Notes under the pieces: model-generated
The model's input: the letters and a program-made list of their open reading frames with translations, nothing else
What the model was told of the DNA's origin: nothing
Database searches by the model: none
From: a virus
DNA: 8,257 bases
Virus genome (UHGV): UHGV-0211679
Direction: 5' to 3' (one strand)
Part shown: positions 1-8,257 of the stretch, piece after piece
Position numbering within the stretch: position 1 is the stretch's first letter
Layout: the number at the start of each line of letters is the position of its first letter
Program-made: the position numbers and the translations under genes

Positions 1-1095
1 ATGGCGGTTCATGTAGTAACAGGCAAATTAGGCTCAGGCAAGACACTTGTTAGTGTTTCCAGAATACAGGAAAGACTTGCTAAGGGTTGTCCTGTTGCCA
101 CTAATCTTGATCTTAAATTGCATAATATGCCTATGGTTGGGCGTTATGCGAAAAAAACGCGCGTTATTCGCATTCCTGACAAGCCTTCATTAAATGATTT
201 ACTTGCTATTGGTATTGGGAATACATCTTACGATGAATCCCGTAATGGCCTCCTTGTACTTGATGAATGTGGTACTTGGTTTAATTCCCGCTCATGGGGT
301 GATAAAGACAGACAACCTGTTATTGACTGGTTTTTACATGCCAGAAAATTAGGCTGGGATATTATATTTTTGATTCAGGATATTTCGATAATGGATAAGC
401 AAGCTCGTCTGGCGCTTGCTGAGCATGTTGTTTATTGTCGCCGTTCAGATAAATTAAACATTCCTTTTGTTGGCTCCATTATGAATTTGGTTTCAGGGGC
501 GCGATTTTCTTTACCAAAGGTACACTTTGGCATTGTCAAATATGGTGATAACGTTAATTCAATTACTGTTGATAAATGGATATACACCGGAAAATCATTA
601 TATTCCGCCTACAATACAAAACAGGTTTTTACTGATAACTATCCGCATGGTGCTTATTCGCTTTTGCCACCATTTATCACGCACGGTCAATTTTCTGTTC
701 ACAGAGGATTTAATTATTATATGCGCCTCACGAAAATTTATTTTCGCAAATCGAACCGTCTTATATTAATGCTTTCTTTTTTGGCGCTGGGGCTTGCGCT
801 TGGTTTCTGGCTCCAGTCTGGAAAGAATGTTGATGAAATCTCCGCTATTAAATCTGCTTATGCTGAACAGGCGAGGGCGGTAACGCCTGATTCGTCCAGT
901 GACTTACCCCGACTTTCTATTAATTCTTTTTCACAACTTGGCTTTGACGTTTCCGTTACGTTTGTTGATGCAAAAGGTACGAAATATCAGTATTTTGATT
1001 TGATTAAAGATGGTTATTCCGTTGATATTAAAGATGCCTGTCGTGTTGTTATTAGAAAAGGCCGTTATTTACAGACTGTTATCTGTCAGGAGTAA
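1..1095 (+). CDS. I: Filamentous-phage assembly protein pI (gene I; Zot-like P-loop NTPase)
   Basis: 364-aa ORF from ATG at 1, stop TAA 1093-1095. Walker A GKLGSGKT near N-terminus. Blocks such as LLVLDECGTWFN, IDWFLHARKLGWDIIFL and LAEHVVYCRR match my recollection of M13/IKe pI. Hydrophobic segment ILMLSFLALGLALGFWL in the C-terminal third. Confidence 0.95.
   Translation: MAVHVVTGKLGSGKTLVSVSRIQERLAKGCPVATNLDLKLHNMPMVGRYAKKTRVIRIPDKPSLNDLLAIGIGNTSYDESRNGLLVLDECGTWFNSRSWGDKDRQPVIDWFLHARKLGWDIIFLIQDISIMDKQARLALAEHVVYCRRSDKLNIPFVGSIMNLVSGARFSLPKVHFGIVKYGDNVNSITVDKWIYTGKSLYSAYNTKQVFTDNYPHGAYSLLPPFITHGQFSVHRGFNYYMRLTKIYFRKSNRLILMLSFLALGLALGFWLQSGKNVDEISAIKSAYAEQARAVTPDSSSDLPRLSINSFSQLGFDVSVTFVDAKGTKYQYFDLIKDGYSVDIKDACRVVIRKGRYLQTVICQE
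721..1095 (+). CDS. XI: pXI (gene XI), in-frame internal start within gene I
   Basis: In-frame ATG at 721 (codon 241 of gene I) giving MRLTKIYFRK..., the position and sequence context where Ff phages start pXI (M13 MKLTKIYLKK). Inferred by analogy only. Confidence 0.55.
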   Translation: MRLTKIYFRKSNRLILMLSFLALGLALGFWLQSGKNVDEISAIKSAYAEQARAVTPDSSSDLPRLSINSFSQLGFDVSVTFVDAKGTKYQYFDLIKDGYSVDIKDACRVVIRKGRYLQTVICQE

Positions 1096-1102
1096 TATTA
1101 TT

Positions 1103-2368
1103 ATGCGCTCTGTTATTGTTGCTTTTTTATTTGCCTGTTCATTCTGCGTTTCTGCTGAAACTGTTAATTTAAACAATTCATCTGTTCGCTCATTTGTTCA
1201 GTGGTATTCTTCAAAAACTGGCAAGCCTGTTATTGTTAATCCTGATATTAAAGGAAACGTAACCGTATTTAATGCTGATGTTAATCCAACAAATATTGAT
1301 GATTTCTTTAAGTCTGTTCTGAATGCTAACGGTTTTGTCATGCTTTCTGGCAATCCTGCGGTAGTCTCTTTGCCGTCTAAATTACCTTCACAGATGGTTT
1401 CGGATTCCGATGATTCTGATAACCAGTCTTATGATACTTTTCCTTCTGAGCCATCTTACCAGCCAGTACCTGTGGCGCTTACGGTCAGAAATTTTAAGCT
1501 GACAAAAGTTAGATCGTCCGATGTTCAGCAACTGATTAAAATTTATCTTGATTCTAATGGTGGTGGTAATGTCGTGGATTATCCAGGCAATAACTCGCTG
1601 ATTGTTTCTGCGCCTGACGAGCTGCTGCCGGTTCTGTCCGATTTTATCAATTCTGTGGATGTTGCCCGCGATCAGGTTCTCATTCAGTCGCTGATGTTTG
1701 AAACCAGCTTGTCTGATGGCGTTGATTTATCGTTTGCGGCAGGTTCTGCATCCGGTCATAAGGTTGCGGGGGGCTTTAATACTTCTGCACTGGGTAGCGC
1801 TCTTTCTACGGCGGGCGGTTCTTTTGGTATTTTTGATGGTAACGTGTTGGCGCTGTCTCTGCGTGCTGTCCAGAGTAATTCACGCTCTAAGGTGATTTCA
1901 ACGCCGCGTATTCTTACTCAGTCTGGTCAGACTGGTTACATTTCCGTAGGTAAGAATGTGCCGTTTATCACCGGAAAGGTAACGGGCGAATCTGCCGGGG
2001 TAAATAATCCGTTTCAGACTATCGAGCGTCATGATGTTGGCGTTTCTCTCAAGGTAACGCCTGTTGTCATGGGTAACGGGCAACTAGTTCTGACTATCGA
2101 CACTCGCGCTGATTCAATCAGCAATGATGATCAGGCATCCGATATTATTACTAATCAGCGCCAGATTCAGACGACAGTCCAGATTAAGGATGGTCAGACG
2201 TTGTTATTGGGGGGGCTTATCGATTCATCGTTTAGCAATGCTGAGCGTTCAGTTCCAGTTATAAGTAAAATTCCTCTTATAGGCTGGATTTTCAGTAGCA
2301 AGGCAGACAGCAATGAACAGCGTATTATGTATATTTTGCTTACAGCACATATCATTCGTCCACTTTGA
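1103..2368 (+). CDS. IV: Filamentous-phage secretin pIV (gene IV)
   Basis: ATG 1103 preceded by AGGAG (1088-1092); stop TGA 2366-2368. Signal-peptide-like N-terminus MRSVIVAFLFACSFCVSA. Secretin blocks GGSFGIF, VPFITGKVTGES, NPFQTIER, GQTLLLGGL and IPLIG match recalled Ff pIV. The track ORF extension back to 1010 overlaps gene I and is not used. Confidence 0.93.
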   Translation: MRSVIVAFLFACSFCVSAETVNLNNSSVRSFVQWYSSKTGKPVIVNPDIKGNVTVFNADVNPTNIDDFFKSVLNANGFVMLSGNPAVVSLPSKLPSQMVSDSDDSDNQSYDTFPSEPSYQPVPVALTVRNFKLTKVRSSDVQQLIKIYLDSNGGGNVVDYPGNNSLIVSAPDELLPVLSDFINSVDVARDQVLIQSLMFETSLSDGVDLSFAAGSASGHKVAGGFNTSALGSALSTAGGSFGIFDGNVLALSLRAVQSNSRSKVISTPRILTQSGQTGYISVGKNVPFITGKVTGESAGVNNPFQTIERHDVGVSLKVTPVVMGNGQLVLTIDTRADSISNDDQASDIITNQRQIQTTVQIKDGQTLLLGGLIDSSFSNAERSVPVISKIPLIGWIFSSKADSNEQRIMYILLTAHIIRPL

Positions 2369-2412
2369 TGGATAGCGGGTAGGTGCGTGAGCCCTGCTCG
2401 CTATCCATCAAA
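2364..2412 (+). other. Long DNA hairpin directly after gene IV (candidate packaging-signal or intergenic origin hairpin)
   Basis: Inverted repeat TTTGATGGATAGCG (2364-2377) / CGCTATCCATCAAA (2399-2412): 14 perfect bp, extendable by about 6 more with G-T wobbles. Overlaps the gene IV stop. In Ff phages the packaging-signal hairpin lies immediately after gene IV. The structure is seen; the role is inferred. Confidence 0.5.
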
Positions 2413-2437
2413 TGGACATTATTGATTGGGGTAACTA

Positions 2438-2746
2438 ATGGATTCTTATGGGATTTTATCTGCTCTGGCAGAACGAACGATTACAGCGGAAGAAGCAAAA
2501 ACAATGACACTTGCAGCCAGAAGTTCTTCGGCTCAGGTAAATGAAGCATCACTTGCTCTGTTACTGATTGATAATACTCTGGATGCGATCAAAGCAGCTG
2601 CCAGTGAAGGGAAAGGATACACTTTACTTCCTTCTTATGAGATTTCTTTAAAAGCCATTGATTTAGCAGAAGAATTTTTAAGGAAACAATGCGGCTATGT
2701 TATTGATAACCAGAATGGCGTAAGGACGGTCTATTGGTTTATATGA
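2438..2746 (+). CDS. Hypothetical protein, 102 aa, no recognisable family
   Basis: ORF ATG 2438 to TGA 2744-2746; weak SD-like GGGG 7 nt upstream. Mildly acidic, predicted mostly helical, no TM segment. Flanked by two long hairpins, so it could alternatively be non-coding intergenic sequence. Confidence 0.4.
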   Translation: MDSYGILSALAERTITAEEAKTMTLAARSSSAQVNEASLALLLIDNTLDAIKAAASEGKGYTLLPSYEISLKAIDLAEEFLRKQCGYVIDNQNGVRTVYWFI

Positions 2747-2747
2747 T

Positions 2748-2792
2748 AACCCCGGACAGTGACAAAACTTGCTTTTGTTAGTGTCCGGGGTT
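2748..2792 (+). other. Long near-perfect DNA hairpin (candidate origin or structured intergenic element)
   Basis: AACCCCGGACAGTGACAAAA (2748-2767) pairs with TTTTGTTAGTGTCCGGGGTT (2773-2792): about 19 bp stem with one mismatch and one G-T pair, 5-nt loop. A T7 run sits about 20 nt downstream (2813-2819), too far for a canonical intrinsic terminator. Confidence 0.5.
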
Positions 2793-2863
2793 GGCCAAGC
2801 CGAACAATTCTGTTTTTTTAGCGTTATTGCTGATTCGGCGCGGCAGCATTACGAGGAGATAAA

Positions 2864-3097
2864 ATGCAATTTTTCACATCCAGCGATACTGTAATGTTAT
2901 GTGCGAAGACCTGCGATCGCTGTGGTCGCCATGCGAAGACGGTGGTAGATGACATTGAGTTCAATGAGTTTCTGTCTGTTAATCACTTAGCTGGATACGG
3001 TTCAATTTTTGGTGACAGTAATCGCTTAAAACTGGATTTATGCCAACATTGCCTGAAAGACGTCCTGGGCCAGTGGATTACGGTCTGTGACCAATGA
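2864..3097 (+). CDS. Small zinc-ribbon-like protein, 77 aa (CxxC...CxxC)
   Basis: ATG 2864 preceded by a strong SD GAGGAG (2853-2858) with 5-nt spacer; stop TGA 3095-3097. Two CxxC pairs (CDRC and CQHC) about 43 residues apart suggest a Zn-binding ribbon. No family assignment possible by eye. Confidence 0.6.
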   Translation: MQFFTSSDTVMLCAKTCDRCGRHAKTVVDDIEFNEFLSVNHLAGYGSIFGDSNRLKLDLCQHCLKDVLGQWITVCDQ

Positions 3098-3135
3098 CGG
3101 CACCGGTAACGCCAGTTCCCACCATCCTTACCATT

Positions 3136-3168
3136 GGTGCGCATAATGTACGACTCGTTATGTTGAAA
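3136..3168 (+). other. dif-like XerC/XerD recombination site (candidate attP of an Xer-exploiting integrative phage)
   Basis: GGTGCGCATAA (3136-3146) is an 11/11 match to the XerC arm of E. coli dif (GGTGCGCATAA-TGTATA-TTATGTTAAAT, recalled). Then TGTACGACTCG (11-nt central region beginning TGTA), then TTATGTTGAAA (3158-3168), 9/11 to the XerD arm. Central region is longer than the canonical 6 bp. Confidence 0.6.
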
Positions 3169-3202
3169 AGGCCGCTGCGAAAATAGAATCCCGCAGCGGC
3201 CT
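3169..3202. terminator. Hairpin between convergent genes, putative bidirectional intrinsic terminator
   Basis: AGGCCGCTGCG (3169-3179) / CGCAGCGGCCT (3192-3202): 11-bp GC-rich stem, 12-nt loop. Followed by CTTTA on + and TTTCAA on the minus strand, so the U-tracts are short. Lies between the end of the 2864-3097 ORF and the end of the minus-strand operon. Confidence 0.5.
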
Positions 3203-3232
3203 CTTTAGCATAACGTCATTGTGCGAACCAAT

Positions 3233-3937
3233 TCATAATGCTGCGGGAGCCACGTAATAGACAATCACAAATACAGCTAATGCTCCACCTGCTCTTACCC
3301 AGTTTGATATTTTGACTTCTATAAACCCGGGTATAAATGAGACTACCCCAGCAACTGCTGCTGAAAGAATTATTCGAAAGAAAGTGTATTGAAAGTTCGT
3401 TGGATTAGGTATAAATATTGCGATTATTATAAAAAGAATAACAAGTAAAATGCCAAAGCTAAATGCCGCTATTCTCTCGTGTGCTTTTGTCAATTTTTCT
3501 TTTCCTTTATTGTCAAATCCATATACTGGCATATCTTCATTAACGAAAAGATTCCTTATTTCTTTTGCAGAACGTTTGTCATGGGCTTTTACTATCCTTT
3601 GCATTGAAGCAAAAGCAGTGGAGCTTGGTTTAATACTATTATCATTCATTACCTCTCTATATTTTTTGTAATGAGCTAAGATAAGGTGAAGAACATCAAT
3701 GCATGTTTCTGCAAGCCATTGATTCCATTGAGTATTATTTAATTCATCTACTGTTCTGTTATGTGCAGCGCAGTGTTCTAAATAGCCGAAAAAACTGTCT
3801 CCACATGAATTCACGGTATCAAAATCACATTTACCAGATAGGTAACACTCTAATGACTCAGTATATTTTTCATATAAACGCTCAATTTCTTTTTTTTGAT
3901 TATCAATGATACCGTGAACATCCATATCTGATTTCAC
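3233..3937 (-). CDS. Membrane protein, about 230 aa: Cys-rich soluble N-domain plus C-terminal transmembrane helices; function unknown
   Basis: Minus-strand ORF, stop TGA (rc of 3233-3235). First codon is GTG at 3937-3935, overlapping the upstream TAG (TAGTG); the first ATG is at 3925-3923. N-terminal about 155 aa hydrophilic with C-x5-C-x7-C-x10-C (LECYLSGKCDFDTVNSCGDSFFGYLEHC). C-terminus has hydrophobic stretches FSFGILLVILFIIIAIFIP, FFRIILSAAVAGVVSFIPGFI and GGALAVFVIVYYVAPAAL. Visibly AT-rich compared with the phage core. Confidence 0.6.
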   Translation of the reverse strand: MKSDMDVHGIIDNQKKEIERLYEKYTESLECYLSGKCDFDTVNSCGDSFFGYLEHCAAHNRTVDELNNTQWNQWLAETCIDVLHLILAHYKKYREVMNDNSIKPSSTAFASMQRIVKAHDKRSAKEIRNLFVNEDMPVYGFDNKGKEKLTKAHERIAAFSFGILLVILFIIIAIFIPNPTNFQYTFFRIILSAAVAGVVSFIPGFIEVKISNWVRAGGALAVFVIVYYVAPAAL

Positions 3938-4212
3938 TATCTTTTTTGTTGAGTGTTATTTGACTGGGATTGAATTTTTGCCAATAGCGAACTTGCTTTC
4001 GATGTATTCAATCCATTACAAATCATTCTTGTAATCGGTTTTTTGTAAATTCGATGAACGATATTTTCAACTTCAGTGATGCTTTCATTGCCACTGAGTT
4101 TTTTTATCTCATTGAACATCTCCTCCAATTGTTCATTTGTTGGATGCCATTTGATTATATCTAATTCTTCCTCTAATGCTTTTTTAAAAAGGAAAACCTG
4201 AAAAGATAACAT
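3937..4212 (-). CDS. Hypothetical small protein, 91 aa, with C-terminal tail paralogous to the upstream ORF
   Basis: ATG at 4212-4210 preceded by AAGGAAAG with 4-nt spacer; stop TAG (rc of 3937-3939). C-terminal 26 aa NGLNTSKASSLLAKIQSQSNNTQQKR parallels the tail of ORF 4214-4510. Confidence 0.55.
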   Translation of the reverse strand: MLSFQVFLFKKALEEELDIIKWHPTNEQLEEMFNEIKKLSGNESITEVENIVHRIYKKPITRMICNGLNTSKASSLLAKIQSQSNNTQQKR

Positions 4213-4213
4213 A

Positions 4214-4510
4214 TTACTTTCCTTGTGTTGGTTTAGTAGTGGATTGTTGAGCTTTTTCTAAAAGCCTTTTTGCTTTAGATGTGTCCAAACCATCTTGGGC
4301 AAAGCCTTGTTGCTTATCATTCTGTTTTTGTTCACTTTTTTTTGGCGTATTCATCAGTATATACTTTGACTCGTTTTGTTTATCTCGATGACTTACTTTT
4401 TGTTTAAGTTTTGCACAAACTAGAACGTGCAGTGTTGGTAATACTGCACGTTTGTACCATTCGTGGTACTTAATCCTTTTGTTTGGCAGACATGAGATCT
4501 TCTGCTGCAT
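4214..4510 (-). CDS. Hypothetical small K/Q-rich protein (start uncertain), tail paralogous to ORF 3937-4212
   Basis: Stop TAA (rc of 4214-4216), 1 nt before the ATG of the next gene. The track start at 4528 is a TTG; the first ATG is at 4510-4508, and a later ATG at 4354-4352 would give a 46-aa product. None has a clear SD. C-terminal 26 aa DGLDTSKAKRLLEKAQQSTTKPTQGK. Overlaps the end of the RHH gene if started at 4510. Confidence 0.3.
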   Translation of the reverse strand: MQQKISCLPNKRIKYHEWYKRAVLPTLHVLVCAKLKQKVSHRDKQNESKYILMNTPKKSEQKQNDKQQGFAQDGLDTSKAKRLLEKAQQSTTKPTQGK

Positions 4511-4652
4511 CTTTAGAGTAGTTATCAATCAGATAACCTAAAATCTCTGTCCATGTAATTGTTTTTCCTAGTTTTACACTGGCATTTATAGCCAGTCGTT
4601 CTAGTTTCATTTTTCTTTCTTCCGTCACGTTATAAGTCGTGCGCTTTGCCAT
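4470..4652 (-). CDS. Ribbon-helix-helix-like small DNA-binding protein, 60 aa (candidate phage repressor or antitoxin-type regulator)
   Basis: ATG at 4652-4650, stop TAA (rc of 4470-4472). MAKRTTYNVTEERKMKLERLAINASVKLGKTITWTEILGYLIDNYSKD fits an RHH pattern: short N-terminal beta-strand (TYNVT), helix, turn, helix. Divergent from gene II across a repeat-containing region. Confidence 0.55.
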   Translation of the reverse strand: MAKRTTYNVTEERKMKLERLAINASVKLGKTITWTEILGYLIDNYSKDAAEDLMSAKQKD

Positions 4653-4699
4653 TTTTTACGCTCGTTCAATGCAATATTTGAAGTGAGTATACATGCTCA

Positions 4700-4779
4700 T
4701 GAACTCATATCATCCAAGCCTCTTGAACTCACTAGCTCACTGATGTAATGTTAAAACACTAATGAACTACTGAACTCAT
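4700..4779. promoter_or_regulatory. Four direct TGAACT(C/A) repeats in the divergent control region (candidate operator or iteron array)
   Basis: TGAACTCAT at 4700-4708, TGAACTCAC at 4724-4732, TGAACTAC at 4763-4770, TGAACTCAT at 4771-4779. Located between the RHH gene start (4652, minus) and the gene II start (4822, plus). Confidence 0.45.
4723..4751 (+). promoter_or_regulatory. Candidate sigma70 promoter for gene II
   Basis: TTGAAC (4723-4728), 17-nt spacer, TAATGT (4746-4751). The -35 overlaps one TGAACT repeat. Pattern match by eye only. Confidence 0.3.
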
Positions 4780-4821
4780 GTGTTAGTAAGTCGTCATTTT
4801 TGCAATTTTGAGGATTTATTC

Positions 4822-5874
4822 GTGATCGATTGGCTTACCGGGATTTTCCCTTGCACACACAAACCGCTTCCGGCGGGGAGTGTTGTCAGCGTTGATGCTG
4901 ACGGTGCAATTGAGTGGGAAACCGTTAAGCGACTGACTGTTCGCGGCTCGCATGAAGCAACGATGAAAGTACGATCGATAGGATCTAATGGCGAAGGTAA
5001 AGCGACACATTTGTACATTGATGGTAATCCGTCCAAGTTTTTGCAGGGGCATTCTGTTGTTGGGTCGGATGATATACAAGGGCTCATGTTGACGGTCTAT
5101 GCCAGGATTTTATCCTTATTGAATATTCCTCATGATTTAGCGTCTTATAAAGCTGTTATAGCAGGTCAGTATAAAATTTCACGTGTTGACATTAATTACA
5201 TGTATTCATTATCTACGCTAGAAAATGTCAGATCATGGCTTTATGCCGCCGAATTTAAAGCTAAAACACGCCATGGTCGCGCATGTGGGAAAGGCGGTAC
5301 AGTTTATTTAGGTAAAAACTCCCGTCGATGGAGTCTGAAATTTTATTCAAAATATGATGAACACGTTTCGGGTAAAAAAGGGCACCAGATAGCCGAAGAT
5401 TTTGTACGAGCCGGGTTACTGGACTGGACGAAAGATAAATTACGTATTGAATTAACATTAAGAACAACTGAGCTTATTGATTTAAATTTAACGCTTGGCG
5501 CTAACTGGAATATGAAAACACCACGTCAATTATTCTCTGAATATGTAGGGAGAATAGAAATGAATCAGAATGCTATTTTAAGTGATGAAAAAATAACGAA
5601 ACTGCCAAGAAAAATACAGTCAACTTATTTACTTTGGAAACAAGGGGCTAACATGAAAGAAATGTTACCTCATAACACTTTTTATCGCCATAGAAGAGAA
5701 TTGCTTTCGTTCGGTATCGATATTAATTTCTATTGTGATTCACCAGACTCTAATAACGTTGTTCCGCTAATAAGAACGCTGGAAGCCAAGCCAGTGGAAA
5801 TCCCCTTATGGATTTATGAGAAAGGTTTTATTTTCGATTACAACCGTATTTCGCACGCCAGTAGCTGGCATTAA
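4822..5874 (+). CDS. II: Replication initiation protein pII (gene II, rolling-circle nickase)
   Basis: GTG start at 4822 preceded by GAGGA (4810-4814) with 7-nt spacer; product begins (M)IDWL..., compare M13 pII MIDML.... Blocks NPSKFLQGHSVVGSDD and NNVVPLIR match recalled M13 pII (SPAKVLQGHNVFGTTD, NNVVPLVR). Stop TAA 5872-5874. An upstream in-frame GTG at 4780 lacks an SD. Confidence 0.85.
   Translation: MIDWLTGIFPCTHKPLPAGSVVSVDADGAIEWETVKRLTVRGSHEATMKVRSIGSNGEGKATHLYIDGNPSKFLQGHSVVGSDDIQGLMLTVYARILSLLNIPHDLASYKAVIAGQYKISRVDINYMYSLSTLENVRSWLYAAEFKAKTRHGRACGKGGTVYLGKNSRRWSLKFYSKYDEHVSGKKGHQIAEDFVRAGLLDWTKDKLRIELTLRTTELIDLNLTLGANWNMKTPRQLFSEYVGRIEMNQNAILSDEKITKLPRKIQSTYLLWKQGANMKEMLPHNTFYRHRRELLSFGIDINFYCDSPDSNNVVPLIRTLEAKPVEIPLWIYEKGFIFDYNRISHASSWH
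5560..5874 (+). CDS. X: pX (gene X), in-frame internal start within gene II
   Basis: ATG at 5560 in the gene II frame with SD GGGAG (5548-5552); product MNQNAILSDEK..., 104 aa, equal to the C-terminal part of pII, as in Ff phages (M13 pX starts MNIYDDSAVL). Confidence 0.6.
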   Translation: MNQNAILSDEKITKLPRKIQSTYLLWKQGANMKEMLPHNTFYRHRRELLSFGIDINFYCDSPDSNNVVPLIRTLEAKPVEIPLWIYEKGFIFDYNRISHASSWH

Positions 5875-5885
5875 AGGAAAGTAAT

Positions 5886-6203
5886 ATGTCTAATTATGGT
5901 CTTTTCGTTAAGGGTAAAATGTTGGGAGCCCGCCAACGTAATAAAGTTAATGGTCAGGGCTATTATAATGAAATTGGTATTGGCCTTGAAATACCTGATG
6001 GTTTTGGTGGTACAAAGCAGGATCAAATTATTATTCGAGTTTCTCAGACTCTCGTTAACGCAGGTCTAATGAACCAGGCGAATGCTTTCATTGGGAAATT
6101 AGTTCAAATTCCTGTCTATGTCCGTGCGTGGTCAATGGAGGGTAGGGAAGGTGTAACTTATAATGTTTCTTCCGATGGTGGCATCGCAGAGATCAAAGGT
6201 TAA
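5886..6203 (+). CDS. Gene-V-position protein, 105 aa (putative ssDNA-binding protein by synteny; not recognisably Ff gVp-like)
   Basis: ATG 5886 preceded by AAGGAAAG; stop TAA 6201-6203. Sits between gene II/X and gene VII, where Ff phages encode gVp. The sequence (MSNYGLFVKGKMLGARQRN...) does not resemble M13 or IKe gVp as I recall them. Confidence 0.55.
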   Translation: MSNYGLFVKGKMLGARQRNKVNGQGYYNEIGIGLEIPDGFGGTKQDQIIIRVSQTLVNAGLMNQANAFIGKLVQIPVYVRAWSMEGREGVTYNVSSDGGIAEIKG

Positions 6204-6205
6204 AT

Positions 6206-6292
6206 ATGGACGATGTTATTCAAATTTTGATAGCGTCTGGCATCGTTATTTCTTTTGGCCTCGGCGCGATTACTGCGGGGGTCTTTCGTTAA
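6206..6292 (+). CDS. VII: Minor coat protein pVII (gene VII), 28 aa
   Basis: ATG 6206 three nt after the gene V stop; product MDDVIQILIASGIVISFGLGAITAGVFR is hydrophobic, similar in size and character to M13 pVII. Stop TAA 6290-6292 overlaps the gene IX ATG (TAATG). Confidence 0.6.
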   Translation: MDDVIQILIASGIVISFGLGAITAGVFR

Positions 6293-6387
6293 TGTATATC
6301 GTTTATTTCTTCGGGGCTTATACCTTTGGTTTTGCCCTTTTCTATGCGGTCGGTTCATTTAAATCATTTTCTGACCGATTAATGTAA
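6292..6387 (+). CDS. IX: Minor coat protein pIX (gene IX), 31 aa
   Basis: ATG 6292 in the TAATG overlap; product MYIVYFFGAYTFGFALFYAVGSFKSFSDRLM is a hydrophobic peptide resembling M13 pIX (MSVLVYSFASFVLGW...). Stop TAA 6385-6387. The longer track ORF from 6163 is an N-terminal over-extension. Confidence 0.65.
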   Translation: MYIVYFFGAYTFGFALFYAVGSFKSFSDRLM

Positions 6388-6406
6388 CCTTAATGGAGTT
6401 ATTCCT

Positions 6407-6649
6407 ATGAAAATTCTGTCTACTGTTAAATATAAAGTTGCTCTGGCTTCAACTGCGCTTTTTGTTTCTGCAAGTTCTTTTGCGGCTGAAGGCGCTACAG
6501 GTGGTACTGATTATGCAGGTCAGGCAATGGATGCTTTGTTGACTCAGGCAAATGATCTCATTGGTAAAGTATGGCCTGTTGTTGTGGCTGTGGTTGGCGC
6601 TGGGCTTGCCATTCGTATTTTCAAAAAATTCTCTTCAAAAGCGGTTTGA
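6407..6649 (+). CDS. VIII: Major coat protein pVIII precursor (gene VIII)
   Basis: ATG 6407 with GGAG 8 nt upstream; 80 aa. Signal peptide ending SSFA, then mature AEGATGG...[25 protein letters not shown]. The C-terminal [11 protein letters not shown] and WPVV match my recollection of IKe pVIII more closely than M13 (FKKFTSKAS). Stop TGA 6647-6649. Confidence 0.93.
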
Positions 6650-6658
6650 ATTTCACTC

Positions 6659-6683
6659 AGGGGCACTCGTTGCCCCTTTATTA
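6659..6683 (+). terminator. Rho-independent terminator after gene VIII
   Basis: AGGGGCA (6659-6665), loop CTCGT, TGCCCCT (6671-6677), then TTTATT. Position matches the strong central terminator downstream of gene VIII in Ff phages. Confidence 0.75.
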
Positions 6684-6695
6684 AAGCGGGTTACT

Positions 6696-7916
6696 ATGAA
6701 AAGGAAAATATTAATTCTTTCCGCTGTCCTCATTTCTCCTTTTTCACATGCTGAGTCATGGGAAAGCATTACTAAATCCACTTATCAAAGCTCTGCCTAC
6801 GCTGAAAGTAAGCAAATAACCAATCAGGATGGCTCTAAGTCAACGGTTTACTATATTGATGCTGCTATGCAGGCCTCCGCTTGTCAGGGTGCTAAATCCA
6901 GTGCTCAGAGTGTATTTACTCAGGTTAAACCAACTTATGAGGGTATCTGGCCTGATTCTGAATTCCGTCTTGTTTTTACTGGTGATTGTACTTACAGCGA
7001 TTCACCAGGGCAGAAGGATAAATATTGGTCTTTAACGGCTTATATTGTTGGTGATATTCAGCGTTCTGTTCCTGATGAAAAACCTACTGACCCGACACCA
7101 GAAGAAATTTGTGAAGCGAAGCCGCCAGAAGAAGGTGTATTTAATAATGTTGATTCATATGATGGTGGTCGTTATATCTACTATAACGGCTGTGAATATG
7201 AGGCTACTGGTGTCATTGTTTGTCAGGGTGATGGTACTGTTTGCGCTGCAACATGGAAGCCTACAGGTACTGTAGCTGACCCCTCTGATAAACCCTCAAC
7301 CCCCCAAAATGGTGGTGGTGAGTCTGGCGGTGGTGAGTCTGGCGGTGGTGAGTCCGGTGGCGGTAGTTCTGGCGGTGGCTTTAGTGGTTCCAGTCTTTCT
7401 AAAGGTGATATTCAGTCTGCTATCGAAGGTGCTTCACCCAAAATAGCCAGCGATATTCATGATAAATTAACGGAGAAAGACACTTCATCAGATGATAAAA
7501 AAAATGCCGATGAACAAACTAGGAATAATATAAATCGTCTTGACGATTCCATTAACAATCTTACGCGGGGGGCTGGCCGTTTTGCTGACCCTTCAGGTGG
7601 TGATTCTCGTTATGGAAAGGGCGACTCTGAATTAGATGGCGCTTCTACTTTGGCTGATTCTGAATTGGGAATTGAAAAGGATTCTCACGGTGCTTTATGG
7701 GAAGCATTTTTAAATAAAGGTGCTATGCTGCCTAATTTACCCAATGGTAACGGCTGCTCTGATTTTATTATTTTTCCCGGAGAGGTTTATCAGATTGATA
7801 TTGGTTGCGATAAATTACTGACTATTAAAGATGTTCTTTCATGGGTTTTTTATTGCCTTACGTTCTGGTATGTCTTTACTTCTTTAACTTCATTGCTTCG
7901 CAAAGGGGGTGAGTGA
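6696..7916 (+). CDS. III: Adsorption protein pIII (gene III) with Gly-rich linker
   Basis: ATG 6696 gives signal peptide [19 protein letters not shown]. Gly/Ser-rich linker [23 protein letters not shown] and a hydrophobic C-terminal anchor ([14 protein letters not shown]) are typical of pIII. Stop TGA 7914-7916 overlaps the gene VI ATG (TGATG). The track start at 6552 overlaps gene VIII and is rejected. Confidence 0.9.
7311..7379 (+). repeat. Tandem 15-bp repeats encoding the pIII (GGGES)n linker
   Basis: GGTGGTGAGTCTGGC at 7314-7328 and 7329-7343, with diverged copies at 7344-7358 and 7359-7373. Confidence 0.85.
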
Positions 7917-8257
7917 TGCCTTTATTATTAGGTATTCCTGCATTGTTGCGTTTTCTTATTGGTCTTGTTCCTTTGTTTATTGGCTATGTGGCGAGTTTTT
8001 TAGCTCGACTTGCTACCAGAACAGGATTAATCGCCTTTGCATTGGTCGCATTAATTACAACAACTGTTACGCTTTTAATGCAGTACCTTGCTGAGGTCAT
8101 GTATAACGGTTTACCTGCTGATTTCTCCCATTTAATGGCGTCTGTATTGCCTGACCATTTTCAGGCGTGTGTTAACGTTATTATGGTTACTCGTATCAGT
8201 GTTTTTGTTTTCGATTTAAAACAAAAATTTCTTGATTATGCAAACAGGGTGATTTAA
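7916..8257 (+). CDS. VI: Minor coat protein pVI (gene VI)
   Basis: ATG 7916 (a GTG at 7913 is also in frame); product [17 protein letters not shown]... matches recalled M13 pVI (MPVLLGIPLLLRF...), including a C-terminal FDLKQK versus FDVKQK. Stop TAA 8255-8257 is the last codon of the window and abuts the gene I ATG at position 1 if the sequence is circular. Confidence 0.88.
   Translation: MPLLLGIPALLRFLIGLVPLFIGYVASFLARLATRTGLIAFALVALITTTVTLLMQYLAEVMYNGLPADFSHLMASVLPDHFQACVNVIMVTRISVFVFDLKQKFLDYANRVI

Follow-up and report, generated by a model that had tools for sequence, protein, structure and literature searches.

A complete unit of a temperate UPΦ filamentous phage that integrates at dif in Escherichia coli

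The stretch of DNA analysed here (8,257 nt, hereafter the window) is, with a probability that we put at roughly 90%, one full unit of a temperate filamentous UPΦ phage, circularly permuted to the start of gene I. Its genome is a mosaic of three modules, one for coat, assembly and packaging, one for replication and one for attachment. The element is not new: UPΦ viruses have already been published (Shapiro & Putonti, 2020, Virus Evolution; PMC7307601), and the finding is an ordinary one, namely a known filamentous phage of E. coli, inserting at dif as head-to-tail copies.

Extent and physical state of the unit

Bases 1-3 are the ATG of gene I, which opens a 364-aa ORF with a Zot domain (E 2.6e-40), and bases 8255-8257 are the TAA that closes a 113-aa gene VI homologue (DUF5455; phrog_1944 minor coat), just as a sequence-only reading had it. 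That reading also placed gene VI directly before gene I across the ends, and the two indeed adjoin, with a spacer of 0 nt as against 1 nt in IKe and M13. All genes of the Ff set are there and follow one another as in Ff (I, IV, II, V, VII, IX, VIII, III, VI), none being missing or truncated, and each call is backed by Pfam or PHROGs as well as by tblastn against IKe/I2-2. Both E. coli chromosomes and IMG/VR contigs read straight across the junction from 8257 to 1: a 120-nt probe across it has two exact matches in the chromosome of E. coli 85.0412, and a 42-nt probe matches 10 contigs. In chromosomes the ends lead into another phage copy and not into host DNA, the host junctions lying inside the window at 3136-3150, and the claim that the window spans exactly one period of the element, one complete genome unit, stands. 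With about 16 gene starts among 8257 positions, a cut exactly at a gene boundary is not chance; it looks like the deliberate rotation of a circular contig, and in Salmonella a phage of this type, deposited as a circle of 7,938 bp, also begins exactly at the gene IV ATG.

The same unit occurs in E. coli 85.0412 as a two-copy tandem prophage at dif, 100% identical to the window except that the Gly repeats of gene III differ by 30 nt, and the prophage of ECONIH2, a strain named as a UPΦ triple in the UPΦ paper (PMC7307601), is 99.9% identical. Membership in UPΦ is based on this match and on the properties described there, rather than on direct alignment to UPΦ901. At least 80% of the window is present in 47 complete E. 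coli genomes, and a junction probe found the h2-attP junction uninterrupted in 35. The element is a temperate phage that integrates at dif, and only tandem arrays and circles have that junction uninterrupted, so the window could be the unit of a collapsed array. The earlier description of a circular phage or replicative form was therefore right as to one full unit, and is refined here to a temperate phage that integrates at dif, possibly present as the unit of a collapsed tandem array.

That the window is instead a virion genome or replicative form, a free circle that never belonged to a chromosome assembly, is a serious possibility that we nonetheless hold to be the lesser one. It would fit a window of exactly one unit, without redundancy and cut at a gene start like rotated circular contigs; the 7,938-bp Salmonella record, a circular 'plasmid' with a phage-form attP, shows that circles of such phages do get deposited; UPΦ901 DNA is shed in DNase-protected form (PMC7307601); and YpfΦ is mostly extrachromosomal in many hosts. 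Yet among the matches listed, every complete E. coli genome with most of the window is a multi-megabase chromosome carrying it at dif, the 35 genomes recovered by the junction probe have the uninterrupted copy-to-copy junction of a tandem array, and short-read assemblers collapse arrays to unit-size contigs, as in a stand-alone draft contig of 8,317 nt that holds the same unit cut inside gene III. Because tandem and circle junctions are the same base for base, free circle and collapsed array are inseparable by sequence; they are different physical states of the same element.

Two other readings concern the element itself. A decayed cryptic prophage remnant, no longer making particles, is very improbable: the UPΦ authors obtained no new infections in the laboratory (PMC7307601) and remnants of related elements exist on plasmids, but here every gene is intact, an array holds identical copies, the near-identical unit is found across genera, a circular copy exists and DNase-protected phage DNA is present in supernatants. 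Identity with CUS-1 or YpfΦ, the filamentous prophages classically associated with dif in E. coli K1 and Y. pestis, might be suggested by the shared insertion site, a nearly identical attP, tandem arrays and genes II and V that are 86-93% identical in protein, and can be practically dismissed. CUS-1 and YpfΦ are 99% identical to each other in nucleotides over 7.1 kb, whereas what Y. pestis YpfΦ has in common with the window is limited to attP, a pair of short non-coding elements and, at 80% nucleotide identity, genes II and V; by tblastn, YpfΦ offers no match to genes I, III, VI, VII, VIII and IX and only a 27% match to gene IV. This limited sharing, together with the unmatched coat and assembly genes, refutes the identification.

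Gene content and modules

The features of the window are as follows (coordinates, strand, description).

1..1095, +, gene I, assembly ATPase with Zot domain (Pfam Zot, E 2.6e-40)
1103..2368, +, gene IV, outer-membrane secretin (Pfam Secretin, GspD N0, Secretin_N)
2358..2417, +, packaging (morphogenetic) signal candidate, near-perfect long hairpin over the gene IV stop
2438..2746, +, h1 (orf102), conserved UPΦ accessory gene (phrog_4115, full length)
2745..2850, +, conserved non-coding element A: hairpin 2748-2792, then GGTTGGCCAAGCCG and CGGCGCGGCAGC
2864..3097, +, h2 (orf77), small CxxC...CxxC protein, conserved UPΦ accessory gene (phrog_5435)
3133..3232, +, attP(+), from attL, tandem junction, attR dif and fold: site A (XerC arm 3136-3146, 11-nt central region 3147-3157, XerD arm 3158-3168), G+C stem 3170-3179/3192-3201, inverted site B 3203-3229
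3233..3937, -, cargo orf234 (phrog_5814; RefSeq: 230 aa, from nt 3925)
3937..4212, -, cargo orf91 (phrog_6502; RefSeq WP_000948310.1)
4214..4354, -, cargo orf46 (RefSeq annotates the 46-aa form only)
4401..4475, +, conserved element B: hairpin 1 at 4424-4452 (apex with GGTAATAC), hairpin 2 at 4454-4469
4470..4652, -, orf60 (h3), small protein, divergent from gene II (phrog_2503)
4653..4821, no strand, divergent control region with four TGAACT(C/A)(A/C) repeats at 4700-4778
4822..5874, +, gene II, replication initiator (Pfam Phage_CRI E 3e-70, G2P_X_C E 5e-29)
from 5560, in frame within gene II, gene X, internal start, 104 aa
5886..6203, +, gene V, ssDNA-binding protein (Pfam Putative_G5P E 7e-51)
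6206..6292 and 6292..6387, +, genes VII and IX, minor coat (Pfam Inovirus_G7P_2; phrog_19107, phrog_28333)
6407..6649, +, gene VIII, major coat protein (Pfam Phage_coatGP8)
6696..7916, +, gene III, attachment protein (Pfam G3P_pilus-bind, Phage_Coat_A)
7916..8257, +, gene VI, minor coat (DUF5455, phrog_1944), its TAA the last codon of the window

By sequence similarity, the module of coat, assembly and packaging signal is IKe/I2-2-like (Lineavirus-like), its coat and assembly genes being 50-73% identical in amino acids to IKe/I2-2 by tblastn. Gene I is 66/64/54% and gene IV 71/73/50% identical to IKe/I2-2/M13 (tblastn), gene IV being the sole segment of the window that matches deposited phages at the nucleotide level; genes VII, IX and VIII are 70%, 57% and 60% identical to IKe, and gene VI is 52-53% identical to IKe/I2-2. 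The internal Met241 of gene I (nt 721) is likely the start of pXI, presumably as in the Ff phages. In gene III the domain order is of the IKe type, pilus-binding and then TolA-binding (residues 20-128 match PDB 4eo0, and 130-195 match 4eo1), and variable GGGES linker repeats at 7310-7369 are the site of the 30-nt difference from E. coli 85.0412. A terminator-like hairpin after gene VIII (6659-6677) occupies the same place as an annotated IKe stem-loop. The candidate packaging hairpin folds as ssDNA with -24.5 kcal/mol (z -9.8), and at its apex (2376-2398) it agrees with the morphogenetic signals annotated at the same position in IKe (6158-6179, 91%) and I2-2 (2281-2301, 95%).

The replication module, which comprises genes II, X and V and a hairpin origin candidate, is on the same kind of comparison of YpfΦ/I2-2 type, so the label Ff/IKe-like given by the sequence-only reading holds for most genes and fails for these three. 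Gene II is 86% identical in protein to YpfΦ and 56% to I2-2, against only 22-23% to IKe/M13, and gene V is 93% identical to YpfΦ and 40% to I2-2, with no tblastn match in IKe or M13; gene X starts at codon 247 of gene II, the same codon as the annotated gene X of I2-2.

Element B accompanies the YpfΦ/I2-2-type gene II across differing coat modules and is the best candidate for the (+) strand origin. Its core, GAACGTGCAGTGTnnGTAATACTGCACGTTTGT, is invariant in 6 phages, the I2-2 intergenic region among them, hairpin 2 carries compensatory changes (GTACCA/TGGTAC versus GTCTCA/TGAGAC), and the fold has z -4.9. Gene II possibly nicks at T4439/A4440, going by the nick sites of Ff and pT181. Element A is a candidate (-) strand origin or accessory origin element, although it could be the (+) origin in place of element B; it folds with z -5.6, has a mean column identity of 81% over the window, Y. 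pestis YpfΦ, K. spallanzanii, Brenneria and Phytobacter, and is kept although the flanking ORFs are unrelated.

Between element B and gene II, orf60 is likely a repressor, ribbon-helix-helix by eye, in the position of rstR in CTXΦ and YPO2273 in YpfΦ; the identical protein (WP_001335098.1) occurs in every UPΦ variant inspected, and the intergenic region of I2-2 contains a homologue with a frameshift. The TGAACT(C/A)(A/C) repeats, with 6 matches in the window versus 1.0 expected and 4 of the 6 clustered in 4653-4821, may act as operators. As for the accessory genes after gene IV, the h1 protein family, called novel in the UPΦ paper (PMC7307601), is present in every UPΦ variant inspected and returned no Pfam, NCBIfam or PADLOC family, while homologues of h2 are confined to close relatives, none of them named.

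Attachment site, cargo slot and proposed life cycle

The attachment region is of the CTXΦ/YpfΦ type, with two inverted dif-like sites that fold together in the (+) strand (-31.2 kcal/mol, z -7.7). It differs from the YpfΦ attP by 1 mismatch in 106 nt, YpfΦ being listed among CTXΦ-class elements (PMC4246890). Relatives hardly vary in attP, so that only a single diverged sequence (Brenneria) lends the fold support from covariation. Comparison of attL, the tandem junction and attR, which is a perfect 28-nt dif in the E. coli 85.0412 locus, places the crossover with dif within 3136-3150. No recombinase ORF was found among the window ORFs, and by analogy with CTXΦ and YpfΦ the phage would depend on Xer and integrate as a single strand.

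The genome was predicted to be larger than those of M13 and IKe because of cargo, and it is: 2453 nt separate the gene IV stop from the gene II start, compared with about 738 nt in IKe, so that cargo explains the larger genome. The surplus over IKe is made up of two genes behind gene IV, h1 and h2, and of a reverse-strand block of low GC at 3233-4354. Within this block, orf234 (GC 0.32-0.34) has an all-helical N-domain and a C-terminal 3-TM module that also occurs in proteins whose other domains are unrelated; its AF2 model (pLDDT 85.6) has no fold match in the PDB. A mechanically called 104-aa version of orf46, reaching 4528, was rejected, its upstream part overlapping the conserved hairpins and orf60; from 4401 onward the sequence is conserved and non-coding in phages carrying other cargo. 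In 9 loci the cargo slot is bounded at 3231-3241 and 4369-4417, that is, by attP on one side and the conserved hairpin pair on the other. ECONIH2 holds two 7,015-nt cores with 0 differences and different slots between them, exact identity resuming at 4422, one base short of hairpin 1.

We propose a life cycle in which the packaged strand, probably (+), would fold at 3133-3232, its inverted dif-like sites pairing into a forked hairpin as computed. Host XerCD, the enzymes expected from CTXΦ and YpfΦ, would bind this hairpin, and XerC would exchange one strand pair with chromosomal dif within the 15 nt common to attP and dif (3136-3150), where the junction sequences place it. Replication would then fix the insertion, restoring on the right the perfect dif that is observed there, at which further copies would enter to build the tandem arrays seen in chromosomes. 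The folded site being absent from the double-stranded prophage, new genomes would probably arise by another route: gene II would nick the origin hairpin of one copy and terminate at the origin of the next, a rolling-circle production from arrays suggested by analogy with CTXΦ. The low-GC cargo slot (3233-4400), lying between attP and the origin, would then derive from the downstream copy, which would explain the swapping of exactly that slot among otherwise identical phages. The identical ECONIH2 cores could alternatively come from gene conversion between tandem copies.

Comparison with known filamentous phages

IKe and I2-2 (genus Lineavirus; 6,883 and 6,744 nt) share with the window the gene order, the packaging-signal apex and the IKe-type domain order of the attachment protein, and I2-2 also the gene II type (56%), an origin-like hairpin and the frameshifted orf60 homologue; both are non-integrating and without attP or cargo, whereas the window has both. 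YpfΦ and CUS-1 have in common with it attP, elements A and B, genes II, X and V (86-93% identical in amino acids in YpfΦ, as against 40-56% in I2-2 and only 22-23% in IKe/Ff), tandem insertion at dif and accessory ORFs at both prophage ends; they differ in essentially unrelated coat and assembly genes, in cargo and in the region from the origin hairpins to gene II (orf60 and the putative operators). CTXΦ of Vibrio cholerae has another host, coat module and cargo, the window being without toxin genes. It resembles the window, whose proposed mechanism is modelled on it, in a folded (+) strand attP of two inverted dif-like sites, in a crossover on the XerC side that restores dif at the right end, and in the formation of tandem arrays. 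Both also carry cargo at the prophage ends and have a repressor gene (a likely one in the window) that is transcribed away from the replication gene and has the origin behind it.

The closest likeness is to UPΦ as published (PMC7307601): an E. coli host, insertion at dif beside hipA, tandem arrays, an IKe/I2-2-like core with genes II and V >85% identical to YpfΦ, two novel ORFs (h1, h2) after gene IV, reverse ORFs near dif, and GGGES-repeat variation in gene III. Instead of 'a copy of the dif site', as that paper has it, we find a foldable two-site attP and a perfect dif at attR only. The UPΦ901 unit is 7,560 bp (PMC7307601), and the window, longer by 697 nt, therefore carries a different attL-side cargo, here orf234, orf91 and orf46.

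Gene content and limits of the genome unit

The first codon, ATG, opens a 364-residue ORF with a Zot domain, which is gene I, and the final TAA closes a 113-residue gene VI homologue (both assigned with Pfam/PHROGs). The Ff-type order II-X-V-VII-IX-VIII-III-VI-I-IV is present, with a Pfam or PHROGs match for each gene and none truncated.

Genes and ORFs of the window
1-1095, forward: gene I (Pfam/PHROGs)
1103-2368, forward: gene IV (Pfam/PHROGs)
2438-2746, forward: h1 (orf102), small ORF after gene IV
2864-3097, forward: h2 (orf77), small ORF after h1
3233-3937, 3937-4212, 4214-4354 and 4470-4652, reverse: four ORFs (orf234, orf91, orf46, orf60)
4822-5874, forward: gene II, with gene X from an internal start at 5560
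between gene II and gene III, forward: genes V, VII, IX and VIII, in that order
6696-7916, forward: gene III (Pfam/PHROGs)
7916-8257, forward: gene VI (Pfam/PHROGs)

The sequence-only reading had taken the window for one complete genome unit cut at the gene I start, and this was borne out: ATG comes first, TAA last, and all Ff genes are intact. We looked for the 8257-to-1 junction with probes in assembled sequences. A 120-nt probe spanning it occurred twice in the E. coli 85.0412 chromosome, and a 42-nt probe was found in 10 IMG/VR contigs, so that the window spans a single, whole period of a unit that is either circular or repeated. These IMG/VR contigs are linear prophage excerpts lacking terminal repeats and therefore do not prove circularity. 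A cut placed precisely on a gene boundary is not chance and looks like the customary re-setting of the start of a circular contig; a Salmonella record of this phage type, circular and 7,938 bp long, begins exactly with the gene IV ATG. The mechanically called orf104 was rejected as a full-length gene, since its upstream part overlaps orf60 and conserved hairpins, and a scan for promoter and terminator consensus sequences returned fewer sites than in shuffles.

Of the earlier claim of a circular phage or replicative-form genome, the single period stood, while a free circle is not separable from an array unit, because the tandem junction and the circle junction have the same sequence. Both states are known for this phage type. 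Chromosomal arrays occur (85.0412, ECONIH2, and 35 complete genomes by their h2-attP junction), and the window is possibly one unit of such an array, not a free circle. The circular Salmonella record carries a phage-form attP, and an 8,317-nt stand-alone draft contig of the phage unit is cut within gene III. For a filamentous particle with circular single-stranded DNA the evidence is one report, that of DNase-protected DNA of UPΦ901 in supernatants (PMC7307601).

Affiliation and mosaic composition

The deposited-phage collection contained no near match: similarity to IKe and the Erwinia PEar phages is limited to ~190 nt of gene IV. By contrast, 47 complete E. coli genomes contain 80% or more of the window, at about 99-100% identity. 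In E. coli 85.0412 two copies of the element, arranged head to tail, adjoin hipBA; they match the window exactly apart from the GGGES-coding repeat of gene III, which is 30 nt longer in 85.0412. These 15-nt repeats (window 7310-7369) vary in number between the window and otherwise identical prophages, and the stretch is also a breakpoint of draft assemblies, as in the 8,317-nt contig.

The genome is a mosaic. The products of genes I, IV, VII, IX, VIII, III and VI share 50-73% of their amino acids with IKe or I2-2 (tblastn), and in the attachment protein residues 20-128 match the pilus-binding domain of IKe (PDB 4eo0) and residues 130-195 the TolA-binding domain (4eo1), the same domain order as in IKe. 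In protein comparisons, genes II, X and V are 86-93% identical to YpfΦ and 40-56% to I2-2. Gene II is only 22-23% identical to those of IKe and M13 (the IKe match, at 23%, covers 47%), and tblastn found no match for gene V in IKe. By these comparisons the replication module belongs with YpfΦ and I2-2 and not with IKe. The initial classification as an Ff/IKe-like inovirus thus holds for gene order, coat and assembly genes and packaging signal, but not for genes II and V. Identity with CUS-1/YpfΦ, first suspected from dif and hipA, was ruled out when the Y. pestis locus was compared at the nucleotide and protein levels. What the window has in common with YpfΦ of Y. pestis is confined to attP, a pair of short non-coding elements, and genes II and V (these genes at 80% nucleotide identity), far from the ~99% identity across the 7.1-kb core by which CUS-1/YpfΦ is recognized.

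The UPΦ viruses, as published, have the same mosaic description (Shapiro & Putonti 2020, PMC7307601). The ECONIH2 prophage discussed in that paper is 99.9% identical to the window in nucleotides, h1 and h2 occupy the stretch from gene IV to dif and were conserved in every variant inspected, and integration at dif is in tandem (the 85.0412 junctions; 35 complete genomes). The UPΦ901 unit measures 7,560 bp (PMC7307601) against our 8,257 nt, so the window is a UPΦ variant with a larger accessory block; UPΦ901 was compared by its published size only, and membership comes through ECONIH2. The element is therefore already known, as a member of a group published in 2020, and its exact variant lies in RefSeq genomes.

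The attachment site and other cis elements

Non-coding elements of the window
2358-2417: candidate packaging signal, a nearly perfect hairpin overlapping the gene IV stop (z -9.8)
2745-2850: element A, between h1 and h2, conserved across phages with unrelated neighbouring ORFs
3136-3168, forward: attP site A, dif-like, GGTGCGCATAA-TGTACGACTCG-TTATGTTGAAA
3203-3229: attP site B, a second, inverted dif-like site, with a G+C stem between sites A and B
4401-4475: element B, two adjacent hairpins, core GAACGTGCAGTGTnnGTAATACTGCACGTTTGT

In the chromosome, the left junction joins host sequence to attP site A, the copy-to-copy junction is identical to the window and the right junction is a perfect 28-nt dif (attR); attL and the tandem junctions have an 11-nt central region. 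This locates the crossover in the 15 nt common to attP and dif (3136-3150), made up of the XerC arm and the four bases, TGTA, with which the central region begins. A crossover on the XerC side that restores dif at one end and leaves a hybrid, non-dif site at the other is a trait of the CTX class. The (+) strand pairs sites A and B into a forked hairpin (-31.2 kcal/mol, z -7.7), and the window and YpfΦ attP sequences differ once in 106 nt. Covariation bears little on this fold, attP being almost invariant: the Brenneria copy alone differs, its XerD arm having a single compensatory pair and its G+C stem being rearranged.

YpfΦ and CUS-1 have been assigned to the CTXΦ class (for YpfΦ, PMC4246890), in which a folded single-stranded attP undergoes XerC-catalysed exchange that replication completes, irreversibly, and phage is produced by rolling-circle replication from arrays. 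Family searches found no integrase or transposase in any ORF of the window. The h2-attP junction is uninterrupted in 35 complete genomes, which indicates tandem arrays; attL and attR alone were seen in a few others. By analogy with CTXΦ and YpfΦ, integration would be XerC-dependent, would proceed from single-stranded DNA and would be irreversible, and phage would be made by rolling-circle replication from arrays. We regard the phage as temperate and dif-integrating with a CTX-class attP, and infer its enzyme dependence and single-strand use from these relatives.

At its apex the candidate packaging hairpin matches the morphogenetic signals annotated in IKe and I2-2 with 91-95% identity and occupies the position that they do, which indicates that the signal moves together with the coat and assembly genes. 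Element B goes with the gene II type. Its core GAACGTGCAGTGTnnGTAATACTGCACGTTTGT does not vary among the window, YpfΦ, K. spallanzanii, Brenneria, Phytobacter and the intergenic region of I2-2, and pairing in its second hairpin is kept by compensatory changes. It is placed behind the divergent small gene orf60, just as the origin of CTXΦ lies behind a divergent small gene. Element B is the best candidate for the (+) origin, and element A may serve as the (-) origin or belong to the (+) origin. The element B apex, GGT/AATAC, is similar to the nick sites of Ff and pT181, as a lead only. The orf60-gene II intergenic region holds a cluster of four TGAACT(C/A)(A/C) repeats, and Rfam gave no family at the gathering threshold. 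In I2-2, the annotated 'intergenic region' (~2666-2915) contains an origin-like hairpin as in the window, and the reverse strand a frameshifted orf60 homologue (43% identity over 58% of orf60). Both fit the suggestion that the non-integrating I2-2 descended from, or recombined with, an integrating relative.

A variable slot between attP and the origin-like hairpin

The interval from gene IV to gene II measures 2,453 nt in the window and ~738 nt in IKe, which accounts for the larger genome, as the sequence-only reading had proposed in ascribing it to cargo. In all variants inspected h1, h2 and orf60 are constant and the block 3233-4400 (GC 0.32-0.34) is variable. Lying on the attL side, this slot is filled with unrelated genes in phages that are otherwise near-identical (loci L026, L027, L028 and L029).

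Gene sets found in the slot
Window: orf234, orf91, orf46
E. coli 1368KP: DUF6953, PD-(D/E)XK nuclease-domain protein, 140-aa hypothetical protein
E. coli EC23 and the Salmonella circle: Doc/Fic-family protein
ECONIH2 copies 2 and 3: hypothetical protein, ECs_2282-family putative zinc-binding protein, further hypothetical protein
Other E. coli (e.g. NCTC9104, Res13-Lact-PEB17-18): STM4504/CBY_0614-family protein

In nine loci the slot begins at 3231-3241 and ends at 4369-4417. In ECONIH2, copy 1, which has the orf234 cargo, and copy 2 are identical across a core of 7,015 nt and differ in the slot; exact identity ends in the attP loop (3184) and restarts at 4422, one base ahead of hairpin 1. Gene conversion between copies is an alternative source of the identical cores. 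The ECONIH2 pattern is the outcome that rolling-circle production across a mixed array would be expected to give, and hybrid CTXΦ genomes offer a precedent for such production (Davis & Waldor 2000, as cited in PMC4246890). Tandem arrays and slot limits are likewise consistent with rolling-circle production from arrays.

For the six cargo ORFs, Pfam, NCBIfam and PADLOC gave sub-threshold noise only, and h2 homologues are unnamed and confined to close relatives. The AF2 model of orf234 is confident, with a helical domain and three membrane helices; Foldseek against the PDB returned nothing below E 0.7. The C-terminal third of orf234 (3233-3490) is a highly conserved 3-TM module of ~85 residues (consensus IPNPTxFQY...FRIVL...PGF...RAGGALAVFVIVY), for which there is no Pfam family and no PDB fold match. 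Elsewhere, in Vibrio and many metagenomic contigs, unrelated domains are joined to it on either side, as would be expected of a shared membrane effector module. The reverse-strand orf91 and orf46 have similar C-terminal tails (at 3937-4010 and 4214-4290), GLNTSKASSLLAKIQSQ and GLDTSKAKRLLEKAQQS, which suggests a duplicated motif or a shared partner.

Related sequences occur beyond E. coli prophages. A ~71-nt piece of attP (3159-3230: XerD-arm end, G+C hairpin and inverted site B) lies on 441 PLSDB plasmids at ~91% identity, 393 of them conjugative and 348 from Escherichia, and at ~480 plasmid places in complete E. coli genomes. On pAPEC2908 (3001-3071) it abuts a reverse-strand STM4504-family gene, like the left end of some UPΦ variants, with IS remnants on its flanks and etsABC-like efflux genes nearby; the piece appears to be what remains of a dif-phage left end acquired by ColV/F-type plasmids. 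The Salmonella circle, filed in RefSeq as a plasmid (NZ_CP140410.1, Salmonella enterica PNUSAS210186 'plasmid unnamed2', 7,938 bp), is a complete UPΦ-type genome with Doc-family cargo, and two further small 'plasmids' that share its attP, E. coli CP128883 (9,565 bp) and Citrobacter CP069805 (10,242 bp), may be dif-phage replicative forms. JARKOR010000214.1, a 25-kb contig of a 'Candidatus Nanosynbacter' MAG, carries a 98.8% identical UPΦ prophage with a perfect E. coli-type dif at its end and is almost certainly a mis-binned enterobacterial contig. A 9,278-nt Brenneria alni contig starts and finishes with copies of the same attP (5-117 and 9043-9155), and thus represents a circular or tandem-collapsed unit of ~9,038 nt. 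Its orf60 and gene II are 98% and 94% identical to ours in amino acids, and tblastn found no match for genes I, III, VI, VII, VIII and IX and only 28% amino-acid identity for gene IV, so its coat and assembly module differs from that of the window.

One tentative reading, to which we give a probability of roughly 0.3, joins these observations: the segment from the attP crossover to the origin hairpin (~3151-4421) may be a dedicated exchangeable slot. Its limits would follow mechanically from rolling-circle production across tandem prophages, in which the upstream copy supplies the core and the downstream copy the slot. Dif-integrating phages with different coat modules (UPΦ, YpfΦ and relatives) would trade cargo via mixed arrays, and the traded genes would be host-affecting or of defence type (the 3-TM protein here; PD-(D/E)XK, Doc/Fic and STM4504-family proteins elsewhere). 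If so, the slot relics on more than 400 conjugative plasmids would mark spill-over of the dif-phage cargo pool, and there would be a simple route for accessory-gene shuffling among uropathogenic and other enterobacteria. This model, which we infer, is the sole part that goes beyond the published accounts found.

In summary, recognition of the genome itself matters little, as the group was described in 2020 and identical or near-identical copies lie in dozens of RefSeq E. coli genomes. Our analysis adds a slot for variable accessory genes bounded exactly by attP and the origin-like hairpin, candidate packaging elements shared with IKe/I2-2, candidate origin elements shared with YpfΦ/I2-2, and a corrected anatomy in which attP is a foldable double site of the CTXΦ/YpfΦ type, not a plain copy of dif.

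What the first reader, a model, noticed from the sequence alone, without database searches (positions are those of the whole stretch)
2364..2792. Two long near-perfect hairpins bracket the first cargo ORF; candidates for packaging signal and replication origin
Hairpins at 2364-2412 (about 20 bp stem) and 2748-2792 (about 19 bp stem) are far more stable than random sequence and lie where Ff phages keep the packaging signal and origin hairpins. I could not find the Ff plus-origin nick consensus, so the origin of this phage is unassigned. The 2438-2746 ORF between them may instead be structured non-coding DNA.
Basis: partly seen in the sequence, partly recalled or inferred. Interest (0 to 1): 0.5.

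Follow-up and report, generated by a model that had tools for sequence, protein, structure and literature searches.

The report
Phage packaging hairpin plus unknown hairpins
Both hairpins are real: the first matches the known packaging signal of the related phages IKe and I2-2, the second belongs to a conserved two-hairpin element of unproven function (best guess: start site for copying the second DNA strand), and the gene between them is a real gene.

Summary
The window is a complete 8257-nt UPphi901-type filamentous phage of E. coli that integrates at dif.

- **Hairpins.** Both exist as described. ssDNA folding energies are -21.4 and -18.7 kcal/mol (z about -8). They rank 1st and 3rd among all 60-nt windows of the genome.
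- **Hairpin 1 (2364-2412).** It is the homologue of the "morphogenetic signal" annotated in IKe and I2-2. It overlaps the gIV stop codon in the same way and has an invariant apex GGTAGGTGCGNNAGCCCTGC. Ten of 20 stem pairs covary. It is inherited together with IKe-like pVII/pIX.
- **Hairpin 2 (2748-2792).** It is the first half of a conserved block I call E1 (2745-2850), together with a second hairpin at 2794-2844. E1 is shared at about 88% identity with YpfPhi-type phages whose structural genes are unrelated. It covaries and folds better on the + strand. It is absent exactly where an IKe-type minus-strand origin is present. It is not a terminator, promoter or plus origin. My best guess is a complementary-strand (minus) origin, at about 0.4; this is unproven.
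- **Plus origin.** It is conserved in the I2-2 intergenic region.
- **ORF 2438-2746.** This is gene h1. It is protein-coding (dN/dS 0.13-0.24), not structured non-coding DNA.

The parts
2364..2412 (+). Hairpin 1: homologue of the IKe/I2-2 morphogenetic (packaging) signal. Its 5' arm overlaps the gIV stop codon (2366-2368). The invariant apex is at 2378-2397.
   Evidence: structure, z -8.2. (annotated signals in I2-2 at 2260-2330 and IKe at 6141-6196). (BLAST match of the apex). (12 distinct sequences, 10 of 20 pairs compensatory, 93% of cells paired against 30-45% in slid controls). (+ strand more stable in 12 of 12).
2438..2746 (+). Gene h1 (102 aa, function unknown), a core gene of UPphi phages. 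It is a real coding sequence.
   Evidence: homologues down to 60% identity. (dN/dS 0.13-0.24; differences by codon position 28/18/51). (phrog_4115). (fold z -1.35). PMC7307601.
2748..2792 (+). Hairpin 2 (hp2): 20-bp stem with an invariant G.T wobble and a CTYG-type loop. It is the first half of the conserved element E1.
   Evidence: (15 distinct sequences; compensatory changes at 4 stem pairs). (a further C-G to T-A change in a Klebsiella copy). (+ strand more stable in 14 of 15).
2794..2844 (+). Hairpin 2b (hp2b): 9-11-bp stem closing a T-rich loop of about 30 nt, one base after hp2. It is the second half of E1. The conserved block as a whole is 2745-2850.
   Evidence: fold of 2744-2850: -26.7 kcal/mol, z -5.7. 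(pairs 52-104 and 60-96 change G-C to A-U; the two mismatched pairs become paired in the L008 type). (a third stem sequence, ACCTGGCCG/CGGCCAGGT).
2864..3097 (+). Gene h2 (77 aa, CxxC...CxxC motifs, function unknown). Its ribosome-binding site follows E1 directly.
   Evidence: phrog_5435. PMC7307601.
3133..3232 (+). attP: a dif-like site (3136-3163) plus an inverted second Xer-like site. On the + strand they fold into a forked hairpin of about 100 nt. This is context, not part of the flagged hairpins.
   Evidence: -31.2 kcal/mol, z -8.05. (exact dif at the prophage right junction). (left junction). (the YpfPhi model).
4424..4469 (+). Probable plus-strand (viral-strand) origin, E3. The nick hairpin is 4424-4452, with TAATACTGCACGTTTGT at 4439-4455. 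The predicted nick is between T4439 and A4440. A second hairpin lies at 4454-4469.
   Evidence: match to I2-2 intergenic region 2666-2699. (invariant core in 10 sequences; covariation in the second hairpin). (alignment with the annotated IKe viral-strand origin). (one match; 0.01 expected by chance). (fold). (M13 nick site).

Best explanation
The window is a UPphi901-type inovirus whose Ff-style intergenic region has been split up by inserted genes. Its cis-acting DNA signals are therefore scattered rather than clustered.

1. Hairpin 1 (2364-2412) is the packaging (morphogenetic) signal. On the single-stranded + strand it forms the hairpin that the phage's IKe-like pVII/pIX/pI assembly proteins recognise to start extrusion. 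I rate this at about 0.85.

2. Hairpin 2 is not a stand-alone feature. With the adjacent hairpin 2794-2844 it forms a conserved, strand-specific element of about 100 nt (E1). Its most likely role is the complementary-strand (minus) origin: a folded structure on the incoming + strand that stays free of SSB and is recognised by a host priming enzyme (RNA polymerase or primase) to start conversion of ssDNA to the replicative form. I rate this at about 0.4. It is inferred, not shown.

3. The plus-strand origin nicked by pII is elsewhere, at 4424-4469 (about 0.8).

4. The ORF between the hairpins is the real gene h1 (about 0.95).
For: Identity of the window.
- It is 99.9% identical to tandem prophages at E. 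coli dif.
- The UPphi901 primer IntCheck_RV matches 2464-2483.

Hairpin 1.
- It sits in the same place relative to the gIV stop as the annotated signals of I2-2 and IKe.
- The apex is invariant in 12 distinct phages. Ten of 20 pairs show double changes, against 0-5 in slid controls.
- It is present only in genomes with IKe-like pVII/pIX (70% and 53-57% identity) and absent from YpfPhi-type phages, which lack them.

E1.
- It is 87.7% identical between this phage and YpfPhi-type phages, while the shared gII/gV are 80% identical and the structural genes are unalignable.
- Six pairs carry double changes, against a shuffle mean of 2.4 (1 of 500 shuffles reaches it). 88.8% of cells are paired, against 32-52% in slid controls.
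- A G.T wobble is invariant, and the + strand is more stable in 14 of 15 sequences, by a mean of 3.5 kcal/mol. This points to a single-strand function.
- E1 always has the same orientation and the same order: packaging signal, then E1, then attP, then E3.
- E1 and the IKe-type minus origin exclude each other. I2-2, IKe, PEar1, L063 and L067 have the IKe type and no E1. Every E1 genome lacks the IKe type. The window has no IKe-type minus origin.
- The order packaging signal, two hairpins, plus origin matches the annotated IKe layout.
- No intrinsic terminator or sigma-70 promoter is found there, and there is no Rfam family.

Plus origin.

h1.
Against: - No experiment exists for any of these signals in UPphi or YpfPhi.
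- E1 has no sequence similarity to the IKe, I2-2 or Ff minus origins. No -35/-10-like hexamers were found.
- YpfPhi-type phages have no hairpin-1 homologue and no other long hairpin apart from attP, hp2 and E3. In them hp2 could be the packaging signal.
- E1 always lies between two small ORFs, with the next ribosome-binding site right after it. That also fits an mRNA-level role.
- A further strong + strand hairpin at 4851-4910, inside gII, is an alternative minus-origin candidate.
- The relatives are close (82% mean column identity), so the covariation statistics for E1 are modest.
- One decayed remnant (L108) keeps hp2 without a recognisable hp2b.
Confidence: 0.5

Rival explanations
1. Hairpin 2/E1 is a packaging signal. 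It would be the packaging signal of YpfPhi-type phages, carried into UPphi with the attP module, where it would be redundant with hairpin 1 or act as a second assembly signal.
For: YpfPhi-type genomes lack hairpin 1. Their only long + strand hairpins are attP, hp2 and E3. hp2 is strand-biased in the same way as hairpin 1. The deletion derivative L011 keeps hp2 but lost hairpin 1.
Against: Packaging signals co-evolve with pVII/pIX/pI. Here the same E1 (88% identical) serves two phage groups whose assembly proteins are not detectably related. UPphi already has a conserved IKe-type signal. Nothing shows that L011 is ever packaged.
Confidence: 0.15
2. The hairpins act on mRNA rather than on phage ssDNA. 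They would be intercistronic stem-loops that stop 3' exonucleases, act as processing or termination sites, and set the relative expression of gIV, h1 and h2.
For: Both hairpins sit directly after stop codons (2368 and 2746). E1 is always followed within about 20 nt by a ribosome-binding site and a start codon. G.U pairs are equally valid in + sense RNA. IKe's own annotation calls its hairpin a potential transcription terminator as well as a morphogenetic signal.
Against: No T-run follows either stem, so they are not classical intrinsic terminators. E1 is conserved as a unit next to unrelated upstream and downstream ORFs. The apex of hairpin 1 is invariant in sequence across phages with 50-70% protein identity, which suggests protein recognition and not only stability. 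The two roles are not mutually exclusive.
Confidence: 0.2
3. E1 is an accessory element of XerCD integration. For example, it could bind a factor or shape the ssDNA so that the attP hairpin 290 nt downstream forms or persists.
For: All complete E1-bearing phages also carry the attP block. Non-integrating I2-2 and IKe have neither. The spacing from E1 to attP stays within about 270-400 nt.
Against: L068 and L069 carry attP and a hairpin-1-type packaging signal but no E1. No such accessory element is known for CTXphi-type integration (my own knowledge). The co-occurrence is equally explained by common descent of a gIV-to-attP segment.
Confidence: 0.07
4. Hairpin 2 is the plus-strand (pII) origin.
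For: It lies in the region that corresponds to the Ff intergenic region.
Against: It has no nick motif. I2-2, which has the same type of pII, lacks E1 but has the 4424-4452 hairpin. The motif TAATASTGSACNNTTGT occurs once in the window, at 4439-4455.
Confidence: 0.03

Closest known systems
Morphogenetic (packaging) signal hairpin of the Lineavirus phages IKe and I2-2, equivalent to hairpin [A] of Ff
   Same: Hairpin 1 starts inside the last codons of gIV (CTTTGA) and lies on the + strand. It is an imperfect stem of about 20 bp with the identical apex GGTAGGTGCGNNAGCCCTGC. It travels with homologous pVII, pIX, pI and pIV.
   Different: The lower stem sequence is different and compensated, and it is more perfect than in IKe (-20 against -11 kcal/mol). 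It is followed by a gene (h1) rather than by the minus origin. Function is untested in this phage.
Minus-strand origin of Ff/IKe: hairpins [B] and [C], primed by host RNA polymerase
   Same: E1 is two adjacent + strand hairpins covering about 100 nt. It lies 3' of the packaging signal and 5' of the plus origin. It is conserved independently of the phage's own proteins. It is present exactly in those genomes that lack the IKe-type element.
   Different: There is no sequence similarity and no promoter-like hexamers were detected. E1 is separated from both the packaging signal and the plus origin by genes. The priming enzyme is unknown and the function is unproven.
Viral-strand (plus) origin of Ff/IKe and the I2-2 intergenic region
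   Same: For 4424-4469, not for the flagged hairpins. A nick hairpin is followed directly by a second small hairpin. The shared motif is T-AATA-TG-AC--TTGT--CA, and the pII belongs to the same Pfam families.
   Different: It lies 1.6 kb from hairpin 2, between two minus-strand genes. It is only about 60% identical to the IKe core, and the nick is not mapped.
CTXphi-type single-stranded attP (forked hairpin of two inverted dif-like sites), as proposed for YpfPhi
   Same: For 3133-3232: the same architecture, integration at dif with dif regenerated at the right end, and tandem prophages.
   Different: It is not part of the flagged hairpins. It shows only that the strongest structures of this genome are all cis-acting ssDNA signals.
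Single-strand initiation signals and ssDNA promoters of plasmids (G4-type ssi, F plasmid Frpo)
   Same: These share the general idea of a folded structure on SSB-coated ssDNA that recruits a host priming enzyme. This comparison rests on my own knowledge and was not tested here.
   Different: E1 matches in the plasmid collection were few (9 records). The two I inspected in full are a decayed phage remnant and a matching copy, not plasmid ssi regions.

Membership tests
IKe/I2-2-type morphogenetic (packaging) signal | Hairpin on the + strand that begins at the end of gene IV | tested here: met
   The gIV stop at 2366-2368 lies in the 5' arm. The arrangement is the same in I2-2 (signal 2260-2330, gIV ends 2273) and IKe (6141-6196, gIV ends 6151).
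IKe/I2-2-type morphogenetic (packaging) signal | Sequence homology to the annotated signals | tested here: met
   BLAST match of 2377-2397 to I2-2 (95%) and IKe (91%). The apex is invariant in 12 distinct sequences.
IKe/I2-2-type morphogenetic (packaging) signal | Stem maintained by compensatory change | tested here: met
   Ten of 20 pairs have changes on both sides, and 93.3% of cells are paired. Slid controls give 30-45% paired and 0-5 such pairs. No shuffle of 500 reaches the observed values.
IKe/I2-2-type morphogenetic (packaging) signal | Co-inheritance with the proteins that read it (pVII, pIX, pI) | tested here: met
   pVII is 70% and pIX 53-57% identical to I2-2/IKe. The hairpin and these proteins are both absent from YpfPhi-type phages.
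IKe/I2-2-type morphogenetic (packaging) signal | Orientation-dependent ability to direct packaging of ssDNA | not testable with these tools
   This needs a transduction assay with a helper phage.
Ff/IKe minus-strand origin (for hairpin 2/E1) | Sequence homology to hairpins [B]/[C] of IKe, I2-2 or Ff | tested here: not met
   No match of the IKe 6325-6445 or I2-2 2385-2520 regions anywhere in the window.
Ff/IKe minus-strand origin (for hairpin 2/E1) | Two adjacent + strand hairpins between the packaging signal and the plus origin | tested here: met
   hp2 at 2748-2792 and hp2b at 2794-2844. The order packaging signal, E1, E3 holds in all complete genomes.
Ff/IKe minus-strand origin (for hairpin 2/E1) | Promoter-like -35/-10 elements presented by the folded DNA | tested here: inconclusive
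   The linear scan found no sigma-70-like site on either strand at 2745-2850. I inspected the stacked stems by eye and saw only a GTGACA hexamer. No tool here models promoters in folded ssDNA.
Ff/IKe minus-strand origin (for hairpin 2/E1) | Primer synthesis on SSB-coated + strand DNA; loss of function lowers RF formation | not testable with these tools
   This needs in vitro priming or complementation of a minus-origin-deleted M13.
Ff/IKe plus-strand origin (for hairpin 2) | pII nick motif in a hairpin followed by a pII-binding inverted repeat | tested here: not met
   The motif occurs only at 4439-4455. hp2 has no similarity to the IKe origin.
Intrinsic (rho-independent) terminator | GC-rich stem followed directly by a T-run | tested here: not met
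   The scan lists no terminator at either hairpin. The bases after the stems are ATGGACAT and GGCCAAGC.
Any curated RNA family (Rfam 15) | Covariance-model match | tested here: not met
   The only hit in the window is a chance-level one at 3168-3219 (E = 0.31).

The most novel reading that the evidence does not exclude
E1 is a previously undescribed class of complementary-strand origin, used by dif-integrating enterobacterial inoviruses including the Yersinia pestis phage YpfPhi. It sits just 5' of attP on the + strand. Because minus-strand synthesis runs away from attP, the single-stranded attP hairpin would be the last part of the genome to become duplex. That would give XerCD the longest possible time to integrate the phage, coupling replication start to lysogeny.
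Probability: 0.12. Interest if true: 0.65.

Novelty: new variant of a known kind. Interest (0 to 1): 0.4.

Why it matters
UPphi and YpfPhi/CUS-1 phages are common in uropathogenic E. coli, Salmonella, Klebsiella and pandemic Y. pestis. The papers I could read describe only their genes and dif integration (PMC7307601, PMC4266046). They do not map packaging or replication signals.

This analysis gives testable coordinates for four signals:
- the packaging signal (2364-2412);
- the plus origin (4424-4469);
- the single-stranded attP (3133-3232);
- a conserved element that may be a new type of minus origin (2745-2850).

These coordinates are what one needs to build phagemids or helper systems for these phages. 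They would also help explain how the phages are produced from tandem prophages and how modules are exchanged between phage lineages.

Hairpin 1 itself is ordinary: it is the expected homologue of a known signal.

Tried and rejected
- **Annotated phage collection.** The whole window matches only a piece of gIV of IKe and PEar. E1 has no match even at E = 1.
- **Rfam.** Nothing.
- **Promoter and terminator scan of 2200-4900.** Nothing at either hairpin.
- **IKe/I2-2 minus origin in the window.** No homologue.
- **E1 covariance model.** It found no E1 in I2-2, IKe, L063, L066-L069 or the Rheinheimera loci with 42-44% pII identity.
- **Integron attC-like or cassette boundary reading of the two hairpins.** Rejected by eye. 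The hairpins are unrelated to each other, and the R'/R'' boxes fit poorly.
- **Plasmid copies of E1 and of the 72-nt attP core as independent evidence.** Rejected. The Klebsiella copy is a decayed prophage with a secretin fragment and an h2-like gene.
- **Metagenome scan with the hp2 core pattern.** Most of the 120 hits were chance matches. Only two new variants were useful, L108 and L164.
- **My first identification of the window as CUS-1.** This was wrong. It is UPphi901-type, and CUS-1/YpfPhi is the related L003/L016 type.
- **Gonzalez et al. 2002 (CUS-1).** The paper is not held.
- **Hairpin at 4851-4910 inside gII.** It is kept in close relatives but absent in I2-2. It lies in coding sequence, so its conservation cannot be interpreted.
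Full report
**What the window is.**
The 8257 bases are one complete circular filamentous-phage genome, written from the start of gene I. All morphogenesis and replication genes lie on the + strand:
- gI 1-1095 (Zot family);
- gIV 1103-2368 (secretin);
- gII about 4822-5874 (Phage_CRI + G2P_X_C);
- gV 5886-6203;
- gVII, gIX, gVIII, gIII and gVI up to 8257.

The window is 99.9% identical to prophages found in 47 complete E. coli genomes, usually as tandem copies next to dif. The right prophage junction carries the exact dif sequence GGTGCGCATAATGTATATTATGTTAAAT. The left junction joins the host XerC arm to phage sequence.

The published primer IntCheck_RV for phage UPphi901 matches 2464-2483. 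The description of UPphi901 also fits: a relative of IKe and I2-2, a dif site, two unknown genes h1 and h2 in what is intergenic DNA in IKe/I2-2/M13, and reverse-oriented ORFs after dif (PMC7307601). That paper does not mention hairpins (0 occurrences) and mentions packaging once.

I first took the phage for CUS-1/YpfPhi. That was wrong. CUS-1/YpfPhi is the related but distinct type represented here by L003, L004 and L016.

The two inverted repeats are at the stated coordinates. As ssDNA they fold at -21.4 and -18.7 kcal/mol, with z -8.2 and -7.9, and none of 200 shuffles does as well.

In a scan of all 60-nt windows of the + strand, only five places stand out:
- hairpin 1 (-21.6);
- the attP core (-20.6);
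- hairpin 2 (-20.3);
- a hairpin inside gII at 4851-4910 (-17.7);
- 4411-4470 (-16.3).

Everything else is -10.6 or weaker. Both flagged hairpins are 2.7-3.4 kcal/mol more stable on the + strand than on the - strand, because they contain G.T pairs.

**Hairpin 1 is the Lineavirus packaging signal.**
The GenBank records of I2-2 and IKe annotate a "morphogenetic signal" at 2260-2330 and 6141-6196. Each starts just before the gIV stop codon. The sequences line up with the window as follows:
- window: CTTTGATGGATAGCGGGTAGGTGCGTGAGCCCTGCTCGCTATCCATCAAA
- I2-2: CTTTGAGGGTGCGGGGTAGGTGCGTTAGCCCTGCCCCGTATCCTCA
- IKe: CTTTGAGGCTGCCGGGTAGGTGCGCTAGCCCTGCCCGTAGACTC

BLAST of the I2-2 and IKe intergenic regions against the window finds this apex.

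A pattern scan of viral contigs, plus PEar1, gave 12 distinct homologues. On their alignment RNAalifold predicts 20 pairs. Ten of these have changes on both sides, and 93% of cells are paired, against 30-45% when the partner is slid. No shuffle of 500 reaches the observed covariation. The + strand is more stable in 12 of 12.

The hairpin occurs only in genomes whose pVII, pIX, pI and pIV are IKe-like. The window's pVII is 70% and its pIX 53-57% identical to I2-2/IKe. The hairpin is missing from YpfPhi-type phages, where these proteins have no detectable counterpart.

In Ff the packaging signal is read by pVII/pIX at the start of assembly (bioRxiv 10.1101/2023.12.30.573655). This co-inheritance is therefore what a packaging signal should show. 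Function in this phage is inferred, not tested.

**Hairpin 2 is half of a larger conserved element.**
The only DNA shared between the window and a 9.5-kb YpfPhi-type phage (L003) is:

| Window segment | Identity |
|---|---|
| 2745-2850 | 87.7% |
| 3110-3239 | 91.5% |
| 4400-4480 | 83% |
| gII + gV | 80% |

In complete E. coli genomes, 118 further records carry 2745-2850 at 80-90% identity without the rest of the region.

The block consists of hairpin 2 and, one base later, a second hairpin at 2794-2844. This second hairpin has a 9-11-bp stem and a T-rich loop of about 30 nt. Together they fold at -26.7 kcal/mol, z -5.7.

Fifteen distinct copies were collected from genomes, viral contigs and prophages of Salmonella, Yersinia pestis, Klebsiella, Brenneria and Phytobacter.
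- Six pairs change on both sides, against a shuffle mean of 2.4 (1 of 500 reaches it) and 0-2 in slid controls.
- 88.8% of cells pair, against 32-52% in slid controls.
- Examples are G-C to T-A in L014, with the one-sided intermediate G.A in L002; G-C to A-T in L019; A-T to G-C in L008; and both end pairs of the second stem changing G-C to A-T in L008/L012.
- A Klebsiella copy adds C-G to T-A in the otherwise invariant upper stem, and a third version of the second stem.
- One G.T pair is invariant (15 of 15), and the + strand is more stable in 14 of 15, by a mean of 3.5 kcal/mol.

E1 is always on the gene strand, and always in the order packaging signal (if present), E1, attP, E3, gII. It is not a terminator or a sigma-70 promoter by consensus scan. 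It matches no Rfam family and no deposited phage.

**What E1 probably does.**
Three observations point to a host-dependent, single-strand function.
- E1 is better conserved than the phage's own replication genes.
- It serves two phage groups with unrelated assembly proteins.
- It is strand-specific.

A filamentous phage needs a complementary-strand origin, and the window has no homologue of the IKe/I2-2 one. Across all loci the two elements exclude each other. I2-2, IKe, PEar1, L063 and L067 have the IKe type and no E1. All E1 genomes lack the IKe type. I2-2 is the telling case: it shares the pII type (56% identity) and the plus-origin hairpin with the window, yet it has the IKe minus origin where the window has E1.

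The annotated IKe layout is packaging signal, two minus-origin hairpins, two plus-origin hairpins. The window has the same order with genes inserted between. I therefore rank "complementary-strand origin" first, at about 0.4.

The weak points are as follows.
- There is no sequence similarity to known minus origins.
- No promoter-like hexamers were found.
- YpfPhi-type phages have no other obvious packaging hairpin, so hp2 could be theirs.
- E1 always lies between two small ORFs with a ribosome-binding site right after it, so an mRNA role is possible.
- The hairpin inside gII (4851-4910) is another candidate.
- L068 and L069 have attP and a hairpin-1-type signal but a third, different structured block in E1's place. 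This argues against a strict link between E1 and integration.

**The plus origin is elsewhere.**
BLAST of the I2-2 intergenic region against the window gives a second hit: 4423-4448 matches I2-2 2666-2691 at 92%. In ten sequences the core CGTGCAGTGTWKGTAATACTGCACGTTTGT is invariant. It is followed by a small hairpin that covaries (GTACCA/TGGTAC against GTCTCA/TGAGAC).

Aligned with the viral-strand origin annotated in IKe (6554-6599), it shares T-AATA-TG-AC--TTGT--CA and the two-hairpin layout. The pattern TAATASTGSACNNTTGT occurs once in the window, with 0.01 expected by chance. The region folds as two hairpins at 4424-4452 and 4454-4469.

M13 pII nicks between the T and the A of this motif (PMC11765958). 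By analogy, the nick here would be between T4439 and A4440. This element follows the I2-2-type pII in every genome, including non-integrating I2-2.

**The ORF between the hairpins is a gene.**
Homologues exist at 60-77% identity, with the reading frame and length kept. The pairwise measures are:

| Measure | Window vs L008 | Window vs L012 |
|---|---|---|
| dN/dS | 0.13 | 0.24 |
| Differences at codon positions 1 / 2 / 3 | 28 / 18 / 51 | 28 / 20 / 47 |

The ORF belongs to phrog_4115. Its DNA folds no better than shuffles (z -1.35), like control gene segments. It is the h1 gene of the UPphi paper, where it is used as a core gene.

**Verdict.**
Hairpin 1 is a new member of a known family of packaging signals. 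Hairpin 2 belongs to a conserved element that is not homologous to any described signal. It is most likely, though not provably here, a minus-strand origin of a new sequence type. The plus origin and attP lie outside the flagged interval.

Interest is moderate. Nothing here overturns how filamentous phages work, but it supplies the first cis-element map for a widespread group of prophages that includes YpfPhi.

Noticed in passing
window 3133-3232: The + strand folds into a forked hairpin of about 100 nt (-31.2 kcal/mol, z -8). It is built from a dif-like site (GGTGCGCATAATGTACGACTCGTTATGT, 3136-3163) and an inverted second Xer-like site at about 3205-3232. Prophage junctions show exchange after GGTGCGCATAATGTA, and dif is regenerated at the right end. 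This is a CTXphi-style single-stranded attP, as proposed for YpfPhi.
   Followed up: partly
window 3159-3230; L005 5001-5071; L006 4001-4074: The inner 72 nt of attP is a GC-rich hairpin with T-runs on both sides, so it looks like a two-way terminator. It occurs at about 92% identity on more than 400 enterobacterial plasmids, mostly conjugative. In the copies I inspected it lies directly 3' of unrelated minus-strand genes (STM4504 family, hypothetical proteins); other listed matches overlap a Shedu nuclease gene. At least one copy is a decayed filamentous prophage. Whether all are is unknown.
   Followed up: partly
window 4851-4910: This is the fourth-strongest + strand hairpin of the genome (-17.7 kcal/mol; 86-nt fold z -3.6). 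It lies inside the first 30 codons of gII. It is kept in UPphi and YpfPhi relatives, partly through C-to-T changes that keep G.T pairs, but is absent in I2-2. It could be a regulatory or priming site, or a by-product of the coding sequence.
   Followed up: partly
L011 2807-3142 (Citrobacter youngae contig): A deletion derivative in which the first codons (about 44) of gII are fused in frame to the 3' half of h1. All morphogenesis genes and hairpin 1 are lost. The 4424-4469 origin hairpins, the small repressor-like gene, E1, h2 and part of attP are kept. It may be a defective satellite or simply a decayed prophage.
   Followed up: no
window 4696-4778: Three to four direct repeats of CTCWTGAACTCA lie between the small minus-strand ORF (4470-4652, 60 aa, phrog_2503, in the position of a repressor) and gII. 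They are candidate operator sites. This intergenic region is not shared with YpfPhi-type phages, which carry a different HTH regulator.
   Followed up: no
L068 700-800 (- strand); L069 7300-7390: Two viral contigs have a hairpin-1-type packaging signal and the attP block, but neither E1 nor an IKe-type minus origin. A third conserved structured block (GGCTGCGG..TTATGCCCAnCAGGGCATGG.AGGCGG...CCGCC) follows their packaging signal.
   Followed up: no
L007 (I2-2) 2548-2585: The I2-2 intergenic region still contains ACTCTTGTTGCAAAATCGCAACG, which resembles the second hairpin of the IKe plus origin (GGACTCTTGTTGCATTTTGCAACG). It lies upstream of the origin hairpin that I2-2 shares with the window. 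It looks like a relic of an IKe-type origin left after exchange of the replication module.
   Followed up: no
window 3233-4354 (- strand): The three reverse-oriented ORFs after attP (234, 91 and 46 aa; phrogs 5814, 6502, 6875) are the variable cargo. A 98.7%-identical Salmonella circular copy (L002) carries a Doc-family toxin gene there instead.
   Followed up: no

What the first reader, a model, noticed from the sequence alone, without database searches (positions are those of the whole stretch)
3233..4652. Minus-strand operon: RHH-like regulator, two small tail-paralogous proteins, Cys-rich membrane protein (candidate exclusion, abortive-infection or conversion module)
Four co-oriented ORFs run antisense to all phage genes, with tight junctions (TAA-n-ATG with an embedded SD, and a TAGTG overlap). 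The first encodes an RHH-like DNA-binding protein. The last encodes a protein with a Cys-rich N-domain and two to three C-terminal TM helices. A lysogen-expressed membrane protein under phage repressor control fits superinfection exclusion, an abortive-infection effector or a toxin. I cannot assign any of these to a known family by eye, so it may be undescribed.
Basis: inference. Interest (0 to 1): 0.85.

Follow-up and report, generated by a model that had tools for sequence, protein, structure and literature searches.

The report
Candidate phage-defence cassette in filamentous prophage
The antisense genes of this E. coli filamentous prophage are a repressor-type regulator followed by a swappable three-gene cassette (two tiny proteins sharing a conserved 12-residue motif, plus a membrane protein) that turns up in phage-defence hotspots across many bacteria, matches no described family, and is therefore a good but untested candidate for a new anti-phage system.

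Summary
The four co-oriented minus-strand ORFs are real, but they are two units. The window is a complete CUS-1/YpfPhi-type, dif-integrating inovirus of extraintestinal E. coli.

ORF A (4470-4652, 60 aa) sits where related phages carry an HTH/CI repressor. It has TGAGTTCA operator-like repeats and a conserved hairpin pair. This is backbone. Its RHH fold is plausible but unproven.

ORFs B, C and D lie in 3240-4400. This is a discrete cargo cassette, replaced in sister phages by a Fic/Doc toxin or other genes.
- B (46 aa) is little more than the motif DGLDTSKAKRLL, which is under strong purifying selection.
- C (91 aa) is a small alpha/beta protein ending in the same motif.
- D (230 aa) is a cytoplasmic five-helix bundle plus a highly conserved 3-TM module. 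It is not Cys-rich.

Homologous cassettes, with 1-4 motif-bearing small genes followed by a D homologue, occur in:
- the P2 fun(Z) slot;
- an element carrying a P4-alpha-type primase;
- a second inovirus;
- a prophage end;
- chromosomal islands beside Gabija, PifA, Olokun and PDC-S73.

Nothing matches Pfam, NCBIfam, PADLOC, PDB or BFVD.

Best reading (about 0.5): a lysogen-expressed, abortive-infection-type defence system with a membrane effector. The main rival is a toxin-antitoxin or addiction module. No function has been tested.

The parts
4653..4779 (-). Divergent control region between ORF A and gene II. It holds three operator-like sites, each a tandem pair of 8-bp units (TGAGTTCA-GTAGTTCA 4778-4763; TGAGCTAG-TGAGTTCA 4739-4724; TGAGTTCA-TGAGCATG 4707-4692). 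A sigma-70-like promoter for ORF A (ATGATA 4713-4708, 16-nt spacer, TATACT 4691-4686) has a spacer filled by the third site.
   Evidence: There are 4 exact TGAGTTCA copies in the window, and 3 of them fall within 80 nt on the minus strand. About 0.25 exact copies are expected in 2 x 8257 nt (own arithmetic). Promoter scan. Whether these sites act as operators is inferred.
4470..4652 (-). ORF A, 60 aa. Candidate immunity-type repressor, RHH-like by pattern only. Part of the phage backbone, not of the cargo.
   Evidence: The identical protein is kept in sister phages that carry different cargo. Related phages have HTH_3/CI-type repressors at the same position. PHROG 2503 is 'unknown function'. 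No Pfam, NCBIfam or PDB hit. hhalign against Arc/Mnt/CopG gives probability 1.9%.
4425..4469 (-). Conserved hairpin pair directly after the ORF A stop codon: GTACCA-cgaa-TGGTAC (4469-4454) and ACGTGCAGT-attaccaac-ACTGCACGT (4451-4425), followed by TCTAGTTTGT. It marks the border between backbone and cargo.
   Evidence: As RNA, dG is -22.7 kcal/mol with z -4.0. Hairpin 1 shows two compensatory pair changes (GTCTCA/TGAGAC) in phages with an HTH repressor, and hairpin 2 is identical there. The element is kept at 83-88% identity in about 100 E. coli genomes that have a different repressor and cargo. Its function is inferred: a terminator or attenuator, or an ssDNA signal.
4214..4354 (-). ORF B, 46 aa. 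A 'short' partner made of K/Q/N-rich low-complexity sequence around the motif FAQDGLDTSKAKRLLE.
   Evidence: In the 16-codon core, the comparison with L010 shows 7 synonymous and 0 non-synonymous codon differences, and with Proteus 7 and 1. Homologous short genes lie in L010 (two copies), L012 and Proteus L004. RefSeq calls the 141-nt CDS.
3937..4212 (-). ORF C, 91 aa. A 'long' partner: a small alpha/beta protein with the W-x-P-[TS]-x-x-Q-L motif and a C-terminal G-L-N-T-S-K-A-x-x-LL helix.
3509..3925 (-). ORF D residues 1-139: a cytoplasmic five-helix bundle with invariant W67, A72, E73, C75, L79, H85, P100, Q109, R110, P133, G136 and F137. Presumed to be the regulatory or partner-binding domain.
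3233..3508 (-). ORF D residues 140-230 plus the stop codon: a conserved 3-TM module (AAFSFG..PNPTxFQY..PGFIEV..RAGGALAVF). Predicted topology is N-terminus in, C-terminus out. Presumed effector.
   Evidence: Hydropathy and K/R distribution. AF2 helices. The module is 50-60% identical in proteins whose other domains are unrelated. A profile search finds 2922 representative clusters at E<=1e-3. There is no Pfam model for it.
3156..3215 (.). Long GC-rich hairpin 18 nt downstream of the D stop codon. It is a likely bidirectional terminator and part of the folded attP, with inverted XerD-like TTATG arms.
   Evidence: dG is -39.4 kcal/mol with z -6.0. It is conserved at 94% in L011, on the far side of the swapped cargo.
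3136..3149 (+). dif-like XerC arm GGTGCGCATAATGT. The prophage junction (attL/attR) maps to 3133/3134.
   Evidence: Read directly from the sequence. Prophage copies begin at window position 3134. The prophage is tandemly integrated next to hipA. The E. coli dif sequence is from my own knowledge.
3240..4400 (-). Extent of the swappable cargo cassette (B + C + D with its own 5' leader).
   Evidence: blastn against the sister phage L011 gives 98% identity over 4401-7378 and 94% over 3134-3239, with only a 46-nt trace in between. This exact segment is present in 22 of 5426 complete E. coli genomes. The A + gene II backbone is present in 48.

Best explanation
The region holds a backbone immunity gene followed by a mobile three-gene accessory cassette. 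The cassette most likely acts as a lysogen-expressed anti-phage system of the abortive-infection type with a membrane effector.

Proposed working:
1. ORF A, the phage's repressor-type regulator, is transcribed leftward from a promoter overlapped by TGAGTTCA repeats.
2. Transcription that passes the conserved hairpin pair, or starts from a weak cassette promoter, expresses B, C and D in the lysogen.
3. D inserts in the inner membrane with its five-helix bundle in the cytoplasm.
4. The small cytoplasmic proteins C (a full domain) and B (the motif only) dock on that bundle through their shared G-L-D/N-T-S-x-A-x-x-LL helix and hold the 3-TM module inactive.
5. A signal from an infecting phage, sensed by the C-type domain or by loss of the small proteins, frees or activates D.
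6. The conserved 3-TM module of D oligomerises and compromises the membrane, which stops the infection.

Shown here: the gene anatomy, the cassette borders, mobility across unrelated elements, the strict small-gene/D linkage, purifying selection on the motif, the defence-hotspot and defence-island contexts, and the absence of any known family.

Inferred: expression in lysogens, physical binding of B and C to D, the direction of regulation (inhibition versus activation), pore or depolarising activity, and the anti-phage phenotype itself.
For: - Cassette borders. Identical backbone phages differ exactly in 3240-4400. Alternative cargo at that slot is a Fic/Doc toxin, a 140-aa TM protein plus a 37%-identical version of the cassette, or other hypotheticals.
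- Same cassette in classical lysogen-expressed or defence slots:
  - A P2-like phage carries it between tail-fibre assembly gene G and sheath gene FI, where canonical P2 carries fun(Z), the T5-exclusion gene.
  - It lies next to a P4-alpha-type primase-helicase on an IMG/VR contig.
  - It lies in a second inovirus with a different gene II and an HTH repressor.
  - It lies next to a phage integrase in Microbulbifer.
- Chromosomal copies sit in defence islands. GajA and GajB lie 96 nt upstream in Pseudomonas L022, PifA/KAP NTPase in L020, OloA in L016, PDC-S73/nSTAND3 in Proteus L004, and a patatin gene in L023.
- Strict linkage. All 21 cassettes in 20 distinct loci have 1-4 small motif-bearing genes immediately upstream of D, often overlapping it. 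The two small types are fused in P. inefficax.
- The motif-only peptide is under purifying selection.
- The 3-TM module is shuffled onto TIR, CHAT, DUF4062 and other domains. One member is PADLOC candidate PDC-S60.
- Prior literature holds that TM proteins in such cassettes act as suicide effectors (PMC9122126). Unannotated genes in P4 hotspots mostly proved to be defence systems when tested, 6 of 8 (bioRxiv 10.64898/2026.02.27.708500).
Against: - There is no experimental phenotype for any member.
- No PADLOC model matches. This shows the cassette is not a described system, but it also means there is no positive link to defence beyond context.
- The folds are uninformative: generic helical bundles for D, nothing for C.
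- The 3-TM module is also fused to domains typical of the cell envelope (CarboxypepD_reg, PEGA, SPOR, BACON). It may therefore be an anchor rather than a pore.
- The slot in sister phages holds a Fic/Doc toxin, which fits an addiction role as well as a defence role.
- The hairpin pair may terminate the ORF A transcript, and no strong promoter or SD precedes B, so expression in lysogens is unproven.
- YpfPhi lysogens show only partial immunity to self-superinfection, and that phage lacks this cassette (PMC4266046), so nothing links it to a published phenotype.
Confidence: 0.5

Rival explanations
1. Toxin-antitoxin or addiction module. D is a membrane toxin, and the upstream small proteins are labile antitoxins that neutralise it by direct binding. 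The cassette stabilises an element that is easily lost (CUS-1/YpfPhi-type phages are unstable episomes or dif-integrated tandems), with or without a secondary anti-phage effect.
For: - The gene order is small gene(s) first, translationally coupled to a larger downstream gene.
- The same slot in sister phages, including a 7,938-bp Salmonella episome, carries a Fic/Doc 'death-on-curing' toxin.
- YpfPhi is readily lost as an episome (PMC4266046).
- Pf inoviruses carry the PfiAT TA at an equivalent accessory position (titles and abstracts).
- A motif-only peptide (B) makes sense as a minimal neutraliser.
Against: - Many chromosomal copies sit in defence islands with no element to stabilise.
- The copy number and diversity of the small genes (1-4, two subtypes, fused forms) are unusual for antitoxins.
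- The small proteins have no recognisable DNA-binding domain for autoregulation.
- No toxicity data exist.
- TA and abortive infection are not mutually exclusive, so this rival overlaps the best explanation.
Confidence: 0.22
2. Superinfection exclusion at the envelope. D sits in the inner membrane and blocks DNA entry or receptor function (TolQRA or a pilus) for incoming filamentous or other phages without killing the cell. B and C act as cytoplasmic cofactors.
For:
- The homologous cassette occupies the slot of fun(Z), the T5-exclusion gene of P2.
- Inoviruses are known to encode exclusion proteins such as PfsE (PMC8764522).
Against: - The cassette occurs in hosts and elements with no link to filamentous phages (Methylobacter, Desulfobulbus, Sulfurovum, Pseudomonas islands).
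- The cytoplasmic bundle and the obligatory cytoplasmic partners suggest signalling rather than passive blocking.
- Only very short loops face the periplasm.
Confidence: 0.12
3. Lysogenic conversion or host-fitness factor unrelated to phage conflict. This could be a membrane protein that alters envelope physiology or virulence of ExPEC K1/ST95-type strains.
For: - CUS-1 and YpfPhi are associated with high-virulence clones and give modest in vivo fitness gains (PMC4266046).
- The E. coli genomes that carry the cassette are almost all human isolates, several of them urinary.
Against: - YpfPhi has the fitness effect but carries unrelated genes (YPO2271/2272) at this slot.
- Homologous cassettes are common in environmental bacteria and in defence islands.
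- The published CUS-1 virulence mutation (puvA) lies in a virion-protein gene, not here.
Confidence: 0.08
4. Core phage function. The four ORFs are needed for CUS-1 replication, assembly or integration (for example as Xer cofactors) rather than being cargo.
For: They lie beside attP and the replication-control region.
Against: - Sister phages with an identical regulator and 98% nucleotide identity across the A + gene II backbone (gene II product is a different RefSeq protein, WP_001734927 versus WP_000568119) lack B-C-D entirely. One of them is a circular 7,938-bp episome.
- YpfPhi also lacks them.
- There is no similarity to any inovirus core protein.
Confidence: 0.03

Closest known systems
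Phage lambda cI-rexA-rexB (Rex exclusion system)
   Same: Lysogen-side genes lie downstream of, and co-oriented with, the immunity repressor. The logic is cytoplasmic partner protein(s) plus a small polytopic inner-membrane protein thought to depolarise the cell on infection. Details of Rex are from my own knowledge. Rex-like 'RexA + 4TM' cassettes are listed in P4 hotspots in PMC9122126.
   Different: - No sequence or profile similarity (PADLOC and Pfam negative).
- The partners here are 46-107 aa and multi-copy with a shared motif, not a 279-aa RexA.
- The membrane protein carries its own 140-aa cytoplasmic bundle and has 3 TM helices, not 4.
- A conserved hairpin pair separates the repressor gene from the cassette.
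P2 lysogenic-conversion genes fun(Z), tin and old, and the P2/P4 defence hotspots (Rousset et al. 2022, PMC9122126)
   Same: A homologous two-gene version (85 aa + 233 aa) occupies exactly the fun(Z) position between G and FI in a P2-like phage, antisense to the late genes. Another version lies next to a P4-alpha-type primase. The cassettes swap in the way those hotspots do.
   Different: - It is unrelated in sequence to Fun(Z), whose gene is 1587 nt, to Tin and to Old.
- It is not the '3HP' system of that paper, whose proteins are about 335, 366 and 225 aa and unrelated.
- It is not any of Crouga, Bandua, Aernus, Toga, Reve or Hailong.
CUS-1 orf1/orf1a and YpfPhi YPO2271/YPO2272 (attL-adjacent ORFs of unknown function)
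   Same: This is the same locus. The window matches dif-integrated tandem prophages beside hipA at 100% over the segment tested (2369-4780). The review describes two attL-side ORFs in CUS-1 that replace YPO2271/2272 and have 'no homologs'.
   Different: - The literature treats them as orphan ORFs.
- Here they turn out to be a three-gene cassette. The 46-aa gene was not counted in that description.
- There are dozens of homologues across Proteobacteria, and the modular border is defined.
- The YpfPhi genes at this slot are unrelated.
Accessory modules of Pf inoviruses (PfiAT toxin-antitoxin, KKP kinase-kinase-phosphatase defence module, PfsE exclusion protein)
   Same: These are non-core genes at the ends of filamentous prophages that modulate superinfection, defence or prophage maintenance (PMC12328805, PMC11341870, PMC8764522).
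   Different: The protein families and mechanisms are different. None has the motif-bearing small proteins or the 3-TM module.
Ribbon-helix-helix repressors (Arc, Mnt, CopG, MetJ, omega)
   Same: ORF A is 60 aa. Its N-terminus KRTTYNVTE alternates polar and hydrophobic residues like the CopG strand KRLTITLSE. The segment G-K-T-I-T between two predicted helices resembles the G-x-S/T turn. Its putative operators are tandem 8-bp direct repeats, as for MetJ and omega. The sequences and operator types of those proteins are from my own knowledge.
   Different: There is no statistically significant match. Pfam and NCBIfam give nothing, the PDB profile search gives nothing relevant, and hhalign probability is 1.9%. 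No structure prediction was run for ORF A.

Membership tests
CUS-1/YpfPhi-type dif-integrating inovirus (Xer-dependent integrative mobile element) | Inovirus core gene set in Ff order (gII, gV, gVII/IX, gVIII, gIII, gVI, gI/Zot, gIV secretin) | tested here: met
   ORF map. RefSeq annotation of the identical prophage.
CUS-1/YpfPhi-type dif-integrating inovirus (Xer-dependent integrative mobile element) | Integration at chromosomal dif, often as tandem copies, with a dif-like attP and no integrase | tested here: met
   The prophage is a tandem pair next to hipBA. The junction is at 3133/3134, beside GGTGCGCATAATGT. No integrase ORF is present.
Ribbon-helix-helix (Arc/MetJ/CopG) DNA-binding superfamily (ORF A) | Significant sequence or profile match to RHH families | tested here: not met
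   Pfam has 0 families at E<=1 and NCBIfam has 0. Neither phmmer nor the profile against PDB finds any RHH. hhalign against Arc/Mnt/CopG gives probability 1.9%.
Ribbon-helix-helix (Arc/MetJ/CopG) DNA-binding superfamily (ORF A) | Beta-strand, helix, G-x-S/T turn, helix topology in about 45 residues | tested here: inconclusive
   The pattern is compatible by eye (KRTTYNVTE, then helix, then LGKTIT, then helix; alignment). No structure prediction was available for it.
Ribbon-helix-helix (Arc/MetJ/CopG) DNA-binding superfamily (ORF A) | Binds repeated operator half-sites overlapping its own promoter | not testable with these tools
   Candidate sites exist: three tandem TGAGTTCA pairs, one inside the -35/-10 spacer. 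Binding has not been tested.
Phage immunity repressor (functional class, ORF A) | Occupies the divergent position next to the replication gene and is exchangeable with other repressor types | tested here: met
   HTH_3/Phage_CI_repr proteins lie at the same position in related phages ([F11], 38, 105, 106). YPO2273 is described as RstR-like in YpfPhi.
Described anti-phage defence systems (PADLOC-DB v2.0.0, including Rex, PARIS, Rst systems and PDC candidates) | HMM match of any component | tested here: not met
   For A, B, C and D there is no hit better than E 0.0057 (Csx27, 15 bits). The 3HP proteins of Rousset 2022 are unrelated in size and sequence.
Anti-phage defence system (generic operational definition) | Enrichment next to known defence genes or in mobile-element defence hotspots | tested here: met
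   The P2 fun(Z) slot. A P4-alpha-type element. Gabija, PifA, OloA and PDC-S73 neighbours. The sample is small and not statistically controlled.
Anti-phage defence system (generic operational definition) | Confers resistance to phage when expressed | not testable with these tools
Type II toxin-antitoxin module | Small upstream gene coupled to a larger downstream gene, with strict co-occurrence | tested here: met
   All 21 of 21 cassettes have this arrangement.
Type II toxin-antitoxin module | The downstream product is toxic and is neutralised by a labile partner that also autoregulates through a DNA-binding domain | not testable with these tools
   No DNA-binding domain was detected in B or C. 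Toxicity is unknown.
Pfam/NCBIfam curated families (B, C, D and the 3-TM module) | Score above the curated cut-off | tested here: not met
   None of 144 diverse proteins carrying the 3-TM module hits a Pfam model that covers it.

The most novel reading that the evidence does not exclude
B, C and D define a new, widespread family of three-component anti-phage systems in Proteobacteria. In this family a 12-residue helix motif (G-h-D-[NT]-S-x-x-x-x-LL), carried by one to four small paralogous proteins and in enterobacteria even by a motif-only micropeptide, gates a previously undescribed 3-TM membrane module. That module is itself reused in thousands of other proteins, including TIR and CHAT fusions. 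The 20-year-old orphan ORFs of the virulence-associated CUS-1 prophage would then be a defence system that a filamentous phage carries for its host.
Probability: 0.4. Interest if true: 0.75.

Novelty: new variant of a known kind. Interest (0 to 1): 0.62.

Why it matters
- Orphan ORFs explained. If the cassette is a defence or abortive-infection system, it gives a function to the 'orf1/orf1a' genes of CUS-1. The YpfPhi review explicitly calls the functions of the terminal ORFs of these phages a key open question.
- A new protein set. It would add an unrelated set of proteins to the catalogue of prophage-borne immunity.
- Cassette exchange across elements. It would show that small dif-integrating filamentous phages exchange the same cassettes as P2-like phages, P4-type elements and chromosomal defence islands.
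- A tractable mechanism. The motif-only 46-aa peptide under purifying selection is a handle on how tiny proteins regulate membrane effectors.
- An unmodelled domain. The 3-TM module (about 2,900 clusters at 50% identity, no Pfam model) is a sizeable blind spot in domain annotation.
- Annotation fixes. Some members of the small-protein family are mis-named 'S-(hydroxymethyl)glutathione dehydrogenase' in public records, and the 46-64-aa genes are often not called at all.

Tried and rejected
- Near-identity search of the whole window against GenBank phages. It found only about 190 nt of gene IV similarity to IKe and PEar. The phage is not in that collection; it was found in E. coli chromosomes instead.
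- Pfam, PHROGs, PADLOC and NCBIfam on all ORFs. Only 'unknown function' PHROGs came back.
- Profile searches of the D, C and A families against PDB sequences. The results were designed repeat proteins and noise.
- BFVD Foldseek gave nothing. The AFDB50 library was not available.
Probability 1.9%, so the test is inconclusive.
- Identity with the '3HP' P2 system of Rousset 2022. Rejected after reading the protein sequences.
- Identity with the 2026 P4 systems. Rejected.
- The 104-aa reading of ORF B (PHROG 6875 models a 98-aa form). Rejected, because the extension covers the conserved hairpin element and the end of ORF A, closes in L011, and is absent from homologues.
- 'Cys-rich metal-binding domain'. 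Rejected.
Degenerate DNA patterns for the motif recovered only the same phages.
- The Gonzalez 2002 CUS-1 paper could not be read.
- A fused-chain AF2 'complex' of B, C and D was considered. It was not run because the tool returns no coordinates or PAE, so contacts could not have been read.


Full report
**What the window is.** The 8,257-nt window is a complete inovirus genome, linearised at the start of gene I. Gene I/Zot is at 1-1095, the gene IV secretin at 1010-2368, and gene II at 4780/4822-5874. Gene V is at 5886-6203, gene VIII at 6407-6649, gene III ends at 7916, and gene VI is at 7913-8257.
- It is not in the GenBank phage collection. The only similarity is about 190 nt of gene IV to IKe and Erwinia PEar phages.
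- The segment 2369-4780 is 100% identical to chromosomal prophages in 12 complete E. coli genomes, almost all human isolates and several urinary.
- In strain 85.0412 the prophage is a head-to-tail tandem immediately downstream of hipBA, which is the dif region. It has no integrase.
- The junction maps to window 3133/3134, next to GGTGCGCATAATGT (3136-3149), the XerC arm of dif (the dif sequence is from my own knowledge).
- This is the CUS-1/YpfPhi type of filamentous phage. The Derbise and Carniel review says the attL-adjacent segment of CUS-1 carries two ORFs (orf1, orf1a) that replace YPO2271/2272 of YpfPhi. [quoted passage not shown]

**Checking the observation.** Four co-oriented minus-strand ORFs exist, and RefSeq annotates the same four. 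They are A 4652..4470 (60 aa), B 4354..4214 (46 aa), C 4212..3937 (91 aa) and D 3925..3233 (230 aa).
- The B/C junction is TAA-t-ATG with AAGGAAAG upstream, as described.
- The TAGTG overlap at C/D is in the sequence, but homologues begin at the ATG 11 nt further on (MD[VI]HGII).
- A and B are not tightly joined. A 115-nt spacer holds two perfect hairpins, at 4469-4454 and 4451-4425 (dG -22.7 kcal/mol, z -4.0).
- The 104-aa version of B overlaps ORF A and the hairpins. It closes after 43 codons in a sister phage. Homologues of B are 50-64 aa with their own ATG.
- The shared tail of B and C is real: 11/24 identical, E 2e-4.
- D has three C-terminal TM helices.
- D is not Cys-rich. It has 5 Cys in 230 residues, and only C75 is conserved in 28 homologues.

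**Two units, not one.** blastn against a sister prophage (L011, also at dif/hipA) gives 98% identity over 4401-7378 and 94% over 3134-3239. In between there is only a 46-nt trace. The segment 3240-4400 therefore holds exactly B, C and D with a short leader, and it is a replaceable cargo.
- Phages with the identical ORF A protein and a near-identical gene II region (98-99% nucleotide identity) carry other cargo in that slot. One is a Fic/Doc 'death-on-curing' toxin gene, in E. coli EC23 and in a circular 7,938-bp Salmonella episome.
- L011 carries a 140-aa multi-TM protein plus a 37%-identical version of the C+D pair.
- A relative with an HTH repressor carries two unrelated hypotheticals.
- Among 5,426 complete E. 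coli genomes, 48 carry the A + gene II backbone and 22 carry this cassette. All cassette copies are at least 99% identical and chromosomal.

**The backbone part.** ORF A lies where related phages have HTH_3/CI-type repressors (E. coli F11; L010; L030).
- The 127-nt region between A and gene II contains three of the window's four exact TGAGTTCA copies, all on the minus strand. About 0.25 are expected.
- Each copy is paired with a degenerate copy 8 nt away.
- The third pair fills the spacer of the only sigma-70-like promoter found for A, ATGATA-16-TATACT at 4713..4686. This looks like an autoregulated divergent switch.
- The RHH idea fits the pattern. KRTTYNVTE resembles the CopG strand, there is a G-K-T turn between helices, and the operators are tandem direct repeats as for MetJ and omega (those comparisons are from my own knowledge).
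- The hairpin pair after the A stop codon is conserved in about 100 E. coli genomes whose phages have a different repressor and different cargo.
- Hairpin 1 shows two compensatory changes there (GTACCA/TGGTAC to GTCTCA/TGAGAC), and hairpin 2 is unchanged.
- It is a functional element at the backbone/cargo border. It could be a terminator or attenuator of the repressor transcript, or an ssDNA signal such as a minus-strand origin or packaging signal.

**The cargo cassette: anatomy.**

D:
- AF2 with 28 homologues gives pLDDT 80.8. It shows a five-helix bundle over residues 3-129 whose 10-residue pLDDT block means are 90 or more except for a dip to 76-77 at residues 51-70. Three TM helices follow with lower confidence.
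- The stretch before TM1 is K/R-rich. The loops are short, and the predicted topology is N-in, C-out.
- Invariant residues cluster on helix 3 (W67, A72, E73, C75, L79, H85), on helix 4 (Q109, R110) and in the LPxYGF segment just before the membrane.

C:
- AF2 with 33 family members gives pLDDT 77.7 and a small alpha/beta fold (H2-17, E19-21, H26-37, H45-56, E61-62, H71-89).
- The conserved G-L-N-T-S-K-A-x-x-LL segment forms the loop and the N-terminus of the last helix.

B:
- B is low-complexity sequence around FAQDGLDTSKAKRLLE.
- Across the 16-codon core, the window and L010 differ at 7 codons, all synonymous. The window and Proteus differ at 7 synonymous codons and 1 non-synonymous codon.
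- This tiny gene is therefore translated, and the motif is what is selected.

**The cassette elsewhere.** A search for D found 57 cluster representatives. Loci fetched from IMG/VR and from one genome per species added more.
- Full-length D homologues occur in Proteus, Pectobacterium, Aeromonas, Microbulbifer, many Pseudomonas, Paraburkholderia, Burkholderiaceae, Parazoarcus and Methylobacter. They also occur in Desulfobulbus, Sulfurovum and Terasakiella.
- In all 21 cassettes (20 distinct loci) with upstream sequence, D is preceded by one to four small genes, usually overlapping it or a few nt away. All encode members of one roughly 85-aa superfamily ending in G-[LIV]-D-[NT]-S-[DK]-x-x-x-LL-x-LA.
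- Outside Enterobacterales there are typically two subtypes in fixed order. They are fused into one 175-aa protein in P. inefficax, whose locus also carries two complete cassettes in tandem.
- In Enterobacterales the first gene is reduced to the motif-only 'short' form (window B; L010 twice; L012; an uncalled ORF in Proteus).
- Several of these small genes are not called by annotation pipelines. Some are mis-named 'S-(hydroxymethyl)glutathione dehydrogenase'.

**Where the cassette sits.**
- In a P2-like phage (NC_070905), an 85-aa + 233-aa pair lies between the tail-fibre assembly gene and FI, antisense to the late genes. D is 28% identical over 96% of its length (E 1e-19), and C is 27% identical (E 8e-5). 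This is exactly where canonical P2 carries fun(Z), the lysogenic-conversion gene that blocks T5.
- On an IMG/VR contig, it follows a P4-alpha-type primase-helicase (Zn-ribbon, Toprim, D5_N, DUF5906).
- In a second, unrelated inovirus (different gene II, 163-aa HTH repressor), it again lies downstream of and co-oriented with the repressor, with four small genes.
- In Microbulbifer it is next to a phage integrase.
- In chromosomes it lies beside recognised defence genes. These are GajA and GajB 96 nt upstream (E = 0), PifA/KAP NTPase (4e-80), OloA (1e-59), PDC-S73/nSTAND3 (5e-258) and a patatin phospholipase. Six of the ten large neighbours tested hit a PADLOC model.

**The 3-TM module.** The last roughly 85 residues of D are 50-60% identical to segments of proteins whose remaining domains are unrelated.
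- A profile search of 1.84 billion representatives finds 2,922 clusters at E<=1e-3 and 1,800 at E<=1e-10. The module is at the N-terminus, the middle or the C-terminus.
- No Pfam model covers it. Among 144 diverse members the accompanying domains are mostly unknown. They include TIR_2, CHAT, DUF4062, FGE-sulfatase, DUF4019 and ankyrin. They also include envelope-type domains (CarboxypepD_reg, PEGA, SPOR, BACON).
- One member matches PADLOC candidate PDC-S60, and others match ThsB-like TIR or SAVED-CHAT models through their other domains.
- This is a reused membrane module linked at least in part to conflict systems. Whether it is a pore or an anchor is open.

**Comparison with what is known.** Nothing in Pfam, NCBIfam, PADLOC v2, PDB sequences, PDB folds or BFVD identifies A, B, C or D. 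PHROGs has all four as 'unknown function'.
- The cassette is not the three-hypothetical-protein '3HP' system from the P2 old/tin hotspot, whose proteins are about 335, 366 and 225 aa and unrelated.
- It is not any of the new P4 systems reported in 2026.
- The closest analogue in logic and placement is lambda cI-rexA-rexB: lysogen-side genes after the repressor, with a cytoplasmic partner plus a small polytopic membrane protein.
- The closest analogue in genomic behaviour is the set of P2/P4 hotspot cassettes. In those, TM proteins are regarded as suicide effectors (PMC9122126), and most untested unknowns turned out to be defence systems.
- Inoviruses are already known to carry TA, defence and exclusion modules at their ends (PfiAT, KKP, PfsE).

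**Mechanism and confidence.** I commit to a lysogen-expressed, abortive-infection-type defence cassette. In it the small cytoplasmic proteins engage the cytoplasmic bundle of D through the conserved helix motif and control the 3-TM module (confidence about 0.5).
- The motif-only peptide favours the motif being a docking or holding element rather than an activator. That polarity is inferred, and it is the weakest step.
- The main rival is a membrane-toxin/antitoxin addiction module (about 0.22). The Fic/Doc alternative cargo and the instability of these phages support it, and the two readings overlap.
- Envelope-level superinfection exclusion (about 0.12) and a conversion or virulence role (about 0.08) are less consistent with the distribution in environmental bacteria and defence islands.
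- A core phage role is excluded for B, C and D by their absence from otherwise identical phages.

**Verdict.**
- The locus itself was published as orphan ORFs.
- What is new here is the recognition of a widespread three-component cassette with a conserved micro-motif and an unmodelled 3-TM domain, sitting in defence contexts.
- I rate it a new variant of a known kind (prophage-borne cassettes with a membrane effector), with interest 0.62. It is a well-supported, cheaply testable candidate, but so far without any phenotype.

Noticed in passing
window 4425-4469 (minus strand); L030 3490-3580; L029 3405-3565: Two adjacent perfect hairpins lie right after the regulator's stop codon. They are conserved in about 100 E. 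coli genomes whose inoviruses have a different (HTH) repressor and different cargo. Hairpin 1 shows two compensatory base-pair changes and hairpin 2 is invariant. The element could be the repressor terminator or attenuator, or an ssDNA signal (minus-strand origin or packaging signal).
   Followed up: partly
window 3134-3239: The attP region holds the dif XerC arm GGTGCGCATAATGT (3136-3149) and a 60-nt hairpin (3156-3215, dG -39.4 kcal/mol, z -6) with inverted TTATG XerD-like arms. By elimination, this roughly 100-nt stretch must be what matched 639 E. coli genomes, including 479 places on plasmids, at 90-95% identity. Why it is so widespread on plasmids was not resolved.
   Followed up: partly
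window 2438-2746 and 2864-3097 (+ strand): Two attR-side ORFs of unknown function (102 aa; 77 aa with CxxC...CxxC, zinc-ribbon-like) appear to be the YPO2280a/YPO2281 homologues. They occupy the position where CTXphi carries ctxAB. They are kept at 99.5% in the Salmonella episome that has the different (Fic/Doc) cargo on the other side. Only 'unknown function' PHROGs match them.
   Followed up: no
L029 2674-3408; L033 939-1673 (NZ_CP140410.1): Sister phages with the identical regulator and a near-identical gene II region (99% nucleotide identity) carry a lone Fic/Doc 'death-on-curing' toxin gene in the cargo slot, with no annotated antitoxin. One of them is a 7,938-bp circular 'plasmid' in Salmonella, which is probably the episomal replicative form of the phage.
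   Followed up: partly
L011 5143-5565: In the CUS-1 variant L011, the short B-type gene is replaced by a 140-aa protein with several hydrophobic segments and no Pfam hit. It lies upstream of a diverged C+D pair whose D has an extra hydrophobic insertion (262 aa).
   Followed up: no
L024 2300-6591 (Pseudomonas inefficax): Two complete cassettes lie in tandem. The first has three separate small genes. The second has the two small-protein subtypes fused into one 175-aa protein, which shows that the motif need not be C-terminal.
   Followed up: partly
L020, L022 and L023 (about 5845-7257): In several Pseudomonas the D homologue is 469-470 aa. It has a roughly 200-aa extension after the third TM helix, which would be periplasmic if the predicted topology holds. 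The function of the extension is unknown.
   Followed up: no
P0058, P0062, P0063 (homologues of window 3937-4212): Public records name some C-family proteins 'S-(hydroxymethyl)glutathione dehydrogenase'. This is an evident annotation error for a 91-aa protein. The 46-64-aa B-type genes, and some type-1 and type-2 small genes, are not called at all in several genomes (Proteus L004 7575-7727, Microbulbifer L005 7614-7892, Methylobacter L026 about 5735-5970).
   Followed up: partly
L027 1305-2058 (Terasakiella brassicae): The D homologue is split into two overlapping ORFs (98 aa + 157 aa) by a frameshift. This is either a pseudogene or a sequencing error.
   Followed up: no
window 6163-6387 and 10-nt-scale features of the backbone: RefSeq annotates an 87-nt 'tail virion protein G7P-2' gene just after gene V that the 30-aa ORF list does not show. 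The 74-aa ORF at 6163-6387 overlaps it. Small-gene annotation of the gVII/gIX region deserves a check.
   Followed up: no

What the first reader, a model, noticed from the sequence alone, without database searches (positions are those of the whole stretch)
3937..4294. Two adjacent small ORFs share a paralogous 26-aa C-terminal tail with mostly synonymous DNA differences
The tails DGLDTSKAKRLLEKAQQSTTKPTQGK and NGLNTSKASSLLAKIQSQSNNTQQKR align without gaps, both ending at the stop (11/26 identical, core GL-TSKA--LL-K-Q). The underlying DNA (rc of 4270-4294 versus rc of 3993-4017) differs mainly at third positions (gga/ggt, tcg/tct). That argues both frames are translated and that the motif is under selection, perhaps as a shared interaction tail. 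It suggests tandem duplication of a small gene.
Basis: seen in the sequence. Interest (0 to 1): 0.5.

Follow-up and report, generated by a model that had tools for sequence, protein, structure and literature searches.

The report
Small prophage proteins share docking helix
Two tiny neighbouring genes in a filamentous prophage of pathogenic E. coli really do share a conserved C-terminal helix; the same helix marks a whole uncharacterised family of small proteins that always sit just upstream of one membrane protein on mobile elements, and it probably serves to dock onto a common partner.

Summary
ORF A (46 aa, 4214-4354, minus strand) and ORF B (91 aa, 3937-4212, minus strand) align without gaps at 11/26 residues. 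Ten of the 11 identities fall in the first 16 residues (G-L-[DN]-T-S-K-A-x-x-L-L-x-K-x-Q). DNA differences are spread 10/10/12 over codon positions, so they are not mainly synonymous.

Stronger evidence comes from relatives:
- Orthologues of A and B are under purifying selection (dN/dS about 0.07-0.25 where dS could be estimated).
- The helix is the best-conserved block of a B family with 31 representatives.
- An A-family profile matches B residues 60-90 (HHalign E=1.5e-7). A is therefore a truncated paralogue that keeps only the helix.

The window is a CUS-1-like filamentous prophage that integrates at dif. A and B belong to a portable cassette, [A]-B-([A]-B)-membrane protein, found in 14 distinct loci. 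These include three inovirus lineages, a locus beside a P4-like primase, integrase islands and IS-flanked sites.

AlphaFold predicts the helix as undocked from B's own domain. The membrane protein has a confidently predicted cytoplasmic helical bundle and three transmembrane helices. No Pfam, NCBIfam, PADLOC or structure match exists.

My inferred mechanism is a shared docking helix through which A and B control a membrane effector. This resembles SpoIISABC in logic but is unrelated in sequence, and it is untested.

The parts
4214..4354 (-). ORF A: 46 aa, MNTPKKSEQKQNDKQQGFAQDGLDTSKAKRLLEKAQQSTTKPTQGK. It has a polar N-terminal stretch (read from its K/Q/N/S-rich composition), the shared helix and a polar basic tail. 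It is a truncated paralogue of the C-terminal third of B.
   Evidence: PGAP calls this 141-nt CDS in the identical E. coli F11 prophage. Six protein clusters, all 46 aa, were found. Against the Dickeya orthologue, dN/dS is 0.076 and differences are 5/3/18 by codon position. HHalign against the B family gives E=1.5e-7.
4244..4294 (-). Shared motif in A: D21-Q37, DGLDTSKAKRLLEKAQQ. It consists of an N-cap turn (G-L-D-T-S) followed by an amphipathic helix.
   Evidence: DGLDTSKAKRLLE is identical in 9 of the 13 aligned A-type proteins, and D21, G22, D24 and L32 are invariant in all 13.
3937..4212 (-). ORF B: 91 aa. An N-terminal alpha/beta domain (residues 1-62, conserved W-x-P-[TS]) is followed by a linker, the shared helix (70-84) and a polar tail.
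   Evidence: It matches phrog_6502 over its full length. Homologues occur in E. coli, Dickeya and Pectobacterium. The exhaustive profile search found 31 representatives. The AlphaFold model has mean pLDDT 70.6. dN/dS is 0.07-0.25 across the five of six B-B orthologue pairs for which dS could be estimated.
3967..4017 (-). Shared motif in B: N66-S82, NGLNTSKASSLLAKIQS.
   Evidence: GLNTSKAS-LLAKI is invariant in homologues that are only 64-80% identical overall. AlphaFold predicts it as helix 70-84 with block-mean pLDDT of about 50-63, separated from the domain by a linker (64-69) with pLDDT below 50.
3233..3925 (-). Membrane protein, 230 aa from the ATG (234 aa if the GTG at 3937 is used). It has a cytoplasmic helical-bundle domain (residues 1-140) and three predicted transmembrane helices (147-171, 177-195, 207-228). 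It is the invariant last gene of the cassette and the candidate partner or effector.
   Evidence: It matches phrog_5814 and is called by PGAP. 57 homologues were found. The AlphaFold model has pLDDT 80, with block means of 75-97 (mostly 90-97) in the N-terminal domain. A homologue of it is the last gene in 13 distinct cassettes examined; the remaining distinct locus, L012, is cut off just after B.
4470..4652 (-). First gene of the minus-strand operon, 60 aa. It occupies the position of the RstR-like repressor, divergent from the replication gene at 4780-5874.
   Evidence: It matches phrog_2503, and a homologue sits upstream of the cassette in Dickeya. The literature places an RstR-like regulator at this position in YpfPhi/CUS-1 (PMC4266046). 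Its function was not tested here.
4355..4469 (-). Intergenic region between the 60-aa gene and ORF A. It contains two stable RNA hairpins and could be an attenuator or an operator.
   Evidence: RNA folding gives -28.6 kcal/mol with z=-3.17 against shuffles. This ORF A has no clear Shine-Dalgarno sequence, unlike its orthologues.
4686..4713 (-). Sigma-70-like promoter match upstream of the 60-aa gene. It is a candidate promoter for the four-gene operon.
   Evidence: This is a consensus scan result only, and the number of matches is no higher than in shuffled sequence.

Best explanation
Shown:
- ORF A and ORF B are real genes under purifying selection. They belong to a conserved accessory cassette with the gene order [A]-B-([A]-B)-membrane protein.
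- The cassette lies at the repressor-side (attL-proximal) end of this CUS-1-like filamentous prophage. It also occurs on other mobile elements.
- The 'shared tail' is an N-capped amphipathic helix of about 16-18 residues, consensus [DEN]-G-L-[DN]-[TN]-S-x-[AT]-x-x-L-L-x-x-[AI], followed by a variable polar tail. It is the hallmark C-terminal element of the whole B family.
- A is a truncated paralogue that keeps only this segment (B residues 60-90) behind a polar, low-complexity N-terminus.

Inferred:
- The helix is a docking element that folds when it binds a common partner.
- The most likely partner is the cytoplasmic helical-bundle domain of the three-transmembrane-helix protein encoded immediately downstream and translationally coupled.
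- B (a folded domain plus the helix) and A (the helix alone, acting as a competitor or co-regulator) would then jointly hold or tune a membrane effector. This would be a toxin-antitoxin-like or exclusion module, expressed together with the repressor in the lysogen.
For: Real similarity and real genes:
- Shuffle tests on the pair in the window.
- HHalign of the A family against the B family, E=1.5e-7.
- Orthologue dN/dS of 0.07-0.25 in all pairs where dS could be estimated.
- G, L, D/N, S, LL and A/I are nearly invariant across 46 proteins.

The helix is probably a binding element and not part of B's core:
- AlphaFold gives the domain (1-62) a pLDDT of about 80, the linker below 50, and the helix block means of about 50-63.
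- A carries the helix with no folded domain.
- The conserved hydrophobic positions follow an i, i+3, i+4, i+7 pattern, which places them on one face of the helix.

A common partner encoded alongside:
- In 13 distinct cassettes examined, the small genes are directly followed by a homologue of the same membrane protein; the 14th locus, L012, is cut off just after B. Starts and stops overlap or abut.
- The core cassette is B plus the membrane protein (L011, L013).
- A, when present, always precedes a B.

The partner has a suitable receiving domain: its N-terminal five-helix bundle is predicted with block-mean pLDDT of 75-97, mostly 90-97.

Effector-like character and mobile context:
- The transmembrane module is 50-60% identical to modules fused to other soluble domains in distant phyla.
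- The cassette lies downstream of the repressor in three inovirus lineages, beside a P4-like primase, beside an integrase, and next to AbiJ or HigB.

Precedent for the logic: SpoIISA is a membrane toxin neutralised by two adjacent small paralogous cytosolic antitoxins (PMC4926146).
Against: - No interaction, toxicity or phenotype was tested, and no multimer prediction was available.
- There is no hit to any known toxin-antitoxin, defence or Pfam family.
- This particular ORF A lacks a clear Shine-Dalgarno sequence, and there is no proteomic evidence for a 46-aa product.
- The low pLDDT of the helix could reflect the shallow 6-sequence alignment and not true flexibility.
- In distant B members the helix is more hydrophobic (LLALAIQ), which would also fit self-association or packing onto B itself.
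- Part of the tail's purine-rich coding sequence also serves as the ribosome-binding site of the next gene.
Confidence: 0.45

Rival explanations
1. The shared helix is an oligomerisation element. A and B, and pairs of B paralogues, would associate with each other through it as a helix bundle or coiled coil. A would act as a capping or dominant-negative subunit. The membrane protein would be linked functionally but would not bind the helix.
For: Cassettes carry 1-4 helix-bearing proteins for each membrane protein. The helix has a single hydrophobic face and becomes more hydrophobic in distant members. AlphaFold leaves it unpacked in the monomer.
Against: Minimal cassettes have a single B (L011, L013), so pairing between different small proteins cannot be the core function. 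The helix is short, about 14 residues. This reading does not explain why the membrane-protein gene always follows.
Confidence: 0.2
2. The helix is a short linear motif that binds a conserved host protein or the inner membrane itself. A and B would be independent prophage accessory factors, for example regulators of a host machine or exclusion factors, and would merely be co-transcribed with the membrane protein.
For: The architecture is a conserved helix with a variable polar basic tail at the end of a flexible segment. The cassette functions in hosts ranging from Enterobacterales to Aeromonas and Microbulbifer. A is little more than the motif.
Against: The motif splits into clade-specific versions (DTSKA versus DNSD) that follow the divergence of the co-encoded membrane protein. 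This is expected for a co-evolving cassette partner more than for one conserved host target. The mean hydrophobicity of the enterobacterial helices is low (H of -0.5 to 0.0), which argues against direct membrane insertion.
Confidence: 0.15
3. A and B are nucleic-acid-binding regulators. The G-L-[DN]-T-S...LL segment would be the turn and recognition helix of a helix-turn-helix-like element, and the basic tails would contact DNA or RNA.
For: The B profile gives a weak sequence match to the winged-helix protein ScpB (E=0.75). The tails are K/Q/R-rich. The genes lie in the regulatory arm of the prophage.
Confidence: 0.05
4. The resemblance is a chance or compositional similarity between two K/Q/S-rich low-complexity tails, and one ORF is not a gene.
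For: The last 10 residues of the two tails share only 1 identity and resemble each other in composition only. When the 104-aa version of A is used, the shuffle P rises to 0.003.
Against: When only the tails are shuffled, which preserves their composition, 0 of 200,000 shuffles reach the score. HHalign between the families gives E=1.5e-7. The motif is conserved across 46 proteins. Both ORFs are under purifying selection in orthologues.
Confidence: 0.01

Closest known systems
SpoIISABC toxin-antitoxin-antitoxin system of Bacillus (PMC4926146, PMC4526809)
   Same: Both have a membrane protein of about 230-250 aa with three transmembrane helices and a cytosolic domain. Both have two adjacent small, hydrophilic cytosolic proteins that are paralogues produced by duplication. 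In SpoIIS the small proteins bind the cytosolic domain of the membrane protein. In both, the number and arrangement of the small genes varies between lineages.
   Different: There is no sequence relationship: Pfam gives no SpoIISA hit at E<=1. The transmembrane helices are C-terminal here and N-terminal in SpoIISA. According to the paper, SpoIIS is core genome in Bacillus and is linked to sporulation, whereas this cassette is found in Gammaproteobacteria on mobile elements. Here one paralogue (A) is a truncation that keeps only the C-terminal helix. Toxicity and neutralisation have not been tested here.
Typical type II antitoxins, which have a folded N-terminal domain and a disordered C-terminal segment that folds onto the toxin (for example Phd, CcdA, MazE; from general knowledge, reviewed in PMC4803016, which was listed but not read)
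   Same: B has a small folded N-terminal domain followed by a flexible C-terminal helix. The small genes lie upstream of the putative effector gene and are translationally coupled to it. The cassette is carried on mobile elements.
   Different: The putative toxin is an integral membrane protein of no known toxin family. No DNA-binding fold was detected in B. There are no matches to toxin-antitoxin or defence models. A helix-only extra gene is not a standard feature of these systems.
Accessory ('moron') modules at the regulatory end of filamentous prophages, for example the PfiT/PfiA toxin-antitoxin system of Pf4 (abstracts of PMC12328805 and PMC13048266) and the toxin-antitoxin and superinfection-exclusion genes of inoviruses covered by PMC6813254 (abstract and term counts only)
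   Same: The cassette sits next to the repressor, on the strand opposite the structural genes. It is swappable between related phages: YpfPhi carries unrelated ORFs, YPO2271 and YPO2272, at the same place (PMC4266046).
   Different: It has no sequence similarity to those modules. This cassette ends in a membrane protein and has repeated genes bearing the same helix.
Carrier-protein (ACP/PCP) G-x-D-S-L phosphopantetheine site, a resemblance recalled from memory
   Same: There is a superficial similarity of pattern: G-[LIV]-D-x-S at the N-terminus of a helix, followed by hydrophobic residues.
   Different: Here the Ser is one residue further from the Asp. The motif lies at the start of the last helix and not the second. 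A has no four-helix bundle. Pfam gives no PP-binding hit at E<=1. I rejected this resemblance.

Membership tests
SpoIISABC toxin-antitoxin-antitoxin | The toxin belongs to the SpoIISA protein family. | tested here: not met
   Pfam scan of the 234-aa protein at E<=1 returns only ENOD93, Peptidase_M4 and DUF1129 noise. NCBIfam returns nothing relevant.
SpoIISABC toxin-antitoxin-antitoxin | A membrane protein with three transmembrane helices and a cytosolic domain. | tested here: met
   AlphaFold predicts a helical bundle at 1-140 and helices at 147-171, 177-195 and 207-228. The domain order is reversed relative to SpoIISA.
SpoIISABC toxin-antitoxin-antitoxin | Two adjacent small hydrophilic paralogous proteins. 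| tested here: met
   A (46 aa) and B (91 aa) are adjacent and related, although A matches only the last third of B.
SpoIISABC toxin-antitoxin-antitoxin | The small proteins bind the cytosolic domain and neutralise toxicity. | not testable with these tools
   This needs multimer prediction, pull-downs and toxicity assays.
Type II toxin-antitoxin systems (known families) | The toxin or antitoxin matches a described toxin-antitoxin family. | tested here: not met
   Pfam, NCBIfam and PADLOC give no significant hit for A, B or the membrane protein.
Type II toxin-antitoxin systems (known families) | The antitoxin gene lies upstream of the toxin gene and is translationally coupled to it. | tested here: met
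   The A stop and B start read TAATATG. The B stop overlaps the GTG, or lies 12 nt before the ATG, of the membrane-protein gene. The same coupling is seen in relatives.
Known anti-phage defence systems (PADLOC-DB 2.0) | A protein match to a defence-system model. | tested here: not met
   The only match is Csx27, at E=0.0056 and 15 bits, for the membrane protein. A and B have none.
Helix-turn-helix or winged-helix DNA-binding proteins (ScpB-like) | Sequence or fold match to a helix-turn-helix or winged-helix domain. | tested here: not met
Acyl/peptidyl carrier proteins | A PP-binding domain with a G-x-D-S-L site at helix II. | tested here: not met
   Pfam gives no PP-binding hit at E<=1. The motif has D-x-S spacing and lies at the last helix.
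Filamentous phage (Inoviridae) of the CUS-1/YpfPhi kind (context of the window) | A G2P replication protein, a G5P single-stranded DNA-binding protein, coat proteins, Zot-like and secretin genes, and integration at dif through inverted XerCD sites. | tested here: met
   Phage_CRI at E=6e-69 and Putative_G5P at E=7e-51. PGAP annotations of the identical F11 prophage beside hipBA. Inverted dif-like sites at 3137-3232. Organisation as described in PMC4266046.

The most novel reading that the evidence does not exclude
The conserved C-terminal helix is a universal 'plug' that lets one to four different small cytoplasmic proteins dock onto a single membrane effector. The B paralogues would act as sensors or regulators, and A would be a natural helix-only decoy. 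Together they would form a previously unrecognised, portable, multi-input membrane effector system for abortive infection, exclusion or addiction. Filamentous prophages, other mobile elements and genomic islands exchange this system.
Probability: 0.25. Interest if true: 0.7.

Novelty: new variant of a known kind. Interest (0 to 1): 0.45.

Why it matters
CUS-1 and YpfPhi are filamentous prophages linked to the fitness of invasive E. coli K1 and of Yersinia pestis. [quoted passage not shown]

This work adds four things:
- The attL-side ORFs of the CUS-1-type prophage are not orphans. They form a portable cassette with a clear gene-order rule.
- The cassette contains an unannotated-looking 46-aa gene that is real.
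- The one sequence element all the small proteins share is now defined.
- This gives a concrete, cheap hypothesis to test: helix-dependent control of a membrane protein.

If the hypothesis holds, it would also be a natural example of a helix-only mini-protein evolved from a domain protein as a regulator. If the cassette proves to be a toxin-antitoxin, exclusion or defence module, it would add a new family to those carried by inoviruses.

Tried and rejected
1. 'Mostly synonymous differences': rejected. Differences are 10/10/12 by codon position and dN/dS is about 0.4-0.6 on a saturated 16-26 codons.
2. The 104-aa or 98-aa version of ORF A, which the PHROG profile spans: rejected in favour of 46 aa.
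3. Motif also present in the membrane protein, as a helix mimic of its residues 113-123: HHalign probability 0.35%, rejected. B family against the membrane protein: 0.24%.
4. Natural B-membrane-protein fusion as a Rosetta stone: P0064 (364 aa) is only extended at its C-terminus and is not a fusion.
5. ScpB or winged-helix lead: not significant.
6. ACP-like G-x-D-S motif: no Pfam support and wrong spacing.
7. Membrane-targeting amphipathic helix: the hydrophobic moment is moderate, but the mean hydrophobicity of the enterobacterial helices is low. Not favoured.
9. 'Two different N-terminal domains with the same tail' in Aeromonas: corrected, since both are divergent members of the B family.
10. 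PADLOC, NCBIfam and Rfam: no assignments.
11. Literature search for the RefSeq accessions: none found. The original CUS-1 paper (PMC135385) is not held.
12. Scans with the A and B alignments of viral contigs, and with the A alignment of metagenome contigs, found only further copies of cassette types already seen, plus a close variant of the window's cassette (L033-L035, A 83% identical). No A occurs without a B.
Full report
**What the window is.**
The 8257-base window is a complete, circularly permuted genome of a filamentous phage.
- On the plus strand it encodes a Zot-like protein and a secretin (1-2368), a G2P-type replication protein (4780-5874; Phage_CRI, E=6e-69), a G5P-like single-stranded DNA-binding protein, and coat, attachment and pVI-like proteins.
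- The region 3200-4780 is 100% identical to prophages of extraintestinal pathogenic E. coli such as strain F11, where the prophage lies directly beside hipBA.
- Between 3137 and 3232 there are two dif-like XerCD sites in inverted orientation around a GC-rich hairpin. This is the attP structure described for YpfPhi and CTXphi (PMC4266046).
- The element is therefore of the CUS-1/YpfPhi kind. That review states that the attL-adjacent ORFs of CUS-1 ('orf1, orf1a') have no homologues in the databases and no known function. The finding lies in exactly that segment.

**The operon.**
Four genes are transcribed divergently from the replication gene on the minus strand:
- a 60-aa protein (4470-4652) at the position of the RstR-like regulator;
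- ORF A;
- ORF B (3937-4212, 91 aa);
- a 230-aa membrane protein (3233-3925).

PGAP calls ORF A as 46 aa (4214-4354) in the identical F11 sequence. The mechanical ORF list gives a 104-aa TTG-start form that overlaps the 60-aa gene, and the PHROG profile spans a 98-aa form. The short form is better supported. All six homologous protein clusters are 46 aa. In Dickeya the 46-aa form is the largest ORF listed at that position. The upstream stretch folds into two stable hairpins and is not conserved as coding sequence. The A stop and B start read TAATATG, and the last codons of A (CAA GGA AAG) carry B's Shine-Dalgarno sequence. The B stop overlaps a GTG and lies 12 nt before the ATG of the membrane-protein gene.

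**Checking the observation.**
- The two tails align without gaps at 11/26 identities, as stated. Ten of the identities fall in the first 16 residues.
- The local alignment score of 49 was reached by none of 20,000 whole-protein shuffles of the 46-aa A against B. When only the two K/Q/S-rich tails were shuffled, none of 200,000 reached it, so composition does not explain the similarity.
- The DNA argument fails. The 32 nucleotide differences are distributed 10/10/12 over codon positions. Nei-Gojobori estimates give dN 0.53 and dS 0.88 for the tail, and 0.29 and 0.72 for the motif.

**Evidence from relatives.**
- B has homologues in E. coli, Dickeya and Pectobacterium that are 64-80% identical overall but keep GLNTSKAS-LLAKI invariant.
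- A has homologues that keep DGLDTSKAKRLLEKAQQSTT invariant.
- Orthologue comparisons show purifying selection on both genes. A in the window versus Dickeya has differences of 5/3/18 by codon position, dN 0.095 and dS 1.246. Three other A-A and B-B pairs give dN/dS of 0.07-0.17 and two B-B pairs about 0.15-0.25; two pairs were too saturated for a dS estimate and two failed on a wrong coordinate.
- An exhaustive profile search with B found 31 representatives at 50% clustering or below. Nearly all are 80-117 aa, with an N-terminal domain carrying W-x-P-[TS] and a C-terminal G-[LMIV]-[DN]-x-[ST]...L-L..[AI] helix.
- Across 46 A- and B-type proteins, the counts at the conserved positions are G 43, L 35, D/N 46, S 37, L 39, L 44 and A/I 40.
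- A profile of 13 A-type proteins matches a profile of 33 B-type proteins over A 15-45 = B 60-90 (HHalign probability 93.9%, E=1.5e-7).

A is therefore a paralogue of only the last third of B: the helix, its N-cap and the polar tail. It sits behind a polar, low-complexity N-terminus.

**The cassette.**
I examined 14 distinct loci. In 13 of them the helix-bearing genes are followed directly by a homologue of the membrane protein; L012 is cut off just after B.

| Arrangement | Loci |
|---|---|
| A-B-TM | window, Dickeya L002, L020, L033/L034 |
| A1-B1-A2-B2-TM | L003, Cedecea L005, inovirus L009 |
| A-B-B-TM | L010, L022 |
| B-B-TM | Aeromonas L014, L018 |
| B-TM | L011, Microbulbifer L013 |
| B only (contig ends just after B) | L012 |

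TM = the membrane protein.

- Both small Aeromonas proteins are divergent members of the B family.
- A never occurs without a following B, including in the viral and metagenome scans.
- The contexts are mobile. In three inovirus lineages with different repressors the cassette lies downstream of the repressor gene. It also lies beside a P4-like primase and beside an integrase. It is flanked by IS transposases and sits next to AbiJ or H-NS and HigB.
- L003 is followed by the same attP-like structure as the window, so it is probably an inovirus or IMEX remnant and not an independent context.
- YpfPhi carries unrelated ORFs at this position, so the cassette is a swappable accessory module.

**Structure predictions.**
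- The transmembrane module is 50-60% identical to modules fused to ankyrin, DUF4019 and other domains in Vibrio, Aeromonas and Verrucomicrobiota. This suggests a functional membrane module and not a simple anchor.
- Pfam, NCBIfam, PHROGs (families of unknown function only), PADLOC and PDB sequence searches assign no function to any of the four operon proteins.

**Mechanism.**
Shown: the tail is a conserved, homologous, selected helix that defines a family and is present in one to four copies per cassette. It is not confidently packed on B's own domain. It is always co-encoded with, and translationally coupled to, one membrane protein that has a well-folded cytoplasmic domain.

Inferred: the helix is a docking element for a common partner, most economically the cytoplasmic bundle of that membrane protein. 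B (domain plus helix) and A (helix only) would then jointly regulate a membrane effector expressed from the repressor-side operon in lysogens.

The closest described logic is SpoIISABC. SpoIISA is a 248-aa membrane toxin with three transmembrane helices. It is neutralised by two adjacent small hydrophilic antitoxins that arose by duplication and bind its cytosolic domain (PMC4926146). Membership in that family is excluded: there is no SpoIISA match, the domain order is reversed and the taxa differ.

Rival readings, in decreasing order of probability:
- the helix mediates association among the small proteins;
- it binds a host target;
- it is part of a nucleic-acid-binding element, supported only by a non-significant ScpB hit;
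- it is chance similarity, which is excluded.

I put about 0.95 on 'real, homologous, selected motif in two real genes'. I put about 0.55 on 'docking helix for a common partner', and about 0.35-0.45 on 'the partner is the co-encoded membrane protein, in a toxin-antitoxin-like or exclusion module'.

**Caveats.**
- Nothing functional was tested, and no multimer prediction was possible.
- The B model rests on six sequences.
- This particular ORF A lacks the clear Shine-Dalgarno sequence that its orthologues have.
- The purine-rich tails double as ribosome-binding sites for the next gene, so part of their composition may be constrained at the RNA level.

**Novelty and interest.**
The families exist in databases as hypothetical proteins or PHROGs of unknown function, and some B homologues are mis-named 'S-(hydroxymethyl)glutathione dehydrogenase'. 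I found no description of the cassette, of the shared helix, or of the 46-aa gene in the literature searched. The general kind, small regulators with a membrane effector on mobile elements, is known. This family, its gene-order rule and the helix-only paralogue are new. Interest is moderate. It is a well-supported and readily testable lead into the unexplained end of a virulence-associated prophage, but it has no demonstrated function.

Noticed in passing
window 3137-3232: This is a CTXphi/YpfPhi-style attP. Two dif-like XerCD sites lie in inverted orientation: GGTGCGCATAATGTACGACTCGTTATGTTGAAA, and on the other strand AATTGGTTCGCACAATGACGTTATGCTAAAGAGG. They flank the hairpin GGCCGCTGCG...CGCAGCGGCC. 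It marks the junction at which the circular genome opens on integration beside hipBA.
   Followed up: partly
window 4355-4469 (minus strand): The intergenic region between the 60-aa gene and ORF A folds into two stable hairpins (-28.6 kcal/mol, z=-3.17). The second has a 10-bp stem and is followed by UUCUAGUUUGUG. It could be an attenuator, terminator or operator. ORF A here lacks the Shine-Dalgarno sequence seen in its orthologues.
   Followed up: partly
L002 4892-4917; L003 5319-5344; L005 3045-3070; L012 2449-2474: A conserved 26-nt hairpin element, GTTCGNGTGTCACAGAACCCNGAACC, lies upstream of the cassette in four loci: within about 130 nt in L003, L005 and L012, and about 940 nt upstream, just after the regulator gene, in L002. 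It is absent from the window, and no Rfam family matched in the three of these loci that were scanned (L003, L005, L012). It could be an IS end, a terminator or a regulatory RNA.
   Followed up: partly
window 3233-3487 (residues ~147-230 of the membrane protein); P0080, P0081, P0091, P0093, P0097: The C-terminal three-helix transmembrane module is 50-60% identical to modules fused, at either end, to ankyrin repeats, DUF4019 and other soluble domains in Aeromonas, Vibrio, Oceanospirillales and Verrucomicrobiota. It appears to be a widespread modular membrane domain with no Pfam family.
   Followed up: partly
P0001, P0005, P0006 (homologues of window 3937-4212): NCBI and UniRef name several of these 91-aa proteins 'S-(hydroxymethyl)glutathione dehydrogenase'. 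This is a propagated mis-annotation.
   Followed up: no
L003 6974-7040: In L003 the cassette is followed directly by the same dif-like site and GC hairpin as the window's attP. Upstream it is flanked by an IS transposase. It therefore looks like the remnant of a Xer-integrated element near an AbiJ gene.
   Followed up: partly
window 2438-2746 and 2864-3097 (plus strand): Two further small ORFs of unknown function lie next to attP (102 aa, phrog_4115; 77 aa with CxxC...CxxC, phrog_5435). They probably correspond to the YPO2280a/YPO2281 homologues described as function-unknown in YpfPhi and CUS-1.
   Followed up: no
P0002, P0008, P0011, P0053 (variants of the window's genes in E. coli and Klebsiella aerogenes): Some genomes carry variant copies. 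There is a B with a frameshifted tail (102 aa), a truncated B (62 aa) and a truncated membrane protein (143 aa). There is also an A with a substitution just before the motif (...GFAKMVLDTSKA...). The cassette therefore seems to decay in some hosts.
   Followed up: no
L001 11497-12776 versus window 6552-7916: The attachment-protein (pIII-like) gene is annotated as frameshifted in the E. coli F11 prophage. In the window it is one open frame with a GGGES-repeat linker.
   Followed up: no

Follow-up and report, generated by a model that had tools for sequence, protein, structure and literature searches.

A candidate ribbon-helix-helix immunity switch with a predicted ParG-like operator beside gene II of a dif-integrating filamentous prophage

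Introduction

The virulence and fitness of major pathogens depend in part on filamentous prophages that integrate at dif, including CTXphi, YpfPhi and CUS-1. Both phage production and superinfection immunity hinge on the repressor-operator module that lies by the replication gene. Eight rstR alleles show allele-specific repression of their cognate ig-2 promoters (PMC11509585). For YpfPhi, the role of the helix-turn-helix (HTH) regulator 'awaits experimental demonstration' (PMC4266046), and our literature search found no paper on a ribbon-helix-helix (RHH) repressor or its operators in CUS-1/YpfPhi/If1-type phages.

We examined a phage genome of 8257 bases (hereafter the window, i.e. the whole stretch of DNA analysed) in which a gene for a 60-aa protein is read divergently from gene II. 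An earlier note on this DNA had likened the arrangement to the rstR-rstA switch of CTXphi and pointed to short repeats in the gap between the two genes. The question is whether these repeats are operators through which the small protein controls gene II, or whether they serve something else, such as the initiation of replication by the gene II protein, pII.

Results

Genome layout and prophage setting

The window is a complete filamentous-phage genome, written from gene I onward (Table 1). Its CTXphi-like layout, of the CUS-1/YpfPhi type, was assigned from the YpfPhi review (PMC4266046). Gene II matches the Pfam families Phage_CRI (3e-70) and G2P_X_C (5e-29). Window positions 2400-5900 are 100% identical to a tandem-copy prophage beside hipBA in E. 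coli FDAARGOS_1257. The phage-host junction holds a partial dif (GGTGCGCATAATGTA, window 3136-3150), and reading the junction revealed a partial dif-like attP at 3136-3168; the full 28-bp E. coli dif had no match in the window at three or fewer mismatches. On the strength of this partial dif, the window is a dif-integrating filamentous prophage of the CUS-1/YpfPhi kind.

When the whole window was compared to phage records by megablast, the sole match was a short part of gene IV, in IKe and Erwinia phages. Because there was no close deposited phage to compare, relatives were drawn from bacterial and metagenome contigs. Rfam gave no match anywhere in the window at gathering thresholds.

The ORF that follows the RHH gene on the minus strand can also be read in a long form of 104 aa (4214-4528) that overlaps the RHH gene. 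This form is doubtful, as the extension crosses conserved hairpins, and RefSeq annotates 4214-4354 only. For the ORFs beyond the RHH gene we detected no consensus promoter of their own, which is compatible with a co-regulated operon of all of them; the two strong hairpins that separate the RHH stop codon from the next ORF leave an alternative. These 'cargo' ORFs may be co-transcribed with the RHH gene, as the earlier note had supposed.

Table 1. Positions of genes, candidate promoters, repeats and predicted operator boxes in the window.
Feature	Position	Strand	Details
Gene I (Zot)	1-1095		
Gene IV (secretin)	within ORF 1010-2368		
Two small ORFs	downstream of gene IV ORF	plus	
Four minus-strand ORFs	3233-3937, 3937-4212, 4214-4354/4528, 4470-4652	minus	
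Two hairpins abutting RHH stop codon	4424-4452, 4454-4469		Candidate origin (ig-1 analogue) or terminator
RHH gene	4470-4652	minus	60 aa; RstR-like candidate immunity repressor
Divergent control region	4653-4821		169 bp; CTXphi ig-2 analogue; both predicted promoters and all repeats inside
Leftward RHH promoter, candidate	4686-4691 (-10), 4708-4713 (-35)	minus	-10 TATACT (reverse complement of 4686-4691), candidate -35 ATGATA, 16-nt spacer
Box array 1	4695-4738	plus	Six 8-bp units in one register: GCTC 4695, ACTC 4703, CATC 4711 (degenerate), CCTC 4719, ACTC 4727, GCTC 4735
Repeat A	4700-4707		In array 1
Gene II promoter, candidate	4723-4751	plus	-35 TTGAAC 4723-4728, 17-nt spacer, -10 TAATGT 4746-4751
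Repeat B	4724-4731		In array 1
Box array 2	4758-4778	plus	ACTA 4758, ACTA 4766, ACTC 4774
Repeat C1	4763-4769/4770		In array 2
Repeat C2	4771-4778		In array 2
Gene II (rolling-circle replication initiator)	4822-5874	plus	Start GTG 4822; RBS GAGGA 4810-4814
Gene V	5886-6203		
Gene VIII	6407-6649		
Gene III	within ORF 6552-7916		
Gene VI	7913-8257		

A predicted ribbon-helix-helix protein related to RstR

Single-sequence searches say little about the 60-aa protein. Pfam found no family at threshold, phmmer against PDB sequences returned no match, and Foldseek with the monomer model gave no meaningful match in the PDB. A library-wide HMMER search collected a family of 65 cluster representatives. 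Among the 51 sequences of the family alignment, seven have sub-threshold Pfam matches to ParG (best E 0.019), and the family profile against PDB sequences picks out ParG (E 0.26) and TTHA0139 (E 0.23). A profile comparison with the ParG RHH domain by hhalign gave a probability of 66.7% (E 5e-5), pairing KRTTYNVT, the predicted DNA-reading ribbon at residues 3-10, with the ParG ribbon KRVNVNFD, and ITWTEILGYLIDNY with ITDVVNQLVDNW of ParG.

With the 51-sequence alignment, the AlphaFold monomer (pLDDT 94.8) has residues 1-10 extended, followed by two helices. A dimer joined by a linker was also modelled, since an RHH subunit has no compact fold on its own. In this two-copy model strands form at residues 4-10 of both copies, the N-terminal strands pair as an antiparallel ribbon in a strand-helix-helix topology, and RHH structures are matched. 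The RHH family is defined by a G-x-S/T/N turn between helix A and helix B; G29-K30-T31, read from the translation, fits this turn, and glycine is the consensus at that column of the family alignment. The protein is thus predicted to form a ribbon-helix-helix dimer; the sequence-only support for the fold is weak.

The protein shares 40.7% identity over 95% of its length with the 'environmental RstR' of CTXphi/pre-CTXphi (GQ466611, KR063268), 42% with an RstR-like protein of Vibrio phages VAI1 and VAI2, and 58% with an ORF that phage If1 carries, unannotated, in its 'major intergenic region'. In a tblastn search of phage records, the 'environmental' allele was the only RstR allele among the CTXphi records to be matched. 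The resemblance to rstR-rstA that the earlier note had seen in the arrangement therefore goes back to real homology, with about 41% identity to this RstR and the same divergent position by the replication gene.

The RHH type occurs in 49 of 5426 complete E. coli genomes, and the exact 60-aa protein is present on at least 1000 contigs; exact or near-identical proteins carry the names Salmonella, E. coli, Klebsiella and Brenneria. A distant member of the family, at 38% identity, adjoins a CbiA/ParA-type ATPase.

Repeats and promoters in the gap

The gap holds TGAACTC at 4700-4706, 4724-4730 and 4771-4777 and TGAACTA at 4763-4769, so that all four TGAACT(C/A) repeats of the earlier note are where it had placed them. 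Outside the gap, TGAACTM matches the 8257-bp window only twice (2957 and 6100, both on the minus strand). The repeats extend to an 8-mer, TGAACTCA, and to a 12-mer, CTnnTGAACTCA, each in three copies. Perfect copies of the 8-mer TGA(AC/GT)TCA number three in 169 bp, compared to 0.006 expected from base composition; when one mismatch is allowed, 8 of 500 dinucleotide-preserving shuffles of the window have at least three sites within 100 bp. Folded as single-stranded DNA, the gap shows no structure in excess of shuffled sequence (z +1.23), a result that speaks against both an RNA element and an origin of the hairpin type.

We fetched loci whose proteins are 59-92% identical to the RHH protein of the window and aligned their seven distinct gaps. 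The RHH gene is divergent from gene II wherever gene II is intact, with gaps of 133-195 bp. The gene II promoter of the window falls below the threshold of the consensus scan, its copy being too weak, and the promoter call therefore rests on conservation: TTGAAC, 17 nt and TAnnnT are retained in all seven aligned relatives. Its -35 places repeat B over the promoter, since the hexamer lies at 4723-4728; the overlap of repeat and -35 noted earlier is present as described and conserved in relatives. C1 and C2 lie directly past the predicted gene II transcription start, which is placed near 4758; the leftward transcript is predicted to start near 4679. Leftward, the candidate RHH promoter is the sole promoter-like match of the promoter scan in the region, with a poor -35. 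Its -10 region, AGTATACA (4686-4693), is conserved in six of seven divergent relatives, and repeat A is within its spacer. The minus-strand -10 that the earlier note had proposed thus holds up, though not as an element flanked by repeats, for all of them are upstream of it.

A conserved footprint with changing orientation

Most columns of the aligned gaps are variable. The invariant parts are TCATGAnnTCA (4697-4707; columns 4697-4702 and 4705-4707), TTGAACTCA (4723-4731), the site C block (4763-4784), the leftward -10 region AGTATACA and the T's of the -10 at 4746-4751. A search for the motif in related phages, which the earlier note had suggested, found it kept at three fixed places despite diverged flanks. 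At sites A and C the central AC is changed to GT in some relatives, and the 8-mer becomes its own reverse complement. The site C position carries TGAACTCA, TGAGTTCA, or tandem and inverted combinations, and site B of one locus (L009) is a perfect 16-bp palindrome, TGAACTCATGAGTTCA. This flip between AC and GT, together with the palindromy, is the behaviour expected for a two-fold symmetric dimer site.

The same sequence can also be read as arrays of smaller boxes. Within 4690-4740, all five CTC triplets fall in the same 8-bp phase (with the register anchored on repeat B), and the resulting array 1 extends over the spacer of the leftward promoter and, in the gene II promoter, over both -35 and spacer. 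Array 2 sits immediately past the point where gene II transcription is predicted to begin, and its register is shifted by one base relative to that of array 1. The gap therefore holds more units than the four repeats first counted. We rejected simple direct repeats of TGAACT(C/A) as the description of the site, given the orientation flips in relatives and the 8-bp box register.

These arrays resemble the operator of ParG. There, each degenerate ACTC box takes up one dimer, the boxes may be direct or inverted, the spacer between them is invariably 4 bp, and adjoining dimers are in contact (PMC3413123). Here too there are multiple degenerate ACTC boxes with 4-bp spacers and an 8-bp period, direct or inverted in relatives (inverted GAGT boxes in L009, L014, L019 and L020), though the AT content of the spacers is no more than 50-75%. 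In ParG, bases are contacted by ribbon positions 2, 4 and 6 (PMC3413123), which are R, N and N there and R, T and N in the 60-aa protein. Rather than four simple direct repeats, either the pseudo-palindrome or a ParG-like array of ACTC boxes is probably the unit recognised; an 8-bp pseudo-palindrome and a 4-bp box would predict the same footprint.

Might the protein then bind these boxes mainly as a ParG-like centromere-binding or activating protein, one that segregates or stabilises the replicative form or activates its own operon? The profile match to ParG and the ParG-style ACTC boxes speak for such a role, as does the ATPase gene beside the 38%-identical family member. The window, however, has no ParA/ParF partner, the boxes over the gene II -35 and just past its start have the geometry of repression, and the homologous RstR alleles are annotated as repressors. 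We consider a mainly ParG-like role very improbable. ParG itself represses its own promoter through its operator (PMC3413123), so partition and repressor roles are not mutually exclusive.

The motif follows the RHH gene, not gene II

If the repeats belonged to replication, they should be read as the pII binding and nicking origin, like the Ff plus-strand origin, with the RHH protein unrelated to them. In Ff, pII binds to short repeats close to the site that it nicks, and the gap adjoins gene II. This was the scenario that the earlier note had named as refuting its proposal, and the comparison of loci contradicts it. Six loci (L005, L007, L008, L009, L014 and L016) have an If1-type gene II without significant BLASTP similarity to gene II of the window, yet all six keep the RHH protein (59-86% identical) and at least three perfect motifs. 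Conversely, the third prophage of the FDAARGOS_1257 array (L001) has a gene II 86% identical to that of the window and, in the repressor slot, a 148-aa HTH protein; its gap (171 bp) is unrelated, lacks the motif and has inverted repeats of its own. Nucleotide homology between the two prophages ends at 4480 and restarts at 4823, barely within the start codon of gene II and one base past its first base, with window positions 4481-4822 replaced. The break at these positions and the recurrence of RHH gene and motif beside an unrelated gene II identify RHH gene plus gap as an exchangeable block. Across the loci compared, the repeats go with the RHH gene whatever the type of gene II.

A better candidate for the origin is the two-hairpin element at 4424-4469, beside the RHH stop codon. 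Its single-strand DNA fold is well beyond that of shuffled sequence (z -5.4, set against the unremarkable fold of the gap), and its version tracks gene II type: one version accompanies the CUS-1-type gene II whichever repressor is present, and another the If1-type, including If1. The Ff nick sequence GTTCTTTAATAGTGGAC had no match at three or fewer mismatches. Taken together, these points leave almost no weight for a pII origin within the gap.

The repeats could also be sites of a host factor or reiterated promoter hexamers (TTGAAC-like -35 elements), conserved for promoter function. Repeat B itself is the -35 of the conserved gene II promoter, and the YpfPhi replication gene has a promoter region to which a host regulator, RovA, binds in Yersinia (PMC4266046). 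Sites A and C, on the other hand, are not at the -35 of any conserved -10, and their central dinucleotide can be inverted, a change that no -35 would survive. The HTH-variant prophage, which shares the host cell and has nearly the same gene II, also lacks the motif, and the motif changes with the ribbon residues of the RHH protein even within enterobacterial hosts (L022 and If1; see below). We therefore regard this explanation as unlikely, and markedly so.

The reading we favour makes the gap the operator-promoter region of an exchangeable immunity module, in which the RHH protein would bind the repeats, repress gene II and autoregulate; from the sequence comparisons we hold this to be quite likely.

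Ribbon residues and box sequence vary together

The motif also changes along with the predicted DNA-reading residues. Nine of the ten loci with an R-x-T-Y-N ribbon have perfect motifs, down to 48% identity, compared to none of the five loci with other ribbons. At 57% identity (L019) the gap holds ATGAGTTC in tandem with 8-bp spacing; at 48% (L020), in a CTX-like phage with RstB, it holds AATGAACTCATGAGTTTAC and two further TGAGTT sites. The ribbon KRTTMAIV of If1 and L022 goes with TTATGC-type repeats, and the ribbon KRGDTTVR of pre-CTX and VAI2 with three or four GCATGC palindromes.

There may be a ribbon-to-box code here, in which R-T-N or R-N-N ribbons read ACTC cores and others read GCATGC or TTATGC. 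In a wider and tentative form, which we think somewhat doubtful, the RHH gene and its box arrays would be a portable, self-contained immunity cassette that has moved among CUS-1/YpfPhi-, If1- and CTX-type phages, and its proteins would form one family with the ParG-type centromere-binding proteins, with a shared ribbon-to-tetramer-box code. If this is true, the operator specificity of enterobacterial and vibrio filamentous prophages would be predictable from eight residues and, with it, their heteroimmunity groups. If1, to our knowledge known solely as a free phage, may carry a cryptic copy of the RHH repressor, severed from its promoter by an IS200/IS605 insertion.

Discussion

Comparison with known repressor modules

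The nearest counterpart of this module is the RstR/ig-2/PrstA region of CTXphi. In both, the repressor gene is divergent from the replication gene with operators (here predicted) in the gap, repressor and gap are a replaceable block (window 4481-4822 is swapped in the neighbouring prophage), and the prophage is located at dif in tandem arrays. The differences begin with the protein: tblastn of phage records detected no similarity of the El Tor and classical RstR to the 60-aa protein. The predicted operators here are short 8-bp units in arrays, the repressor gene is followed on its strand by more ORFs, the host is enterobacterial, and gene II and the structural genes are CUS-1/YpfPhi-like. LexA co-regulates PrstA in CTXphi, a feature that is not strictly defining; the gap of the window (4653-4821) has no LexA box (CTGT-N8-ACAG at one mismatch or fewer).

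With ParG of TP228 and its operator (OF operator/parH), the module shares a predicted small RHH dimer with R and N at ribbon positions 2 and 6, a similar second helix (ITWTEILGYLIDNY here vs ITDVVNQLVDNW), and ACTC cores at 8-bp spacing, direct or inverted in relatives. The sequence relationship is weak, as the hhalign probability indicates. Compared to ParG, the 60-aa protein has a helix A longer by about four residues and no flexible N-terminal tail. The spacers here have conserved TGA-containing sequence and are not merely AT-rich, and the -10 region divides the boxes into two arrays whose phases differ by 1 bp. With no ParF/ParA ATPase among the window ORFs and no partition role evident, we describe the site as a ParG-like operator and not as a partition system.

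YPO2273 of YpfPhi and the CUS-1 regulator belong to the phage lineage of the window and are encoded in the slot that the RHH gene occupies here. They have an HTH fold and an unrelated operator sequence, so the RHH and HTH types should be heteroimmune. More distantly, Arc and Mnt of P22, CopG and MetJ are RHH dimers that bind adjacent sites over a promoter cooperatively, in the case of MetJ at tandem 8-bp boxes. None has detectable sequence similarity to the 60-aa protein, and none is the switch of a filamentous-phage replication gene.

By analogy with these systems, the module would be an immunity switch of CTXphi type, with a protein from a little-studied class of RstR alleles and a predicted operator architecture like that of ParG. 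The comparisons would also define a second, RHH-based immunity type for enterobacterial dif filamentous prophages, beside the HTH type.

A model of the switch and its implications

In the switch we propose, the 60-aa protein would dimerise, and its two-stranded ribbon (KRTTYNVT) would read the TGA(AC/GT)TCA sites, with several dimers side by side. The dimers would coat both arrays (4695-4738 and 4758-4778) and block RNA polymerase at the gene II promoter. With the sites occupied, gene II transcription would be off, and with it rolling-circle replication and the downstream phage genes; through the leftward promoter, the repressor would also limit its own synthesis. In a lysogen, replication and virion gene expression would stay low, and an incoming phage with the same module would be silenced, giving superinfection immunity.

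The operator prediction is concrete, with nine boxes at named coordinates, and the comparison of loci separates operator from origin. Possible uses include predicting which heteroimmune prophages are able to stack in tandem and engineering controllable filamentous vectors. Conceptually, the module is a fairly ordinary regulatory element, which adds another member and no new principle.

A last observation concerns the rstR alleles of CTXphi. The termini of rstR-6 that are encoded by its primers, MKKKYTSLRV... and ...NTQKTDLKR (PMC11509585 and its supplement), resemble the RHH family, and these primer ends are a hint that rstR-6 may be an allele of the RHH type.

Integration at dif and tandem prophage arrays

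The phage attP site contains GGTGCGCATAATGTA, which is identical to E. coli dif over the XerC arm and into part of the centre, followed by TTATGTTGAAA (3158-3168), which is similar to the XerD arm. The same junction, adjoining hipA, is found in the E. coli lysogen (L001, the FDAARGOS_1257 chromosome, 4381-4395). The dif locus of this chromosome carries a tandem array (4400-27501), in which the RHH-type phage is present as one left-truncated (partial) and one full copy. Behind these lies a related phage that carries an HTH repressor and is presumably heteroimmune. The repeat unit of the array exceeds the window by 90 bp, a difference that maps to the glycine-rich gene III linker.

Among the forty-nine E. 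coli genomes that match the RHH gene and the control region separating it from gene II, the median is two matching places per genome, and a single genome (EC5502, NZ_CP092647.1) contains fifteen. These counts point to large tandem prophage arrays.

Table. Coordinates of sequence features in the window and in phage If1
Feature	Location	Strand	Remarks
attP site	window 3136-3168, with hairpin 3156-3215		likeness to E. coli dif
Hairpin pair	window 4424-4452 and 4454-4469		abutting the RHH stop codon; strong single-strand fold
104-aa ORF	window 4214-4528	minus	full-length match to PHROG 6875
23-nt direct repeat	window 4633-4655 and 4787-4809		78% identity; common to both: TAAGTCGT, TTTGCnATTTT
Two 20-nt inverted repeats	window 2364-2412 and 2748-2792		90% complementary
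RHH repressor ORF of If1	L002 (phage If1, NC_001954) 5119-5310	minus	58% identity to the window's
Further If1 features	L002 5388-5831; 6031-7086; 7316-8432		IS200/IS605-like element and gene II

RHH-family genes in phage If1 and other relatives

Phage If1 also has an RHH repressor ORF, concealed in the annotated 'major intergenic region'. Placed between this ORF and gene II is an IS200/IS605-like element made up of a TnpA-like ORF and 'ORF348' (TnpB-like in appearance), and gene II itself is apparently split across two frames. The IS insertion may have separated the RHH repressor from its own promoter.

Elsewhere in the family, the repressor-strand ORFs found 3' of the RHH gene (76-369 aa, most without Pfam matches) are different in nearly every relative (L005-L017, L022). 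The region between the repressor and attP looks like a hypervariable cargo slot. Another locus (L021, 1501-2473) includes an RHH-family member with 38 per cent identity immediately upstream of a gene for a CbiA/ParA/MipZ-type ATPase, and this adjacency is a hint of a role for certain family members in ParG-like partition cassettes.

Hairpins and other repeats

The sequence of the hairpin pair (4424-4469) tracks gene II type, whether CUS-1-type or If1-type, independent of the type of repressor. The hairpins are a candidate plus-strand origin or analogue of CTXphi ig-1, or else a terminator. The 104-aa ORF, which overlaps the RHH gene at the 3' end of the latter, passes through the hairpins; RefSeq annotates only a 46-aa portion of it (4214-4354).

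One copy of the 23-nt direct repeat, which may be due to chance, lies at the start of the RHH gene and the other immediately upstream of gene II. Two inverted repeats, one 3' of gene IV and the other 3' of the ORF at 2438-2746, may represent a packaging signal, a minus-strand origin, or terminators.

What the first reader, a model, noticed from the sequence alone, without database searches (positions are those of the whole stretch)
5886..6203. Gene V slot occupied by a protein that does not look like Ff/IKe gVp
Genes I, IV, II, VIII, III and VI are recognisably Ff/IKe-like, but the ORF in the gene V position is 105 aa and shows no similarity I can see to the 87-88 aa gVp of M13 or IKe. This suggests modular replacement of the ssDNA-binding function or a divergent lineage.
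Basis: partly seen in the sequence, partly recalled or inferred. Interest (0 to 1): 0.55.

Follow-up and report, generated by a model that had tools for sequence, protein, structure and literature searches.

The report
Known I2-2-type phage gene V protein
The 105-residue protein in the gene V slot is real and unrelated in sequence to the M13/IKe gene V protein. It belongs to an already catalogued alternative family of filamentous-phage DNA-binding proteins (phage I2-2, YpfPhi, UPPhi), so the finding is correct but not new.

Summary
The ORF at 5886-6203 exists, has a good ribosome-binding site, and sits between gene II/X and gene VII. It shows no similarity to M13 or IKe gVp by BLASTP, Pfam or profile-profile comparison.

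It matches Pfam PF17426 (Putative_G5P) over its full length (E 7e-51). It is 41% identical to the gene V product of phage I2-2 and 93% identical to the YpfPhi copy in Yersinia pestis.

The window is a UPPhi901-type prophage. It is 99.9% identical to copies in 47 complete E. coli genomes. Shapiro and Putonti (2020) already reported that genes II and V of this phage form a module shared with YpfPhi and unlike IKe/M13.

A confident AlphaFold model (pLDDT 89.6) gives a canonical OB fold. Its best structural matches are cellular and phage SSB proteins, not Ff gVp. I therefore read the protein as the phage's ssDNA-sequestering protein, a functional analogue of gVp. No member of the family has biochemical support that I could find.

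One small addition: gene V moves independently of gene II. PF17426 genes pair with I2-2-type, Ff-type and If1-type gene II.

Verdict: observation confirmed, interpretation supported, already known, low interest.

The parts
5886..6203 (+). Gene V equivalent: 105-aa PF17426 (Putative_G5P) protein, predicted SSB-like OB fold, presumed ssDNA-binding protein
5874..5881 (+). Shine-Dalgarno sequence AAGGAAAG for gene V, overlapping the gene II stop codon (5872-5874)
   Evidence: Read directly from the sequence.
4780..5874 (+). Gene II (rolling-circle replication initiator), I2-2/YpfPhi subtype. RefSeq starts it at 4822. Part of the same exchanged module.
   Evidence: Pfam Phage_CRI E 6e-69 and G2P_X_C E 5e-29. 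56% identical to I2-2 gII, 23% to M13 gII. 85% identical to the Y. pestis copy. RefSeq start.
5560..5874 (+). Predicted gene X (in-frame internal start in gene II, 104 aa)
   Evidence: In-frame ATG preceded by GGGAG. The start is homologous in position and sequence to the annotated I2-2 gene X start. This is an inference.
6206..6292 (+). Gene VII, first gene of the IKe/I2-2-like morphogenesis block. It marks the downstream module junction.
   Evidence: PF19978 E 2.7e-11. 70% identical to IKe and I2-2 gVII. YpfPhi nucleotide similarity stops at 6210.

Best explanation
The ORF encodes the phage's gene V function in a different protein family. It is a small, basic (pI 9.35), single-domain OB-fold protein of Pfam family PF17426, the family of the I2-2 gene V product. 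By analogy with Ff gVp, it would coat newly made plus-strand ssDNA. This would withhold the DNA from conversion to the replicative form and deliver it to the pI/pIV assembly machinery, where the coat protein replaces it. It may also damp gene II/X translation. The gene arrived with gene II/X as a replication module of the I2-2/YpfPhi type, joined to an IKe-like morphogenesis block. What is shown: family membership, the gene-V position conserved across many inoviruses, the OB fold with SSB-like topology, and the mosaic junctions. What is inferred: ssDNA binding itself, the oligomeric state, cooperativity and any translational control.
Confidence: 0.85

Rival explanations
1. Divergent lineage: the protein is a true but very diverged homolog of Ff/IKe gVp (PF02303) that drifted beyond recognition, with no replacement by an unrelated gene.
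For: Both are about 10 kDa beta-barrel, OB-type proteins in the same genomic slot. OB-fold families are often related at levels that sequence cannot show.
Confidence: 0.08
2. The protein is not the ssDNA-sequestering protein. It has another role, such as a regulator or replication accessory factor, and host SSB or another phage ORF covers the gVp function.
For: No experiment supports ssDNA binding for this family. One homolog lies in a non-virion context next to TrbL and LuxR genes.
Against: No other ORF in the window hits PF02303, PF17878, SSB or any DNA-binding family. The position is conserved in many inovirus lineages with different morphogenesis modules. The fold matches ssDNA binders best. 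From established Ff biology, host SSB does not substitute for gVp.
Confidence: 0.06
3. The ORF is a chance open reading frame and not a gene.
For: None beyond its small size.
Against: Pfam E 7e-51. 196 clusters at 50% identity in the representative library. The exact sequence is on at least 1000 contigs. A Shine-Dalgarno sequence is present, and gene VII starts 2 nt after the gene V stop.
Confidence: 0.01

Closest known systems
Gene V product of phage I2-2 (Lineavirus I22, NP_039617; Pfam PF17426 Putative_G5P)
   Same: Same Pfam family, same slot between gene II/X and gene VII, similar length (108 vs 105 aa), 41% identity over 100 residues. The accompanying gene II is 56% identical.
   Different: It is the least conserved of the shared genes. 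I2-2 gene V overlaps gene VII and carries a short C-terminal extension. I2-2 does not integrate and lacks the accessory region (PMC7307601).
Gene V of YpfPhi / CUSPhi (Yersinia pestis, ExPEC E. coli) and of UPPhi901
   Same: 93% identical protein in Y. pestis NCTC5923, with gene II at 85%. The window is 99.9% identical to UPPhi-type prophages in E. coli. The module relationship is stated in PMC7307601.
   Different: In YpfPhi, no similarity to the window's morphogenesis genes was detected in the 2.5 kb downstream of gene V. Only window 4823-6210 is shared, plus an ~80-nt upstream element (4401-4480).
Ff/IKe gene V protein (Pfam PF02303 Phage_DNA_bind; structures 1VQB/1GVP)
   Same: Same genomic slot, similar size and basic charge (pI 9.35 vs 9.17), beta-barrel OB-type architecture, same presumed role.
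   Different: No sequence or profile similarity. Different Pfam family. The predicted topology includes the canonical inter-strand helix. The structural neighbours are SSBs, not gVp.
Bacterial, mitochondrial and phage SSB OB domain (E. coli SSB 1KAW/1EYG, Rim1 6CQK, PriB)
   Different: No detectable sequence homology. No acidic C-terminal tail or flexible linker. 105 aa in total. Oligomeric state unknown.
Gene V protein of phage If1 (96 aa)
   Same: Same slot in a related coliphage; a further example of gene V replacement.
   Different: No similarity to the window protein or to M13/IKe gVp, and no Pfam family.

Membership tests
Pfam PF17426 Putative_G5P (I2-2-type gene V protein) | Score above the Pfam gathering threshold over the whole domain | tested here: met
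   171.2 bits vs cut-off 25, E 7.4e-51, residues 2-104 on profile 1-108.
Pfam PF17426 Putative_G5P (I2-2-type gene V protein) | Small single-domain protein encoded just downstream of the inovirus replication gene | tested here: met
   105 aa, 11 nt after the gene II stop. Same arrangement in I2-2 and eight other loci.
Pfam PF17426 Putative_G5P (I2-2-type gene V protein) | Binds single-stranded DNA | not testable with these tools
   Inferred only from fold and position. No experimental paper found.
Ff/IKe gVp (Pfam PF02303 Phage_DNA_bind) | Sequence or profile match to the family | tested here: not met
   No hmmscan hit even at E up to 10, whereas M13 and IKe gVp hit at 1e-42 and 2e-23. hhalign probability 0.1%. 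BLASTP E above 4.
Ff/IKe gVp (Pfam PF02303 Phage_DNA_bind) | gVp-type fold as nearest structural neighbour | tested here: not met
Cellular/phage SSB family (PF00436) | Sequence match to the SSB family | tested here: not met
   No Pfam hit. No PDB sequence or profile hit. hhalign vs 60 phage SSBs gives probability below 0.1%, but that alignment has low diversity (Neff 1.3).
Cellular/phage SSB family (PF00436) | OB fold with helix between strands 3 and 4 | tested here: met
Cellular/phage SSB family (PF00436) | Flexible linker and acidic C-terminal tip (DDDIPF-like) that recruits partner proteins | tested here: not met
   The protein ends ...SSDGGIAEIKG at residue 105, directly after strand 5.
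UPPhi viruses (Shapiro and Putonti 2020) | Near-identity to UPPhi901-type prophages, integrated in tandem at dif, IKe/I2-2-like core, accessory genes h1/h2, GGGES repeats in g3p | tested here: met
   99.9% identity and 100% coverage in 47 complete E. coli genomes, several from urine. Tandem copies beside hipBA, with dif at the right end. GGGES x3 in gene III. Two ORFs after gene IV. Description in PMC7307601. UPPhi901 itself was not available for direct alignment.

The most novel reading that the evidence does not exclude
Gene V is a free-standing cassette in inoviruses, not a fixed part of a 'replication module'. At least three ssDNA-binding protein families with no detectable sequence similarity to each other (PF02303, PF17426, If1-type) combine freely with three gene II subtypes. 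PF17426 would be an independent recruitment of an SSB-like OB domain, and it may coat phage ssDNA with a geometry different from the Ff gVp dimer. If so, gVp needs no co-adapted partner in gene II, and the family could also serve non-virion rolling-circle elements.
Probability: 0.45. Interest if true: 0.35.

Novelty: already known. Interest (0 to 1): 0.15.

Why it matters
It matters little as a discovery. The protein family is in Pfam, RefSeq names the protein 'DNA-binding protein', and the II/V module swap is published for this phage group. From my own knowledge, it was also published for I2-2 in 1992.

The residual value has three parts. First, an abundant family of filamentous-phage gene V proteins has no biochemical or structural characterisation, although it is carried by prophages of uropathogenic E. 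coli, Salmonella and Y. pestis. Second, its predicted fold resembles cellular SSB more than Ff gVp. Third, gene V appears to be exchanged on its own. This bears on how tightly gVp is coupled to pII, to gene II mRNA control and to the assembly machinery.

Tried and rejected
1. Ff/IKe gVp homology: BLASTP, Pfam and two hhalign runs were all negative.

2. Sequence link to solved structures: phmmer and a profile hmmsearch against PDB sequences gave only noise.

3. Sequence link to SSB: I assembled 60 unique phage SSB OB domains and ran hhalign. Probability was below 0.1%. A non-significant local alignment places W82 on E. coli SSB W88, and I do not rely on it. The SSB alignment was of low diversity, so this negative result is weak.

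4. Exhaustive HMM search of 1.84 billion representatives: the family stays closed at about 100-125 aa. A few very long proteins matched through short, repeated stretches; I took these to be spurious and did not follow them up.

5. NCBIfam gave no model. PHROGs gave phrog_1547 'unknown function'.

6. Another ORF as the real gVp: none of the accessory ORFs has any relevant Pfam hit.

7. An ungapped search for dif found nothing in the window. Reading the sequence showed a dif-like site with a longer central region.

9. Literature on I2-2 gVp biochemistry: nothing in the held library. Gonzalez et al. 2002 is not held.

10. My initial recollection that PF17426 was built on If1 gVp was wrong. If1 gVp has no Pfam family.

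Full report
**What is there.** The window is a complete filamentous-phage genome unit. Gene I lies at 1-1095 and gene IV at about 1103-2368. An accessory region spans 2383-4780. Gene II is at 4780-5874, with a predicted in-frame gene X at 5560-5874. The ORF in question is at 5886-6203. It is followed by gene VII (6206-6292), gene IX (6292-6387), gene VIII (6407-6649), gene III (about 6696-7916) and gene VI (7913-8257).

The ORF is 105 codons long. A Shine-Dalgarno sequence AAGGAAAG lies 7 nt upstream of its ATG and overlaps the gene II stop. Its own TAA stop is 2 nt before the gene VII ATG.

**Is it unlike Ff/IKe gVp?** Yes.
- BLASTP against M13 gVp (87 aa) and IKe gVp (88 aa) gives E-values of 4.9 and 6.2. 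A small-database BLASTP gives no gVp hit at all.
- M13 and IKe gVp match Pfam PF02303 at 1e-42 and 2e-23. The window protein does not match it, even at E up to 10.
- I built a 65-sequence alignment of the window protein's family (A2) and a 28-sequence alignment of the Ff/IKe gVp family (A4). Profile-profile comparison gives 0.1% probability.

**What it is.** The protein matches Pfam PF17426 'Putative_G5P' over its full length (E 7.4e-51).
- Its best match among deposited phages is the annotated gene V product of phage I2-2, at 40-41% identity.
- Weaker relatives are annotated DNA-binding proteins of human-oral Inovirus genomes, Dulem viruses and small Pseudomonas filamentous phages.
- In the large protein collections, the family comprises about 130 clusters at 90% identity and 196 at 50% identity. 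Almost all are single-domain proteins of 100-125 aa. They come from Enterobacterales, Pasteurellaceae, Pseudomonas, Stutzerimonas and others.
- The exact window sequence occurs on at least 1000 contigs and is named 'MULTISPECIES: DNA-binding protein'.

**Where the window comes from.** It is 99.9% identical over its full length to prophages in 47 complete E. coli genomes. Many of these are human or urine isolates.
- In strain 85.0412 the prophage lies in tandem copies beside hipBA. A perfect dif site sits at the right end.
- This matches the UPPhi901 group described by Shapiro and Putonti (Virus Evol 2020, PMC7307601).
[quoted passage not shown] It reports that these two genes are more than 85% identical to those of YpfPhi and less than 15% similar in IKe and M13. 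The authors attribute this to recombination.

**Independent check of the mosaic.** My results agree with the paper.
- The Y. pestis NCTC5923 copy of gene V is 93% identical, and its gene II is 85% identical.
- Its main nucleotide similarity to the window covers 4823-6210. This runs from the RefSeq gene II start to a few bases past the gene V stop. The only other match is an ~80-nt element upstream of gene II (4401-4480).
- The morphogenesis genes are 50-73% identical to both IKe and I2-2. Gene II is 56% identical to I2-2 gene II and only 22-23% identical to M13/IKe gene II.
- From my own knowledge, Stassen et al. (J Mol Evol 1992) already described I2-2 as an IKe-like phage with a foreign replication module. 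I could not retrieve that paper here.

**Fold and likely mechanism.** AlphaFold2 with the 65-sequence alignment gives a confident model (mean pLDDT 89.6, pTM 0.78). The order of elements is strand 6-19, strand 26-37, strand 43-52, helix 54-67, strand 72-84, strand 87-94. This is the canonical OB-fold order.
- Forty-nine of the top 50 Foldseek PDB hits are SSB structures, at E about 1e-5 to 3e-4; the other is an editosome OB-fold chain.
- In the viral structure library, the hits are tailed-phage SSBs and the ssDNA-binding protein of the filamentous Thermus phage OH3.
- No Ff gVp chain appears in any listed set.
- The similarity is at fold level only. TM-scores are about 0.45-0.55. No sequence or profile link to SSB could be shown.
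- The protein is basic (pI 9.35).
- The best-conserved positions are glycines at the hairpins together with F40, K71, V73, V77, W82 and Y92. These lie on the barrel and on its strand 2-3 and strand 4-5 hairpins. That placement is plausible for base stacking and phosphate contacts, but it is an inference.

I conclude that the protein is the functional counterpart of gVp. It would coat plus-strand ssDNA, block its conversion to replicative form and hand it to the assembly site. I give this about 85% confidence. ssDNA binding, oligomeric state, cooperativity and any repression of gene II translation are untested for the whole family.

**Support from position.** In every lineage examined, the PF17426 gene lies directly after a Phage_CRI/G2P_X_C replication gene, or one small ORF away, and before the small coat genes. 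This holds even where the morphogenesis module is of the Zot/DUF2523/Phage_Coat_B type rather than Ff-like. No other ORF in the window resembles any DNA-binding protein.

**A small addition to what is published.** Gene V type does not track gene II subtype.
- The window, I2-2 and YpfPhi pair an I2-2-type gene II with a PF17426 gene V.
- Pseudomonas phages 97-1 and 42-1 pair an Ff-type gene II (38% identical to M13, E 1e-90) with a PF17426 gene V.
- Dulem virus 53 pairs an If1-type gene II (52% identical to If1 ORF320) with a PF17426 gene V.
- A Pectobacterium brasiliense contig has a gene V 74% identical to the window's. Its gene II is 74% identical to that of If1 and only about 27% identical to the window's over short segments. 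Its gene V nucleotide similarity to the window (5885-6164) begins at the gene V start codon and stays within gene V; the only other match is the ~60-nt conserved element upstream of gene II.
- If1 itself carries a third, orphan gene V with no Pfam family.

Gene V therefore behaves as a cassette in its own right. The sample is small, and I did not test congruence formally.

**Rivals.**
- Extreme divergence from Ff gVp cannot be excluded at the level of the OB superfold. It is disfavoured by the profile result, the SSB-like structural neighbours, the sharp similarity boundaries, and the good conservation of the adjacent genes.

**Verdict.** Both the protein family and the module swap in this phage group are already documented. 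Novelty is 'already known' and interest is low (0.15).

Noticed in passing
window 3136-3168 and 3171-3202: A dif-like attP, GGTGCGCATAA-TGTACGACTCG-TTATGTTGAAA. The XerC arm is exact, the XerD arm has 2 mismatches, and the central region is 11 nt instead of 6. It is followed by a GC-rich hairpin (GGCCGCTGCG...CGCAGCGGCC) that looks like a terminator. The ungapped dif search missed it. The perfect host dif lies at the right end of the tandem prophage (L009 20423-20450).
   Followed up: partly
window 4424-4470 (+ strand), in the gap between the RefSeq-annotated minus-strand ORFs: Two adjacent hairpins: AACGTGCAGTGTTGGTAATACTGCACGTT and GTACCATTCGTGGTAC. The DNA fold z-score is -5.3. They are conserved in the Y. 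pestis, Brenneria and Pectobacterium elements. The second stem carries a compensatory change in Y. pestis (GTCTCA...TGAGAC). This is a candidate replication origin or packaging signal. It is conserved even where gene II is of the If1 type.
   Followed up: partly
L102 (Pectobacterium brasiliense CFBP8736 contig, 5888 nt) 1369-4305: An If1-type gene II and a PF17426 gene V are followed by a LuxR/GerE-family regulator and a TrbL/VirB6 conjugal-transfer protein, not by coat genes. It could be a plasmid or other rolling-circle element using the phage II/V pair, or a rearranged prophage.
   Followed up: partly
window 2438-2746, 2864-3097 (+); 3233-3937, 3937-4212, 4214-4528, 4470-4652 (-): Accessory ORFs (h1 and h2 of the UPPhi paper, plus reverse-strand ORFs) have no significant Pfam match. 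The 77-aa ORF has two CxxC pairs (zinc-ribbon-like). The C-terminal third of the 234-aa ORF is markedly hydrophobic (residues ~158-234), which suggests membrane-spanning segments.
   Followed up: partly
L004 (phage If1) 1-291 and 6040-7086: If1 gene V (96 aa) matches no Pfam family and neither of the other two gVp families. If1 ORF348 is a TnpB-like protein (OrfB_IS605 + Cas12f1-like TNB domain) sitting inside a filamentous phage genome.
   Followed up: no
L095 (contig labelled MAG: Candidatus Nanosynbacter sp., 25 kb): It carries a UPPhi-type phage 98.8% identical to the window, including an Enterobacterales-type gene III. This is most likely a binning or contamination artefact rather than a Saccharibacteria phage.
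   Followed up: no
window ~7300-7400 (gene III linker): The linker has GGGES x3 plus GGGSS repeats. The window copy is 30 nt shorter than the prophage copy in CP122448 (8257 vs 8287 nt). I did not locate the indel, but it may reflect the repeat-number variation reported for UPPhi g3p.
   Followed up: no
L090 vs L091 (two Haemophilus ducreyi genome assemblies): The same prophage carries an intact 384-aa gene II in one assembly. In the other, gene II is split into 298-aa and 76-aa ORFs, and the Zot gene is fragmented. This suggests prophage decay.
   Followed up: no

Follow-up and report, generated by a model that had tools for sequence, protein, structure and literature searches.

The gene III protein and its linker

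The 8257-bp sequence analysed here (the window) corresponds to a single, complete unit of a filamentous prophage that integrates at dif and in which gene III encodes the attachment protein g3p (Table 1). The likely start of gene III (MKRKILILS...) aligned with that of the IKe gene. PHROG 4150 matched the protein at 3e-262, and tblastn found it to be 53-55% identical, over its full length, to the gene III products of IKe, I2-2 and the Erwinia PEar phages. The exact protein of the window is present on 190 public contigs, where it is named 'attachment protein [Escherichia coli]'. In the Pfam search, G3P_pilus-bind (PF21443) matched aa 22-125 at 5.3e-26 (91 bits; cut-off, 27) and Phage_Coat_A (PF05357) matched aa 135-176 at 7e-6 (26.1 bits; cut-off, 20.8). 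In the PDB sequence search, the IKe pilus-binding domain (4eo0) matched aa 20-128 at 1.3e-26 and the IKe TolA-binding domain (4eo1) matched aa 130-195 at 4e-25, with the N1 domains of f1/fd coming next. The gene order is VIII-III-VI, with a PF19199 major coat gene upstream of gene III and a DUF5455 gene in the gVI position downstream, followed by a Zot-like gI and the secretin gene gIV. Taken together, the domains, the single linker, the anchor and the gene order indicate that the gene III product is an IKe-type inovirus attachment protein, for which the binding of an N-type pilus and of TolA is predicted at the level of domains.

The repeat array aligned with the glycine-rich linker found in the IKe, I2-2 and PEar gene III products (alignment columns 201-260), which places a single long Gly-rich linker, by alignment and model, between the TolA-binding domain and the C-terminal virion-anchor domain. 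The C-terminal domain was largely invariant in the alignment against IKe/I2-2/PEar and 35 homologues. In the AlphaFold2 model, which was built on 36 homologues, the domains flanking the linker had a pLDDT of about 85-93, while aa 206-235 had a pLDDT of about 30 (below 50), no secondary structure and the lowest confidence of the whole protein. The sequence-only reading, which had assigned the repeats to a flexible linker of gene III, is thus supported on both points: the assignment by the Pfam and PDB matches, the protein identity, the gene order and the linker alignment, and the flexibility by the array being the structure-free part of the model.

Table 1. Features of the window and of related loci, with sequences and encoded peptides of the repeat units
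Feature	Position	Strand	Basis or content
Gene III (g3p, the attachment protein; 406 aa and a stop)	6696..7916	+	ORF, Pfam PF21443 + PF05357, PHROG 4150, homologues
Putative signal peptide, 19 aa	6696..6752	+	Aligns with annotated IKe gene III signal peptide; pLDDT <50, aa 1-19
Pilus-binding-type domain, aa 22-125	6759..7070	+	PF21443, PDB 4eo0, pLDDT about 90
TolA-binding-type (N1) domain, aa 130-195	7083..7280	+	PDB 4eo1, f1/fd N1 domains, PF05357, pLDDT 84-90
Five tandem 15-bp units, one each of types A B C D E	7311-7385	+	aa 206-230, glycine-rich linker; Tandem Repeats Finder, shuffle test, unit typing, pLDDT
Unit A			GGTGGTGGTGAGTCT, GGGES
Unit B			GGCGGTGGTGAGTCT, GGGES
Unit C			GGCGGTGGTGAGTCC, GGGES
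Unit D			GGTGGCGGTAGTTCT, GGGSS
Unit E			GGCGGTGGCTTTAGT, GGGFS
C-terminal domain with hydrophobic anchor, aa 236-406	7401..7913	+	Alignment; helical in model
attP	3134-3168		Junctions in L005, L006, L007, L009 at about 6439 and about 14697
Cargo block ORFs	3233-3937, 3937-4212, part of 4214-4528	-	Window 3238-4400
Plasmid copies of the about 70-bp element	L043:2501-2571, L046:2501-2578, L047:1458-1531

Knowledge of glycine-rich repeat linkers in gene III goes back to the earliest Ff and IKe sequences. IKe and I2-2 (Lineavirus; N-pilus-specific) and Erwinia PEar have the same order of signal peptide, pilus-binding domain, short Pro-rich connector, TolA-binding domain, one long Gly-rich linker and C-terminal anchor domain as the window protein, and IKe, I2-2 and PEar1 carry period-15 DNA repeats at the same position of gene III. 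The unit peptides are GGGES/GGGSS/GGGFS in the window but GGGDT/GGGST/GGGSS in IKe/I2-2/PEar, and the repeat linker of 25 aa in the window is about half as long as their linker of about 50 aa. Furthermore, the window phage integrates at dif, has a genome of about 8.26 kb and carries an extra divergently transcribed module, whereas IKe, I2-2 and PEar are non-integrating phages of 6.7-6.9 kb. The kinship of the window phage to these phages is visible at the protein level only. A megablast search of the whole window against phage records gave only about 2% coverage, indicating that the window phage is absent from that phage collection.

In the Ff phages (f1/fd/M13), Gly/Ser/Glu pentapeptide linkers, (EGGGS)n and (GGGS)n, likewise tether the receptor-binding domains to the C domain, and the f1 N1 domain with its adjoining linker aligned with aa 137-227 of the window protein. 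However, the Ff protein carries its domains in the opposite order and contains a pair of linkers (N1-G1-N2-G2-C), while a single long one, located behind the TolA-binding domain, is present in the window type. The register of the repeat is SE-GGG in Ff and ES-GGG in the window, and N1 and N2 are tightly coupled in Ff.

In single lysogens, the prophage begins at window 3134, passes 8257/1 and ends at 3150. An exact copy of the 28-bp E. coli dif forms the right junction, attR, in the four lysogens with mapped junctions (Table 1), and the left junction carries a phage dif-like site (GGTGCGCATAATGTACGACTCGTTATGTTGAAA) in which the XerC-side arm is as in E. coli dif and the central region is different. 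The prophage adjoins hipBA (hipA) in E. coli and often occurs as 2-4 tandem copies. Gene III was matched by megablast in 52 of 5426 complete E. coli genomes (about 1%), and a more sensitive search with its 5' half found 55 complete E. coli genomes. The same phage, with a different cargo, also occurs as a 7.9-kb circular Salmonella 'plasmid'. CUS-1 of E. coli O18:K1:H7 and Ypf-phi of Yersinia pestis share with the window phage the dif integration, the tandem copies, the two opposed transcription blocks, the two small ORFs by attR, the variable ORF pair by attL and the extra-intestinal E. coli hosts. The dif integration, tandem copies and variable attL-side ORFs of CUS-1/Ypf-phi, as well as their receptor-binding virion protein puvA, have been published, and the receptor of this phage group was reported as unknown (PMC4266046). 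The window phage matches the CUS-1/Ypf-phi group, to which we liken it by the published description rather than by sequence identity.

The linker array and its length alleles

Tandem Repeats Finder detected one clear tandem array in the whole 8257-bp window, at 7310-7378, with a period of 15, 4.6 copies, 83% matches and a score of 94. None of 200 dinucleotide-preserving shuffles of the window reached this score (mean 31.8, maximum 62). The array therefore consists of head-to-tail copies beyond chance, as in a coding minisatellite (VNTR), and the 15-bp tandem repeats noticed in the sequence-only reading are real. Some details of that reading need adjustment. When unit boundaries were set by reading the gene III frame from 7311, the start of its span (7311-7379) was correct, but its end stops after the last Gly codon of the fifth unit, and the codon-aligned end is 7385. 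The units had been described as near-identical, which holds for units A, B and C (14/15, each differing from the others by one synonymous position) but not for the degenerate units D and E (about 9/15 and 7/15, respectively, against neighbouring units). Similarly, the proposed (GGGES)n holds for three of the five units, the other two encoding GGGSS and GGGFS.

We also permuted the synonymous codons within gene III with the protein fixed, and 16 of 200 permutations reached a score of 94. Thus, the window alone gives no proof of DNA-level duplication beyond the repeated peptide and the codon bias. The evidence for such duplication is the comparison of alleles, for which units were typed in about 40 copies of the gene, taken from assemblies that included E. 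coli chromosomes and IMG/VR contigs. The window allele, A B C D E (75 bp), is the shortest of its lineage, and its relatives have the structure A B (B) C D (C D)n E. Every added unit repeats the bases of unit B or of the C+D pair exactly, synonymous positions included, and the expansion in the lineage of the window proceeded mostly via the 30-bp C+D double unit.

Twenty-one copies of gene III had no mismatches to the window outside the array (615 + 531 = 1146 bp), and the arrays in these copies were 75, 105, 135, 150, 165, 180 or 240 bp long. Because 5 of the 21 copies were picked for encoding exactly the window protein, the allele frequencies in this set are biased, while the number of alleles is unbiased. 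FDAARGOS_1257 (L039) was 100% identical to the window over 7378 bp, with the array as the sole difference. In the chromosome of E. coli CP068817.1 (L004), two tandem prophages carry a 75-bp array (10616-10690) and a 135-bp array (18873-19007), and thus differ by 60 bp in the array but otherwise by 1 mismatch in 7378 bp. The array was 150 bp in BH100 substrain MG2014 (L041) and 180 bp in BH100N MG2017 (L042), a difference of one 30-bp block. The array hence shows whole-unit copy-number polymorphism among otherwise identical sequences, as in a VNTR.

Across 48 complete E. coli genomes, a 501-bp query (7100-7600) spanned 483-666 bp in 22 lengths, and all 22 length classes differ by multiples of 3. 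The units are 15, 30 or 12 bp in size, the 12-bp GGES/GGSS units being found in a second allele family (WKPTGA...), and frameshifted copies were seen only in one assembly, which is frameshifted throughout. Within the same 90%-identity protein clusters, the array encodes 20-69 aa. A search of 5.8 billion proteins showed that close relatives carry 2-9 GGGES units and that a sister lineage has 3 to 6 copies of GGGDT. No allele below 20 aa was found among about 60 gene or protein copies. A contig scan for the gene returned only 4 loci and was of little use for copy-number counts. It had been suggested from the sequence that the copy number may vary between isolates and that linker repeat number should be compared among related phages; the seven array lengths on identical 1146-bp flanks and the 22 lengths in the complete E. 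coli genomes bear out the suggestion.

On the other hand, most tandem prophage arrays have equal linker-array length in each copy (L037, L038, L039, L044, L045), which means either that the array does not change so fast that all copies differ, or that the assemblers homogenised the copies. Measured against the divergence of strains, the array therefore changes often; it does not do so at each replication. We left E. coli EC5502 (L035, NZ_CP092647.1) out of the copy counts because its assembly is full of frameshifts. In this chromosome the gene III segment was matched at 15 places, which would imply a very long tandem prophage array; nearly all its genes are annotated as frameshifted, and the assembly quality is doubtful.

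Possible causes and consequences of the length variation

We propose, with a probability of about 0.88, that the array encodes a single long disordered tether that gains and loses whole units, and that the resulting variants accumulate. The linker would join the pilus-binding-type domain, and then the TolA-binding-type domain, to the C-terminal domain built into the virion tip. By homology with g3p of Ff and IKe, such a flexible tether may let the N-terminal receptor-binding domains reach their receptors. The pIII linkers of f1 (Ff) have been described as flexible, unseen in cryo-EM and of sufficient length to let a pilus be clamped by several pIII copies (PMC10175506). The head-to-tail 15-bp units, together with the 30-bp double units in the relatives, would allow the gain and loss of whole units. 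The structure of the alleles points to slippage during replication and/or unequal recombination, among others between tandem prophage copies, as the likely routes, and rolling-circle replication and the tandem prophages could provide the opportunities. Since the unit lengths are multiples of 3 and the tether is likely length-tolerant, variants would stay functional and accumulate. The outcome is a coding minisatellite whose rate of change far exceeds that of the remaining phage. The length of the linker is probably near-neutral; because no allele falls below 20 aa, the variation is most simply regarded as neutral within bounds.

It is also conceivable, though rather unlikely, that the array is an adaptive, contingency-type locus in which the number of units tunes the reach of the receptor domains, and with it adsorption, host range or the balance of release and superinfection, and in which selection keeps the repeats. 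The numerous alleles on an otherwise invariant phage and the location of the array within a receptor-binding protein would fit this idea, and the shortest allele of 20 aa among about 60 copies suggests a lower bound. In addition, disruption of the g3p-type puvA of CUS-1 reportedly lowers the in vivo fitness of E. coli K1 (PMC4266046). However, the same pattern is predicted if a mutable repeat drifts neutrally in a linker that tolerates length change. More distant homologues have linkers that are rich in glycine/serine but show little repetition, indicating that the repetitiveness is not conserved, and on/off switching is absent, since all lengths are in frame. We accordingly give a low probability to the array being a selected tuning knob, by which a phage population would sample tether lengths (20 to 80 aa observed overall) and so adapt the efficiency of infection or the range of hosts among E. 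coli, Salmonella and related hosts. If this were true, the array would also provide prophage-carrying lineages with a fast molecular clock or a marker for typing. A phase-variable on/off locus was considered separately and rejected, as the length classes in the 48 genomes all differ by multiples of 3.

A role at the level of the nucleic acid, in which a structured ssDNA or mRNA, a Chi-like hotspot or an overlapping gene would be primary and the peptide repeat secondary, is very improbable. The + strand is G-rich at the array, with many GG runs, yet 7296-7400 folded as ssDNA with an energy of -9.3 kcal/mol, which was equalled or bettered by 149 of 200 shuffles (z = +0.62). No Rfam family scored above threshold in the whole window, and the Chi site (GCTGGTGG) is absent from it. 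A 45-codon ORF (7309-7446) crosses the array in another frame; as an overlapping gene it was rejected, being just the Gly codons read out of frame (VVVSLAVVS...) with a length that changes with each allele.

It is equally hard to credit that the repeat, or its variation, is an artefact of assembly or sequencing: although the array is a place where short-read assemblies break off and partial proteins end, and although the low-quality EC5502 assembly has frameshifts in and around it, the exact protein of the window stands on its many contigs from several independent sources, identical alleles recur in unrelated complete genomes and every length is in frame. An artefact is ruled out for the window allele, while individual length calls, including the BH100 pair, could be assembly errors, as repeats are error-prone and a number of database proteins are cut short within the array.

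DNA repeats in gene III linkers are a familiar source of length variants. The array had been called an expected feature rather than a novelty, and this was a fair judgement. Our literature search (puvA; repeat slippage in pIII) returned no description of repeat-number polymorphism in the linker. The array is thus a known kind of feature, and the extent of its polymorphism, which we did not find described, is unsurprising to a specialist; little is changed for biology in general. Regardless, no other site of this prophage, which is otherwise almost clonal and is also found in many Salmonella, varies nearly as much as the array, and as the most variable site in a widespread prophage it could serve as a fine-scale typing marker. 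Engineers of this receptor-binding protein should expect linker instability. The array also breaks or distorts short-read assemblies, which leads to partial or oddly fused 'attachment protein' entries. Public entries P0063 (508 aa), P0020 (480 aa), P0078 and P0080, together with many attachment proteins marked 'partial', include secretin-G3P fusions, over-long products and truncations within the array, and these odd entries are probably by-products of assembling the tandem prophages and the repeat.

Neighbouring elements of the prophage

Window 3238-4400 is the sole large difference between otherwise near-identical phages. In place of this cargo block, KFu015 and the Salmonella episome NZ_CP140410.1 have a gene for a Doc (death-on-curing) toxin, and ECONIH2 and Combat2C1 have an ECs_2282 zinc-binding protein plus others. 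Different cargo variants lie adjacent to each other within one tandem array (L037, L038). The cargo ORFs of the window gave only sub-threshold matches in Pfam and PADLOC, and the 234-aa cargo protein ends in predicted hydrophobic segments.

At about 3159-3230, the window contains an element of about 70 bp in which TATGTTGAAAA is combined with a GC-rich hairpin and a dif-like site in inverted orientation. More than 400 plasmids carry this element at 88-97% identity; they are mostly conjugative IncF plasmids of E. coli but also come from Klebsiella, Serratia, Pantoea and Enterobacter. The plasmid copies always lie just 3' of a varying cargo gene (STM4504 family, Shedu nuclease or small hypotheticals), and the swappable cargo module of the phage begins exactly at the end of the element. 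It may be a Xer-type site plus terminator that marks exchangeable modules common to phages and plasmids.

Another GC-rich hairpin with a T run, at window 6657-6682 (GGGGCACTCGTTGCCCCTTTATT), lies between gene VIII and gene III, at the position of the stem-loop annotated in the IKe record as a potential transcription terminator. In the gene II ORF (4780-5874), a GTG start at 4780 gives a product of 364 aa, identical copies of the gene are publicly annotated with 350 aa, and the true start of gene II is probably the downstream ATG.
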